Below, in pieces: positions 1-64,000 of a DNA stretch of 64,000 nt (the first letter of the stretch is position 1; each line of letters starts with the position of its first letter). Position numbers and translations under genes: made by a program. A model generated the notes under the pieces. It searched no databases. It saw nothing but the letters and a program-made list of their open reading frames with translations, and had not been told where the DNA came from. The DNA comes from Centroscyllium fabricii (lineage: Eukaryota), in NCBI GenBank assembly GCA_051313645.2, contig JBNRSN020000005.1, positions 64,728,001-64,792,000 of the forward strand. The letters run 5' to 3'.

Positions 1-149
1 TGGTGGGTTTGAATGCCCCCAATATACCTGTAGTAGGAAATGGTTCTATTCCCCAGGGCCAAAGTCCCTTGCCTTCATAATCACAAAATGTAATTTTTTT
101 AAATAAGTAATATGATCTTCTGTGAATAGCTGAGCATGCAGATTAGGGA

Positions 150-745
150 GATCTCAGTGCTGAGTTAGTTCATTTCAGCCAGATGGTAGTAAGGACACTA
201 CAATTAGCCTCAGTGCCCCTGCACCAGGAAGAGAATCAGCCAGGATTCTCAGAATCAGTGCGGCACGGTGGCATAGTGGTTAGCACTGTTGCCTTACAGC
301 ACTCGAGACCCGGGTTCAAATCCAGCCTCGGGTGACTATCTGTGTGGAGTTTGCACATTCTCCCCGTGTCTGCGTGGGTTTCCTCCGGGTGCTCCGGTTT
401 CCTCCCACAGTCCAAAGATGTGCGGGTTAGGTTGATCGGCCAGGATAAATTGACCCTTCGTGTTAGGGGGGTTGAATATGTGGGGTTACGGGGATAGGGT
501 GGGATGTGTGTCAGTGCGGGGTAGATAGGGATATGGCGGGAGGGCAGGGGCGGGGTGCTGGGTTTGGATGATCAGCCATGATCTCATTGAATGGCGGAGC
601 AGGCTCGAAGGGCCGAATGGACTACTCCTGCTCCTATCTTCTATGTTTTATGTTTCTATGTTTTTCTTCAGGACCATTGTCCAGTGACCCCTTGTTAGAA
701 AGTATAAGGAGAGGATCAGGTTTGGCTGCAATGTTTTCCCAGCTG
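150..745 (+). mobile_element. Old degraded SINE (AmnSINE2-like by recall), split by the V-SINE at 260-665
   Basis: gctgagttag...ctacaattagcctcagtgcccct...aatcagccagg before the V-SINE and tccagtgacccct...ggatcaggtttggctg after it; family name from memory only. Confidence 0.35.
260..665 (+). mobile_element. V-SINE (HE1-like), full length
   Basis: tRNA head (tggcatagtggtt A box, ggttcaaatcc B box), V-domain tctgcgtgggtttcctccgggtgctccggtttcctcccaca, CR1-like tail ending in (tttctatg)n. Confidence 0.9.
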
Positions 746-804
746 AACAACTTGCTTTTTCTCCTCCTTGCTTTCTGTATGTCTGGAACATTATAGAAAC
801 GTAA

Positions 805-1385
805 GGTGGTGTGATGAGACCACACCTTGACTATTGTGTGCAGTTTTGTTCACCTTATCTGAGGAAGGATGTTCTTGCCATGGAGGGAGTGCAGCGAAGT
901 TTCACCACGCTGATACCTGGGATGGCAGGAATGACGTATGATGAGAGATTGGGTCGATTGGGCTTGTACTCGCTGGAGTTTAGAAGAATGAGAGGGGAGC
1001 TCATTGAAACTTATAAATATCTAACAGGACTAGACAGACTAGATGCAGGAAGGATGTTCCTGATTGTGGGGGAGTCCAGAACCAGGGGACACAGTCTAAG
1101 GATAAGGGGTAAACCATTTAGGACTGAGATGAGGAGGAATTTCTTCACCCAGAGAGTGGTGAACCTGTGGAATTCTCTACCACAGAAGGCAGTAGAGGCC
1201 AATTCATTAAATATATTCAAGAAGGAGTTAGATATATTTGTTAAGGCTAAGGGATCAAGGGATATGGAGAGAAGGCAGGGACAGGGTACTGAATTTGAAT
1301 GACCAGCCATGATTTCATTGAATGGCGGAGCAGGCTGGAGGTTGCCGAATGGTTTACTCCTGCTCCTATCTTCGATGTTTCTATT
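805..1385 (+). mobile_element. CR1 LINE 3' fragment
   Basis: ORF 811-1302 RPHLDYCVQF...RNFFTQRVVNLWNSLP is the CR1 ORF2 C-terminus, followed by the CR1 3' UTR. Confidence 0.9.
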
Positions 1386-1734
1386 CCTGCCAACATGTGA
1401 TTGGGAAGGCTTGTACTACAAGGCTGCTGGAACCCGTGAAGCTGTGCCCCAGCATGAGTCAGCACCTCGGGAAATAAGGGGAGGAATTCGATAAAGCTGA
1501 ACTCTGAAATTGCTCTTAGTCATATAGGAATTGCTGACTCAGACAAATACATTTACTGAAAAAATGATCTATTACTGGAATAGAAAAAGAGCAAATATAA
1601 CTTCATTATTCAACCATGTATGTGCGTATGTCCAGCCAGCCTCCGTAAACAAGCATTAGAGCATTAGAGCAACATGGAAACCACACAAGAATGTGATCAT
1701 GGGTGAGTAATTAGTCTTAGTCATCAAGGGACAT

Positions 1735-2146
1735 ACATAGAAACATAGAAGCATAGAAGATAGGAGCAGGAGTAGGCCATTCGGCCCTACGAGCCTGCTC
1801 CGCCATTCAATGAGATCATGGCTGATCATCCAAACCCAGCACCCCGTCCCTGCCTTGTCCCCATATCCCTCGATCCCTATCGAGCCTGCACCAACACATA
1901 TCCCACCCTATCCCTGTAACCCCACATATTCAATCCCCCTAACACTAAGGGTCAATTTATCCTGGCCAATCAACCTAACCCGCACATCTTTGGACTGTGG
2001 GAGGAAACCGGAGCACCCGGAGGAAACCCACGCAGACACGGGGAGAATGTACAAACTCCACACAGATAGTACCCGAGGCTGGATTTGAACCCGGGTCTCC
2101 AGAGCTGTGAGGCAACAGTGCTAACCACTATGCCACCGTGCCGCCC
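1735..2146 (-). mobile_element. V-SINE (HE1-like), full length
   Basis: Reverse complement of the 260-665 family: tail, V-domain and tRNA head present. Confidence 0.9.
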
Positions 2147-2419
2147 ACATGAGTCTTATTAGCTGCTGTGGTCAAAAGTCTACTATCTAAGGAGTCAGGT
2201 ACAGTGGGATTGGATGTCACACTGTCCTTTTATTTCTGGGAGTTTTGTTTGAACAGTACTGACTGAGTAATTAGTCTTAGTCATCAAGGAAAGGGTAACC
2301 CAAGGGACATGCATGAGTCTGTGGGCAAGTAACAGAGCGGTTCAGCACCTGATCCTGTTGCACATCTCCTGAAGGGGAAGTTACACAGTATTACATGGAA
2401 ATTACAATCCAGAAACAAG

Positions 2420-2760
2420 CTATTCTCTTCCTTGTTTTCAAATCCCTCCACGGCCTCGCTCTTCCCCATCTCTGTCACCTCCTCCATTCCTACAACACTC
2501 TGAAATCTCTGCGCTCCTCCAATTCTGGCCACTTGCGCATCCCTGATTTTCATCTCTCCACCATTGGCGGCCGTACCTTCAGCTGCCAAGGCCCTAAGTT
2601 CTGGAATTCCCTCCTTGAACCTCTCCCCCTCTCTCTCCCTTGCTCTCTCCTCCTTTAAGACGCTCCTCAAAAATGACCTCTTTGACCAAGCTTTTGGTCA
2701 TCTGTCCTGATATATCCTTATGTGGCTCAGTGTCAAATTTTGTTTGATTATGCTCCTGGG
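2420..2760 (+). mobile_element. L2 LINE 3' fragment
   Basis: LVFKSLHGLA...LRSSNSG...GGRTFSCQGPKFWNSL is a typical L2 ORF2 C-terminus. Confidence 0.8.
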
Positions 2761-2818
2761 TGTTTACCCTTCACACGAGCAATAGCCCTAATTTCATTTG
2801 GCTGCCTTGTTCTCATAT

Positions 2819-3010
2819 GCAAGAAGTCACACAACACCAGGTTATAGTCCAACAGTTTTATTTGAAATCACAAGCTTTCGGAGCGCTGCTCCTTCCTCAG
2901 GCGAAAGAGAAGTTCATCTAAAGACAGCACATATACCAGGGAGAGAGCAATCTAATCTCCAACATCACACTTCAGCAGAAATACAGAGCAGACAAAGATG
3001 TTTTAACATA
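2819..3010 (-). mobile_element. Penelope-like element terminal (pLTR) fragment with hammerhead-like motif
   Basis: Minus strand reads ctgagga-aggagcagcgctcc-gaaagcttgtgatttcaaataaaactgttggactataacctggtgttgtgtg; same sequence at 15107 and 53283. Confidence 0.7.
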
Positions 3011-3367
3011 TTTTAGCATATTAATCAGGCACCAGTCTGAGATCAATGAGGTATAGTCACAAAGGGTCAAATGTTGCAGTCTGCAGTTGCAGTGAAAACA
3101 CACAGAATGATTTTTAAAGAAAAAGGATTTTCTTTACTGGAAATCGCCGCAGCGAACAAGACAAAGATGAATCGAGTCTGGATGACTCTACGTTTTCATT
3201 TTTGTTCTCATATCACTTTAACCTCCTTTCTTTCAACCACCTATCTAACTTAATTTTTAAATGCTGCATTTCCAGGATTTTTTAATAGAATTAAATATGG
3301 GTAGAGATGGATGTAAAACAGGCTACCGATACGCTATCGCCTATTTTACACTATCGCACAAAGTCAA

Positions 3368-3492
3368 AATAATAATAATAATAATTCAACTTTTATTGTC
3401 ATTATACAATGTACAAGTACAGGAACAACGAAATGTGATCTTGCAAGCTCCCAAGAGTCCAGCAAAGCTGTTGCGTCTGTGCGCGCCGCCAT
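3368..3492 (-). mobile_element. ~125-bp non-autonomous element made of Rex1-like 5' and 3' ends
   Basis: 5' end aatggcggcgcgcac...gctttg matches the LINE start at ~18600; 3' end cgttg...aatgacaataaaagttg matches the Rex1 tail at ~15340. Confidence 0.6.
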
Positions 3493-3885
3493 TCAATCTT
3501 TCCATCATTCCGACAGTGGCCCCCACTGTGTGGACTTGAACATCAAAGATAACCACTTAAGCAAGATGCTGCCCCCAATGAACTCTAGAGTAAGTTGCCA
3601 CCATTCGGGGAGGGGAAAATTGTGAGGGGAGAGGGAGAAAGGCAGATATTCATAAAACCTTTTATTTTCTGAAATGTACTTTACAGAGTGTGAAAAGATT
3701 TACCATTGTTCTGTAATCATTCCTTCTCCAATCTGATTAGAACCATGTTTCTGGCTCAATTCAGTATCAGTCAACAATCTTACAAAGCAATCGGATGCAG
3801 ACTTGGAGCCTCATCAAACAAATACAAACTGCAACCCAGTCTTCAGACATCTCCTACATCTGACACAATTAAAAAGAAACTTTGA

Positions 3886-4510
3886 GGGGGAGAAATTTGG
3901 TTGGTTAGCACCTCCTGTTAGCACCTCTGGGGGCGATAACGGGGCACTAATGACTTACCGCCCGGGTGCGGCGATGTTACCGCCACCCGCGGAATTCACC
4001 TGGCGGTTTGCGGCAGAGGTAACCCCTAGCGCCACAATCACCTGCGCCCAAAGATCGTGACATCATCGGTAGCGTATCGCCCCGATAGCGCCCCAGAACT
4101 GAACTTTGGTTCCGCCCCCTGCAGCATCGCCGGGCGGAAACACCGACAGCTGCAGGAGGCGTTTCGGGGGTCATACTTAAAGTGCATCGGGCTGATCGGG
4201 CTGGATCGCGGCTGCCGTCGGGGACCAGGTAAGTTTTGCCCTTGCAGAGCCTGCAGCGATGGGCCCTTCCCTTTAAGAGAGGGAGGGAGCCTTCCAACGC
4301 AGCACTGCTGCGCAGCCCATTGTGCAACCAACCGCCCTGCCTGCTGCGCTCCAAGAATGAAGTGAAGCACTTGATTTAGTGCTCCACTTCCTTCCTGGAG
4401 TGCTGAAATTCAAATTTACAAAAAGCTGGGAATCATTACCGCCTGGCGCTAAGTTTTCCAGCTTTCAAAATTTACCTCCCCCAAATGTGTCGATATTTAA
4501 TTTCTCCCCC
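3886..4510. mobile_element. GC-rich MITE (non-autonomous DNA transposon)
   Basis: Terminal inverted repeats gggggagaaatt ... aatttctccccc. Confidence 0.7.
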
Positions 4511-4615
4511 TTAAAGTTTTATTATTAAGCACTTATTGCAGCGAATGCCTTGGCCATGTGATGCCAGGCTTGCTACATTCAGCGAGGATGCAGGAGATCA
4601 GGATAAGCCTGCAGT

Positions 4616-7250
4616 TAGGTTTGCAAAATTCCAGGCATTGTAAAAGAGGAAACTTTCCATGGGAATTTTCAGGAATTTATGGGAAGTTAAGGGAATTTGG
4701 GGAATTTATGGGAATTTTGAGTTTTTTTGCACACTGATGGGTTCTATCTCTGATCCTTATATTATCTTTGTCATCAAAATAGACATACTGTTCCATATAA
4801 ATAAAAACAGGCTTTCAAAACTTTATTTAGGTTATAATTTTGAACTTTATTGAACCCCCACAAAAAGACCCATCTAAAATAAAATAAAAAGAGTGTCAGC
4901 TTACTTAGCCTGTAATTTGTCCTTATGTTGTCCCTTTGAGTCTTCTACTCATGAGTCTTCTGAGTCTTCTACTCATCATTGCTCCTCCTGATTCTCTGAC
5001 TCTGGCTCTGACGTGTCCATTTCCTCCTCTGTGTCACTGTCTAGCTGTGTGGTGGACACTTCTGTATCTGGCTCAATAAGTTGTAGATTTGCCCGGATAG
5101 CCACCAGTTTCTCCACTCTCTTGTTAGTCAGCCTGTTGCGCACCTTTGTATGCGTATTCCCAAAAGGTGACCAGTTTTGTTCAGAGGCCGCTGATGAAGG
5201 TGGGATTTGGAGTATCACCGATGCAATAGGTGACAGGGCCTCAGATGCACAAAGTCCCTTCCACCAGTTATGTGCACTGATATGCTTGCATGATTCCCAT
5301 ATCCCATCCCCATTCCAAAGACCTTGCTTGGCAGAGAACTTTGCCAGACTTCCCAGAACTTTGCCCACATCCAGATTGAGATGGTGTGAGAGGGTAGAAA
5401 TCACACTGTAAGAGCTGTTGATCTCTTCTCCAGAAAGTATTGGTCTCCCAACATGCTTTGGGTCCAGCATGTATGCTGCAGCATGAATCGGATAGATACA
5501 AAATTATTGACGCGTCTGTATGAATTGAACAATTGCCTTCTCCCCTGCTTTGAACAGCAGAGATGTGGGTAGGGCAATGCTGATTTGTTCTTTTAAATCA
5601 GCAAAAAGCCTGAGAACATCTGACAAGACAGCGTCATCTCCTTCAATCTGAGCAATTGCAGATGCTACTGGTGAGAGTAGTTTAAGGCTGCTAACCACTC
5701 GCTCCCAAAACACATCAAGTATTTTCTTGATGGTGGTTTCCATATCCCCAGACTGGGATATTGCCATTTCTTGTAGCGACTCTTTACCCTCCAGAAGGCT
5801 GTAGTACATTATGACAACGCCACCCCATCTAGTGTTGCTGGGCAGCTTCAGTGTGGTGTTCTTGTTCTTTGTCATTTGCTTGGAGTTGTAGGTTGCTGCA
5901 ACTACCTGTTTTCCCCTGACATACTTAACAACTTGCTTGGCTCTCTTGTACAGTGTTTCCACAGTTCTCAAACCCATGATGTCCTTGAGGAGCAGGTTGA
6001 GCCCATGAGCTGCGCACCCAATAGACGTAATATGAGGGTAGGCCTCCTCCACTTGAGCCCAAGCAACCTTCATATTTGCAGCATTGTCAGTAACTACTGC
6101 AAAGACCTTTTGTGATCCAAGATCGTTGATGACCGCTTTCAGCTCATCAGCAATGTATGTGTCTGTTGTCCTTCGTGTCTGTGCTCTTGAAGAACACTGG
6201 GAGAGGAGTGCAGACGATGTAGTTTATGATGCCCTCCCCTCGTACATTTGACCACCCATCTGAGATAACTGCAACACAGTCTGCCATCGCTATCATTTCT
6301 TTCAGCTTTCCTTGGACTCTATTATACTCAGCCTCCAGCAAATAAGTAGACAAAGCATGCCTGGTGGGAGGACAGTATGCAGGGCGAATAATATTGAAAA
6401 ATCTCTTCCAGTACACATTGGCTGTGAGCATGAGGGGTGAGCCTGTTGCATATACAGCTTGAGCAAGGCACTCATCTGCATTCTTCTGGCTATGGTTATC
6501 CATTGTATCAAAGAACCTTCCAAGTGGGCCAGGAATTGCTGATGATAAGGAGCCTGATGCTGAATGTGAACCATCATCTTCTTGAATGAAAGCAGAGGAA
6601 CTTTGGGCTGACTGCTGTGAGCTTTGAGTGAAGTTGTTGCATTTGGATAAATGCTGGTGCATCTTTGTGGCATTTTTTAATATATGGCTTTGTGCAGTGT
6701 TTGCACATGTACACAGTCTTTCCATCTTTAATGCCTGGGGTAAAATGCTTCCACACATCCGACGGTAAACATGGCATTGTTCTATGCAGAGAAATAAAAG
6801 GCATTCGACTCTGTGCCGAACTGCAGTTGATCAGCATGATTGCAACAGGGTGAGTAAATTTTTCCTGATGCTCCATGTGATGGAAGCATGACCTGTGCAT
6901 GCACGACGCTACATCACCAATAGAGGGAGCTAATCGCTCATCCACTCATCCAACCAATCAGGACACATTTGTTCGCAGTCACACACAAAACTTCTAATTA
7001 TTAAAACAAGTCCAGTAAGAAGATGAACATATATTGATTACGAAGTTCCTTAATAATTAAGATTCCATCTCTGTTAGTCATTTTAAGAGAGGACCTGTGA
7101 AAAAATGAAAGAAATGCAAAACAAACAATATTATGCTAGCATGTGCTTTTTTGAGAAAATTCCCCAAATCCCCAAGCTAAATTTCCCGTGGAAAATGTCC
7201 GGAAATTTCCCGGAAATTTACCGAAAACTTTCCACCCCTTCAAAACCCTA
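4616..7250 (-). mobile_element. hAT DNA transposon, full length, transposase frameshifted
   Basis: 8-bp TSD CCTGCAGT (4608-4615, 7251-7258); imperfect TIRs taggtttgcaaa / ttcaaaacccta; subterminal ggaaa/tttcc repeats. Confidence 0.9.
4976..6777 (-). pseudogene. hAT transposase pseudogene (BED finger, DUF659-type core, hATC dimerisation domain)
   Basis: VWKHF...CKHC; SDGWSNV; CAAHGLNLL; TRW; PPSSAASEQNWS, spread over four ORFs. Confidence 0.88.
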
Positions 7251-8686
7251 CCTGCAGTAATACGTTTGTTGCAGTGGCTGAATTAGAAACTTCTGAAAAG
7301 GGATATGAACACTGAAAAATCAAGATTTATTTCCTGGAGGGGTTTGGGAACATGTTTCTCCCCACTGAACACTTACATTTTTGACACTTAATTTGGTGCA
7401 TTTCCCAGCATTTTGGAGTAAACTATAATTTTACCTTTGCAGCCAAAAATCATTTATCTTGGAAGAGTTACAGCTATATAAAAATAAAATAGTTTCACAG
7501 ACATCAACAGACATCAATAGAACTTTACAGCATCCAGTTCCTTCTGTTGGGAATTTAACTCACACATGGTAACTGTTTACATTTAATGTGAACAGTTAAC
7601 GATTCAGACCCAGTGTCCATTTCCCCGCAGTTGCTGGTAAAAATCAACATGGATTTAAACTTTCCATGCTGCTCTGGGGCTGCCCCATGAGCCACTGTGG
7701 TTTGGGTTTTTGCACATACCCAGTCACATCAAATAGCTTCCATGCTTGGAGGACAGATTATGGGTCTATAGGTGAAGAACCATATAGACGTGGCCTGAAT
7801 ATCTGGCACCTGAAGGAAATTTAAAAGGACCGTTCCAAATGTCCTTTTAACATTTGGTTAGACTCTCACTGAGGCATAAGATTACATGAGGGGAAGTTTT
7901 AACTGAGTTAGTGTTTAGTTTATATCTCACACTCCATGATTCAAACTGAAATGAAATGTTGATTTTAGTCATACCTCAATTGATATTATTCAAACGACAA
8001 TGACCTTTATTTATTACAATTAGCATTTTTAACCACACTCTTCTGAATTACTTACTGCAATCATTTTGCAACCATCAGTTCAATTACACTGCAATGAATT
8101 ACCCCACAACAGCTCTGCAGCAGTCAAAGTTCAATGGATTCTCACATCCAGCTCTCTCCCTCGCCATCAGTGGCCTATAATCTGTCCCTCCAAATGTGGG
8201 AACCATGTAGTACGATAGTGCATGTGCAGAAGAAGTGAACCACTGTGTCTCTTTGGGCAACCGCTGAGGAGCATAGCAGCCTGAATCTGCACTGATTTCT
8301 ATCAGCAACTTGGTCAAGCAGACAGTGGCTCTGAAATCCTGATGTCTGTTTAAAATACCAGTGACCGACATAGGCAATTCGAGCACCTTTATTCACTGGT
8401 GAAACAATACAAGTTCTGTGATAGTGCAGTTCATGATGTGGTAAGTAATCATAATCCAATGGGGGTCATTTTCAACTCTGAGGCCTAGGCAGTAACCTGG
8501 AGGAACGGATCGCCTGCCCATTAGACATAGACATAGAAGATAGGAGCAGGAGTAGGCCATTCGGCCCTTCGAGCCTGCTCCACCATTCAATGAGATCATG
8601 GCTGATCATCCAAACCCAGCACCCCGCCCCTGCCCTCTCCCCATATCCCCCTCGAGCCTGCAACGACACATATCCCACCCTAACCC

Positions 8687-8833
8687 TTCTTCTTCTTATC
8701 GTGTCTTCTTTCGAAGTGGTGGATGGAGTTTTTAACAGACCGGTTAACGGTCTGCTTTTTGACCGTGCGTTAGCGCCTCCTCCGTGGTCACTGCCTGCTA
8801 TTGCACCTGGTCTTCCCCGATGGTCTCCCATCC

Positions 8834-8866
<33 letters not shown>

Positions 8867-8910
8867 CGAGGTCGACTTGGGATCGGGCGTTCTAGACTAG
8901 CAGGCCGGGG
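8687..8910 (-). mobile_element. 5S rRNA-derived SINE (SINE3 type)
   Basis: Head cggaagctaagcag...ggcctggtcagtacttggatgggagacc matches 5S rRNA A/IE/C boxes; ~110-nt body; (aag)n tail; 11-bp TSD CACCCTAACCC. Confidence 0.88.
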
Positions 8911-8934
8911 CACCCTAACCCCGTAACCCCACAT

Positions 8935-10055
8935 TGTCACAGTTGGCATACCCCTTTAAGGTATCCATTTTGTATTTTGGCATACCTCTTTAAGGTATCC
9001 ATTTTGTATTTGGGGTTTTGTTCTCTGGTGTTGTTAATTGTACCTCAATTGGTTGTTCACATACCTATGTGTTTCTGGTTATCAATACCTGCATCTGATT
9101 GGGTAACACTAATCAATCTGGTTTGGCTGTTTGGCATATTAGCTGGATGGTTTGACCAGACAGGTGCGGGATCATTGGAGCTCTTCATTCTACCAAGGGA
9201 GCAAGTAACACTTTGCAGGACTAGGACATAGGAGGTGTTTCTAGTTTCCGTGGAAGGCAGTGAGCTGTGGTTTTGGAATTCTTCTTCTGAAGACTCTGGA
9301 AGTGAGAGTTCCTGTTGATGAGAAGACTCTGGAAGTGAGAGTTCCTGTTGATGAGTGGACTCTGGAAGATTTCTATATCCTACTTCTGGACACTGTGCTT
9401 CGTCACCTGTATCAGGTTTGGACTTTCCATTTTTACTTCAAGGACATTGCTTGGAAATGATCCAAAAATCTAGGGTTCCGATGGAGGCTGTGTTGGTAGG
9501 GCTTCTCCCTGCTAGTTGAACTATGGTTCTCTCCTTCTGAAGACTCCGGGAGAGATGGGTTCCTGCTGCAAGGCGGACTCTGGGAGAGTTCCATTGCTTT
9601 CTGGACATTGCCTTCTATCACCGGTTCTCAGACATTTGGACATTTTCATTCCTGCGGCAATGAGGCCCTTTTTATATTCCGGAGGCTCTTGGCCGAGTGT
9701 TCTGGGAGTTCAGAGGATGACCACCGAAGGACTATATCCAGGGATGCTCTTGGTTGAGTGTTCAGGGGTACAGCTGGACATTGTTGCAATCATCCGCACT
9801 CAGTATTTGGACTTTTCATTACCACTTCTTATTGGGCTTTTCGGTATTTAAGATACTCTTTGCTGAGTGTCTCGAGGGTTTAATAATCTGTAATAAGCTT
9901 GTGCCTGTCTTCAGTCAAGACTAGTGTTTAGATGTTTATGGATTTTGTATAAATGCATGTATGTCTTTTATAATCATTTTGGTATATTAAAGGATTTAAG
10001 GTCTAGACTGTTTCATCAGTGTTTATGCATTTGGGCCCCACACACCACCGTTACA
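8935..10055. mobile_element. Long solo LTR (1121 bp)
   Basis: TGTCAC...GTTACA termini, 5-bp TSD CACAT, internal direct repeats, no coding content. Confidence 0.8.
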
Positions 10056-10081
10056 CACATATTCAATCCCCCGAACACTAA

Positions 10082-10822
10082 TGCCCTAGTTTCACTGGAG
10101 GCTACGAATTCCCGAATCGTGCCGATTGTGAAATTTGGCCGATTCGTGGGTCATTCTTGCAATTCGTAGTGGATTCGTAGTAGATTCGTAGTGGATTCGT
10201 AGTGGATTCGTAGCGGAATCGTAGAGTTCGCGGTAGTTCGCGGGAGTTCTTTTAGTTTTAAAGAAAGTTTTTGTTTGTCAAAAAATTTCGTAGGAGGGTT
10301 CCCGATTTTCCAATTCGTGATAGATTCGTAAACAATTCGTGACCCATTCTTACCGTTCGTGACCCTTTCTTACCGTTCGTAACTGATTCGTAGTGGATTC
10401 GTGGTGCATTCTTGACTATTCTTGGGCATTCTTGATTTTTTCAAAATCAGGAATGCACCACGAATGCACCACGAATGCACTGCGATTGTCCACGAATGTC
10501 CACGAATGCACTACGAATGCAATTCGTAGATAATTCGTAGCTAATTCGTAGAATTCGTAACTAATTCGTGGAGTTCGTAGTGGATTCTTAATTAATTCTT
10601 GCAATTCGTGGTGGATTCGTGAGTGATTCGTACCTCATTCGTAAAATAATTCGTGATAGATTCGTAACCTTGTCCAGAATCGCCAAGAATTCACCAAGAA
10701 TCGCCAAGAATCCACCAAGATTTTTCGCATTTCTTGCAGAATCCCCAAGAATCGCCAAGATTTTCGATTCTTGACGATTCTTGGGATACTTGGCATTCTT
10801 AGCCTCCAGTGAAACTAGGGCA
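10082..10822. mobile_element. PIF/Harbinger-like MITE with decamer-repeat interior, copy 1
   Basis: 23-bp TIR TGCCCTAGTTTCACTGGAGGCTA, TAA TSD, second copy at 53621. Confidence 0.85.
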
Positions 10823-12459
10823 TAAGGGTCAATTTATCCTGGCCAATCAACCTAACCCGCACATCTTTGGACTGTGGGAGGAAACCGGAGCACCCGGAGG
10901 AAACCCACGCAGACACGGGGAGAATGTGCAAACTCCACACAGATAGTACCCGAGGCTGGATTTGAACCCGGGTCTCCAGAGCTGTGAGACAACAGTGCTA
11001 ACCACTATGCCACCGTGCCACCCGTTGTTCCGTTGAAATCAATAGAATGAAAACTGAGTGGATTCGACAACGGGCGAGTGATCCACTCCGACAGGTTACC
11101 GCCCAAGGCCGCAGAGCTGAAAATGACCCCCTATATGTTCAAACACCACACGAATAAGTGAAGGTGTTACAATGTACAGTGACTGGGCACCACAATCCAC
11201 ACCTGAAACATTCCTAGAGTTTTCAGTGTGTAGCTTTTTAATCATCCTGGCCCCAAAAATCCATGTGCAGATGTGTCGGAATCACTCCCACCAGTGCACT
11301 ACAGTGCTGGCATTTGCAGTGGGAGGGTACCTCACTTTCACAAGGCCAGCAGATGCCCTTGCCTTTATGGGCACATCTTCGGTACCCACCTTCCCATTGT
11401 GGCATGAATACTGTACCTGGTGCCTGATGGCAATTTAAGGGGACTGCTCCAAATCTTTTTTTTTAAATTCTTTAAAAAGCCTCTTCTTTGTGGGCCCAGG
11501 CTGCCTCCCTTTGTCTGCAACCCTCGGTGGGGCCCACTTGTGTCCTTGAGTTTTATGTTGGGTCCCTTGTAGTCTGGGGAAACAGGATTTCCCTGCCCCA
11601 GCTCCTCCAACTTGGTATCATTGGCCTTGTAACCAGGAACTCTTGGAGTCAGCATGGACCCGGCATTACTGGGTCCCTGATTTATTTTCCTGGAAGATTT
11701 CACCAGACTCCCACTGGAGTTACAGCGGGAATCTGGCAGAACCCTCAAGTAAATACAGGGCCCTTGTTGCCAGTGAGCTACAGCTTGTTTCCACATCAGT
11801 GAAATAATAATTCATTTCCTGTTAGTTTCAGTGGACCTGGGATTACATCATTTTGTTTAAATGGAACCCAAAAACAATCCAAGATGTGTCGATTTGATAG
11901 TTTCTTGGTTGGATTTCTTGCTTATGTTGAGTCTGCTTGGCCCAGTTGTTATGACTGTTGCTTGTGACTCAGATGGATGCGAATTCAAATCCTATTCCAA
12001 GCTGACATTGATGAAGTCAACAGTGTGAAGATTAAGTTTGGGTTGTAGTCCATATTGTTAGATTTACTCCATTAACTCCACCAAATGATTCCAACGCTGC
12101 TGTGCATGGGTGCCAGTGATACTGGTACAGCATTTACATTGCATTCACACTACATCTTTCAAATATCATCAGATGTTTAAATTCATGCTCTTTTTAACCT
12201 GAAGGCATTGTCAAGCAGACATGATTCCAAAATGGTGGGCCTGTATGAAGACAGTGCAATAGTAATCTGGTAGTACTTCACTTCCAGAAACAAGACACAA
12301 TGCAATGTCAGATTCCCACATTACAAGTTCAATCATCTTTAGCTATTACTCCACAAAATAAACACCCTTGCTCGATATCACACAGTGCAATTCTTAAACA
12401 TCACCAGAAAAACCTTCTTATCAAAGAGGTGGTAGGGCTACATTGAAAAAAATTGCTGA

Positions 12460-12606
12460 TGTGGGGCCATTCTAGCTGGGAATTGGGTTGCGACTGCCAT
12501 AGCAAAGAGACAGAGACTATTTATCCCATCAGCCTGACCTGGATTCAAACTTAGGCCCCACAGATGAAAATACAATGTACTAACACCACTGTACTAGCCA
12601 GTCCTC
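12460..12606 (-). mobile_element. Degraded tRNA-derived SINE head
   Basis: Minus strand has A-box-like tagtacagtggt and B-box-like gtttgaatcc. Confidence 0.3.
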
Positions 12607-13219
12607 TAGGAAACCATTTTTTCTCTCTTTTGTTTGCCCCTGCTCTCCCATGGAGCACTCTCACAAGTGCTGATGAATGAAGACTATGTGCATGGATCAC
12701 CCAAGCATTCTTTATCATTTTGTAAAATGATAAGTTGAAAACCCAGGTTTAAACTTGATTTATGGTAGACTTTTAGAAGTTGCTCTGCAGTTCAGAATCT
12801 TTGGCCGCTTTTTGCAACAGTGAAACCTCCCAGTTATAATGTGGGCTGCTTCTACTAACAGGAGGGTGGTGGCAGTATCATAGCTACCTCCGGTCTGCTC
12901 AGATGAAGCCCACCTAGTCCGTGCATGTATATAGAGCAAGTTTTCATTTTTAGTTCTTCCTGAGCAGTGTTCTGTGTGTTGGAAATGTACATCAGCAAAT
13001 CTGGTGCCAGCTGCCTGTCAGTTTCCATTCATTCATTTTAGTGGGCAGAAAACTATGAGCGACCCGCACCCGCACCCGCACCCGGTTTTCCAATGCGTAC
13101 TCCCAGTTTATCGAAGCTCTGCTACCAGAAGTACCAAAGGTGAACATTTACCGCACAGTAATTGGCCACTGCTGGCTTCAGTTTGGGCACCACCAGCAGG
13201 GACACAAAGTTGGGAGTTA

Positions 13220-13557
13220 CAGCTTGAGCAGCGTTAATCGGCACCCTCGAGACCAGGCCGGTGCCGGACCACTGAAAATTCTGAACCACTGAAGGTTCGG
13301 GGGGGAGCGCGCAGGTCGGACACTCCCCGGGGCCCGGACTGCGCGGGTGGAACACTCCCCGGGAGGGAGCCCGGGGATAGAGCACTTACAAAAACCTAAA
13401 AAAGCAGAAACCCAAACGCCCGACGCTGTCGGCGCTCGCTCACCCTTCCCGGGAAACACTGGCGCCGCCGAGCGGCTGCTCCGCAAAATGAAGAGCGGTT
13501 TCCAATCGTGCCGGACCACTGAAGTTGCCGGACCATCGGGTGCCAGTGCTCAACCTG
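13220..13557. mobile_element. Tc1/mariner (pogo/Tigger-like) MITE, copy 1
   Basis: TA TSD, cagcttgagca ... tgctcaacctg TIRs, homologous to 21345-21680. Confidence 0.8.
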
Positions 13558-13678
13558 TACTTCTCCAACAATCCAATAATCCAGTTCTACAAAACTGCTC
13601 CCTTTATAATGCCAAATGGGTGCTAAGGAATTATTCATTCAGCTTCTTGTTTACGATCAATAGGGTACAAAAGCCATT

Positions 13679-14515
13679 GGGCCAGAAATTCGGGTTGGCC
13701 GGTTGGTGGGCAACTAGGACTATGCGGAGCACTTAAGAAGCCCACCAACATCGGACTTTTTTTATGCTCTGGATTTCTGATCGGCTCCGCCCCCTTCGTG
13801 CGCAACGTGTCAGTCCAGCCACGCTAGGTGCGCAGTGTATGCCCCGCCCACAGATCCCAAATTTAAATAAAAAACGCCCCCAGATCCCTAATTTAAATAA
13901 AAAAATGCGCACAGATCCCGAGTCGGACCTTTGTGAGAGCAGGGACGTGCGGAGCTGCACTCACAGACTCGGCGGGGAGCAGCGCGGGCACAGCAGCTTC
14001 TCAGAGGAAGAAACGCAAGGTAAGTCTCTGCCATTTTTTCTCTTAGATTTTTTAATAGCTAGATAGTTAAAAAATTCAGAAATTTAACTTTAAAAATTAG
14101 CGATTTGAAACAGGTAAATTAACTTAAAATCGGATTTGTAAATTTTAAAAAAAAACTTTAACTTAAAAATTTAACGCTACCGATCTGGCCACATTACTCC
14201 CCAAAACTGTTAAAACTTAAAATGAAAGGTAAAAAAGTAACTTACCTTGTTTAAGAACGTTTCTCTCTCCCTGACGCACGAGTTACTGCAGCTTTTTTCA
14301 TGTGCATCTCAGGGCTCCGTTGCCCACAGAATCACAGAAAAAAAAGCACCCTTTTGGAGCCCAAATTCTGGGTGCAACTCACTCGTGCGTTTGATGCTGA
14401 GGGCCCTTCTCCCTCAGCATCGGAAATCTCGGATCCGTGGGCATCTCGGATCCGTGGGCATTTTTCATGGGCATCTCCGTGGGCATCTACTTTGAGGCAC
14501 CGGAAATTCTGGCCC
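13679..14515. mobile_element. MITE, possibly Harbinger-related
   Basis: TIRs gggccagaa(a)tt ... aattctggccc flanked by ATT on both sides. Confidence 0.65.
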
Positions 14516-15106
14516 ATTATCCTCCCTATTGCCTGCCAGATATCCTATACATTTATACCTACATATATCCACTCCTACTTACTAACGATTGTTATATTTC
14601 TCCATCTGCCTACCCCTATACTCCATGTAGCCCTCTCCTGCCTATTCATACCTTTTTCATTGGGTGGGAATGCATGTTGCACAGTCCTCCATAAGCACGT
14701 TCAAGGCTTCAAAGGGTAAAAATGTTTACATAATTCTACAGCCAATCATGGATGACAAGGTGATGATCTGAAGGTAGAAGCATGTTATGGTTTTCACTCT
14801 TCCACTGTGATGAATCGCACAAGTGTTTAAGGCCAGAGGTCACCTGAAGGTGCAGATACAGTGGAGCAATGAACAGGCTGTTCAGTGTAAAATGAAAAAC
14901 AACTTCTGACACCCTGCTGATTTGTGGTGTACAGACCCTCTGATTACAATTTACAAACCTTCAAATGTTACTTTCCAAGCATTGAACAGAGGAGTAGACT
15001 CTTTTTGCAACAGATTTTTAGTCGTGGATTCAAGTCCTACTCCAGAGCCTTAATCCAAGCTGATACTCCAGTGCTGCACTGTCAGAAATGCCGTATTTCG
15101 AATGAT

Positions 15107-15315
15107 TGTAAGAAGTCACACAACACCAGGTTATAGTCCAACAGTTTTATTTGAAATCACAAGCTTTCGGAGCGCAGCTCCTTCCTCAGGTGAAGTGACG
15201 AGATTCATTTAAACACAGCATATATATATAGAGAGAGAACAATGTGGTCTCTCCAACTGTTCCACATCACACCTCAGCAGAGAGACATCAAAGCAATCAA
15301 AGGTGTTCTAACATA
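15107..15315 (-). mobile_element. Penelope-like terminal fragment with hammerhead-like motif
   Basis: Same family as 2819-3010. Confidence 0.7.
15157..15193 (-). ncRNA. Minimal type I hammerhead ribozyme-like motif
   Basis: UCAC-CUGAGGA-a-GGAGC-ugc-GCUCC-GAAA-GC-UU-GUGA: core boxes, 5-bp stem II, 4-bp stem I, palindromic AAGCUU at stem III. Confidence 0.55.
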
Positions 15316-15316
15316 T

Positions 15317-18300
15317 CAATTCAATTCTATTCAAGTTTTATTGTCATTGCAGAGTACTAGTACAATACAACGAGACGAAGACTCGCCGCTCCCGAGAGTA
15401 GTGCAAATAATTTACATACAATTGCATACAGTAAGGTACATTTCAGGTGTGCAGATACTGGAGTTTTTTGTTAGAGTTCAGGATGCTGACAGCCCTGGGG
15501 AAGAAGCTGTTCTTGAATCTAGTCGTGCCGGTGCGAATTGATCTTTAGTGTCTCCCCAAGGGCAGGGGAGCGAACAGACTGTGGCTGGGGTGTGTGGGGT
15601 CTTTAATAATGTTCAGAGACCTCCGTAGGCAGCGTTTGAGGTAGATGCATTCAATTGACGGTAGCTGGGTGCCGGTGATTCGTTGGGCAGTTTTGACTAC
15701 CCACTGCAGGGCCATCCGGTCCGAGATAGTGCAGTTTTCATACCAGACTGTGATGCAGCTTGTCAGTATGCTTTCGATTGTGCAGCGGTATAAGTTGGAG
15801 AGGATGCCGGATGACAGCTTGGCTTTTTTCAGCTTCCTTAGGAAGTACAGGCGCTGTTGGGCCTTCTTGATCATAGAGGAGGTGTTTAGTGACCAGGAGA
15901 GGTCTTCCGAGATGTGGACCCCGAGGAACTTGAAGCTGGACACCCTTTCCACCTCAGCCCCTTGGATGAAGGGGGTGTGTCTTCTGCTTTCAGTCTTCCA
16001 GAAGTCCACTATGATCTCCTTAGTTTTCTTGGTGTTCAGTGCCAGGTTGTTGTCGGCACACCATCCCACAAGGCGCTGGATCTCATCCCTGTAGGCTGAC
16101 TCATCGTTATTGGTGATCTGGCCAACCACCGTAGTGTTGTCCACAAACTTGATGATCGTGTTGGAGCCATGGACAGCTACACAGTCATGGGTGAAGAGGG
16201 AGTAGAGGAGGGGGCTGAGCACACAGCCTTGTGGGGCCCCCGTGTTCAGGGTAAGTGGGGGGGGGGGGGGGAGGTGAGGTTGCCTAACTTCACAGACTGT
16301 GGTTTAGAAACATAGAAACTAGAAGCAGGAGTAGGCCATTCGGCCCTTCGAGCCTGCTCCGCCATTCAAGGAGATCATGGCTGATCATCCAAACCCAGTA
16401 CCCCACCCCTGCCCCCTCCCCATATCCCTCGATCCCTATCAAGCCTACATCGACACATATCCCACCCTATCCCCGTAACCCCACATATTTAATCTCCCCT
16501 TACACTAAGGGTCAATTTATCATGGCCAATCAACCTAACCCGCACATCTTTGGACTGTGGGAGGAAACCGGAGCACCCGGAGGAACCCCACGCAGACACG
16601 GGGAGAATGTGAAACTCCACACAGATAGTACCCGAGGCTGGATTTGAACTGTGAGACAACAGTGCTAACCACTGTGCCACCGTGCCGTGTTGGTTAGGAA
16701 GTCCAGGGTCCAGTTGCAGAGGGAGGTGTTCAGGCCGAGGGTGAGGAGTTTGGTAGACACCATGATGGTGTTGAATGCTGAGCTGTAGTCAATAAACAGC
16801 ATTCTGATATACATATCTTTGCTATCCAGGTGGTTTAGTGCAGAGTGAAGCGCCGTAGTGATTGCATCTTCCGTTGATCTGTTTCCTCGAAGCAGGCAAG
16901 GACAGCTGCCTTCGCCAGTGACAGGTTGAAGATGTCGGTGAAGACCTCAGCCAGTTGGTCAGCACAGTCTTTGAGTGCCCGGCTGGGGATGCCGTCAGGA
17001 CCTGCGGCCTTCCGTGTGTTCACTCCATGTAGAGCACCTCTTACGTCGGAGGAGGACAGTATTAGTGGCTGGTCTTCCGGAGATTGCAAGACTTTGGTGG
17101 CTGGCTCCCTGTTGTCAATGTCGAAGCGAGTGTAGAAGTTGTTGAGTTCCTCCAGTAGGGAGGCATCGCTGGTTGGGGGGCTGGTGTTTTTGCACTTGTA
17201 GTCCGTGATGGACTGTATGCCTTGCCGCATGCGCCGAGGGGCCGAGTTGTTGTGGAAGTGTTCCTCTATCTTCAGTGTCTGATTTTGTTTGGCAGACCTG
17301 ATACCCCTCTTTAGGTTGGCCCTGGCTGTGCTGTAAGCCGCCACATCCCCAGATTTGAAAGCTGCATCACGTGCCTTCAGCAGTGAGCGGCCCTCCCCGT
17401 TCATCCAGGGTTTCTGGTTGGGGAATGTCTTGATGGTTTTTTGGGTAGTGACCACCTCGACACAGCTGTTGATGTAAAATAACACTGTGGATGCCTATTC
17501 CTCGATGTCCGTGTGAGCGAACATGCTCCACTCAGTGCGTTCGAAGTAGTCTTGTAGCTCTGAGACTGCCCCTTCTGGCCATACCCTGACTGTTTTAGCT
17601 GGAGCTTTCACCCTTTTGATGAGTGGTTTGTATGCTGGGGCAAGGAACAGTGAAATGTAGTCGGACTTCCCGAGGTGGGGGCACGGGTTGGCTTTGTAAG
17701 CCTCTGCGATGTTGGCGTAGACCTGGTCCAGCGTGTTCTCGCCCCTCGTGGGGCAGGAGACATTCTGGTGAAATTTCGGTAGTACGGATTTGAGGTTAGC
17801 GTGGTTGAAGTCCCCCGCCATGATAAAGGCTCCCTCCGGATGCGCGGTCTGCTGCTTGCTGATGGCCCTGTGGAGATCCTTTAGTGCCAGTTTGGCATTA
17901 GCACGTGGAGGGATGTAGACCGCAGTGAAGATGACGGCTGTGAATTCCTGAGGCAGGTAAAAAGGTCTGCACTTTACAGTGAGGAATTCCAGATCGGCGG
18001 AGCAGGAACTTTTGATCAGTTCTGCGTTCGTGCCCCAGGCGTTGTTCGTGTAGATGCACAGGCCGCCTCCCTTGCTGTTCTGTCGGCGCGGAAGACCGTG
18101 TGACCCGCCAGCTGGATGGCGGAGTCAGGAATGCCGTCGTTCAGCCAGGTCTCTGTGAAGATCATGGCGCAGCATTCCTTGATCGTGGTCTGTGTGGAGA
18201 GGCCAAGTTTGATTTCATCAATTTTACTCCCTAGGGACCTGACGTTGGCCAGGTAGATGCTGGGCAGAGAGGGTTTGAGAGTGGCCCTCTTCAGCCTGAT

Positions 18301-18600
18301 GAGGGTCCCTGCTCTCTTACCACTCTTCTGGGTTCATTCTCTTTGTGTCTCCGACGACCGCCCGCTGAGCGCCACGCTGCCGGTGTCTTGTTAGTTTCAG
18401 CTGGGAGATCGAGATCGCGATCTCCGAGTGAAAGTGCTCCACAGCTGGCCCCGATGTCGAGAAGAGCTTGCCTGCTGTAGTGGAGGTCTGCTCTCGCTTT
18501 CCTAGAGAGCAGACCTAGGATGATGAGGATCAGGAAGAAGATCTGAAGAAATTGTCTCGGGAGAGACAAAGCCGCTGCGAACGTGCGCGCCGCCATTTTT
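15317..18600 (-). mobile_element. Rex1/Babar-type LINE with both ends, disrupted
   Basis: APE (AGDFNHANL), PNQKPWM linker, KAAGPDGIP, RT (LSPLLYSLFTHDC...KKAQQRLYFLRKL), (ttgaa)n tail; stops, frameshifts and an internal deletion. Confidence 0.88.
16306..16687 (-). mobile_element. V-SINE inserted in the Rex1 LINE
   Basis: Same family as 1735-2146, small deletion in the tRNA head. Confidence 0.88.
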
Positions 18601-18954
18601 GGCCTGTTAACAAAGCTATCAGCCAAAGTTAACAAAGAAATCAGTCAGCCTGAGATTAAAGGGTGCAGTCACAAAGTATTTCGAATGGGACATTCAATTT
18701 TGAAAACCTTTATTTCTTTTCTTTCTAATGTGTTTTTATTGATATGATTTCAATTTAATTATTTTAAACTTGACAGGACAAGCAAGTAGAATATCCTTAT
18801 AAAGTGCTGCTAACATATTAATGCCGTGAAAAATCACAATGATGAAAATGTATTCAAATTCTTCAATGAAGGAGCAATAACATGTTTGGATGCCCATATT
18901 TTATAAAATATTTTGATTTCATTGAAAAACAATTAAGAAAATTCACTAAAGAAA

Positions 18955-19406
18955 GAACTTGTTTTTATATGGGCAATTTCACAACCTCAAGATATCCCAA
19001 AGTCCTTCACAGCCAATGAAATTATTTTGAAGTGTATTCACTGTTGTAACGTAGAAGTGCGGCAGCCAATTTGTGCACAGCAAAGTTCCACAAACAGCAG
19101 TGAAATATATGACCAATTTATCTGTTTTATTGATGTTGGTTGAGGGATAAATATTGGCCAGAACACCGGGGAGAACTTAACTGCTCTTCTTCAAAATAAT
19201 AGGACCTTTTACATCCACCTGAGAGAGCAGACAGAGCCTCGGTTTAACGTCTCATCCGAAAGACGGCACCTCCGACAGTGCAGCACTCCCCTAGTACCAC
19301 ACGGAAATGTCAGCCTAGATTTTGTGTTCAAGTCTCTGGAGTGGGACTTGAACCCACAACCTTCTGACTCAGAGGCAAGAGTGATACCCACTGAGCCATA
19401 GCTGAC
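18955..19406 (-). mobile_element. DeuSINE (SacSINE1-like)
   Basis: tRNA head (ggttcaagtccc B box), Deu-domain-like body tcggatgagacgttaaaccgagg, L2-like tail; second copy at 21853. Confidence 0.75.
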
Positions 19407-20988
19407 AAAAATATGTAATTACATTTCAGGTTCAGACAATTCACATATTCATTTGACCATTGAACACAAGATGACACAATAGATATGGATAAGGAAAGGC
19501 ATTCAGTCTACCTTAGTTTTGTCATCCAGAGAGACCCCAGAGTCCCCCCATCAAAGTTTCGACATGTACATTGAGTGTGCCAACAAGGCTGTATGTGCTG
19601 GCATGGCATTATGCATGGGGCAGAAAGGGGTGTGTGGTTGGAGTAAGTTGTTGGCTATGGATCTGTGGGAAGAGCTAAAGCAGAAAGCAGGCAGCCAGGT
19701 GGATGTCGAGCTGAGCCAGGGTTGGGCTGCAGCACAGCTGTCTGTTGCTGTCTGCTTGTGTTGCCTGATTCTTGTTTTATGGCAAGTTGCTGAGATGTTT
19801 CTGGAGTGACTGTGCTGAGTAGGTCTCCAGGAGTATACACTTAGCAATGGAGCCCAAACAGTGAACATTATTACAGTTCAAAATGAATAAATATATCCCA
19901 CTTTCTAAGGCACTGCTTGCAATGAAGGTTCTGCCTGATAATATAGAATATGGTAATGAGCAAATACACTTTTTTTAAATTTCCCAAAAGACTAAACCTT
20001 TTTATCTTTCTTAAAGAATACAACACTTTTCCCTAGTATTTCATCTCTCTCAATAACTGTCCTTTGTGACTAAAGGCGAAGGGTGCAGATTAAATCTACC
20101 CCACCTTTTTCTCTGCAGCTGCTGTATACACAGGCTCTGTGTGAGCGGGGTGCAGCTTTGTAACTCAATCGCCTCTCCCGCCTGCAGTGCTGAAAAAGTG
20201 TGATTCAAAGCTCAGTTTCAGGAGACAACTGGCCCGGCTCAAATGATAGGCTGTGCCAGAGAATGGGCTCATTGTGGTTATCTGTGCTTCATCAGGCCCA
20301 GTATTTTTACAGCCCTTATATTCAGGTCAGCTGAATAATTACTGCCTCCGAGGATGAAAAAATGATTAGGTGAAACAAAAGCTGCTTCGTACTTAACCCT
20401 TGAGGAACTGGCTGCATTTCCTCACAGAATAGAACACCTTTCACAATGGGGCACAGAGAATATGATCTGGAGGGAGGAATGGGGTAGGGGGCGGGGGGGG
20501 GGGGGGGGGGGGGTTGCTGCTGCTAATAAATCAAATTTGCCCATTGGCTTGAGCAGCTTGGTGCTGGGTTTCCTTCACAGGACGCAGAAGGTTAAGTATC
20601 ACTTGCTTCAGTTTGTTTAAAAAAAGAAAACAAATGTTAGCATTCTGGGATGTGGCCTACTTCAGTCAATTCTCTGCTGTGTAAAAACAAAGCAGGTTAT
20701 GTATTAGACTTGCCAGCATCACCTCACTGTTCCTTCTGCTTTAGCCCTTTGCCCTCCTTTCAAGTTTGTTCACCTCAATTCCATTTGCTTTAAAGGTGCA
20801 GTGTTACCATGTGAGCAAATGTTCAGTTTAGTTTCTGGAACCATCTGCTCTGAAATTTCTCTTCAGCATTCTCTAGACTGGCTGCCAGGGACTATCTGGG
20901 CCACAACTGAAGCTATTTGCTACCCTGAGCCAAATGCTAAGAGGAGCTTAAGAACAGAGGAGGATGACTGCTCACCGGCCATCTCTCA

Positions 20989-21252
20989 GTTCAATTCAAT
21001 TCAATTCAAATTGCTTTATTGGCATGACAAGATACATCCTATGTTGCCAAAGCACAGAAAAAGAACATATACAGTTGGACATACAAAATGCATAACCAGA
21101 CGTATTGAATGAATAACTATGCATACACATACACATAAAAACCCGCATATATATCTAAAAGGAACATATACAATTGGACATACAAATGCATAACCAGACG
21201 TATTGAATGAATAGCTATGCAAACACATACATATATACCCGCATATAGATCT
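20989..21252 (-). mobile_element. RTEX-like LINE 3' UTR fragment with ~100-bp tandem duplication
   Basis: Tail gctttggcaac...catgccaataaagc...(ttgaa)n matches the tail at 34290-34359; units at ~21061-21157 and ~21160-21252. Confidence 0.6.
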
Positions 21253-21344
21253 TGTAGGCTCTTCCTCTCCCTTCCTATGGGTAAACATCTAGCCTCAGCT
21301 CAGTGTCTCTCCACAGTAACACAGCTGAGACAGGAAACTCAGTA

Positions 21345-21680
21345 CAGGTTGAGCACCGTTAATCTGGCACCCTCGGGACTAAGCCGGTGAAAATTCCGAA
21401 CCACTAAAGGTTCGGGGGGAACATGTGGTAGAACACTCCCCGGGGCCCGGAGCGCGTGGGTAGAACACTCCCCGGGAGGGAGCCCGGGGATAGAACACTT
21501 ACGAGACCTGAAAAAACAGAAACCCAAACGGCCGACGCCTTTGTTGCTCGCTCACCCTTCGCGGGAAACGGTGGCGCCACCAAGTGGCTGCTCCGCAAAC
21601 TGAAGACCGCCGGTTTCAATTCGTGCTGGACCACTGAAGCTGCCGGACCATCGGGTGCCAGATTACCGATGCTCAACCTG
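21345..21680. mobile_element. Tc1/mariner (pogo/Tigger-like) MITE, copy 2
   Basis: TA TSD; TIR caggttgagcaccgttaatctggcaccc. Confidence 0.82.
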
Positions 21681-21852
21681 TAGCATGGCGAACACTATCA
21701 GAACTCACACAAATGACTCTCACAAATATGAGCACAACTCACTAACATGAGTGAATTAGCCTTTTACATGCAAGCTTACATTTCTATTTTTGTTATGTGG
21801 GTTATATTTGGAATAGATTAGCAGCTTGAGCTTTCCTATCTGTACCGCCTGA

Positions 21853-22215
21853 TTCTCAGGATGCCCCAAAGCACTTCAAAGCCAATGAAATATTTTTGAA
21901 GTGTAGTCACTGTTGTAATGTAGGAAACTCAGCACCCAATTTAAGCACAGCAAGGTCCCACATACAGTAATATGACAATAACCAGATAATCTATTTTAGT
22001 AATATTGGTTGAGGGATAAATATTGGCCAGGACAATGGAGAGAACTTCCCTAATCTTCTTCAAAACAGTGCCATAGGATCTTTTACTTCCACCTGAGAGG
22101 GTAGACGGGGCCTCAGTTTAACGTCTCATCCGAAAGACACCACCTCCGACAGTGTAGCACTCCCTTAATACTGCACTAAAGTGTCATCCTAGATTTTGTG
22201 CTCAGGTTCTGGATA
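21853..22215 (-). mobile_element. DeuSINE (SacSINE1-like), head missing
   Basis: Homologous to 18990-19340. Confidence 0.72.
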
Positions 22216-23039
22216 CTGAAATCAGGGAGAGCACGTTCAACCAAAAGGGCTGCAGTGGTTCAAGAAGAAGGCCCCTAACATCCTCCTCAGGGCAACTAAG
22301 GATGAGCAATAAATGTGCCCTTGCAGTGTTGGCCACATCCCGAGAATAAAACAAAAGCTTCCTCGGTGTAACAGCTGAGCATAAAATCTAGGCCTGTACC
22401 TCTGCCTCTCTTACTTGGTATTTTAGAACAACTGGGACCAACCATGCTCTTCCTAACTTGTACTTTCCTCATATCTGTGTTGACTGCCACTCTTGTTCAT
22501 TCCATTGCATTGTCAGCCCATTCATTTTTCAGAAATCCTCCCAGCATTATGGGGGAGGTACGGAAAAAGCATACAACACACACAAGCCAGTAATGTTGCC
22601 AGGCCCAACATAGCTGGGGTAAGTGGCATTTAGTCAAAGGGCAAATTTGGCTTATTCATAAATTAAGTGAGCAATATGAGTGGATAGCAGGAAGTGAGCC
22701 AATCTGCTCTAAGAGATAAGATGACATGAATAATTCATACCCATCATCTGAATATTGAGATTAGATTATACTCTGAAAATCATTCTATCTATTGTAATAA
22801 TTTGTAACAGATGCTGAGCATGTTTGATGCTAGTTCATTTGACCATTTTTGGTCAAAGTCCTGTGTGAGGTGGGAGCTCTGGACAAGTCTCATTCTTTTA
22901 GCATGTTGAAATTCTTTTGCTGGAAGATAAAATTAGCTATCTCCTCAATGATAACACGCACTGATAAAATGAGTGACACAAGCACTGCTTTCCACTTTTG
23001 AAACTAGTCAAGTTACAGTTTTTGAGGTACACTTCCTTC

Positions 23040-25580
23040 TCTGTGAACAAATCACGAAGATAAGTGAAAATAATAAAGTAACAATACTAGGGGACTTTAA
23101 TTTCCCCAATATCAACTGGGAGAATCAAAGTGTGAGGGGCACGGATGGTTCAGCATTCTTACAATGCAGCCAAGATAATTTTTTGAAACAATATGTTGGG
23201 TCACCTACAAGGGGGGGGGCGGTACTAGACCTAATACTTGGGAACGAGGACGGGCAGATAGAGGAGGTAACAGTGGGGGAGCACTTCGGGGATAGCGACC
23301 ACAATTCAGTTAGTTTCAAAATTGTAATGGAGAAAGATAAAAATGGACCAGGGGTAAAAATACTAAACTGGGGGAAGGCGGATTTCAATAAAATTAGGAA
23401 CGATGTAACCGCAGTAGATTGGGGCCATCTCCTCAGAGGAAGATCTGCATCAGAGCAGTGGGAGGCCTTCAGAGGGGAAGTCGGGAAGATACAGGAGGAA
23501 CATGTTCCTGCAAAAATTAAGGGTGGGGGAGACAAACAAAGGGAACCTTGGATGTCTAGGGATGTATGTAAATTAATGAAGAAAAAAAGGGGGGCTTTTA
23601 ATGAATATAAACGGCTAAAAACTGAGGAGGCACTAGGGGAGTATAAGAAATATAGGGGGGATTTAAAGAAGGAGATAAGAAAAGCCAAGAGAGGTCATGA
23701 GATTACAATGGCCGGTAAAATCAAGGATAACCCTAAGGCATTTTATAGTTATATAAAAAACAAAAGGATCACGAGGGAAAGGGTGGGGCCCATTAAAGAC
23801 GATAGCGGAAAGCTGTGCGTCGAGCCTGAGGAGGTGGGGGAGGTACTAAATGAATTCTTCTCTTCAGTATTCACAAGAGAGAGGGACGATACCGACATCG
23901 AAATCGGACAGAATGTAGGGGGGGTAATTGAGGATATTACCATTACAAGGGAAGAAGTTCTAGAAATCTTGGGAGGCTTAAAGGTGGACAAATCACCAGG
24001 GCCGGACGCAATGTTCCCCAGGCTGCTGTTCGAGGCCAGGGAGGAGCTTGCGGGCCCCCTGTCTCAAATCTTCAGGACCTCTCTCGCGTCAGGGGATGTA
24101 CCTGAGGACTGGAGAACGGCTAATGTAGTACCCCTGTTTAAAAAGGGTAGTAGGGACAAACCGGGCAACTACAGGCCAATCAGTCTTACATCTGTAGTGG
24201 GGAAAGTAATGGAAAAAATTCTGAGGGAAAAAATCAGTTCGCATTTGGACAACCAAGGTCTAATAAGAGACAGTCAGCATGGCTTCGTCCAAGGTAAGTC
24301 GTGCCTGACCAATCTGTTGGAATTCTTTGAGGAGGTTACAAAGAGGGTGGATGAAGGGAGTACTGTGGACGTAGTGTATATGGACTTTAGCAAAGCTTTT
24401 GATAAAGTCCCACATAGGAGACTAATAACAAAGGTTAGAGCGCACGGGATACAGGGTAACTTGGCACAGTGGATCGAAAATTGGCTGGGGGATAGGAGAC
24501 AAAGGGTAATGGTAGAGGGCTGCTTCTGTGACTGGAAACCAGTAACCAGTGGCGTCCCCCAAGGATCGGTTTTGGGACCCTTACTGTTTCTAGTATACAT
24601 CAACGATTTGGATATGGGAGTAGGGGGTACGATCAGCAAATTCGCTGATGATACGAAAATCGGAAGGGTGGTAAACAACGATGAGGATAGTAAGGGGCTT
24701 CAGGAGGATATAGATATAATGGTTAATTGGGCAGAAAAATGGCAAATGGAGTTCAACCCAGAGAAATGCGAGGTCATTCAATTCGGTAGACCAAATGGGG
24801 TAAGGGAATATACCATGAACAACAAAACGTTAAATAGGACCGAGGAACAGAGGGACCTGGGGGTACAGGTGCACAGCTCCCTGAAGGTTGCTGGACACGT
24901 TAACAAGGTAGTTAAGAAGGCATACGGAATTCTCGCCTTTATTAACCAGGGCATAGTATACAAAAGTAGGGAGGTAATGTTAAACTTGTATAACACACTG
25001 GTGAGACCTCAGCTGGAGTACTGTGTGCAGTTCTGGTCACCGCACTACAGGAAGGATGTGGCTGCCCTGGAGAGGGTGCAGAGAAGGTTTACCAGGATGA
25101 TACCTGGTCTGGGGGACCTGTGCTACGAGGAAAGGCTGGACAGGCTGGGGTTGTTTGCCTTGGAGAAGAGAAGGTGGAGGGGTGACATGATTGAGGTGTA
25201 CAAGATCATGAGGGGACACGATAGGGTAGACAAAGGTGCATTGTTTCCCCTGGTGGGAGAGTCAAGCACTAGGGGACATAGATTCAAGATCAGGGGGGGG
25301 AGGTTTAGGGGGGAGGTAAGGAGAAATTTCTTTACCCAGAGGGTGGTGGAAGACTGGAACTCCCTGCCTGTGAGGGTGGTGGAGGCAGGAACCATCACAA
25401 CATTTAAAAAATACTTGGACCAGCACATGAAGGACCATAACATACAGGGTTATGGGCCAGGTGCGGGCAACTGGGGTTAGTACAGTGAGGAGTTTTTCTG
25501 GGCCGGTGCGGACTGGATGGGCCGAATGGCCCTTATCCGCACTGTAAAATTTCTATGATTCTATGATTCTATGATTCTAT
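23040..25580 (+). mobile_element. CR1 LINE, 5'-truncated, young
   Basis: Uninterrupted ORF2, short 3' UTR, (ttctatga)n tail. Confidence 0.93.
23042..25480 (+). CDS. CR1 ORF2: C-terminal part of AP endonuclease plus complete reverse transcriptase
   Basis: GDFNFPNINW, SDHN, KSPGPD, NYRPISLTS, GVPQGSVLGP, FADD; the first ~23 codons of the predicted ORF are flanking DNA. Confidence 0.88.
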   Translation, partial: CEQITKISENNKVTILGDFNFPNINWENQSVRGTDGSAFLQCSQDNFLKQYVGSPTRGGAVLDLILGNEDGQIEEVTVGEHFGDSDHNSVSFKIVMEKDKNGPGVKILNWGKADFNKIRNDVTAVDWGHLLRGRSASEQWEAFRGEVGKIQEEHVPAKIKGGGDKQREPWMSRDVCKLMKKKRGAFNEYKRLKTEEALGEYKKYRGDLKKEIRKAKRGHEITMAGKIKDNPKAFYSYIKNKRITRERVGPIKDDSGKLCVEPEEVGEVLNEFFSSVFTRERDDTDIEIGQNVGGVIEDITITREEVLEILGGLKVDKSPGPDAMFPRLLFEAREELAGPLSQIFRTSLASGDVPEDWRTANVVPLFKKGSRDKPGNYRPISLTSVVGKVMEKILREKISSHLDNQGLIRDSQHGFVQGKSCLTNLLEFFEEVTKRVDEGSTVDVVYMDFSKAFDKVPHRRLITKVRAHGIQGNLAQWIENWLGDRRQRVMVEGCFCDWKPVTSGVPQGSVLGPLLFLVYINDLDMGVGGTISKFADDTKIGRVVNNDEDSKGLQEDIDIMVNWAEKWQMEFNPEKCEVIQFGRPNGVREYTMNNKTLNRTEEQRDLGVQVHSSLKVAGHVNKVVKKAYGILAFINQGIVYKSREVMLNLYNTLVRPQLEYCVQFWSPHYRKDVAALERVQRRFTRMIPGLGDLCYEERLDRLGLFALEKRRWRGDMIEVYKIMRGHDRVDKGALFPLVGESSTRGHRFKIRGGRFRGEVRRNFFTQRVVEDWNSLPVRVVEAGTITTFKKYLDQHMKDHNIQGYGPGAGNWG

Positions 25581-25729
25581 CCAAATTGTTTTCCTGTTTC
25601 TGTGTTAATCTAGCAACGAACAATACCATTAACATGAGAGCATTCAAAGTATTTGTGTTACTATTACTACAGGTTTAAAATAATCTGCTACTTACAGGAA
25701 ATTTGCATTATGAGTCTCTTTTCCTATAT

Positions 25730-26232
25730 TCAATCCTGGGATGTGGGCGTCGCTGGCAAGGCCAACACTTGCTGCCCAACCCTAATTGGTGGTGAGCCGC
25801 CTTCTTGAACCACAGTCCGTGTGGTAAAAGAATAGTTTTTGCTGAGTGGTTTGCTAGGCCATTTCAGAGGGCAGTTAAGAGTCAACCACATTGCTGTGGG
25901 TCTGGAGTCACATGTCGGCCAGACCAGGTAAGGACGGCAGATTTCTATGTTTCTATAGCAGGGAAAGGGTACTGAATTTGGATGATCCACCATGATCTCA
26001 TCAGATGGTAGAACAGGCTCAAGAGGCCAAATGGCCTACTCCTGCTCCTATCTTCTATGTTTCCTTCTCTAAAGGACATTAAATAATGTTCTTTATCTGG
26101 TAGTTTCATGGTCACCATTACTGATTTATTTAGTTAACTGAATTTAAATTGCCCAGCTGCTATGGTGGGATTTGAACTTATGTCTCTGGATAATTAGTCC
26201 AGTAACATAACCACGATGCTACTGTACCCTAC
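25730..26232. mobile_element. Old LINE/SINE tail fragments
   Basis: gggatgtgggcgtcgctggcaaggcc 3' end (minus) plus a CR1 3' UTR piece (plus). Confidence 0.5.
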
Positions 26233-26354
26233 ATCACCTTTAAATGTAAGTTATTTTATTTGGGACTGGTAAGCGCACTAGCCTTAAAATTCTTGGACGT
26301 GAAGGGCCAGGAATTTGGGGTGGAACACATTTTCACCGGATTTCCGCCCCCGGA

Positions 26355-27170
26355 GTGCAGGGATGAGATAGTTCAGCTGATGAGATGGTGTAATGATAAC
26401 AACCTTGCCCTGAACGTCAGCAAGACTAAGGAACTCATCGTGGACTTCAGATGCCATCAAGAGAACCACCGACCAATTATCATAGGTGGGACACCGGTAG
26501 AAATAGTCAGCTGCTTCCGATTCCTAGGTCTGCAGATCTCTGATGATCTGACTTGGAACTTTAACACCGAGGCAATGCTGAAGAAGGCACACCAGCGCCT
26601 CTACCCTCTGCGGTGCCTGAGGAAATGCGGCATAAGCACACAATGGCTTGTGAACTTTTACCGCGGCACCATAAAGAGCGTCTTGTTGGGTGGCGTCACT
26701 GTGTGGTATGGCAACACTACTGCTCAGGACAGGAAAGCCATTCAGAGGGTCGTGAGGACGGCAGAAAAAATTATCGGGTGTGCACTTCCATCCATCAAGG
26801 AGATCTTCCAGACCAGATGTCGGAACAAGGCCCGCTCCGTCATCAAGGACCCCAATCACCCTGGGCACGATCTGTTCTCCCTCCTGCGGTCCGGCCGTCG
26901 GTACCGCAGCATCCGAACCAGGACCAGCAGGTTCAAAAACAGTTTCTACCCACAGGCAGTGCGCCTACTGAACTGCTAACTGCACTCATTATTTATTTGT
27001 TTATTTGATTATTATTTTTTCTATATTTATACTTGTTTGGTTTTTTTTCTCACTTTTTTACTTTTTGCTTTTCTACATTTATAATTGTGGGAGTGAATGG
27101 GGAGTAAGCATTCCATTGTACGAGTTACACATGGCAATAAAATGATCTTGAATCTTGAATCTTGAATCTT
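26355..27170 (+). mobile_element. Rex1-type LINE 3' fragment
   Basis: WCNDNNLALNVSKTKELIVDFR...RFKNSFYPQAVRLLN; (tcttgaa)n tail. Confidence 0.88.
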
Positions 27171-28530
27171 GGCAGCAATGGGGAGGTCACAGATACAACT
27201 TCTGCCTCTCACCATCTCCATCGTGATGTCTATTGGAATGTCAGGCTCTCTCAGTTTCTCCCTATTGAACAGCCAGTGATAAGTGCACCTGCATGAAGCA
27301 GGCATACCTGCCATACAAGAGTTGCAAAGTGCTCCACAATGCTCTATCCAAATGGCAAGTAATCTAAAGGAGATCGATTGCCATTTGGTCATCAGCAAAC
27401 CAGAAATGTACCACCATTTATTGAGTTGCTGCATTTAGGCCAGACTGATGTGTGCCCACCCACCTTCCTCCCCGCTCGAGAAAGCAACAAGATGATGCTT
27501 TGAAATCCCAGCTATTATTCAAATGTTCAAACAATGCTTTGTGGTGTATGTAACATCATTGTGCACTACTTTGTACCGTGGCAGGACACTGCAGTACTGC
27601 GGTCCGGCACTACTGCATATAAGTCTAAGCGTGGAGCGATACAGGTCAGTTCCAGCCTGTACCAAGATGAGTAAACGTCACCTGTAGTTTGTACCTGTAC
27701 AATTGAGTCTGTCGTTATTCATCCTCAATAGCGCGGCTTAACAATGGCGACGAGGTCGGTCGGACTCATAGCTGTGTTTTCGGCTACATCGAGAAATGAA
27801 AGGATTCATTCCGAACTGAAGTCGACCATCGACTGCTAAGGACCACCCTGCACTCCAGAAAGGGAGCGGCAGCGATTCAACAGCAGAGGGAACTCAGTGG
27901 GCCTACACTCCAACACGGGGAGTGGTGAGGCAGTTTTGCTCCAGCCAACAGAATTCGGCAGCAGCCGGCAGAATTCGGCAGCAGCCAGCAGAATTCGGCA
28001 GCAGGAACCAGCAGAATCGGCAGCAGGAGCCATCAGAATCGGGTGCCCAGCTCAGCAGTGGCAGGAAGGCCGCGAAGCAGGACCCAGCCAGCAGAAGCAT
28101 CGGACATCGGCTCCAGGTGGGGCCAGAACAACGGCAAACAAAGTCGCACACCGGGGTCAAACGGGAGGATCCAGGGTGATGAAGCCAATCACCAGAAGTG
28201 GTTGTCGAGGGCCAGGGGTGGTCCTCTGACCAGGAAAAAAAAAACGGCAGTTGCAGGTAGCGCGCAATCTTACTGTAGCTGCGGGGGAAAATCAGAGGCC
28301 CAGCGGGGGAGAGATGCGCAGAGGCGGGGAGACGCCATCTTTGGGCGGGAAGACGCTGGAAGGGACGTGCAATGGCGGGAAGACACCGGAAGAGATGCGC
28401 AAAGGCGGGACTAAGCGCCGGAAGAGACGCACAAGGGCGGGAAAAACGCCATCTTAGCGCGAGAAGAAACCGGAAAAGACGCGGGGAGGTGGGAGAAGAC
28501 GCCATCTTGACCGCAAAGAAATAAAATAAC

Positions 28531-31500
28531 ATGGCCAGACTAAGTGGGTTTGGGGCTTTTCAGCCAGATAAAGAAGACTGGGAGGCGTATTTAGAACGCT
28601 TCGAGATATACTGTAACGTTCAAGCAGTCACAAACGAGAATAAATTAAATACATTCTTAAATGCCCTGGGACTTGAAACATACGGGTTGCTCAGAACACT
28701 AGCGTCACCAGATAAACCAGCGACTAAATCACTACAACAGATAAAGGATATTTTAAAAGATAACCTGAATCTGAATCCCCCTTTTATAGCGGAGCGATTC
28801 AATTTTTTTTAAAGGGACCAGCAAAAGGGGGAGTCACAGGCTGAGTACATTACCGCACTCAGACGGTTGTCCAAGCACTGTGCCTTTTGGGACGAACTGT
28901 CCAATCACCTAAGGGACAGATTCGTATGTGGTATAAGGGATGATACCACTCAAAAAAAATTGCTGACCAAAAAGACACTCACTTTGTAGCAGGCCCTGGA
29001 GACGGCCATGGCCCATGAGGCAGCTGCAGCTGGAGCAGCAGCAATTAGAAATAGTGGGGGGCCCCTAGAGATCCACAAAATCTCCACACGCACGAAAAAG
29101 TGTTACCGCTGTGATAAGCCCACACACGACCAGAGTCGGTGCTGGGCCAAGGACAAAGACTGTAGACAATGTGGTAAGGTAGGCCACATAGCGGCAGCTT
29201 GTAGGTCAGGGAAGCAAGCGAGGCCAACACAGAAACAAACGCAGAGACGGCCCAAACCCAGAAGGGTAAATAAAATGGCCGAAGAGGATTCGGGAAGCGA
29301 ATCGGAAGACCAGGGCACAGATCAGTGGGGGCTGGGCTTAAAGGTCCACAATATGGGCAACCACACTGACCCGAGTGTAATATGGATTCTCCTAAAAGTA
29401 GCAGGGGCAGAAATTTCGATGGAGCTGGACACAGGCTCGGCTCTGTCAGTGATAAACGAAAGATTTGATAGGAAAACATTTGGGGGGATGCCCTTAGAAC
29501 AGTCCCCGGTAATACTAAAGACGTACACGGGACAAAAATTCAGGACATTGGGGAGGTTGCCCATCACAGTCAGTTACCAAGGTAAACAGATGAAGGGTCT
29601 GTACCTCTATGTGTTAAAAGATGGTGGAGCACCACTCTTGGGAAGAGAGTGGATCAGACAGATCAATCTCGACTGGGGCACAATACACAATGTCAAGGCC
29701 TCACACAGGACTGAGGAGGAGCTATCAGTCACCAAAAGACTAGATAGAATACTGGAAAAGCATCCAGAGGTTTTCCAACCCGGCCTGGGGAAGTTAAAAG
29801 ACATTAAGGCGAAGGTCATGAGTACACATGGGGCAACCCAAATTTTTGTAAAGGCACACCCAGTACCATATGCCATTAGACCAGCAGTGGAGGCAGAACT
29901 CAAAAATCTGGAAGCAGAAGGAGTACTGTCAAGGTAGAATGGAGCGAATGGGCCACACCCATCATTCCAGTCATCAAAAAAACACAGAACAAGGACAGGG
30001 AAAAGGCAAAGGTGCGCACTTGCGGGGACTTTAAAATGACCATTAACCCGGTGTTAAAAATTGTACAGTATCCGTGTGGTGAACCACTGTATTTACATTG
30101 TATATAGTTACGTGTGGTGAACCATGGTATTGCTTGCACTGTATATATTTAACTACACTGGGAGCATAGGTTGCCTCTTGTTCACTCTTGTCCACTTGAT
30201 ATCCATCTGGGAGGACTCGGCTGACTCCACCCACAGACTGCCATATAAAAGTAGCAGCACGGCTGACCGTGTGGCATTCTCAGGATCGGCAACCTGTACT
30301 CCACTTCTTTAGGTAATAAAAGCCTCAGTTACATTCCTAACCTCGTCTTGAGTACAATTGATTGTGCATCAATCCGTTGCCCAGAATTGAGGATATCTTT
30401 GCTTCCTTAGCAGGCGGAAAGCGGTTCACCAAGATAGACCTCTCCCAGGCATACCTGCAGATGGAGGTGGAGCCGGAGTCCAGGAAACTGCTAACCATCA
30501 ATACACACAAAGGACTGTACCAGTATAACCGGATGGTTTTTGGCATCGCATCAGCGCCGGCCATATGGCAGAGGAACATGGACCAGGTACTACAGGGTAT
30601 TCCAGGGACACAATGCTACCTGGATGACATCTTAGTCACGGGCAGAACAGATGGGGAACATTTGTCTAACTTGGAAACAATCCTGGGAAGACTTAAAGAG
30701 TGTGGGCTCAGGGCCAATTCGCAAAAATGTGAGTTTTTCAAGGATCACATTTCTTATTGTGGCCATGAAATCGATAGCGAGGGGTTACACAAGTCGCCAG
30801 ACAAGATAGCAGCGGTAGTAAAAGCCCCAAGGCCAGAAAACGTCATGCAGTTAAGGTCATTTCTGGGCCTGATTAACTATTATCACAAGTTTTTGCCCAA
30901 CCTATCAACGGTTTTGTACCCACTAAACACCCTGCTACAGGCAGGGACACCCTGGAACTGGGAGAAAGCATGTGAGACAGCTTTCTTAAAAAGCAAACAA
31001 ATGATCACCTCTAAGGAGGTATTGTTCATTTCGACCCCAGCCTGCCCATAAAGTTAGCGTATGACGCTTCCCCTTACGTAATTGGCGCCGTTCTGTCCCA
31101 CAAATGCCCAGATGGGTCCGAAAGGACAATAGCATTTGCCTCTAAGTCCCTTACCACGGCAGAAAAAAACTACGTGCAAATAGACCGTGAAGCACTCAGC
31201 CTGGTGTGGAGGGTGAAAAAATGTCACCACTACTTGCACGGCCAGCAGTTTACACTGATAACCAACCACCAACCATTGGTCTCTATTTTCCACCCAGTAA
31301 AGGGGGTTCCCCAGATGACTGCACAAAGGCTGCAAAGGTGGGCATTGTTCTTGGGTGCGCATAAATATACCATCAAACATAAAGGCATGAAGAGGCACGG
31401 TAATGCGGATGGATTGTCACGCTTGCCCCTACCAGAAACAGGGGAGGGGGGACAACAAGACCCCCTGGAATTGTACCACATGGCAATAGTGGAACAGTTA

Positions 31501-32505
31501 CCGGTCACTAGCAAGCAGATAGAGCGGGAAACAAGAAATGACCCCTGCTTGTCAAAATTTTTTAATGTCGTTGTTCGAGGATGGTCCAGAGAGGATCTCA
31601 AACAATGGGCTGATAACGCCAACAGGAAGGACCAGTTGTCAGTCTGCCGGGGCATGTTAATGTGCGGAGGCCGGGTGGTAATCCCAGAAAAATTACGGAA
31701 ACAAATCCTGATGGACTTACATGAGGGCCATCTGGGCGGGGTCAAAATGAAATCCTTAGCCAGGGCGTACGTATGGTGGCCCAGGATCGACAAAGATATT
31801 GAGACACTGGCTACTGAATGCACCGGGTGCAAAATGGTCCAAAACGCATCGCCTCATGCACCCTTACACCCATGGGAATGGCCATCGTCTCCATGGCAAC
31901 GAATCAATATCGATTTTGCCAGGCCTTTCATTGACACTATGTTCCTCGTGGTCGTTGATGCCCATTCCAAGTGGCCTGAGGTGATCAGAATGTCCTCCAC
32001 CACAGCTGAGAGAACAGTCTCAGTCCTCAGAACCATTTTTGCCAGAAATAGTATACCGGAACAGATTTGTTCCGACAACGGACCTCAGTTCGTCTCTGAG
32101 GAGTTTAGTTCTTTTCTAAAAAGAAATGGGATCCGACACTACAAGTCGGCACCATACCATCCAGCCACAAATGGACTGGCAGAAAGGTTTGTGCAGACCT
32201 TCAAAAAGGCGATAAAAGCCATGAGGGGAGGAAAGTTAGAATTACAGCTAAAATAGACAACTTCCTCTTTGCATACAGAAATGTGACACACACAACCACT
32301 AACCAATCTCCAGCAGTGTTGTTCTTTAACAGGAGATTGCGGAATCGCCTGGACCTGTTACAACCCGACATTAGGCGAGATGTGGAAAACCAAATGTACC
32401 GAAAGGCTTCGGACTGGGCAACCAGAAACTTTGACGTAGGTCAGGACGTGCTAGTAAGAGACTATAGACATGATAAGTGGCAGGCTGGAACGATCAGCCA
32501 AAGAC
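28531..32505 (+). pseudogene. gag-pol pseudogene of the Mag element
   Basis: Two zinc knuckles, LDTGS protease, YLDD RT, RNase H, HHCC and DNGPQF integrase; multiple stops and frameshifts; tail continues 34360-34628. Confidence 0.9.
30075..30371 (+). mobile_element. Solo LTR inserted in the Mag RT
   Basis: TG...CA ends, TSD ATCCG splitting the QYPLP codons, catataaaa and aataaa signals. Confidence 0.88.
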
Positions 32506-34359
32506 TCTCATCGGAAAACATATACACCAAGTAAAAAATGGTAAAATATTCGCCTGCTTTATTGATTTTAAGAAAGCATTTGACTCTATCTGGCATGAAG
32601 GGCTCTACTACAAACTTCTCCATTGCGGTATAGGAGGAAAGGTATACGACCTCATCAAATCAATGTATCTGAACAATAAATGTAGGGTTAAAATTGGGGA
32701 CAAATGCACTGGCCCCTTCACCCAGGGGAGAGGCGTCCGACAAGGCTGCAATCTGAGCCCGACACTGTTTAATATATATATAAACGACTTGTCGGCAAAA
32801 CTAGAACAGAGCACAGCGCCGGGCCTCCGTCTTCTAGACGGAGAGGTTAAATCGCTGTTCTATGCGGATGACCTAGTTTTGCTGTCTCCCACAGAACAGG
32901 GACTGCAGCAACAGTTAGATCTACTCGATGAGTACTGCCAAAACTGGGCCTTGACAGTAAATCTAAAGAAAACAAACATCATGATTTTCCAAAAAAAAAA
33001 CAGATGTCAGGAAGACAAATACAAATTCACCCTTAAGGATACCATTATCGAACACACCATGAGCTACACTTACCTTGGTCTAACCATTACAGCATCAGGG
33101 AGCTTCAGCATGGCAGTGAATGCACTAAAAGAGAAAGCTCGAAGGGCTATGTATGCAATCAAAAGAAAATTCTACAACATCCAAATCCCAATTAAAATCT
33201 GGCTTAAAATATTTGATAGCGTAATCCAACCCATTGCGCTTTATGGCAGTGAAGTGTGGGGTTCGCTCAGCCATCATAGCTATGACAAATGGGAAAAGCA
33301 CACAATGGAGGCCCTACATGCGGAATTCTGCCGGAGCATTCTCCGCACCCAAAGGAAAACACCAACAAACGCATGTAGGGCGGAACTAGGCAGATACCCA
33401 CTGATCATAAATATCCAAAAAAGAATATTAAATTTTTGGAATCACCTTAAATCTAGCCACCCAGACTCCCTCCAGCTTAAAGCACTCCAAACCCAAGAGC
33501 GAAACCCAGAAAAGAGTCCCCTGTGCCAGTTGGTGCTGAGACTAACTACCCCTACCCAGTCAAACCTTGACCAGTCTCAGATCAACACTGTTCTCCAAAC
33601 ACCAATTAGAGTGAACCAAATTATCAAAAAATGCAAAGAAAATTATTTGGAACATTGGGAAAAAGCAACAAAAAACCAAAGCAGACTAGAATGCTACCGT
33701 TCCCTAGAAAGAGACTATAAATTGGCAGACTATCTTTCAACTGTCAGAAATATAAAACAGAGACAGACCCTCACCAGGTACAGACTAAGTGACCACCAGT
33801 TGGCAGTCGAAAAAGGAAGACAGAAGAAATCCTGGCAGCCAAGAGAAGATAGAATATGCGGTCACTGCTTGACGGATGAGGTTGAAACAGAGATGCACTT
33901 CCTCCTAAATTGCAAAAAATTTGAAAAAACAAGGAAATCATACTTTGACAAACTGGGCCTAGAAATCCCAGATTTCAAAAAATTAGATGATACCTTAAAA
34001 CTAAAAATAATCCTTGGCGAAGGAGACAGGGCACAGCTCGGTGCACAATACGTAACAGCATGCCACAACCTGAGGGACAATGAATGACCAACATGCACGC
34101 ACACACAGGCGGAAAATGACCAACATTGACTGTGATATTGTTTGAAACTGCATTTAAGCTATACATCTACTGATATTACTACGGATGCGGTTGTATATAC
34201 TCTGTTAGTACTGTTGCTATTACATCTAAAAATGTATTATTTATATGTATGTTACAATGTTCGACTAATGTATTTTTATGTATGTAAATGCTTTGGCAAC
34301 AAAGGTTGATACCATTCATGCCAATAAAGCTACTTGAATTGAATTGAATTGAATTGATT
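32506..34359 (+). mobile_element. RTEX-like LINE, 5'-truncated, inserted in the Mag integrase tail
   Basis: DFKKAFDSIWH, GVRQGC, YADD, CRAELGRYPL, C-terminal CxxC...HFLLNC finger, (ttgaa)n tail; ORF open to 34087. Confidence 0.82.
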
Positions 34360-34693
34360 GACAAGGGCCACTATCATACACAGTAGATACGCCTGAAGGG
34401 CAAATCAGAAGGCACGCTGACCAATTCGTAAGGGACACTGTGGCCAGTGCTGACACGACCAACCCAAAGACAACAGGAAAAAGGGCAATACACCACGACC
34501 ACAATTCAGATGAAGAAACGCCTGAAGAAGGCTCTCTGGAGGCCAAAACAGACGGCAAGTCAAGAAAGACTATCTCATCATCGGTCATCGCAAGACGATA
34601 CCCGACGAGAGACCACCGACCACCATAGAAACTGAATCTGTAACTGTAAATATGACATCTGTCTATATATTGTTGTTAGTCCTCCCCTTACTG

Positions 34694-35380
34694 ACTGAAA
34701 GCAGAAGACACACCCCCATCTTCATCCAAGGGGCTGAGGTGGAAAGGGTGTCCAGCTTCAAGTTCCTGGGGGTCCACATCTTGGAAGGCCTCTCCTGGTC
34801 ACTAAACACATCCTCTCTGATCAAGAAGGCCCAACAGCGCCTGTACTTCCTAAGGAAGCTGAAAAAAGCCAAGCTGTCATCCGGCATCCTCTCCAACTTC
34901 TACCGCTGCACAATCGAAAGCATACTGACAAGCTGCATCACAGTTTGCTATGGAAACTGCACCATCTCGGACTGGAAGGCCCTGCAGCGGGTAGTCGAAA
35001 CTGCCCAACGAATCACCGGCACCCAGCTACCGTCAATTGAATGCATCTACCTCAAACGCTGCCTACGGAGGTCTCCGAACATTATTAAAGACCCCACACA
35101 CACCAGCCACAGTCTGTTTGCCCCCTGCCCTCCGGGAGACGCTACAGATCAATTCGCACCCGCACGACTAGATTCAAGAACAGCTTCTTCCCCAGGGCTG
35201 TCAGCCTCCTCAACTCTAACAAAAAACTCCAGTATCTGCACACCTGAAATGTACTTTACTGTATGCAATTGTATGTAAATGATTTGCACTACTCTCGGGA
35301 GCGGCGAGTCTTCGTCTCGTTGCATTGTACTAGTACTCTGCAATGACAATAAAACTTGAATTGAATTGAATTGAACTGAA
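34694..35380 (+). mobile_element. Rex1-type LINE 3' fragment
   Basis: Close match to 15317-16000 (inverted); TSD TACTG; (ttgaa)n tail. Confidence 0.88.
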
Positions 35381-36189
35381 TACTGTACCATAAGGGCTAA
35401 TTAAGTGGGGAGGAATGTGGTGTATGTAACATCATTGTGCACTACTTTGTACCGTGGCAGGACACTGCAGTACTGCAGTCCGCCACTACTGTATATAAAT
35501 CTAAGCGTGGAGCGATACGGGTCAGTTCCAGCCTGTACCAAGATGAGTAAACATCACCTGTAGTTTGTAGCTGTACAACTGAGTCTGTCGTTATTCAACC
35601 TCAATAGCGCGGCTTAACATGCTTCAGAAGCTTCGGCTACTCGGAAGTTTCCATACGTATCCCCTTGCAAAAGTGACCAAGTAGTGACAATGTATTGATG
35701 TTGCACAAGCTATTGATAGAGGCAGTTCACCAATGTCCTGCAACAGAAGGACGGGGAGAGGCACCAATATCTGCTCCCTGGGGAAGAACAGTTGAGGAAC
35801 AGCGGCAGCAGTGGATTGATGGCTTCTTCCCCTGACCTGTTGCACTGGGACATTTGAGTTATATTGATTGCAATGAACTCCATTTTACCTGCTTACTTGC
35901 TGCATGCATGCCAACTGTTTGCATTTTAAGATAACAAGCAGCATTTCCATCCATACGTCAGCCTGTCAACGTTTCATGAGAGAAATTGGCCTTTTCCACT
36001 GGGATTGGAAGTTGTCAGAATTAATCAATCAGATCTGTTGGAGGGCAGATTGAAAGCTATTAGAACCAATTAGATAATCTGGAATGCAAGACTGGAGACT
36101 GTCAGAACCAATCATCATATTTTACTTTCTCTCAGTATTGGCAAAAACATGTGACAAAAAACTTTTGGTTGTTTGGTTTCTAAGATTCA

Positions 36190-36870
36190 TATGCCCAGAA
36201 ATTTGGATGTGCAGTGGGAAGGGGTGGGCGCAGTGTCCATTCCCTTTGCCTGAATGGTGAGGCCCGAGGCTCCCCAGATATAATAGAGTTGTGGTGGCAA
36301 GGAGCCTGTTGGTAAAGATTTGGGTAATATTGGGCTTCTGCTAGCCTCGCAGTGGTCCTCAGGTAAGTGGGTCCAGGGGTTGGGCCAGGATCGAGGGTGG
36401 GGGCTGGGTCTGGTGGTCGGGTCCATAATTGGGTCACGCAGGGGCTGGGGTTCATCTGCGATCAAGGGTCGGTAGAGAAGGCCGTTGGGTGGAGGGGGGG
36501 GAGGGTCATGGGGGGGTCATGGGGAGGGGGATCAGGGGAGGGAGTGGTGGATATTTGGGGAGAGGATCAAGGGTCGGGGCCGGGAGCTGGGAGATTGGGG
36601 TTCAGGGCCGTGTGCGGCAGTGATGGTGGGGAGGGGGAGCTGTGGTAATCAGTTTAGGTCGGGAGGAGCACCCCTGCAGTTCCTGGTGCCACATTCAGGC
36701 AAGTTACTTACCTTCTTGGTTGGCAGGTGATCTCTATTAACTGGTTTCCAGTGCACCCAGCGATGGCGCTGGCTGTTTAAAGAAAAGGGGTCCTCAAGCA
36801 GACATGAAGCCCTTTATTTGCATATGCAAAGGGCCTAATGCCTACTTCAGGTGTGGGCAAAGGACGGCTA
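36190..36870. repeat. Degraded G-rich MITE-like repeat
   Basis: gcccagaaattt start like the other MITEs, then a G-rich low-complexity tract. Confidence 0.35.
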
Positions 36871-38124
36871 TTTTTTTTCCTTTTGCAATGTGGTTAGGCT
36901 CACTTCCAGCAGACTGTCAGAGAGGAGGACGTGAAACTTTAATGAAAGATGTAGATACCCAGAGAGTAATGTGGTGACCAATGCAGATTGATGCAGTGAG
37001 TTCGCTCTTAGTCCTGGATTAGTGGAAAATAAATTCCTCTCTAAGGAGAGCTGTAATTATATCTGTGGTCCATCTTCAATGGGCCTTTTGTGAAGGAGTT
37101 GTCAGCTGATCCCTTGCTCTGCAGCAACAGCTTCCAGCTCCAGGATTTTTCAGGACTTATAGTCTGAGAGGGAGGATGAGAAGATACAGTCCAGGGCAGT
37201 TTTGCACCATTCGAAATCAGTGAGCTAATTCACTGCTAACTATAGGAAGCGGAATTTTTTCAAACTCAGTGGCTGAAGGTCACTCCATTATCGCCTGTAG
37301 GTCATCTGTTGTGCCTATGCACTGAAACATTGCACGTATGCAGAAGAAGTGACCTGTGGTGGATTTTTGAAAATTCATTTATGGGGTGTGGGCATTGCTG
37401 GCAAGGCCAGCATTTATTGCCCATCCCTAATTACCCTTGAGAAGGTGGTGGTGAGCTGCTTTCTAGAACCGCTGCAGTCGTGTGGTGAAGGTACTCCCAC
37501 AGTGCTGTTATGGAGGGAGTTCTGGGATTTTGACCCCACGATGATGAAGGATCAGTGATATACTTCTAAGTCAGGATGGTGTGTGACTTGGAGGGTAACT
37601 TGGAGGTGGTGGTGTTCCCATGCACTTGCTGCCCTTGTCCTTCTAGGTTGAAGAGGTCGTGGGTTTGCGAGGTGCTGCTGAAGAAGCCTTGGCAAGTTGC
37701 TGCAGTGCATCTTGTAGCTGGTTCACACTGCAGCCATGGTACACCGGTGGAGGGAGTGAATATTTAAGGTGGTGAATGGGGTGCCAATCAAGTGGGCTGC
37801 TTTGTCCTGGATGGTGTCGAGCTTCTTGAGTGTTGCAGCTGCACTCATCCAGACAAGTGGAGAGTATTCCATCACACTCCTTACTTGTGCCTTCTAGATG
37901 GTGGAAAGACTTTGGGAAGTCAGGAGGTGAGACACTTGCCGCAGAATACCTAGCCTCTGACCTGCTCTTGTTGCTACAGTATTTATGTGGCTGGTCCAGT
38001 TAAGTTTCTGGTCAATGGTGACCTCCAGGATGTTGATGGTGGGGTATTCGGCGATGGTAATGCTGTTGAATGTCATGGGGAGTTGGTTAGACTCTCACTT
38101 ATTGGAGATAGTCATTGCCTGGCA

Positions 38125-40934
38125 ATTGCAGGAGTTGGTCCAGGCGCGGACATCCTTGCGCAGGCCGCGCCAAACGAATCGCGCAGAGATGAGCTTTGTG
38201 GACGCGCGGACACCAGGGTGGGACAGGTCATGTAGGGTCTGAAAGATGTGTCGCCTCCATGCGTGGGGGACGACGGGTCTGGGCTGCAGGAGGGAGACGT
38301 CGCAGCGGACCTCCGTGGCTGTGGGCCCGTGTGCTACGGTGGCCAAGAGCAGGCCGGGGAGGTTGGTAGCGGGGTCGAGCAGATCGGGGTCGGTTAGTTG
38401 GTCGGCCGCCATTTTGGTGTAGTCGACGGCCGTTTGAATGGAGTTGATGGTGGGGCGTGAGAGGCAGTCAGCGACCACGTTGTCGCGGCCGGCGATGTGC
38501 TGAATGTCGGTCGTGAATTCCGACACAGCCGCGAGCTGGCGCTGCTGCCTGGCCGACCAGGGTTCAGAGATCTTAGCCATTGCAGACACAAGTGGCTTGT
38601 GATCCACGAAGGCTGTAAAGTGGCGGCCCTCTAGGAGGAAGCGGAAGTGGCGCACCGCGAGGTAGAGAGCGAGTAGCTCCCTATCGAAGGCGCTGTACTT
38701 GACCTCCGGGGGCCGGAGTTGCCGGCTGAAAAAGGCCAGGGGTTGCCAGGAGTCGCCTGTCCACTGCTCAAAGACTGCTCCGACAGCGCGGTCAGAGGCG
38801 TCGGTGGTGAGGGCTACTCTGGCGTTGGGCCTAGGGTGGGCTAGGAGCGTGGCATTGGCCAGGGCGGTTTTGGTTGCGGTGAAGGCGGTGGAGGCTTCGG
38901 CTGTCCACTCGACCGCAGCCTTGTTGGACTGCCCGCGGGTGGCGTGGTAGAGGGGGGCCATGGGATGAAGCGGTTGTAGAAATGAACCATCCCAAGGAAT
39001 TCCTGCAGCCCCTTGATGGAGTGCGGGCGGGGGAATTCCTGGACCGCCTGCACCTTGGAGGGCAAGGGTATGGCCCCGGTCTGGGAGATGTGGTGGCCGA
39101 GGAAGTCGATCGTCTCGAGGCCGAATCGACATTTGGAGGGGCTTAATATAAGGCCGTGTTCGGCCAGGCGGTTGAAAAGGGCCCTGAGATGGAGGAGGTG
39201 TTCCTGGGGGGAGGTGCTGGCCATGAGGATGTCGTCGAGATAGACGAACGTGAACTGCAAGTCCCGTAGGACTGAGTCCATGAGGCGCTGGAAGGCCTGG
39301 GCCGCGTTTTTGAGTCCGAAGGGCATTCGGAGGAATTCAAATAAGCCAAATGGGGTAATGACGGCTGTCTTAGGGACGTCCGCCGGGTGCACCGGTACCT
39401 GGTGGTAGCCCCGTACCAGGTCGATCTTAGAAAAGACCGTGCAGCCGGCTAGCCTGGCTGAGAAATCTTGGATGTGGGGGACGGGGTACCTGTCTGGGGT
39501 GGTGGCGTTGTTGAGGTGGCGGTAGTCTCTGCAGGGGCGCCAGCCACCGCCCGGCTTGGGGGCGATGTGGAGGGGAGAGGCCCAGGGGCTGCTGGAGCGG
39601 CGGATTATGCCGAGTTGTTCCATGATGTGGAACTCGGCGCGCGCGATCTCCAGCTTGGCTGGGTCCAGCCTGCGTGTGTGGGCATGGACTGGAGGGCCTG
39701 TGGTAGTGATGTGATGCTCCACCCCGTGCATGGCCGTGCGGGCTGTGAAGGTGGGGTTGGTTAGGGCTGGGAACTCCGCGAGCAGCGTGGCGTACGTGTC
39801 GGAGTTCCGGGCTCGGCAGTGGGATGCCGCGTGGGTTTGGTGTGCCGGCCTTGTGGAGCATGGGATGGTCGACATGTTGTGGATGTCGACCAGGCGGCGT
39901 CGGGTAACGTCGACCAGTAGGCCGTGGGCGCACAGAAAGTCGGCCCCGAGTAGGGGTATTTTGACTTGTGCTGTGATGAAGTCCCACTTGTACGTGTGGC
40001 CTGCTAGCTTGATGGTAAGCTGGCGGGTGCCGCACGTAACAATCTCGGAGCCGTTTGCAGCTTCGAGTGGTGGGCCTTGGGTGCCTTGCTTGGTTTCTGC
40101 GGGGGAGGCTGGCACGATGCTGTGCTGCGCGCCTGTGTCGCAGAGGAAGCGGAGGCCTGAGCTACTGTCCGTGACGAAGAGCAGTGCTCCGGAGCGGCCT
40201 ACGGACATGGTGGGGCTTGGGCTGGTTTGGGGTTGGAAGGTGCAGGGCTGGACGCAGCGCTGCGCTTTGGCTTCGAATCTGGTGTGGTAGTAGCACCAGC
40301 CTGGGCCCGTAGTGCATGGTTTTTTGTGGGTCCGCACCGCTCTGGGTTGGGACCTGGGCCTGGGGTGCGCGTAGTACTGCTCCGGTGGAGCGGCAGTGGT
40401 TTGGCGCGTGGCGGCTCGGGTGCGCTCGGCCCTCATCAGCTTGTCGGCCTCCTGGGCCAGTTGCTTGTTGGAGTAGTGCTCCAGGACCATCAGAGCCGGT
40501 CTGACGGAGAGTGGCAGTTTAAGGAGGTACAAGGCGCGCTTAATGGTGGCCGGGTCGCAGTTAAGCGCTTCAAATTGGGCCCAAAGGTCGGATGGGTCTG
40601 CGTCCCCTAGGTCGGGGAGGTTGATGAGCTGGCAGTCGCGCTCAAATATGGTGGGGGTAAATTTTTCTAGCAGCGCGGCCTTAAGCGTTTCATACCTGCC
40701 AGCAGTTGGTTCTTGCTGGATGGAGCCCCACATTCGGTCGATTGTGGGCTGCGAAAGGGCCGCGAAGAGCAGGCTGTAACGATCGTCCCCCTGCACGCCA
40801 TAGATGCGGTAGGTGTTCTCCGTGTTGAGGAACCAGGCCGCTGGACGGAGTTCCCAGAACTCAGGTAGGTTTGGGATTTGGCCGAAGTGCTGGCCCCGTC
40901 TGTGGTGGCGTGCTGTTTCGATCCCTGCTGGCAT
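38125..40934 (-). pseudogene. gag-pol of the CsRn1-like element (gag, protease, RT, RNase H)
   Basis: CDTGA, PDRYPVPHI, YLDD, TDAS, YSAFDRELLA, ADCLSR; one frameshift near 38960. Confidence 0.88.
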
Positions 40935-41310
40935 GGTGGTTGTGATTCAACTGAGGCAGCTTGGCCCTCAGTCCTGCAGCGACTGCTTCATTGTTCCCTT
41001 GGAATTCGTTCCAAGTATCGAGGTCACCATTGTAGAGGCATGCAGGGCCGAAGAACCACACTGGACACAGAAGATTCTGAAAGTTATCATTTATTGTTAA
41101 CTCAGCTGGGGCCAGGTGGAGAAAGAGGCTGAGCCACCTGGAACCAGGGTATTTAAAGGTCCCGCGGTTGGTGACGTCACTGCCGGGTATCCACCTGGCG
41201 ACGTCATCACGCCGGAAGTCGCGGTGACATCATCACGCCGCCCGGCGGGCGGGGCCGTCTCGCAGCACTCCCGAGGCGGATTCGATGGTTCTGGTGGGCG
41301 TGTCACCACA
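38125..41310 (-). mobile_element. Ty3/Gypsy element, CsRn1 clade, 5' LTR only, truncated in the integrase HHCC region
   Basis: LTR 41031-41310 (TG...CA, tttaaa, aataaa), PBS TGGTGACCtCGA (tRNA-Trp-like), CYYH...C...C gag finger. Confidence 0.88.
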
Positions 41311-43613
41311 ACCTCCAGGATGTTGATGGTGGGGTATTCGGCGATGGTAATGCTGTTGAATGTCATGGGGAGTTGGTTAGACTCTCACTTATTGGAGATA
41401 GGTATTGCCTGGCACTTCTGTGGCGTGAATGTGATCATTTAAGTTGCCCGAAAAGAACCTGATTTATAGGCTGCCATGTGACTAGTGTGAACAGGGGCTA
41501 GAAATGCTGAAATCCCAGTCAAACACAGACTGCTGGTAATTAAATCAGTAACTCATCAAGATGAGGATATGTTAATAGCCATTGATTTTTGCTGAACAGG
41601 TACAGGCAGCCTGATATTTTAATCAGAACGACAAAGACTCTTTTTTATATAGCGCCTTTAACGTAGTAAAACGTCTCAAGGTGTTTCACAGGAGTGGTAT
41701 CAGACAAAATAAGTTGCAATATTTATTAAACTATTCATTACTATGGAGATCCCGTATGTGTCCTAATTGTCTCCTTAGTTTTAATGAAGTTGATGTCCAA
41801 GAGTGTATGATTTATGAAAGAAGTATATTTATGTGTAACACAATGGAAATGGCATCCATTAAATGAATGGGTGAGATCAATGATGCTTTGATTTTATGGC
41901 CCTAGTGTTCCTAATTCCTGCAGGTTCTAATCTACCTCTACATGCTGTGGTTAAAGGAGCACCACCAGCATCAATCCCAGGAGATTCCTGAGATGTCACT
42001 GCCCTACATCCAAGAGGGCAGAGGTGAGTTCTACTGACACCAATGCAAGACATAAACCCTAAAAGCTGTCTCGCCTCGCACTGCAAGAGTGCAAATCCTG
42101 ACAAGGTGCACTGATCTGTTGGAGCACAGGACAATGTTGCTCCTGCTGGTCTGCAGTATGGTTCCGAATGAGTCAAAGTTGACCTTCATAGCATCCTGCA
42201 TTTTGTCACCTAAGACTCCCATAGCTGCAGTCTGAGCAGCCATCTGAGCTGCATAAACTGTGCTTATGAAGCTGCATCACCATGTGCCACAGCAACTGTC
42301 ACTTCAGACCCCAGACTCAAGAAGCCTTCTTCAACCTTATCCATGTACTTGAAACTGCTCAAGATGCTGGACACTCTTTCAAAGCATCCAGACCTTGCAC
42401 ACAATGCTTCTAGGGAGCCAAATGAAGTGAGCACACCACACACATGGTCCAGTATTCTCTGCTCAAAGTGTCCACTAAAAGGCCTACTTCATCACATGTG
42501 TCTGGAAGGGGCTTAAAGTGGCTGGAGCACCACACAGCAGCTCCAAGTCTCTTTGAAGACTCTCCTGGTGGAAAGCCTGTCACTAATAATGCTGCTACCT
42601 TCACCAAGTGAACACAGCTGTCCCTTCGCATTCCGTAAATTAGCATCCATCGTAGAAAACCTCATGCCAGGCACACGAGCACCTGATCTTAGTGCTGTAA
42701 TTGTGCTCAGCCTAAAGCAGCCTCTCTTTTCTCCAAGACTTCATTTACAAATACAGACAGAGACATATCTGTTAGTGAGCCTTCCCCTGTGTGCAGTTGA
42801 GACATAGTAACCCTGGAAGGGTAATGTGTGCAATTGGTTTAACATCACTGCGGGTTATATGTAAGAGATCAGCCACTTCAGAAGTTTGAAACCGGTGCTA
42901 AGAGGTAAATCAGGATTGGATGATTTCCAGGATTAACACTGTTGCCAAAGTGATATAAGATTGGTCCTAGCGGAAAACACATTTGATTACATATGGAAGA
43001 ACTTTGACATCAATAATCTGGAAAAATTGGGATATTAACAGTCTGAAGACCAATATTGCCATCAGTGTGCATTGGGCACATATATACAGGTTGTAACAGT
43101 CCAAAGGTATTGCACTTGTCGGTGGTGCTGTCAGCCTAATGTTACATAACATAATGTTATGCATTTATGATGAGTTAGACCAGTGCTCAGGGCTTGAATG
43201 GAAAGTTTATTTTGGTTCAAACATGCAAAATTGGATTTGAATTAAACTGAAAAGTGTACAGTTTGAAACTCTTTCAACATTTCATTTACATTGAAGTACT
43301 GCAAATGTGTGGACTTTCTCCAGTCTGAGAACAAGATTCCAACACTCTATCAATGTGAAAACTGCATTGCTTTTTTGTAGCGAAGTCGATAACCTAATTA
43401 AAAGGTGACAAGTCGGTACCGAATAGAAGGCTTTTAATTACTAAAGAATGGAGCTACTCTCCTCACGAGTTACAATACAGGAATGAATGAACTTGGGTCA
43501 GACCACACCTATACCGGGGCCTCACCTGGGGGAGGAGTCGGGGGTGTGGCTGACCTGGTTCTCGGCAGTGTCATAACAAACAGGGCTGTGCCTAACAGTT
43601 GCACAGCCCATTA

Positions 43614-46100
43614 TTAGCAGTGGTTATACAATGGTAATATAGTGGTAATATAATGGTTACCACATTCACCCCTTCTTAAAAACTTTGAGTCCGGGGGGGG
43701 TGAATGGATGGAACAGTTCATAATTAGTCTGTCCGGCGGTCGTGTCTGCCTGGCGGACCGCCGGAGCTCCGGTGTTGGTGGTGATGCCTCCCCGGTCGAA
43801 TAGCCCGCGTCTGTCGGCACTGTGGCTTCTGGACGTGGTGGGCTCGGCTGGGCCCCGGCGTCTGGGACGTAGTCGGGAAAACTCGGGGTCCATCTCGTGT
43901 CAGGTGGTTGGTCGACCTGCTGGCCAGCAGGGGGCGCTGTGGTGGTGTTACCGGCCGGGGCCAGGTCCCTGATGGACACGGTGTCCTCACACCCATCTGG
44001 GAACTGCACAAAGGCGTAGTGCGGGTTGGCGTGTAGGAGCTGTACCTTGTCCACCAGGGGGACCGTCTTCTGGTTCCGGACGTGCCTTCTAAGCAAAATC
44101 GGCCCCGGAGTCGTCAGCCATGGGGGGAGTGCCGTCCCCGAAGTCGATTTCCTGTTAAAGGAGAAAATAAGATCATGCGGGGTGGCGTTAGTAGCAGTAC
44201 ATAGTAGTGATCGGATAGAGTGCAGCGCATCTGGGAGGACTGCCTGCCAATGGGACACTGGAAGGCCTCTGGACTTGAGAGCCAGGGTGACCGCCTTCCA
44301 GATGATCCCATTCTCCCTTTCTACCTGGCCGTTCCCCCGGGGGTTATAACTGGTTGTTCTGCTCGTGGCAACCCCTTTTTGGAGCAGGAACTGGCGCAGT
44401 TCATCGCTCATGAACGATGACCCCCGGTCGCTATGGATGTAGCTGGGGAGACCGAAAATGGCGAACAGCGTGGTGAAGTGTTTGATCACCGTTGCGCTCG
44501 TCATATCTGGGCAGGGGAAGGCGAAGGGGAAGCGGGAGAACTCATCCACTACCGTGAGGAAGTATGAGTTGCGGTCGGTGGAAGGGAGGGGGCCTTTGAA
44601 GTCCACGCTGAGACGTTCAAAGGGGCGGGTGGCCTTGATGTGGTGAGTCGTGTCTGGCCGGAAAAAGTGGGGTTTGCACTCGGCACAGACAGGGCACCCT
44701 TGGGTCATAGCCTTGATCTCCGTGATGGAGTAGGGGAGGCTACGGGATTTGACGAAATGGGCGAGTCTGGTGACACCCGGGTGGCAAAGGCGGTCGTGGA
44801 GGTCCTTCAGCCGGTCTAGCTGGGCACTGGCGCACGTTCCCCTGGACAGTGCGTCCGGGGGTTCATTGAGTTTGCCTGGTCGGTAAAGAATGTCGTACTC
44901 GTAAGTCGAGAGTTCGATCCGCCACCGCAGGATCTTATCATTCTTGATTTTACCCCGTAGTTTATTATTAAACATAAACGCTACCGACCGTTGGTCGGTG
45001 AGCAGGGTAAAACGCTTACCGGCCAGGTAATGACGCCAGTAGCGCACGGCCTCCACAATGGCCTGGGCCTCCTTTTCCACTGCTGAGTGGCGAGTTTCGG
45101 GTCCCTGTAAGGTGCGGGAGAAAAACGCTATGGGCCTGCCTGCCTGATTCAGGGTGGCAGCAAGGGCAAAGTCCGAAGCGTCACTCTCCACCTGGAAGGG
45201 GATGGATTCATCAACAACGAGCATGGTCGCTTTGATAATATCTTCCTTTATCCTTGCGAATGCCTTTTGGGCTTCTACAGAAAGGGGGAAGACTGCAGCC
45301 TTGAGGAGTGGTCTAGCCTTGTCTGCGAACTGTGGGACCCATTGTGCATAATAGGAGAAAAATCCTAGGCATCTCCTCAAGGCTTTGGGGTTGTGAGGTA
45401 GGGGCAGTTCTAGCAGGGGTCGCATACGCTGTGGGTCGGGGCCGAGGACCCCGTTCTCCACCACATATCCGAGGATGGCGAGCCGGTTTGTATTAAAGAC
45501 ACATTTGTCTTTGTTATACGTAAGGTCCAGCTTAGCCGCCGTGTCGAGGAATTTGGCCAGATTGGCATCGTGGTCCTGCTGGTCGTGGCCGCAGATGGTC
45601 ACGTTGTCCAGGTAGGGGAAAGTGGCCTGCAAGTCGTTTTGGTCAACCATACGGTCCATCTCCCATTGGAACACGGACACTCCGTTGGTCACGCCAAAGG
45701 GGACCCGGAGGAAGTGGTAAAGCCGACTGTTCGCCTCGAAGGCGGTGTAGGGGCGGTCAGCTTTCCGAATCGGGAGCTGGTGATACGCCGATTTAAGGTC
45801 GATCGTGGAGAACACCTTGTACTGGGCGATCTGATTGACCATTTCCGAGATGCGGGGAAGGGGGTAGGCGTCGAGCCCGGTGTAGCGGTTGATAGTCTGG
45901 CTGTAATCGATAACCAGCCGTTGTTTCTCCCCAGACTTCACCACTACAACTTGGGCGTGCCAGGGGCTGGTGCTGGCTTCAATAATCCCCTCCTTCAGCA
46001 TCCGCCCGACCTCCGACCTGATAAACGTGCGATCCCCCTCACTGTACCGCCGAGTCTTTGTAGCAATAGGTTTGCACTTCGGATCTAGGTTGGCGAACAG
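43614..46100 (-). CDS. pol (RT, RNase H, integrase) of element A
   Basis: YLDN RT, ESDAS RNase H, HxxxxH...CxxC, SDRGSSF, NGQVER; open frame. Confidence 0.9.
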   Translation of the reverse strand: MFANLDPKCKPIATKTRRYSEGDRTFIRSEVGRMLKEGIIEASTSPWHAQVVVVKSGEKQRLVIDYSQTINRYTGLDAYPLPRISEMVNQIAQYKVFSTIDLKSAYHQLPIRKADRPYTAFEANSRLYHFLRVPFGVTNGVSVFQWEMDRMVDQNDLQATFPYLDNVTICGHDQQDHDANLAKFLDTAAKLDLTYNKDKCVFNTNRLAILGYVVENGVLGPDPQRMRPLLELPLPHNPKALRRCLGFFSYYAQWVPQFADKARPLLKAAVFPLSVEAQKAFARIKEDIIKATMLVVDESIPFQVESDASDFALAATLNQAGRPIAFFSRTLQGPETRHSAVEKEAQAIVEAVRYWRHYLAGKRFTLLTDQRSVAFMFNNKLRGKIKNDKILRWRIELSTYEYDILYRPGKLNEPPDALSRGTCASAQLDRLKDLHDRLCHPGVTRLAHFVKSRSLPYSITEIKAMTQGCPVCAECKPHFFRPDTTHHIKATRPFERLSVDFKGPLPSTDRNSYFLTVVDEFSRFPFAFPCPDMTSATVIKHFTTLFAIFGLPSYIHSDRGSSFMSDELRQFLLQKGVATSRTTSYNPRGNGQVERENGIIWKAVTLALKSRGLPVSHWQAVLPDALHSIRSLLCTATNATPHDLIFSFNRKSTSGTALPPWLTTPGPILLRRHVRNQKTVPLVDKVQLLHANPHYAFVQFPDGCEDTVSIRDLAPAGNTTTAPPAGQQVDQPPDTRWTPSFPDYVPDAGAQPSPPRPEATVPTDAGYSTGEASPPTPELRRSARQTRPPDRLIMNCSIHSPPPDSKFLRRGECGNHYITTILPLYNHC

Positions 46101-47965
46101 CGAGGGGGGGGTCGATTCTCAGGGTGGAGAGGCCGCAGGCCGGGGTCCACTTCGGGGGGGGGATTGTCCCGGCTACTGAGGGTGAGGGGGGGCAAGGTCC
46201 CGCCGAACTCCATTGTCACACTCCTGAAGTGGCACTGGAAGTCCAAGCCTAGTAAGGCTGGGGCACACAACCGTTTGAGGGTATACAATTTAAAATTACG
46301 GTACACGCGCCCCTGGATGGTGAGCGTGACGGAGCAGTAGCCAGTGACGTCCGCGGTGTGGGACTGTGAAGCTAGGGACACTTGGTAGTTGGTGGGCAGA
46401 ATCTGCAGTCCGCAGCGCCGCACTGTATCGGGGTGAATAAAGCTCTCGGTACTGCCCGTGTCGAGAAGGCAGTCGACAGTATGGTTATTAATCCCAATCG
46501 ATATGATTGAGTTAGACAGGTGATGGGGCCTGCTTTGACTAACTCTGGCTGCAGCAGCCCCTGCTGATAGGGACTGTGCACAAAATGGCGCCGCCCCTGG
46601 CTCGCACATGGAGGGGCCCTGGATGCAAGATGGCGCTGCCCCTGGCTCGCACATGGAGGGGCCCTGGATGCAAGATGGCGTCGCCCCTGGCCCGCAGCTG
46701 GTGGGACCCCGTGTAAAAGATGGCGGCGCCCCTGGCTCACACATGGAGGGGCCCTGGATGCAAGATGGCGCCTTCCGTGGCTCACACATGGAGGGGCCTA
46801 GGTTGTGGAGTGGCGTTTCTGAGGGGCTCTGACGCGCTGGCGGCGCCCGTGATTCGCACACAGCAAACCGCGGTGGTCGGGTTGGCGGTGCCCGTGATTT
46901 GCACACAGCAAACCGCGGTGAACGCGCTGGCGGCACCCGTGATTCGCACGCAGCGAACCGCGGTGAACGCGCTGGCGGTGCCCATGATTCGCATGCAGCG
47001 AACCGCGGTGGTCGGGTTGGCGGTGCCCGTGATTCGCACGCAGCCGGCCGCGTTGTAGGGTCGCGCTTGGCCGGTCGCCGCTGCATCGGGGTGGGGGAAG
47101 GGGGCGCTTGCCGTCGCTGGATTGCACTGCTAACGCAGCTTACCTGCTGGTGGTTGATCTCACAGGCTGCACTGTTGTACCTTTTCTTAATCGCTGCTGG
47201 AGCCGATTTGCAGACCTTGGCGAAGTGTCCCTTCTTTGCGCATTTCTCGCAGGTCGCTACCCTGGCTGGGCATTTCGCTCTGGGATGCAATCCTTGGCCG
47301 CAGAAGTAACAGTGCTTGTTTTTAATGTTTTTAGTGTCCGTGGTGGCCGTCGCGGCCATCGTGGGGCTCTCGGGCCGTGGCGCCTGTTGTGGCGCGGCCC
47401 ATACATTGTAGGCTTGCTGGTTTGTGCTGCCGTATGTCTGTGATTTATTACGGGCCCCTTCCACCGATTTGGCCAACGTGGTTGCCTCCTCAAGGGTCAA
47501 GTTATCCCTTTCCAGTAGCCTCTGACGGGCTTCTCCGCATCTCAGCCCAGAAACATAAGCGTCCCGAATGAGGAGTTCTTCCTCCTGTGCAATAGTTAAT
47601 GTGCCCTTGCAGCCACATGCCCGTACCAGGGCCCGGAGCGCTTGCTCAAACTCCTCGTTAGACTCACCCGGTAGCTGGGATCGGGTCGCTAGCATGTGTC
47701 GGGCGTAGACGGAATGGACCGGGCGCTCATAGCACTTCTTGAGGGTCGCCACAGTTTCTTCGTATATAGTAATGTCCATGACGAGGGTGAAAACCCTGCT
47801 GGAGATCCTGGATCTCAGGACTTGTAGCTTGTCCCCGTCCGTAGTAGCCTTGGCGGCTGCTGTATAGGCCTGTAGTAGGCCGAACCAGTGCTTGAAGGTA
47901 GCTGGTGCCGCGGCGTCCTGGGGGCTAATGTCCAGCTCCCTAGGCTTTACCGTGTTGCTCTCCAT
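46085..47965 (-). CDS. gag-protease of element A
   Basis: CYFCG...H...C and CEKCAKKGHFAKVC knuckles, Pro/Cys tandem repeats, LDTGS protease. Confidence 0.88.
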   Translation of the reverse strand: MESNTVKPRELDISPQDAAAPATFKHWFGLLQAYTAAAKATTDGDKLQVLRSRISSRVFTLVMDITIYEETVATLKKCYERPVHSVYARHMLATRSQLPGESNEEFEQALRALVRACGCKGTLTIAQEEELLIRDAYVSGLRCGEARQRLLERDNLTLEEATTLAKSVEGARNKSQTYGSTNQQAYNVWAAPQQAPRPESPTMAATATTDTKNIKNKHCYFCGQGLHPRAKCPARVATCEKCAKKGHFAKVCKSAPAAIKKRYNSAACEINHQQVSCVSSAIQRRQAPPSPTPMQRRPAKRDPTTRPAACESRAPPTRPPRFAACESWAPPARSPRFAACESRVPPARSPRFAVCKSRAPPTRPPRFAVCESRAPPARQSPSETPLHNLGPSMCEPRKAPSCIQGPSMCEPGAPPSFTRGPTSCGPGATPSCIQGPSMCEPGAAPSCIQGPSMCEPGAAPFCAQSLSAGAAAARVSQSRPHHLSNSIISIGINNHTVDCLLDTGSTESFIHPDTVRRCGLQILPTNYQVSLASQSHTADVTGYCSVTLTIQGRVYRNFKLYTLKRLCAPALLGLDFQCHFRSVTMEFGGTLPPLTLSSRDNPPPEVDPGLRPLHPENRPPPRCSPT

Positions 47966-48489
47966 TTAAAATTTAGTAATTAAAATTGTAGCGAAGTCGA
48001 TAACCTAATTAAAAGGCGACAAGTCGGTACCGAATAGAAGGCTTTTAATTACTAAAGAATGGAGCTACTCTCCTCACGAGTTACAATACAGGAATGAATG
48101 AACTTGGGTCAGACCACACCTATACCGGGGCCTCACCTGGGGGAGGAGTCGGGGGTGTGGCTGACCTGGTTCTCGGCAGTGTCATAACAAACAGGGCTGT
48201 GCCTAACAGTTGCACAGCCCATTATTAGCAGTGGTTATACAGTGGTAATATAGTGGTAATATAATGGTTACCACATTTTTTTATTTACCATTGCTGTTAA
48301 TGTTTACGCAGCTGCTTATATTTGTGCCCTCAGTGGTTTGGGAACAAGAATTACACTGAATTTCAGCCTATGATGTAGTTAAACTAAAAGTGCAGAGGAG
48401 TTTGTACTTATAACTTCAGCTACAGGTATTCCCAACATTCCATCACTTGATCAAAGCAATTGTCTTCAGCCCCTGCCATAACTTTGTTC

Positions 48490-48885
48490 TCTCACCAGTG
48501 ACTCTGTCCCACTCCCTGGCCACTGCCTCAGGCTGAACAAGACAGCTTGCAACCTCAGCAATCTATTCAAACACTAGTTGAGCTTCCAACCCCATATCCT
48601 CTCCATCACAAAAACTGCCTACTTTCACCTCTGTAATACCGCCTACATCCTCCCCTATCTCAGACTATCTGCTGCTGAAATCCTCATCCATTCCCTTCTC
48701 ACCTCCAGACTTGAGTATCCTGATGATCTCCTGGCCATCCTCCCCCCTCTATAAACTCCAGATCATTCAAAATTTGCTTCCCACATCCTATTCCACACCA
48801 AGTCCCGTTCACCCATCAATCCTGTCCTTGTTGATCTGCATTGGCTCCGGGTCCCCAATGCATCAAATTTAAAATTCTCATTCCT
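48490..48885 (+). mobile_element. L2 LINE fragment, degraded
   Basis: atccattcccttctcacctccagacttga...cacccatca...ctgcattggctcc...tttaaaattctc, the L2 ORF2 C-terminal motifs. Confidence 0.65.
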
Positions 48886-49575
48886 TTTTTGTAATTGTTC
48901 CTGGGATGTGGGTGTCGCTGGCAAGGCCAGCATTTATTGCCCACTCCTAGTTGCCCTTGAGAAGGTGGTGGTGAGCCACCTTCTTGAACTGTTGCAGTCC
49001 GTATGATGAAGGTGCTCCTACAGTGCTGGGGTGGGGCCCAGTCCAACACCGGCACCTCCACATCACTCCTACAGTGCTGTTAGGGAGGGAGTTCCAGGAT
49101 TTTGATTCAGCGACGATGAAGGAGCGGCAATATATTTCCAAGAAGGATGGTGTGTGACTTGGAGGGGAACTTGGAGGTGATGATGTTCCCATGCACCTGC
49201 TGCCCTTGTCCTTCTAGGTGGAAGAGGTCATAGGTTTGGGAGGTGCTGCCAAAGAAGCTTTGCCAAGTTGCTGCAGTGCATCTTGTAGATAGTACACACT
49301 GCAGCCATGGTACGCCGGTGGTGGAGGGCGTGAATGTTTAACGTGGTGGATGGGGTGCCAATCAAAAGGGCTGCTTTGTCCTGGATGGTGTCGACCTTCT
49401 TGAGTGTTGTTGGAGCTGCACTTATCCAGGCAAGTGGAGAGTATTCCATCACACTCCTGACTTGTGCCTTGCAGATGGTGGAAAGGGTTTGGGGAGTCAG
49501 GAGGTGAGACACTCGCCACAGAATACCCAGTCTCTGACCTGCTCTTGTAGCCACATTATTTGTGACTGGTCCAGT
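48885..49575 (-). mobile_element. CR1/L2-group LINE 3' fragment
   Basis: KAQVRSVMEYSPLAW...LHHRR; same family as 37372-38124. Confidence 0.75.
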
Positions 49576-50008
49576 GTTTCAATTCTTTTATATATGAATA
49601 TTTCTTTCTGTTTAAATTCCTCTGTAGGCATTCACAATCCCTAACTCTGTAACCTATAACCCCTTCTCAAACTCTCCATTCCTTTGGCATCTTCTGCTTC
49701 TTCCCTCCTTTCAGTAATATTCTGTGTGAGCACAGACCATTAGACTTCCAGACACTGCATGAATTCTTCGCTAACATAAGAAATAGGAGCAGGAATAGGC
49801 CACTTGGCCCCTCAAGCCTGCTCCGCCATTCAATAAGATCATGGCTGATCTTGGGCTCAAAGCCAATTCCCCACCTGCTCCCCATAACCCTTCACTCCCT
49901 TATCTTGCAAAAATTTGTCTATCTCCACCTTAAATGTATTTAATGACCCAGCTTCCACAGCTCTCTGGGGCAGAGAATTCCAGAGATTTACGACCCTCTG
50001 AGAGAAGT

Positions 50009-51179
50009 GTATTTGGATTTTCAGAAGGCCTTCGATAAGGTCCCACACAAGAGGTTGGTGAACAAAATTAGGGCACATGGAATTGCGGGTAATATACTAG
50101 CAAAGATTGAGAATTGGTTAACAGACAGAAAACAAAGAGTAGGGATAAACGGGTCTTTTTCATGATGGCAGACTGTGACTAGTGGGGTACCGCAAGGATT
50201 GGTGCTTGGGCCCCAGCTATTCACAATCTGTATCAATGATTCGAATGAGGGGGCTAAAGTTAACATTTCCAAATATGCTGATGACACAAAGCTAGGTGGC
50301 AGTGTCAGTTGTGAAGAGGATGTGAAGTGGCTTCAAGGGGACCTCGACAGGCTCAGTGAGTGGGCGAGAACATGGCAGATGGAATATAATGTGGATAAAT
50401 TGAAGTTGTCCACTGTGGTAGAAAAAACAGAAAGGCAGAGTATTTCCTAAATGGTGAAAGATTGGGGAATGCAGATGCTCAAAGGGACCTGAGTGTTTTT
50501 GTACATGAGGTTCAGCCAACCATTAGGATGGCAAATGTAATGCTGGCCTTCATTACAAGAGGATTTGAGCACAGGAGTAAAACAGTCTTACTCCAATTAT
50601 ATAGGGCCTTGGTGAGACCACATCTGGAGCACTCGGTACAATTTTGGGCTCCTTACCTAAGGAACGATATACGTGCCATAGAGGGAGTGCAACGAAGGTT
50701 CACGAGATTGATTCCTGGGATGGCGGGACTGTTGTATGAGAAGAGATTGAGTAGACTAGGCCTGTATTCTTTTGAATTCAGAAGAATTAGAGGGGAGCTC
50801 ATTGAAGCATAGAAAATTATTACAGGGCTTGATAGTGTGGATGCTGGGAGAATGTTTCCCTTGGCTGGGGAGACTAGAACCATGGACCACAGCCTCAGGA
50901 TAAAGGGTCGGCCATTCAGGACTGAAATGGGAAGAAATTTCTTCACACAGAGGGTAGTGAATCTTTGGAATTCTCTACACCAGAGGGCTGTGGAAGCTCA
51001 GTCATTGGGCATATTCAAAACAGAAGTTGATAGATTTCTGACTAGTAAAGGAATCAAGGGATATGGCGATAGGGCCAGTGAATGGAATTGAGGCAGAAGA
51101 TCAACCATGATCTCATTGAATGGTGGAGCAGACTCGAAGGGCCAAATGGCCTACTCCTGCTCCTATTTCTTATGTTCTT
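50009..51179 (+). mobile_element. CR1 LINE 3' fragment nested antisense in the long CR1
   Basis: GVPQG, YADD, RNFFTQRVV, 3' UTR; flanked by agaag on both sides. Confidence 0.85.
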
Positions 51180-51455
51180 AGAAGAAATTCCTCCTCATCT
51201 CAGTTCTGAAAGGGCGACCCTTTACTCTAAAACTGTGTCCCCGCATTCTAGAGTTCCCCACGAGGGGAAACATCCTCTCTGCATCTACCTTGTCAAGCCC
51301 CCTCAGTATCTTATATGTTTCAATAAGATCACCTCTCATTCTTCTAAATTCCAATGAGTATAAGCCCAGCCTGCTCAACCTTTCCTCATAAGTTAACCCC
51401 CTCAGCTCTGGAATTAACCTAGTAAATCGTCTCTGAACTGCCTCCAATGCAAGTA

Positions 51456-52126
51456 CAGGTTGTGCACCGAAAATCCGTGTCCCGAAAAGCCGGCAGCTTC
51501 AGTCTGCCGGCACAAATTGCGCCAACTGCACTGCGCATGCGCAAGATGGCAGCCGCCATCGTGGCTTCGGCGAATGATCTGCGCATGCGCCGAGCGCATG
51601 CGCAGATCATTCAAAACGGCTGCCGGGTGTTTTGAATGATCTGTGCATGCGTCGCCGGACGGCTAGCGCATGCGCAGATAATTCAATACGGCCGCCGGTT
51701 ATTTTCTCGACAGCTGAGCCCCGTGACTGAGGCGGACAGTCACCAGGCAGCAGCTGTCAGCCTGAGTCCGGCACGGCGGCAGCAGCAACCCGAAAGGCGA
51801 TGGAGAGGGAAGGCGGACCTACTGGGCCCGACCCGCGCCCGCACAACCCTCCTTCCCCCCCCTGCAAGACCGGCCTTTCACTGCTGCCCGACAGCCCTAA
51901 AAGGCAAACGGAACGCCACACAAGCCTGAGCCCCTCAAAAAACTTCGCGGCGGCCATTATTGGTTGATCTGCGCATGCGCGCGCCAGCCAATCCCAATGT
52001 TGTGCGCATGCGCGTGGCCATTTTGAATGGTGCGCATGCGCAGTGTCCAACTTCGTTCTCCCGTTTTTTTCAGTTTCCCGGCACGGGCCTGGTCCCGCCC
52101 GTGGCGGATTAATGGTGCACAACCTG
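51456..52126. mobile_element. Tc1/mariner (Tigger-like) MITE, CpG-rich
   Basis: TA TSD; TIR caggttgtgcacc ... ggtgcacaacctg. Confidence 0.82.
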
Positions 52127-53243
52127 TATATCCTTCCTTAAATAAGGAGACCAAAACTGTATGCAGTACTTAAGGTGTGGTCTCACCAATACCCTGTACA
52201 GTTGTAGCAGGACTTCCCTGCTTTTATACTCCAACCCGTTTGAAATAAAGGCCAATATTTCATTTGCCTTTTTTATTACTTGCTGTACCTGCATGCTAAC
52301 TTTTTGTGTTTCATGCACAAGGATCCCGAGGTCCCTCTGAACTGCAGCATTTTGTAATCTCTCTCCATTTAAATAATAATTAGTATTTTTATTTTTCCTG
52401 CCAAAGTGTATTACCTCACACTTTCCCATATTATACTCCACCTGCCAAATGTTTGCCCACTCACTTAGCCTGTCTATATCCCTTTGCAGGTTCTTTGAGT
52501 CCTCTGCACAACATGCTTTCCCACCCATCTTTGTATCATCCGCAAACTTGGCTACATTAGACTCGGTCCTTTTATCCAAGTCATTAATGTAGATTGTAAA
52601 TAGTTGAGGCCCCCAGCACCGATCCCTGTGGCACCCCACTGGTTACCATTTACCAACCGGAAAATGACCCATTTATCCTGATGCTCCGCTTTCTGTTAGT
52701 TAGCCAATTCTCTATCCATGCTAATATATTACCCCCAATCCTGTGAGCTCTTATCTTCTGCATTAACCTTTTATGTGTGACCTTATCGAATGCCTTCTGG
52801 AAATCCAAATACACCACATCCACTGGTTCATCTTTGTCCACCCTGCTCGTTACCTCCTCAAAGAACTCCAGCAAGTTTGTTAAACATGATTTCCCTTTCA
52901 TAAAACCATGCTGACTCTGCTTGACAGCACTATGATTTTCCAAATGCCCTGCTACTGCTTCCTTAATGAAGGACTCCACCATTTTCCCAATGACAGATGT
53001 TAGGCTAACTGGTCTATAGTTTCCTGCTTTCTGTCTCCCTCCTTTCTTAAATAGGGGTGTTACATTTGCGGTTTTCCAATCTGCTGGGACCTCTCCAGAT
53101 TCCAGGGAATTGTGGTATATTGCAACCAATGCATCCACTATCTCTGCAACCACTTCTTTTAAGACCCTGGGATGCAGGTCATCTGGTCCAGGGGACTTGT
53201 CATCTTTTAGTCCCATTATTTTACCAATTACTATTTCCTTAGT

Positions 53244-53453
53244 CATGATGTGGAGGTGCCGGTGTTGGACTGGGGTGGACAAATGTAAGAAGTTACACAA
53301 CACCAGGTTATGGTCCAACAGTTTTATTTGAAATCACAAGCTTTGGGAGCGTTGCTCCTTCATCCTATACCTGATGAAGGAGCAACGCTCCGAAAGCTTG
53401 TGATTTCAAATAATATTGTTGGACTATAACCTGGTGTTGTGTGACTTCTTACA
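53244..53453. mobile_element. Palindromic Penelope-like insertion (inverted pLTR ends)
   Basis: 12-bp TSD TATTTCCTTAGT; ~80-bp inverted arms. Confidence 0.8.
53368..53403 (+). ncRNA. Minimal hammerhead ribozyme-like motif
   Basis: CUGAUGA-a-GGAGC-aac-GCUCC-GAAA-GC-UU-GUG. Confidence 0.5.
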
Positions 53454-53620
53454 TATTTCCTTAGTGATAGTGATTATCTTTAGTGCCCTGTGGCCCCTTG
53501 ATTAACCATTATTGGGATGATGTTAGTGTCTTTCTACCGTGAAGACAGATACAAAATATTTGTCAGAGTCTCTGCCATTTCCCCATTCCCCATTATTAAT
53601 TCCCCAGTCTCAACCTCTAA

Positions 53621-54351
53621 TGCCCCAGTTTCACTGGAGGCTACGAATTGCCGAATCGTGCCGATTGTGAAATTTGGCCGATTCGTGGGTAATTCTTGCG
53701 ATTCGTAGTGGATTCGTAGTGGATTCGTAGTGGATTCGTAGCGGATTCATAGCGGATTCGTAGAGTTCGCGGAAGTTCGCGGGATTTCCTTGAGGTTTCA
53801 AGAAAGTTTTTGTTTGTCAAAAAATTTCGTGGGAGGGTTCACGAATGCCCAATTCGTGATAGATTCCTAAACAATTCTTGACCCTTTCTTACCATTCTTA
53901 ACCCTTTCTTACCGTTCGTAACTGATTCGTAGTGGATTCCTAGTGCATTCTTGCCTATTCTTGGGCATTCTTGATTTTTTCAAATTCGTGGAAAAACGCC
54001 GAATTCATCACGAATGTCCACGAATGTCCACGAATGTCCACGAAAGCATTACGAATGCACTACGAATGCAATTCGTAGATAATTCGTAGCTAATTCGTAG
54101 AATTCGTAACTAAATCGTGGAGGTCGTAGTGGATTCGTTAATTAATTCTTCATATTCGTGAGTGATTCGTACCTCATTCCTACAATAATTCATGATAGAT
54201 TCGTAACCTTGTCCAGAATCGCCAAGAATTCACCAAGAATCGCCAAGAATCAACCAAGAATTTTCGCATTTTTTGCAGAATCGCCAAGAATTTCGATTCT
54301 TGACGATTCTTGATATTCTTGACATTCTTAGCCTCCAGTGAAACTGGGGCA
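53621..54351. mobile_element. PIF/Harbinger-like MITE with decamer-repeat interior, copy 2
   Basis: 23-bp TIR TGCCCCAGTTTCACTGGAGGCTA, TAA TSD. Confidence 0.85.
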
Positions 54352-54739
54352 TAAGGGACTAATATTTACTTTAGCTACTCTCTTCCTTTTTATATACCTG
54401 TAGAAGCTGTTACTATCTGTTTTAATGTTTCTTGCCAGTTTACTCTCTGACGTATCGTCAAGATCTTCAATTAAAAGAGTCGACGCGTAGTTACCGAAAC
54501 TAAAGGCTTTTAATTACTAAAGAACGGAGCTACTCTCCTCATGAGTTACTATACAGGAATGGAAGGAGCCTTGGTCAGACCACACCTATACCGGGGCCTC
54601 ACCTGGGGGAGGAGTCGGGGGTGTGGCTGACTTGGTTCCCGGCAGTGTCATAGCAAACAGGGCTGTGCCTAACACTTGCACAGCCCATCATTAGCAATGG
54701 CTATACAGTGGTAATACAGTGGAAAGATGGTTACCACAT

Positions 54740-57200
54740 TCACCCCTTCTTAAAAACTTTGAGTCCGGGGGGGGGTGAATGGATGGAACAGTTCATAATT
54801 AGTCTGTCCGGCGGTCGTGTCTGCCTGGCGGACCGCCGGAGCTCCGGTGTTGGTGGTGATGCCTCCATGGTCGAATAGCCCGCATCTGTCGGCGGTGTGG
54901 CTTCTGGCTGCGGTGGGCTCGGCTGGGCCCCGGCGTCCGGGACGAAGTCGGGGAAACTCGGGGGCAAACTTGTGTCAGGTGGTTGGTCGACCTGCTGGCC
55001 AGCAGGAGGCGCTGTGGTGGTGTTTCCGGCCGGGGCCAGGTCCCTGATGGACACGGTGTCCTCATGCCCGTCTGGGAACTGCACAAAGGCGTAGTGCGGG
55101 TTGGCGTGTAGGAGCTGTACCTTGTCCACTAGGGGGTCCGTCTTGTGGTTCCGGATGTGCCTTTTAAGGAAAACCGGCCCCGGCGTCGTCAGCCATGGAG
55201 GGAGTGCCGTCCCCGAAGTCGACCTCCTGTTAAACGAGAAAATAAGATCGTGCGGGGTGGCGTTAGTAGCAGTACATAACAGTGATCTGATAGAGTGCAG
55301 CGCATCTGGGAGGACTGCCTGCCAATGGGACACTGGAAGGCCTCTGGACTTGAGAGCCAGGGTGACCGCCTTCCAGACGATCCCATTCTCCCTTTCTACC
55401 TGGCCGTTCCCCTGGGGGTTGTAACTGGTCGTTCTGCTCGTGGCAACCCCTTTCTGGAGCAGAAACTGGCGCAGTTCATCGCTCATGAACGATGACCCCC
55501 GGTCGCTATGGATGTAGCTGGGGAGACCGAAGATGGCGAACAGCGTGGTGAAGTGTTTTATCACCGTTGCGCTCGTCATATCTGGGCAGGGGAAGGCGAA
55601 GGGGAAGCGGGAGAACTCATCCACTACCGTGAGGAAGTATGAGTTGCGGTCGGTGGAAGGAAGGGGGCCTTTGAAGTCCACGCTGAGACGTTCAAAGGGG
55701 CGGGTGGCCTTGATGAGGTGCGCCGTGTCTGGCCGGAAAAAGTGGGGTTTGCACTCGGCGCAGACAGGGCACTCTTGGGTCATAGCCTTGATCTCCGTGA
55801 TGGAGTAGGGGAGGCTACGGGATTTGACGAAATGGGCGAGTCTGGTGACACCCGGGTGGCAAAGGCGGTCGTGGAGGTCCTTCAGCCGGTCTAGCTGGGC
55901 ACTGGCGCACGTTCCCCTGGACAGTGCGTCCGGGGGTTCGTTGAGTTTGCCTGGTCGGTAAAGAATGTCGTACTCGTAAATCGAGAGTTCGATCCGCCAC
56001 CGCAGGATCTTATCATTCTTGATTTTACCCCGTAGTTTATTGTTAAACATAAACGCCACCGACCGTTGGTCGGTGAGCAGGGTAAAACGCTTACCGGCCA
56101 GGTAACGACGCCAGTAGCGCACGGCCTCCACGATGGCCTGGGCCTCCTTTTCCACTGCTGAGTGGCGAGTTTCGGGTCCCTGTAAGGTGCGGGAGAAAAA
56201 CGCTACGGGCCTGCCTGCCAGATTCAGGGTGGCAGCAAGGGCAAAGTCCGAAGCGTCGCTCTCCACCTGTAAAGGGATAGATTCATCAACAGCGAGCATG
56301 GTCGCCTTGATAATATCTTCCTTTATCCTTGCGAATGCCGTTTGGGCTTCTACAGAAAGGGGGAAGACGGCAGCCTTGAGGAGTGGTCTAGCCTTATCTG
56401 CGAACTGTGGGACCCATTGTGCATAATAGGAGAAAAATCCTAGGCAACTCCTCAAGGCTTTGGGGTTGTGAGGTAGGGGCAGTTCTAGCAGGGGTCGCAT
56501 ACACTGTGGGTCGGGGCCGAGGACCCCGTTCTCCACCACATATCCGAGGATGGTGAGCCGGTCTGTATTAAAGACACATTTGTCTTTGTTATACGTAAGG
56601 TCCAGCTTAGCCGCCGTGTCGAGGAATTTGGCCAGATTGGCATCGTGGTCCTGCTGGTCGTGGCCGCAGATGGTCACGTTGTCCAGGTAGGGGAAAGTGG
56701 CCTGCAAGTCATTTTGGTCAACCATACGGTCCATCTCCCGTTGGAACACGGACACTCCGTTGGTCACGCCAAAGGGGACCCGGAGGAAGTGGTAAAGCCG
56801 ACCGTTTGCCTCGAAGGCGGTGTAGGGGCGGTCAGCTTTCCGAATCGGGAGCTGGTGATACGCCGATTTAAGGTCGATCGTGGAGAACACCTTGTACTGG
56901 GCGATCTGATTGACCATTTCCGAGATGCGGGGAATGGGGTAGGCGTCGAGCCCGGTGTAGCGGTTGATAGTCTGGCTGTAATCGATAACCAGCCGCTGTT
57001 TCTCCCCAAACTTCACCACTACAACTTGGGCGCGCCAGGGGCTGGTGCTGGCTTCAATAATCCCCTCCTTCAGCATCCGCCCGACCTCCGACCTGATAAA
57101 CGTGCGATCCCCCTCACTGTACCGCCGACTCTTAGTGGCGATAGGTTTGCACTTTGGATCGAGGTTGGCGAACAGCGAGGGGGGATCGATTTTCAGGGTG
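54740..57200 (-). CDS. pol (RT, RNase H, integrase) of element B
   Basis: Open frame, highly similar to element A pol. Confidence 0.9.
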
Positions 57201-59084
57201 GAGGCCGCAGGCCGGGGTCCGCTTTGGGGGGGGATTGTCCCGGCTACCGAGGGTGAGGGGGGGCAAGGTCCCGCCGAACTCCATTGTCACACTCCTGAAG
57301 TGGCACTGGAAGTCCAAACCTAGTAAGGCTGGGGCACACAACTGTTTGAGGGTATACAATTTAAAATTACGGTACACGCGTCCCTGGACGGTGAGCGTGG
57401 CGGAGCAGTAGCTGGTGACGTCCGCGGTGTGGGACTTTGAAACTAGTGAGATTTGGTAGTTGGTGGGCAGGACCTGCAGTCCGCAGCGCCACACTGTATC
57501 GGGGTGAATAAAGCTCTCAGTACTGCCCGTGTCAAAAAGGCAGTTGACAGTATGATTGTTAACGCCAATCGGTCTTATTGAGTTAGACAGGTGATGGGGC
57601 CTGTTTTGGTTAACTCTGGTTCCGGTTGCAGCAGCCCCTGCTGATTGGGACTGTGCACAAAATGGCGCCGCCCCTGGCTCGCACATGGAGGGGCCCTGGA
57701 TGCAAGATGGCGTCGCCCCTGGCCCGCAGCTGGTGGGACCCCGTATAAAAGATGGCGCCGCCCCTGGCTCGCACATAGGGGGGCCCTGGATGCAAGATGG
57801 CACCGCCCCTGGCCCGCAGCTGGTGGGACCCTGTACAAAAGATGGCGCCGTCCTTGGCTCGCACATGGAGGGGCCCTGGTTGTGGAATGGTGTTACTGGG
57901 GGGCCCTGTGAACGCGCTGGCGGCGCCCGTGATTCGCACGCAGCGAACCGCGGTGAACGCGCTGGCGGCGCCCGTGATTCGCACGCAGCGAACCGCAGTG
58001 AACGCATTGGCGGTGCCCGTGATTCGCACGCAGCGAACCGCGGTGGGTGGGTTGGCGGTGCCCGTGATTCGCACGCAGCGAACCGCGGTGATCGGGTTGG
58101 TGGTGCCCGTGGTTCGCACGCAGCCGGCCGCGTTGGGGGGTTGCGCTTGGCCGGTCGCCGCTGCATCGGGGTGGGGGATGGGGGAGCTTGTTGATTACCT
58201 CGGGACCGTCGCTGAATCGCGCTGTTAATGCAGCTTACCTGATCTCTGTCGATCTCACAGGCTGCACTGTTGTACCTTCTATTAGAAGCTGCTGGAGACG
58301 CTGCTGGAGACGCTGCTGGAGCAGATTTGCAAACCTTAGCGTAGTGTCCCTTCTTTGTGCATTTCTCACAGGTCGCTGTCCTGGCTGGGCATTTTGATCT
58401 AGGATGCAGTCCCTGGCCACAGAAGTAACAGCGCTTCCTTTTAACATCTTCAGTGGCCGTCGCGGCCATCGTGGGGGTCTCGACCAGTGGCGCCCAGGCC
58501 TGGGCCTGTTGTGGCATGGCCCATATGTTGTAGGCTTGCGGGTTAGTGCCGCTGTACGCCTGTAACTTTCTGCGGGCCCCCTCTACTGATTTGGCTAACT
58601 TGGTTGCCTCATCGAGGGTTAGATCGTCTCTTTCTAATAGCCGCTGGCGGGCTTCCACACACATTAGTCCTGTTACATAAGCGTCCCGAACGAGGAGTTC
58701 TTCCTCCTCTGCAATAGTCGTGCCTTTGCAGCCACAGGCCCGTACCAGGGCTAGGAGCGCTTGCTCAAAGTCTTCGTTCGACTCACCCGGTAGTTGAGAT
58801 CTGGTCGCTAGCACATGTCGGGCGTAGACCGAGTGGACCGGGCGCACGTAGCATTTCTTTAAAATCTTAACGGTCGCTTCGTAGGTTGTGGCATTCTTGA
58901 CAAGGGTGAATACTCTGCTGGAGATCCTAGATCGCAGGACATGTCGCATGTCTTTGTCTGCTAAAGCCTCGGCGGCTTCCATGTAGGCCTCCAGTAGGCC
59001 GAACCAGTGTTCGAAAGTGGTCGGAGCAGCAGGGTCCTGGGGGCTGATGTCCAGCTTCTCAGGCTTCACGTTGTAGCTATCCAT
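57132..59084 (-). CDS. gag-protease of element B
   Basis: Two zinc knuckles, tandem repeats, FDTGS protease. Confidence 0.88.
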   Translation of the reverse strand: MDSYNVKPEKLDISPQDPAAPTTFEHWFGLLEAYMEAAEALADKDMRHVLRSRISSRVFTLVKNATTYEATVKILKKCYVRPVHSVYARHVLATRSQLPGESNEDFEQALLALVRACGCKGTTIAEEEELLVRDAYVTGLMCVEARQRLLERDDLTLDEATKLAKSVEGARRKLQAYSGTNPQAYNIWAMPQQAQAWAPLVETPTMAATATEDVKRKRCYFCGQGLHPRSKCPARTATCEKCTKKGHYAKVCKSAPAASPAASPAASNRRYNSAACEIDRDQVSCINSAIQRRSRGNQQAPPSPTPMQRRPAKRNPPTRPAACEPRAPPTRSPRFAACESRAPPTHPPRFAACESRAPPMRSLRFAACESRAPPARSPRFAACESRAPPARSQGPPVTPFHNQGPSMCEPRTAPSFVQGPTSCGPGAVPSCIQGPPMCEPGAAPSFIRGPTSCGPGATPSCIQGPSMCEPGAAPFCAQSQSAGAAATGTRVNQNRPHHLSNSIRPIGVNNHTVNCLFDTGSTESFIHPDTVWRCGLQVLPTNYQISLVSKSHTADVTSYCSATLTVQGRVYRNFKLYTLKQLCAPALLGLDFQCHFRSVTMEFGGTLPPLTLGSRDNPPPKRTPACGLHPENRSPLAVRQPRSKVQTYRH

Positions 59085-60751
59085 TTTATCCGTTTTAAAA
59101 TAATTTAGTAATTAAAATTGACGTATCGTCAAGATCTTCAATTAAAAGAGTCGACGCGTAGTTACCGAAACGAAAGGCTTTTAATTACTAAAGAACGGAG
59201 CTACTCTCCTCACGAGTTACTATACAGGAATGGAAGGAGCCTTGGTCAGACCACACCTATACCGGGGCCTCACCTGGGGGAGGAGTCGGGGGTGTGGCTG
59301 ACTTGGTTCCCGGCAGTGTCATAGCAAACAGGGCTGTGCCTAACACTTGCACAGCCCATCATTAGCAATGGCTATACAGTGGTAATACAGTGGAAAGATG
59401 GTTACCACACTCTCATCATTCATCTCTCTCTTTATTTTTATTTTTGTCATCCTTTGCTGGTTTTTAAAAATTTCCCAATCCTCTCGTCTCCCACCAATCT
59501 TGGCAACATTGTATGCCTTTGTTTTCAATTTGATACCATCCTTTACTTCCTTAGTTAGCCACGGATGGTGCTCCCATCTCTTAATATATTTCTTTCTCAC
59601 TGGAATATATTTTTGTTGAGAGTTATGAAATATCTCCTTAAATGTCTGCCACTGTATTTCAACTGTCTTACCCTTTAATTTATTTTTCCAGTCCACTTTA
59701 GCCAGTTCTGCCCTCGTGCCATTGTAATTGCCTTTGTTTAAGATCAGGACTCTGGTTTGAGATACAACTTTCTCACCCTCCAACTGCATTTGAAATTCAA
59801 TCATGCTATGATCACTCTTTCCTCGAGGATCCTTTACTATGAAATCATTTATTAATTCTGTCTCATTACATAGTACCAGATCCAAGATAGCCTGCTCCCT
59901 GCTTGGTTCCATTACATACTGTTCTAGGAAACCATCCTGGATGCATTCTATGAACTCTTCCTCAAGGCTACCATGGCCAATTTGATTTGTCCAATCAGTA
60001 TGGAGATTAAAATCATCCATGATTATTACTGTACCTTTTTTACAGGCCTCCATTATTTGTTAATTTATACTCTGTCTAACAGTATTGCTACTGTTCGGTG
60101 TCCTGTAGACTACGCCCACCAGAGACTTTTACCCTCTATTATTTTTTATCTCCACCCAAACCGATTCTACATCTTGATCTTCTGAGCCAATATCACTTCT
60201 CACCACTGCACTGATCCCATCCTTTACCAACAAAACGACCCCACCTCCCTTTCCTTTCTGTCTAACCTTCCGAATTGTCAAATAACCTGGAATGTTCAGC
60301 TCCCAGCCCTGGTCACCTTGCAACCAAGTCTGTAATGGCGATCAGATCATAGCCAATTGTATCTATTTGTGCCGTCAACTCACCTATCTTGTTACGAATG
60401 CTGTGTGCATTCAGATATAGAGCTTTTAACTTTGTCTTTCTACCATTCCTCCTTGTTTTGGCCCCATTTTCTGTTGCACTCTTATTTTTAAACATTGTCC
60501 CTTCCTGTCACACTCTGGTTCTTATTTCCCCCATCTCTATCCTGCTCTATTACTTTTTCATTTTTCATTGACATTTTTAATTCCCGCTCACCTGGATCCT
60601 ACCCCCATTATTTAGTTTAAAGCCCTCTCTACAGCCTTAGTTATTCGATTCGCCCGGACTGTAGGCCCAGCATGGTTCAAGTGAAGCCCATCCAAATGGA
60701 ACAGCTCCCTCTTATCCCAGTACTGGTGCCAGTGCCCCACAACTCAAAACA

Positions 60752-61172
60752 CATTCAATTCAATTCAATTCAATTTTATTTGTCACATGCACTAAATACA
60801 ACAAATGTAATCTAGACAGTGAAATGCTTTTTTAACGGCTTGAACGCACCGCACAACAAAGAACACTAAGCTGCCCGACACGCCCGGAGCCTGTAAGACG
60901 GCAGCCACCTCACCAGCACCATCAATCACAAGTCCCATTTCTGCACCGCTCCGGCCAGTCCTGCACGCAAAGTTCTTAAAGTTCTTAAGGTTCTTAAAGT
61001 CCTTTCTGCTGTTTCACTCGCCGACCTTCTTCTGTTGCTTCACTCGCTCCCCTGAATCCTCTCGATAGACCTGGGCTCTGGGTGCAGCATTCGAAGGCCC
61101 TGGGCCTGCCCCTTGTTACGGCATGCCAGCTCCCCCGAGTCCGCCGAGCTCCGAAGCGCCTGGAGGCATGTG
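60752..61172 (-). mobile_element. Non-autonomous retroposon with Rex1-like tail
   Basis: (ttgaa)n tail with gtgacaaataaa; non-coding body; interrupts the long CR1. Confidence 0.5.
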
Positions 61173-62136
61173 ACCTGCTTCTCCTACACCAGTCTTTGAG
61201 TCACTCGTTAATTTCTCTGATCTTATTTACCCTATGCAAATTCGCTCGTGGCTCAGGTAGTAATCCAGAGATTATTACCTTTGTGGTTCTGCTTTTTAAT
61301 TAGCTGCTCATATTCTCTCAGGTGAACCTCTTTCTTTGTCCTACCTATGTCATTGGTGCATATGTCCATTGGTATAGCCAGTCTCTGTCCAAGCCCACAT
61401 TTAACGTGTCTTGGATTTTACACTTTCTGAGTCCAAAGCACATGGAAGGCATGGGCCTTCCAAATCCTTGTGCATACTTTTGTAGATTATTCCCTGAGAG
61501 GGGTAAACCACCCAATATCATTAAATGTAGCCCAAGTGAATGACTGTGAGAGAAGAGTGCAATCGGAGCAAAACACGGGTTTGTCCATTACCTGCTCCTC
61601 ATTTGCCTGTTTTAGTTCTAGATGGTAAAAATATCCTTGAAAGGGTTAACCACATCTTCCATTTCCCCCTCCCAACCACACTCAACACTCAGTTGATTGT
61701 AACTATTTAGATTTGGTGATTACTTATGCTTATGGGTTTTATGGGCACTAGAAAGGTATTCCAGTATGCTGATAAAAAACTGCCTCTTATCTTTACGGAG
61801 ATTTAATCGTTGTCAGTAAGAAGTTATTAGATGGTAAAAATAAAACTGCTGAATTACAACGTTGCAGTGTGGGTTGTTGCTTGATGTCCACTGGCAGCAG
61901 AAGGAGGCTTCCATTTGTGACATTTACAAGCTGACTTTAAATACTGCATTCCTAGACTGCATCTGAATTCAGCTAAAGCCAAGAAAATCACTCGTCCCAT
62001 TTAGTTCAATCCTTGCACCTCATATTAATATTTGGTAGCTGTACACCAATCTAGAGAAAGCATGATAAAATAAAGAATAAGTAAATGAAAGATGGAAATG
62101 TTCATATACAAAAGAATAAAATATTCTACACATATC

Positions 62137-62268
62137 GGGCAGGATTTTCATTGGGCTGTGGATGCGGGATTGGAGGCGTGTGGGGGGTTAAAATCCTGAA
62201 ATCTGGGGTCCCGACGCCATCCCGCCCCCAACCCGCCTCCATGCCAGTTTTAAAGGAGGCGGGTATTA
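62137..62268. mobile_element. MITE end interrupted by the LTR element
   Basis: gggcaggattttc terminus resembling the other MITEs. Confidence 0.4.
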
Positions 62269-62270
62269 TG

Positions 62271-64000
62271 TGTGATGTGTATGTATGTGTTATCCTCCCA
62301 CCTGTGGTGGCGCTGCTGCAGCGCTGCTACAGCCATGAGGTTCTTTTACTTTTATTTTCACTTTCTCTTTTTGCTGTTGATTAAACGAAACAGCATGTTA
62401 CAGATCTGTAGCTTGAATTCTCTTTGTGTTTAAGTAGAAAGACTTAGATACAACAAGTGGCGATGAAGTGGGATTATTCTGCGTGTGGAACATACTACTG
62501 GAAGACTAAAAAAAAAGAAAAAGTTGGAACTTTCTTGTTTTCACCTACAAACACTCAGAACGGAGATTGCGGCATAAACTAATGTTACGGATGCAGTGAG
62601 TAAACAGAAATAGAAAATTGCAACGTGAAATGGCTGCTTTATTCGGAAACATCGGTGATTTTGATGAAGAGGTAGAGCAATGGAATGCTTATACGGAAAG
62701 TTTTTACTATTTTATATTGGCTGTGTCCCTTGTTTCTGACACTGTCTACAACAAAATGCTAAAGCACATTACCCTTCAGCCAACAAACATTGTGGTAAAG
62801 CCGTATATCGGCGAACCGGTGGCCATGAGAGGCGTCATGGAGGTGACAGTTAAATTGAATGGACAGACTGCAAAACTACCATTATATGTGGTAAAGGGAA
62901 ATTACCCATTTCTACTGGGACGTGCGTGGCTGGAGAAAATCGCGCTGAACTGGCCTGCAGTCCGCATGATGTCAAAAGGGGAGTCAGGTCTGACTGCAGT
63001 TTTAAACAAACATGCAGAACTCTTCAATGTGGAACTTGGGAGCATGAAAAAGATCAGCGTGAGACTGGACATTAAACCTGACAGCAAGCCGAAGTTTCAC
63101 AAAGCCTGACCTGTACCTTATTTGATTTTGATTTTTTTTGATTTTGATTCAATTTATTGTCATTGCACAGCAAAATACAGTACAACGAAATGTCTTTTTG
63201 CAACCTTCCCAAGAACGATGCAGTTGTTTAAAATGTCCATTGCTTTTAAGTCCCAGACTGTTCACTCTATGTTGGCCCTCTATGGTGCTCCGACCATGCA
63301 GGCACCGGCACTCCGACTCCGTTGGCCCCAACGCCCCGAACCCGCCGACCTCCAACGCTCCGAACTCGGTGACCACACAGGCACCGGCACTCTGTCTCTG
63401 CAGGCCCCAGTGCTCCGTACTTGCCGACCTCCAGCGTTTCGACCTCGGTGACCTCGCAGGCTCCCCAGTGCTCCAACAAGTCCGACCTCTGTGCACCTCC
63501 ATGCCGAACCCGACATCCCCACCGAGCGAACAGCCTCAGGACTACCAGCGGACAGCATCCCCGGGAGACGCAAAGCCGCTGCGTGTACACGCGCCGCCAT
63601 CTTGCCTCCGGATGCAATTAGGCCAAATGTTGAGGCTAACTTGGAGGCCTTAGTCGAGAAGGGAGTCCTGGAGCGTGTGAGCGTGAGCAAATGGGCTACA
63701 CCCATTGTTCCTGTCCTAAAAAAGCATGGATCTATTCGAATCTGCGGGGATTTAAAAGTGACTATTAACCCGGTGCTGCTGGCGGAACAGTACCCTCTTC
63801 CCCTCATTGGTGATTTCTTTACGGGCCTGGCTGGAGGGCAACAATTCAGCAAAATCGACTTATGCCAGGCTTATCCACAAATGCATGTAAATGACAAATC
63901 AAAGGAGCTGCTAACAATTGTGACACACAAGCGGCTATACAGGTACTGCCGCCTTCCGTTTGGAATTACGTCAGCCCCTGCTCTATTCCAAATGACAGTG
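62271..64000 (+). mobile_element. Mag-clade Gypsy element, 5' part with gag largely deleted; runs off the window
   Basis: LTR ~62271-62455 (TG...CA), degenerate Ser PBS tggcgatgaagtgggat, LLGRAWL, WATPIVPV, RICGDLK, RLPFGI. Confidence 0.82.
63122..63611 (-). mobile_element. Non-autonomous Rex1-derived retroposon (~490 bp)
   Basis: 5' aagatggcggcgcg...cgcagcggctttg as in the Rex1 LINE start; 3' cgttg...caatgacaataaa tail; splits the PVPY/AIRP codons of the host. Confidence 0.65.

Follow-up and report, generated by a model that had tools for sequence, protein, structure and literature searches.

What starts reverse transcription in an LTR retrotransposon that has no tRNA site behind its 5′ LTR? 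The question is raised by two elements, A and B, in a window of 64,000 nucleotides of the Centroscyllium fabricii genome (the whole stretch of DNA analysed; all features given below are on its minus strand). Each carries in its LTRs a segment of 14 nt, hereafter the arm, that can pair with a complement just past the 5′ LTR, and each has in U5 a shorter second partner for the same arm. The first-pass annotation had read this layout as a switch between two mutually exclusive partners, which could distinguish the two LTRs for polyadenylation or priming.

Both elements are young, full-length LTR retrotransposons of the Ty3/gypsy type. B extends from LTR to LTR over 59409–54448, with TG...CA ends, a target duplication and a polypurine tract (54739..54751); A (48275–43376) has the same build. 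The 5′ LTR of B (59119..59409, 291 bp, TG...CA, 5-bp target duplication GAGAG) differs at two positions from the 3′ LTR (54448..54738), which contains the arm and the inner U5 copy and no primer-binding site (PBS). The gag-protease frame of B (57132..59084), with two CCHC knuckles and 45-bp repeats, begins at an ATG 34 bases past the LTR end. The RT–RNase H–integrase frame (54740..57286) has a YLDN motif and is without chromodomain match. In A, the 5′ LTR (47987..48275, 289 bp, target duplication AAAAA) holds the arm at 48043–48056 and the inner copy at 48006–48015, and the 3′ LTR is at 43376..43664. Gag-protease and pol are in different frames in both elements; in many genomic copies there is a single frame of about 1,450–1,500 codons. 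The order protease–RT–RNase H–integrase between two LTRs, together with TG...CA ends, target duplication and polypurine tract, is that of Ty3/gypsy, and the top solved-structure match of the protein is Ty3-G Gag-Pol (E 1e-52). The nearest named proteins are from rays, a catshark, and a sea anemone, which indicates a host among cartilaginous fishes and a marine-animal clade. No relatives were found in the viral contigs searched.

The identical 14-bp pair reported by the first-pass annotation is present in both elements: the two segments are exact complements (59192–59179 with 59117–59104 in B, 48056–48043 with 47985–47972 in A). The arm of B (59179..59192) is a candidate self-primer of 14 nt that covaries with its complement, the predicted PBS (59104..59117). 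This PBS starts one base past the LTR end, with a single A (59118) between it and the last LTR base at 59119, and is without TGG; the predicted PBS of A is at 47972..47985. As had been claimed, the duplex is possible at the 5′ LTR only: every one of the four LTRs has the 14-mer, and the complement follows only the 5′ LTR of each element. An equal duplex occurs in none of 300 LTR shuffles of either element. With the leader included, the fold z-scores range from −2.1 to −3.1; when it is left out they are −0.75 and −0.06. Immediately past the 3′ end of the arm, a short GCC...GGT stem (59164..59178) is weak in B, where it is not in the minimum-energy fold; in relatives a clear RCC(T)...(A)GGY helix is seen there. 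Inside the arm, ATTAAA (59180..59185) is a candidate poly(A) signal.

The register of the complement is informative. In the two other gypsy elements of the window, the LTR ends with CA, followed by one A and then TGG. In the chromodomain elements of the same genome (six of the seven regions fetched; the seventh held no such element), CA is followed by one G and then by an 11-base complement of the own LTR. Since this one-base register is common to TGG elements and chromoviruses, the leader segment of A and B is best taken as a primer-binding site of a non-tRNA type. Its sequence follows the element's own LTR, and an Rfam search gave only three chance matches, far below threshold. Self-priming has been predicted where at least 10 bases, 0–5 bases behind the 5′ LTR, are complementary (a criterion taken from the available part of PMC6317226); here 14 bp are found at offset 1.

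The resemblance of A to B says little in itself. B had been presented as a diverged sister, and indeed U5 (29/39 and 10/21) and the leader differ clearly, but these are the only clear differences: 200 of 220 U3 columns (91%) are identical, so that 14 identical bases are expected by chance with p about 0.26. As the LTR upstream of the arm is this similar, the A/B identity is weak evidence of special conservation, and the case for such conservation rests on covariation across the family.

About 60,000 junctions are present in the genome, collected with four non-overlapping patterns (7,541, 9,313, 38,687, and 6,234, the last with 52 control matches). For covariation, 54 rows were sampled from the first matches listed. 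Positions 1–7 are prescribed by the search patterns and are disregarded. Covariation over many copies, the check named in the first-pass annotation, comes out clearly at positions 8–13, where the two arms change together and arm and PBS are Watson–Crick paired in 317 of 324 cells (position 8 being fixed for the 19 rows from the 9,313-junction pattern). On the gag tree there are 0–6 changes per position, with similar counts on both arms. Pairing falls to 22/54, 11/54, and 30/54 at positions 14, 15, and 16; three further families pair over 13–15 bp. In one family, L176, the helix extends to 24 bp or more, across the start codon of gag, so its RNA may start at a point upstream of the arm.

Genome-wide, PBS position 8 is paired at 9,313 of 9,640 junctions and unpaired at 327 (the unpaired state was counted separately to remove the bias of the patterns). 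By eye, many of the unpaired junctions among the matches listed resemble G-arm subfamilies with a CpG change.

At position 12, an arm-breaking base occurs at 163 junctions. The 3′ LTR was found for 31 of the 40 that were fetched, and in all 31 the break is confined to the 5′ LTR (0/31 in both LTRs), which means that it arose after insertion. For comparison, 96 single-element alleles were counted at other positions of 29 of these LTR pairs, after exclusion of two that aligned poorly; 23 of the 96 are shared by the 5′ and 3′ LTRs. This background is too high, because it includes alleles of subfamilies that are represented by a single element in the sample (two elements contribute 12 of the 23, leaving 11). 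In this sample, no duplex break has been passed on by transposition. The 14-bp duplex is real and under selection. A search for compensated single copies at position 12 gave 0 against 163 uncompensated ones, a count that is uninformative about templating because all 31 checkable cases are post-insertion. Seven copies of B with a variant PBS have no matching arm change.

Distant relatives show the same arrangement with other sequences. A metagenome search gave 89 loci, 31 of them with a long direct repeat; 21 with an LTR pair around the ORF were kept and 10 dropped (eight contig-overlap or internal repeats, one duplicate, one truncated LTR). A perfect duplex of 10–19 bp occurs at the same register in 17 of these 21 loci with a defined LTR pair, and in the remaining four it is broken by one or two mismatches or has a shifted end. 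All nine of nine distant families carry the duplex. Further families come from a scan that reports positive cases only, and the 18 distant representatives compared below were selected for having a duplex, which is 11–19 bp long. In 15 of the 18, a helix of at least 3 bp starts from the first base past the arm (by eye). AATAAA or ATTAAA is found inside the arm in 10 of the 18; the other eight have no hexamer in the duplex, which is still kept. The arm lies 23–69 bases from the LTR end in this clade versus 410–460 in chromoviruses, and the gag ATG follows within about 15–45 bases.

The PBS sequences differ among the families, which excludes one host RNA as the common primer. More generally, it is extremely improbable that an unusual host RNA, a half-tRNA or some other, primes these elements with the LTR match being secondary. 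The PBS does keep a loose pattern across families (TTT at 1–3, C at 10), and half-tRNA priming is known in copia lineages (in what is available of PMC6317226). However, positions 4–9 and 12–13 vary by family and follow the own LTR, TGG is missing, and nothing in Rfam comes near threshold. The covariation has largely refuted such a primer.

We regard Tf1-like self-priming by the element's own LTR arm, with no tRNA and in a clade without chromodomain, as highly probable from the sequence comparisons. For arm and PBS, position, complementarity, covariation, and selection are established. By analogy with Tf1, the RNA would start at the arm or a few bases before it, and the arm would fold back onto the PBS. 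The element's RNase H would then cut at the 3′ end of the arm, just before the conserved RCC stem, and minus-strand synthesis would proceed from the 3′ OH set free in this way, one base away from the LTR end. The self-primer would be copied in plus-strand synthesis. With ATTAAA inside the arm, masking of the poly(A) signal at the 5′ LTR would be a side effect of the arm:PBS helix. Where the PBS is absent, the inner U5 copy, which sits at the expected place of a U-rich downstream poly(A) element, may pair weakly with the arm. A candidate TATA box, TATAGTAA, lies about 30 bases upstream in B; it is not kept in A or in the sister subfamilies and was dropped as start-site evidence. A search for poly(A)-tailed retrocopies that would map the cleavage site gave 0 matches.

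The priming arm might also have another source than the capped 5′ end: the R copy at the 3′ end, the partner RNA in the dimer, or an internal site of a longer transcript. We think this unlikely. It would agree with the presence of the arm in both LTRs, with a helix of 17–24 bp in some families, beyond the usual 14 bp, and with an arm much closer to the LTR end than in chromoviruses. On the other side, the pairing ends sharply at 13–14 bp in most subfamilies, as fits a primer with a defined 5′ end. Initiator motifs have a pyrimidine–purine step, and by eye an initiator-like step of this kind precedes the arm by 3–5 bases in many rows.

The second partner of the arm is a different matter. The shorter copy in U5 of both elements, also reported earlier, is there: CTTTTAATT in B (59140..59148, 9 bp) and 48015–48006 in A (10 bp), with an equal match in 1 of 500 U5 shuffles for each element. 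It mimics the start of the PBS and stands where a U-rich downstream element for polyadenylation would be. In the predicted 5′ folds of B and A, it lies in the upper stem and loop of a U5 hairpin (59127..59156 in B), with inner bases unpaired at P 0.81 and 0.90. By eye, the U5 loop is not self-complementary in most subfamilies, as regards the idea of a palindromic kissing loop.

Folding of R-U5-leader and of R-U5, suggested together with the switch, does give alternative folds in A, B, and their nearest sisters. With the 5′ context, both elements have P 0.97 for the PBS duplex and 0.00–0.01 for the arm:inner helix. For the 3′ LTR, the predicted arm:inner helix has P 0.18–0.90 in B (according to the upstream length) and 0.42–0.97 in A, and it is strong in one sister family (0.95–1.0). 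Across the 17 rows with a copy, however, the 3′ value spans 0 to 1. For two rows of one sister family, the model favours the inner helix over the PBS, with an RNA start 18 bases before the 3′ end of the arm. The inner helix is AU-rich, at −6.2 to −6.5 kcal/mol versus −11.9 for the PBS partner. The alternative fold is plausible, as a model, for A, B, and the nearest sisters.

The inner copy could be scored in 45 of the 54 rows of the same genome. The nine others comprise five with a short U5 and two more distant ones (seven rows without copy), and two with a degenerate copy. In the families of the 6,234-junction pattern, no inner copy was seen. Its one variable position is paired in 34 of 45 rows (G–C 22, A–T 11, T–A 1) and mispaired in 11; the next two positions are paired in 19/45 and 4/45, the first of these being mispaired in 26/45. 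Among the matches listed for the group of 9,313 copies, the variable position is mispaired in about 84 of 100 and matched (by eye) in about 16 of 100. On the gag tree, the mismatched rows with A in the arm and C in the inner copy sit between G–C rows and the starred group of A and B, in which the inner base matches the arm again. The inner copy looks like a case of one delayed compensation, as judged from the sequences, versus immediate matching at the PBS. The inner match reaches 11 bp in one sister family. In subfamilies without the copy, a GU- or U-rich run is found at the same place, which suggests that the site is in the first place a downstream poly(A) element. Among the 18 distant families, no inner partner of at least 7 bp was found (the longest is 6 bp). 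The inner copy was probably acquired later, within a single sub-lineage in sharks.

Absence from distant families and from several sister subfamilies, along with the tolerated mismatches, argues against a general LTR switch. Of the two-partner idea there remains the predicted helix in the 3′ LTR of A and B, displaced by the PBS at the 5′ LTR; what does not hold is its generality, with no partner in the 18 distant families and seven of the 54 rows without copy. Of its two proposed ends, priming is favoured by the evidence, and a polyadenylation switch would be only narrow, with eight of the 18 families lacking the hexamer. A switch is possible in the sub-lineage.

That telling the two LTRs apart for polyadenylation is what the pairings chiefly serve, with inner hairpin and PBS duplex exclusive as around the HIV-1 polyA hairpin, seems very unlikely. 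ATTAAA in the arm of A and B, an inner helix that the folding predicts in the absence of the leader and that gives way when the leader is present, three pair types at the one variable inner position, and the HIV-1 precedent (in the accessible part of PMC2645353) all speak for it, but the inner copy is absent in 18 of 18 distant families and mispaired in many rows and in most listed copies of the large group. Such an inner hairpin would make the signal inaccessible at the very LTR that needs it, the 3′ one, and the fixed one-base register and the lack of a tRNA site would stay unexplained.

The inner copy may, at the other extreme, have no pairing role and be a mere U-rich downstream poly(A) element, or a hairpin loop that resembles the PBS. 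This is compatible with self-priming, and we see the arguments as evenly balanced. The copy follows the arm at a distance of about 30 bases, a GU- or U-rich run takes its place in subfamilies that lack it, and mismatches persist in thousands of copies. Against this stand the rarity of an equal match in shuffles, the kept AAT core, the variable base that tracks the arm in most subfamilies, with a matching change in the A/B group on the gag tree, and the 11 bp of one sister family. A fuller role can be imagined, in which one 14-base sequence would do three jobs: the 5′ arm would prime on the PBS, the 3′ arm would dock on the U5 loop, and the poly(A) signal would be gated. The mature RNA would have one arm in the 5′ R and another in the 3′ R, and for these two partners, the PBS and the U5 loop, occupied simultaneously, the 3′ copy of the U5 loop lying past the expected poly(A) cut; the arm pairings could hold the two ends of the RNA close to each other for minus-strand transfer, and self-priming would have arisen apart from Tf1/sushi. 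Taken as a whole, this reading of the sequences is decidedly unlikely.

Self-priming has been demonstrated in Tf1; where it has been deduced, this is mainly for related chromoviruses. If self-priming by the own arm is right here, the mechanism is far commoner among animals than has been described and may have originated repeatedly. A large gypsy clade of marine animals would use a shorter layout in which primer and poly(A) signal overlap; its members would presumably offer no tRNA site to silencing by tRNA fragments and would be missed by PBS-based annotation. The subfamily ladder of about 60,000 junctions is a natural series of compensatory mutations for RNA structure. What is contributed here is covariation within one genome, evidence of selection during transposition, and a test of the inner copy.

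By description only, the clade may be the Cigr-1 clade of Ty3/gypsy (about 4 kb, single ORF, marine hosts). Cigr-1 is listed for tunicates and molluscs (available portion of PMC6238403). Motifs of the clade were not found in the readable files of the supplements searched (PMC8556966, PMC6238403). Self-priming is described for Tf1/Tf2/Tj1, sushi, Tcn1, and TAR copia elements (in the accessible parts of a literature that includes PMC3601003 and PMC3670739); for the present clade, it was not found in the literature searched, a coverage that stops short of subscription journals and Repbase.

The primer of Tf1 consists of the first 11 bases, paired with the PBS; RNase H releases it by a cut between bases 11 and 12 (as given in the parts available of PMC7175516, PMC4600332, and PMC5341516). 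Like Tf1/Tf2 of S. pombe, Tj1 of S. japonicus, and the Tf1/sushi and Tcn1 chromoviruses, as far as these are covered in the accessible sources, A and B have no tRNA site, as judged by the missing TGG and by a PBS that varies with the LTR, and the PBS behind the 5′ LTR pairs with the own LTR. With the chromoviruses of the same genome they share the complement of the own LTR (11 bp there) and the one-base spacer. Unlike in chromoviruses, the duplex is usually of 13–14 bp, the arm is close to the LTR end and often holds a poly(A) hexamer, and gag has two CCHC knuckles. The protein of B has no Chromo match at the integrase C terminus, where the same Chromo family finds the in-genome chromoviruses. 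The RT identity to the latter is 31%. In the RT tree (27 rows after 11 redundant, partial, or misassigned ones were dropped; one chromovirus lineage, two outgroups, long branches), the 22 clade rows and the three chromovirus rows are on separate starred branches. Without chromodomain match, with this RT identity and on a separate branch, the elements are not filed as Tf1/sushi. A sister grouping of the clade with chromoviruses is not rejected (AU p 0.28); a shared origin is thus possible, and an independent one not established.

Comparable features occur outside chromoviruses. In the TAR group (Houba, Osr-1) of plant Ty1/copia, self-priming is predicted with the same criterion of at least 10 bp (available part of PMC6317226); there, superfamily and host kingdom are different, and the TAR case is a prediction only. 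The HIV-1 polyA hairpin (accessible part of PMC2645353) encloses the poly(A) hexamer in a helix in both terminal repeats; a comparable fold is predicted for A and B and is absent or weak in most relatives. Here, the stronger partner is the PBS, and most relatives can dispense with the AU-rich inner helix. In Ty1, the 5′ sequence CYC5 pairs with CYC3 at the 3′ end of the RNA and aids reverse transcription (in the portion available of PMC4974528). A similar end-to-end pairing is a possible role for the inner copy of A and B, although Ty1 itself is primed by a tRNA.

In the family of L176 (locus G000:C1:732250-733150), the duplex between LTR and leader is 24 bp or longer and includes the gag ATG. 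In the other families, the gag ATG lies directly behind the LTR/leader helix. With the start codon either inside or just behind the helix, the fold may have an additional effect on translation.

The sister family represented by the loci L155 and L169 has an 11-bp inner helix (the PBS-like U5 copy paired with the arm), which the folding model favors over the PBS duplex if the RNA starts near the arm. This family is the best natural case for a test of a switch. A small hairpin, TGACG/CGTCA, can form at the terminus of the LTR in B (59119-59131, minus strand) and in many subfamilies; A lacks it. This hairpin and the lower U5 stem are competing folds.

The RT of A, of B and of most relatives has the motif YLDN instead of YxDD (RT frame of B at 54740-57286, minus strand); a few relatives have the variant YLDD. 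The gag is longer than in the metagenome relatives because tandem repeats of 45 bp (57576-58235 and 46499-47155) separate the zinc knuckles from the protease. Members of this animal retrotransposon clade are found also in contigs filed as bacterial MAGs (L140-L148), where they are likely host contamination.

Two other gypsy elements of the window have a TGG-type primer site (27540-27743, plus strand; about 41030, minus strand). Sushi-like chromoviruses are abundant in the same genome (L237-L243), with an 11-bp self-priming signature at 410-460 bases from the LTR end.
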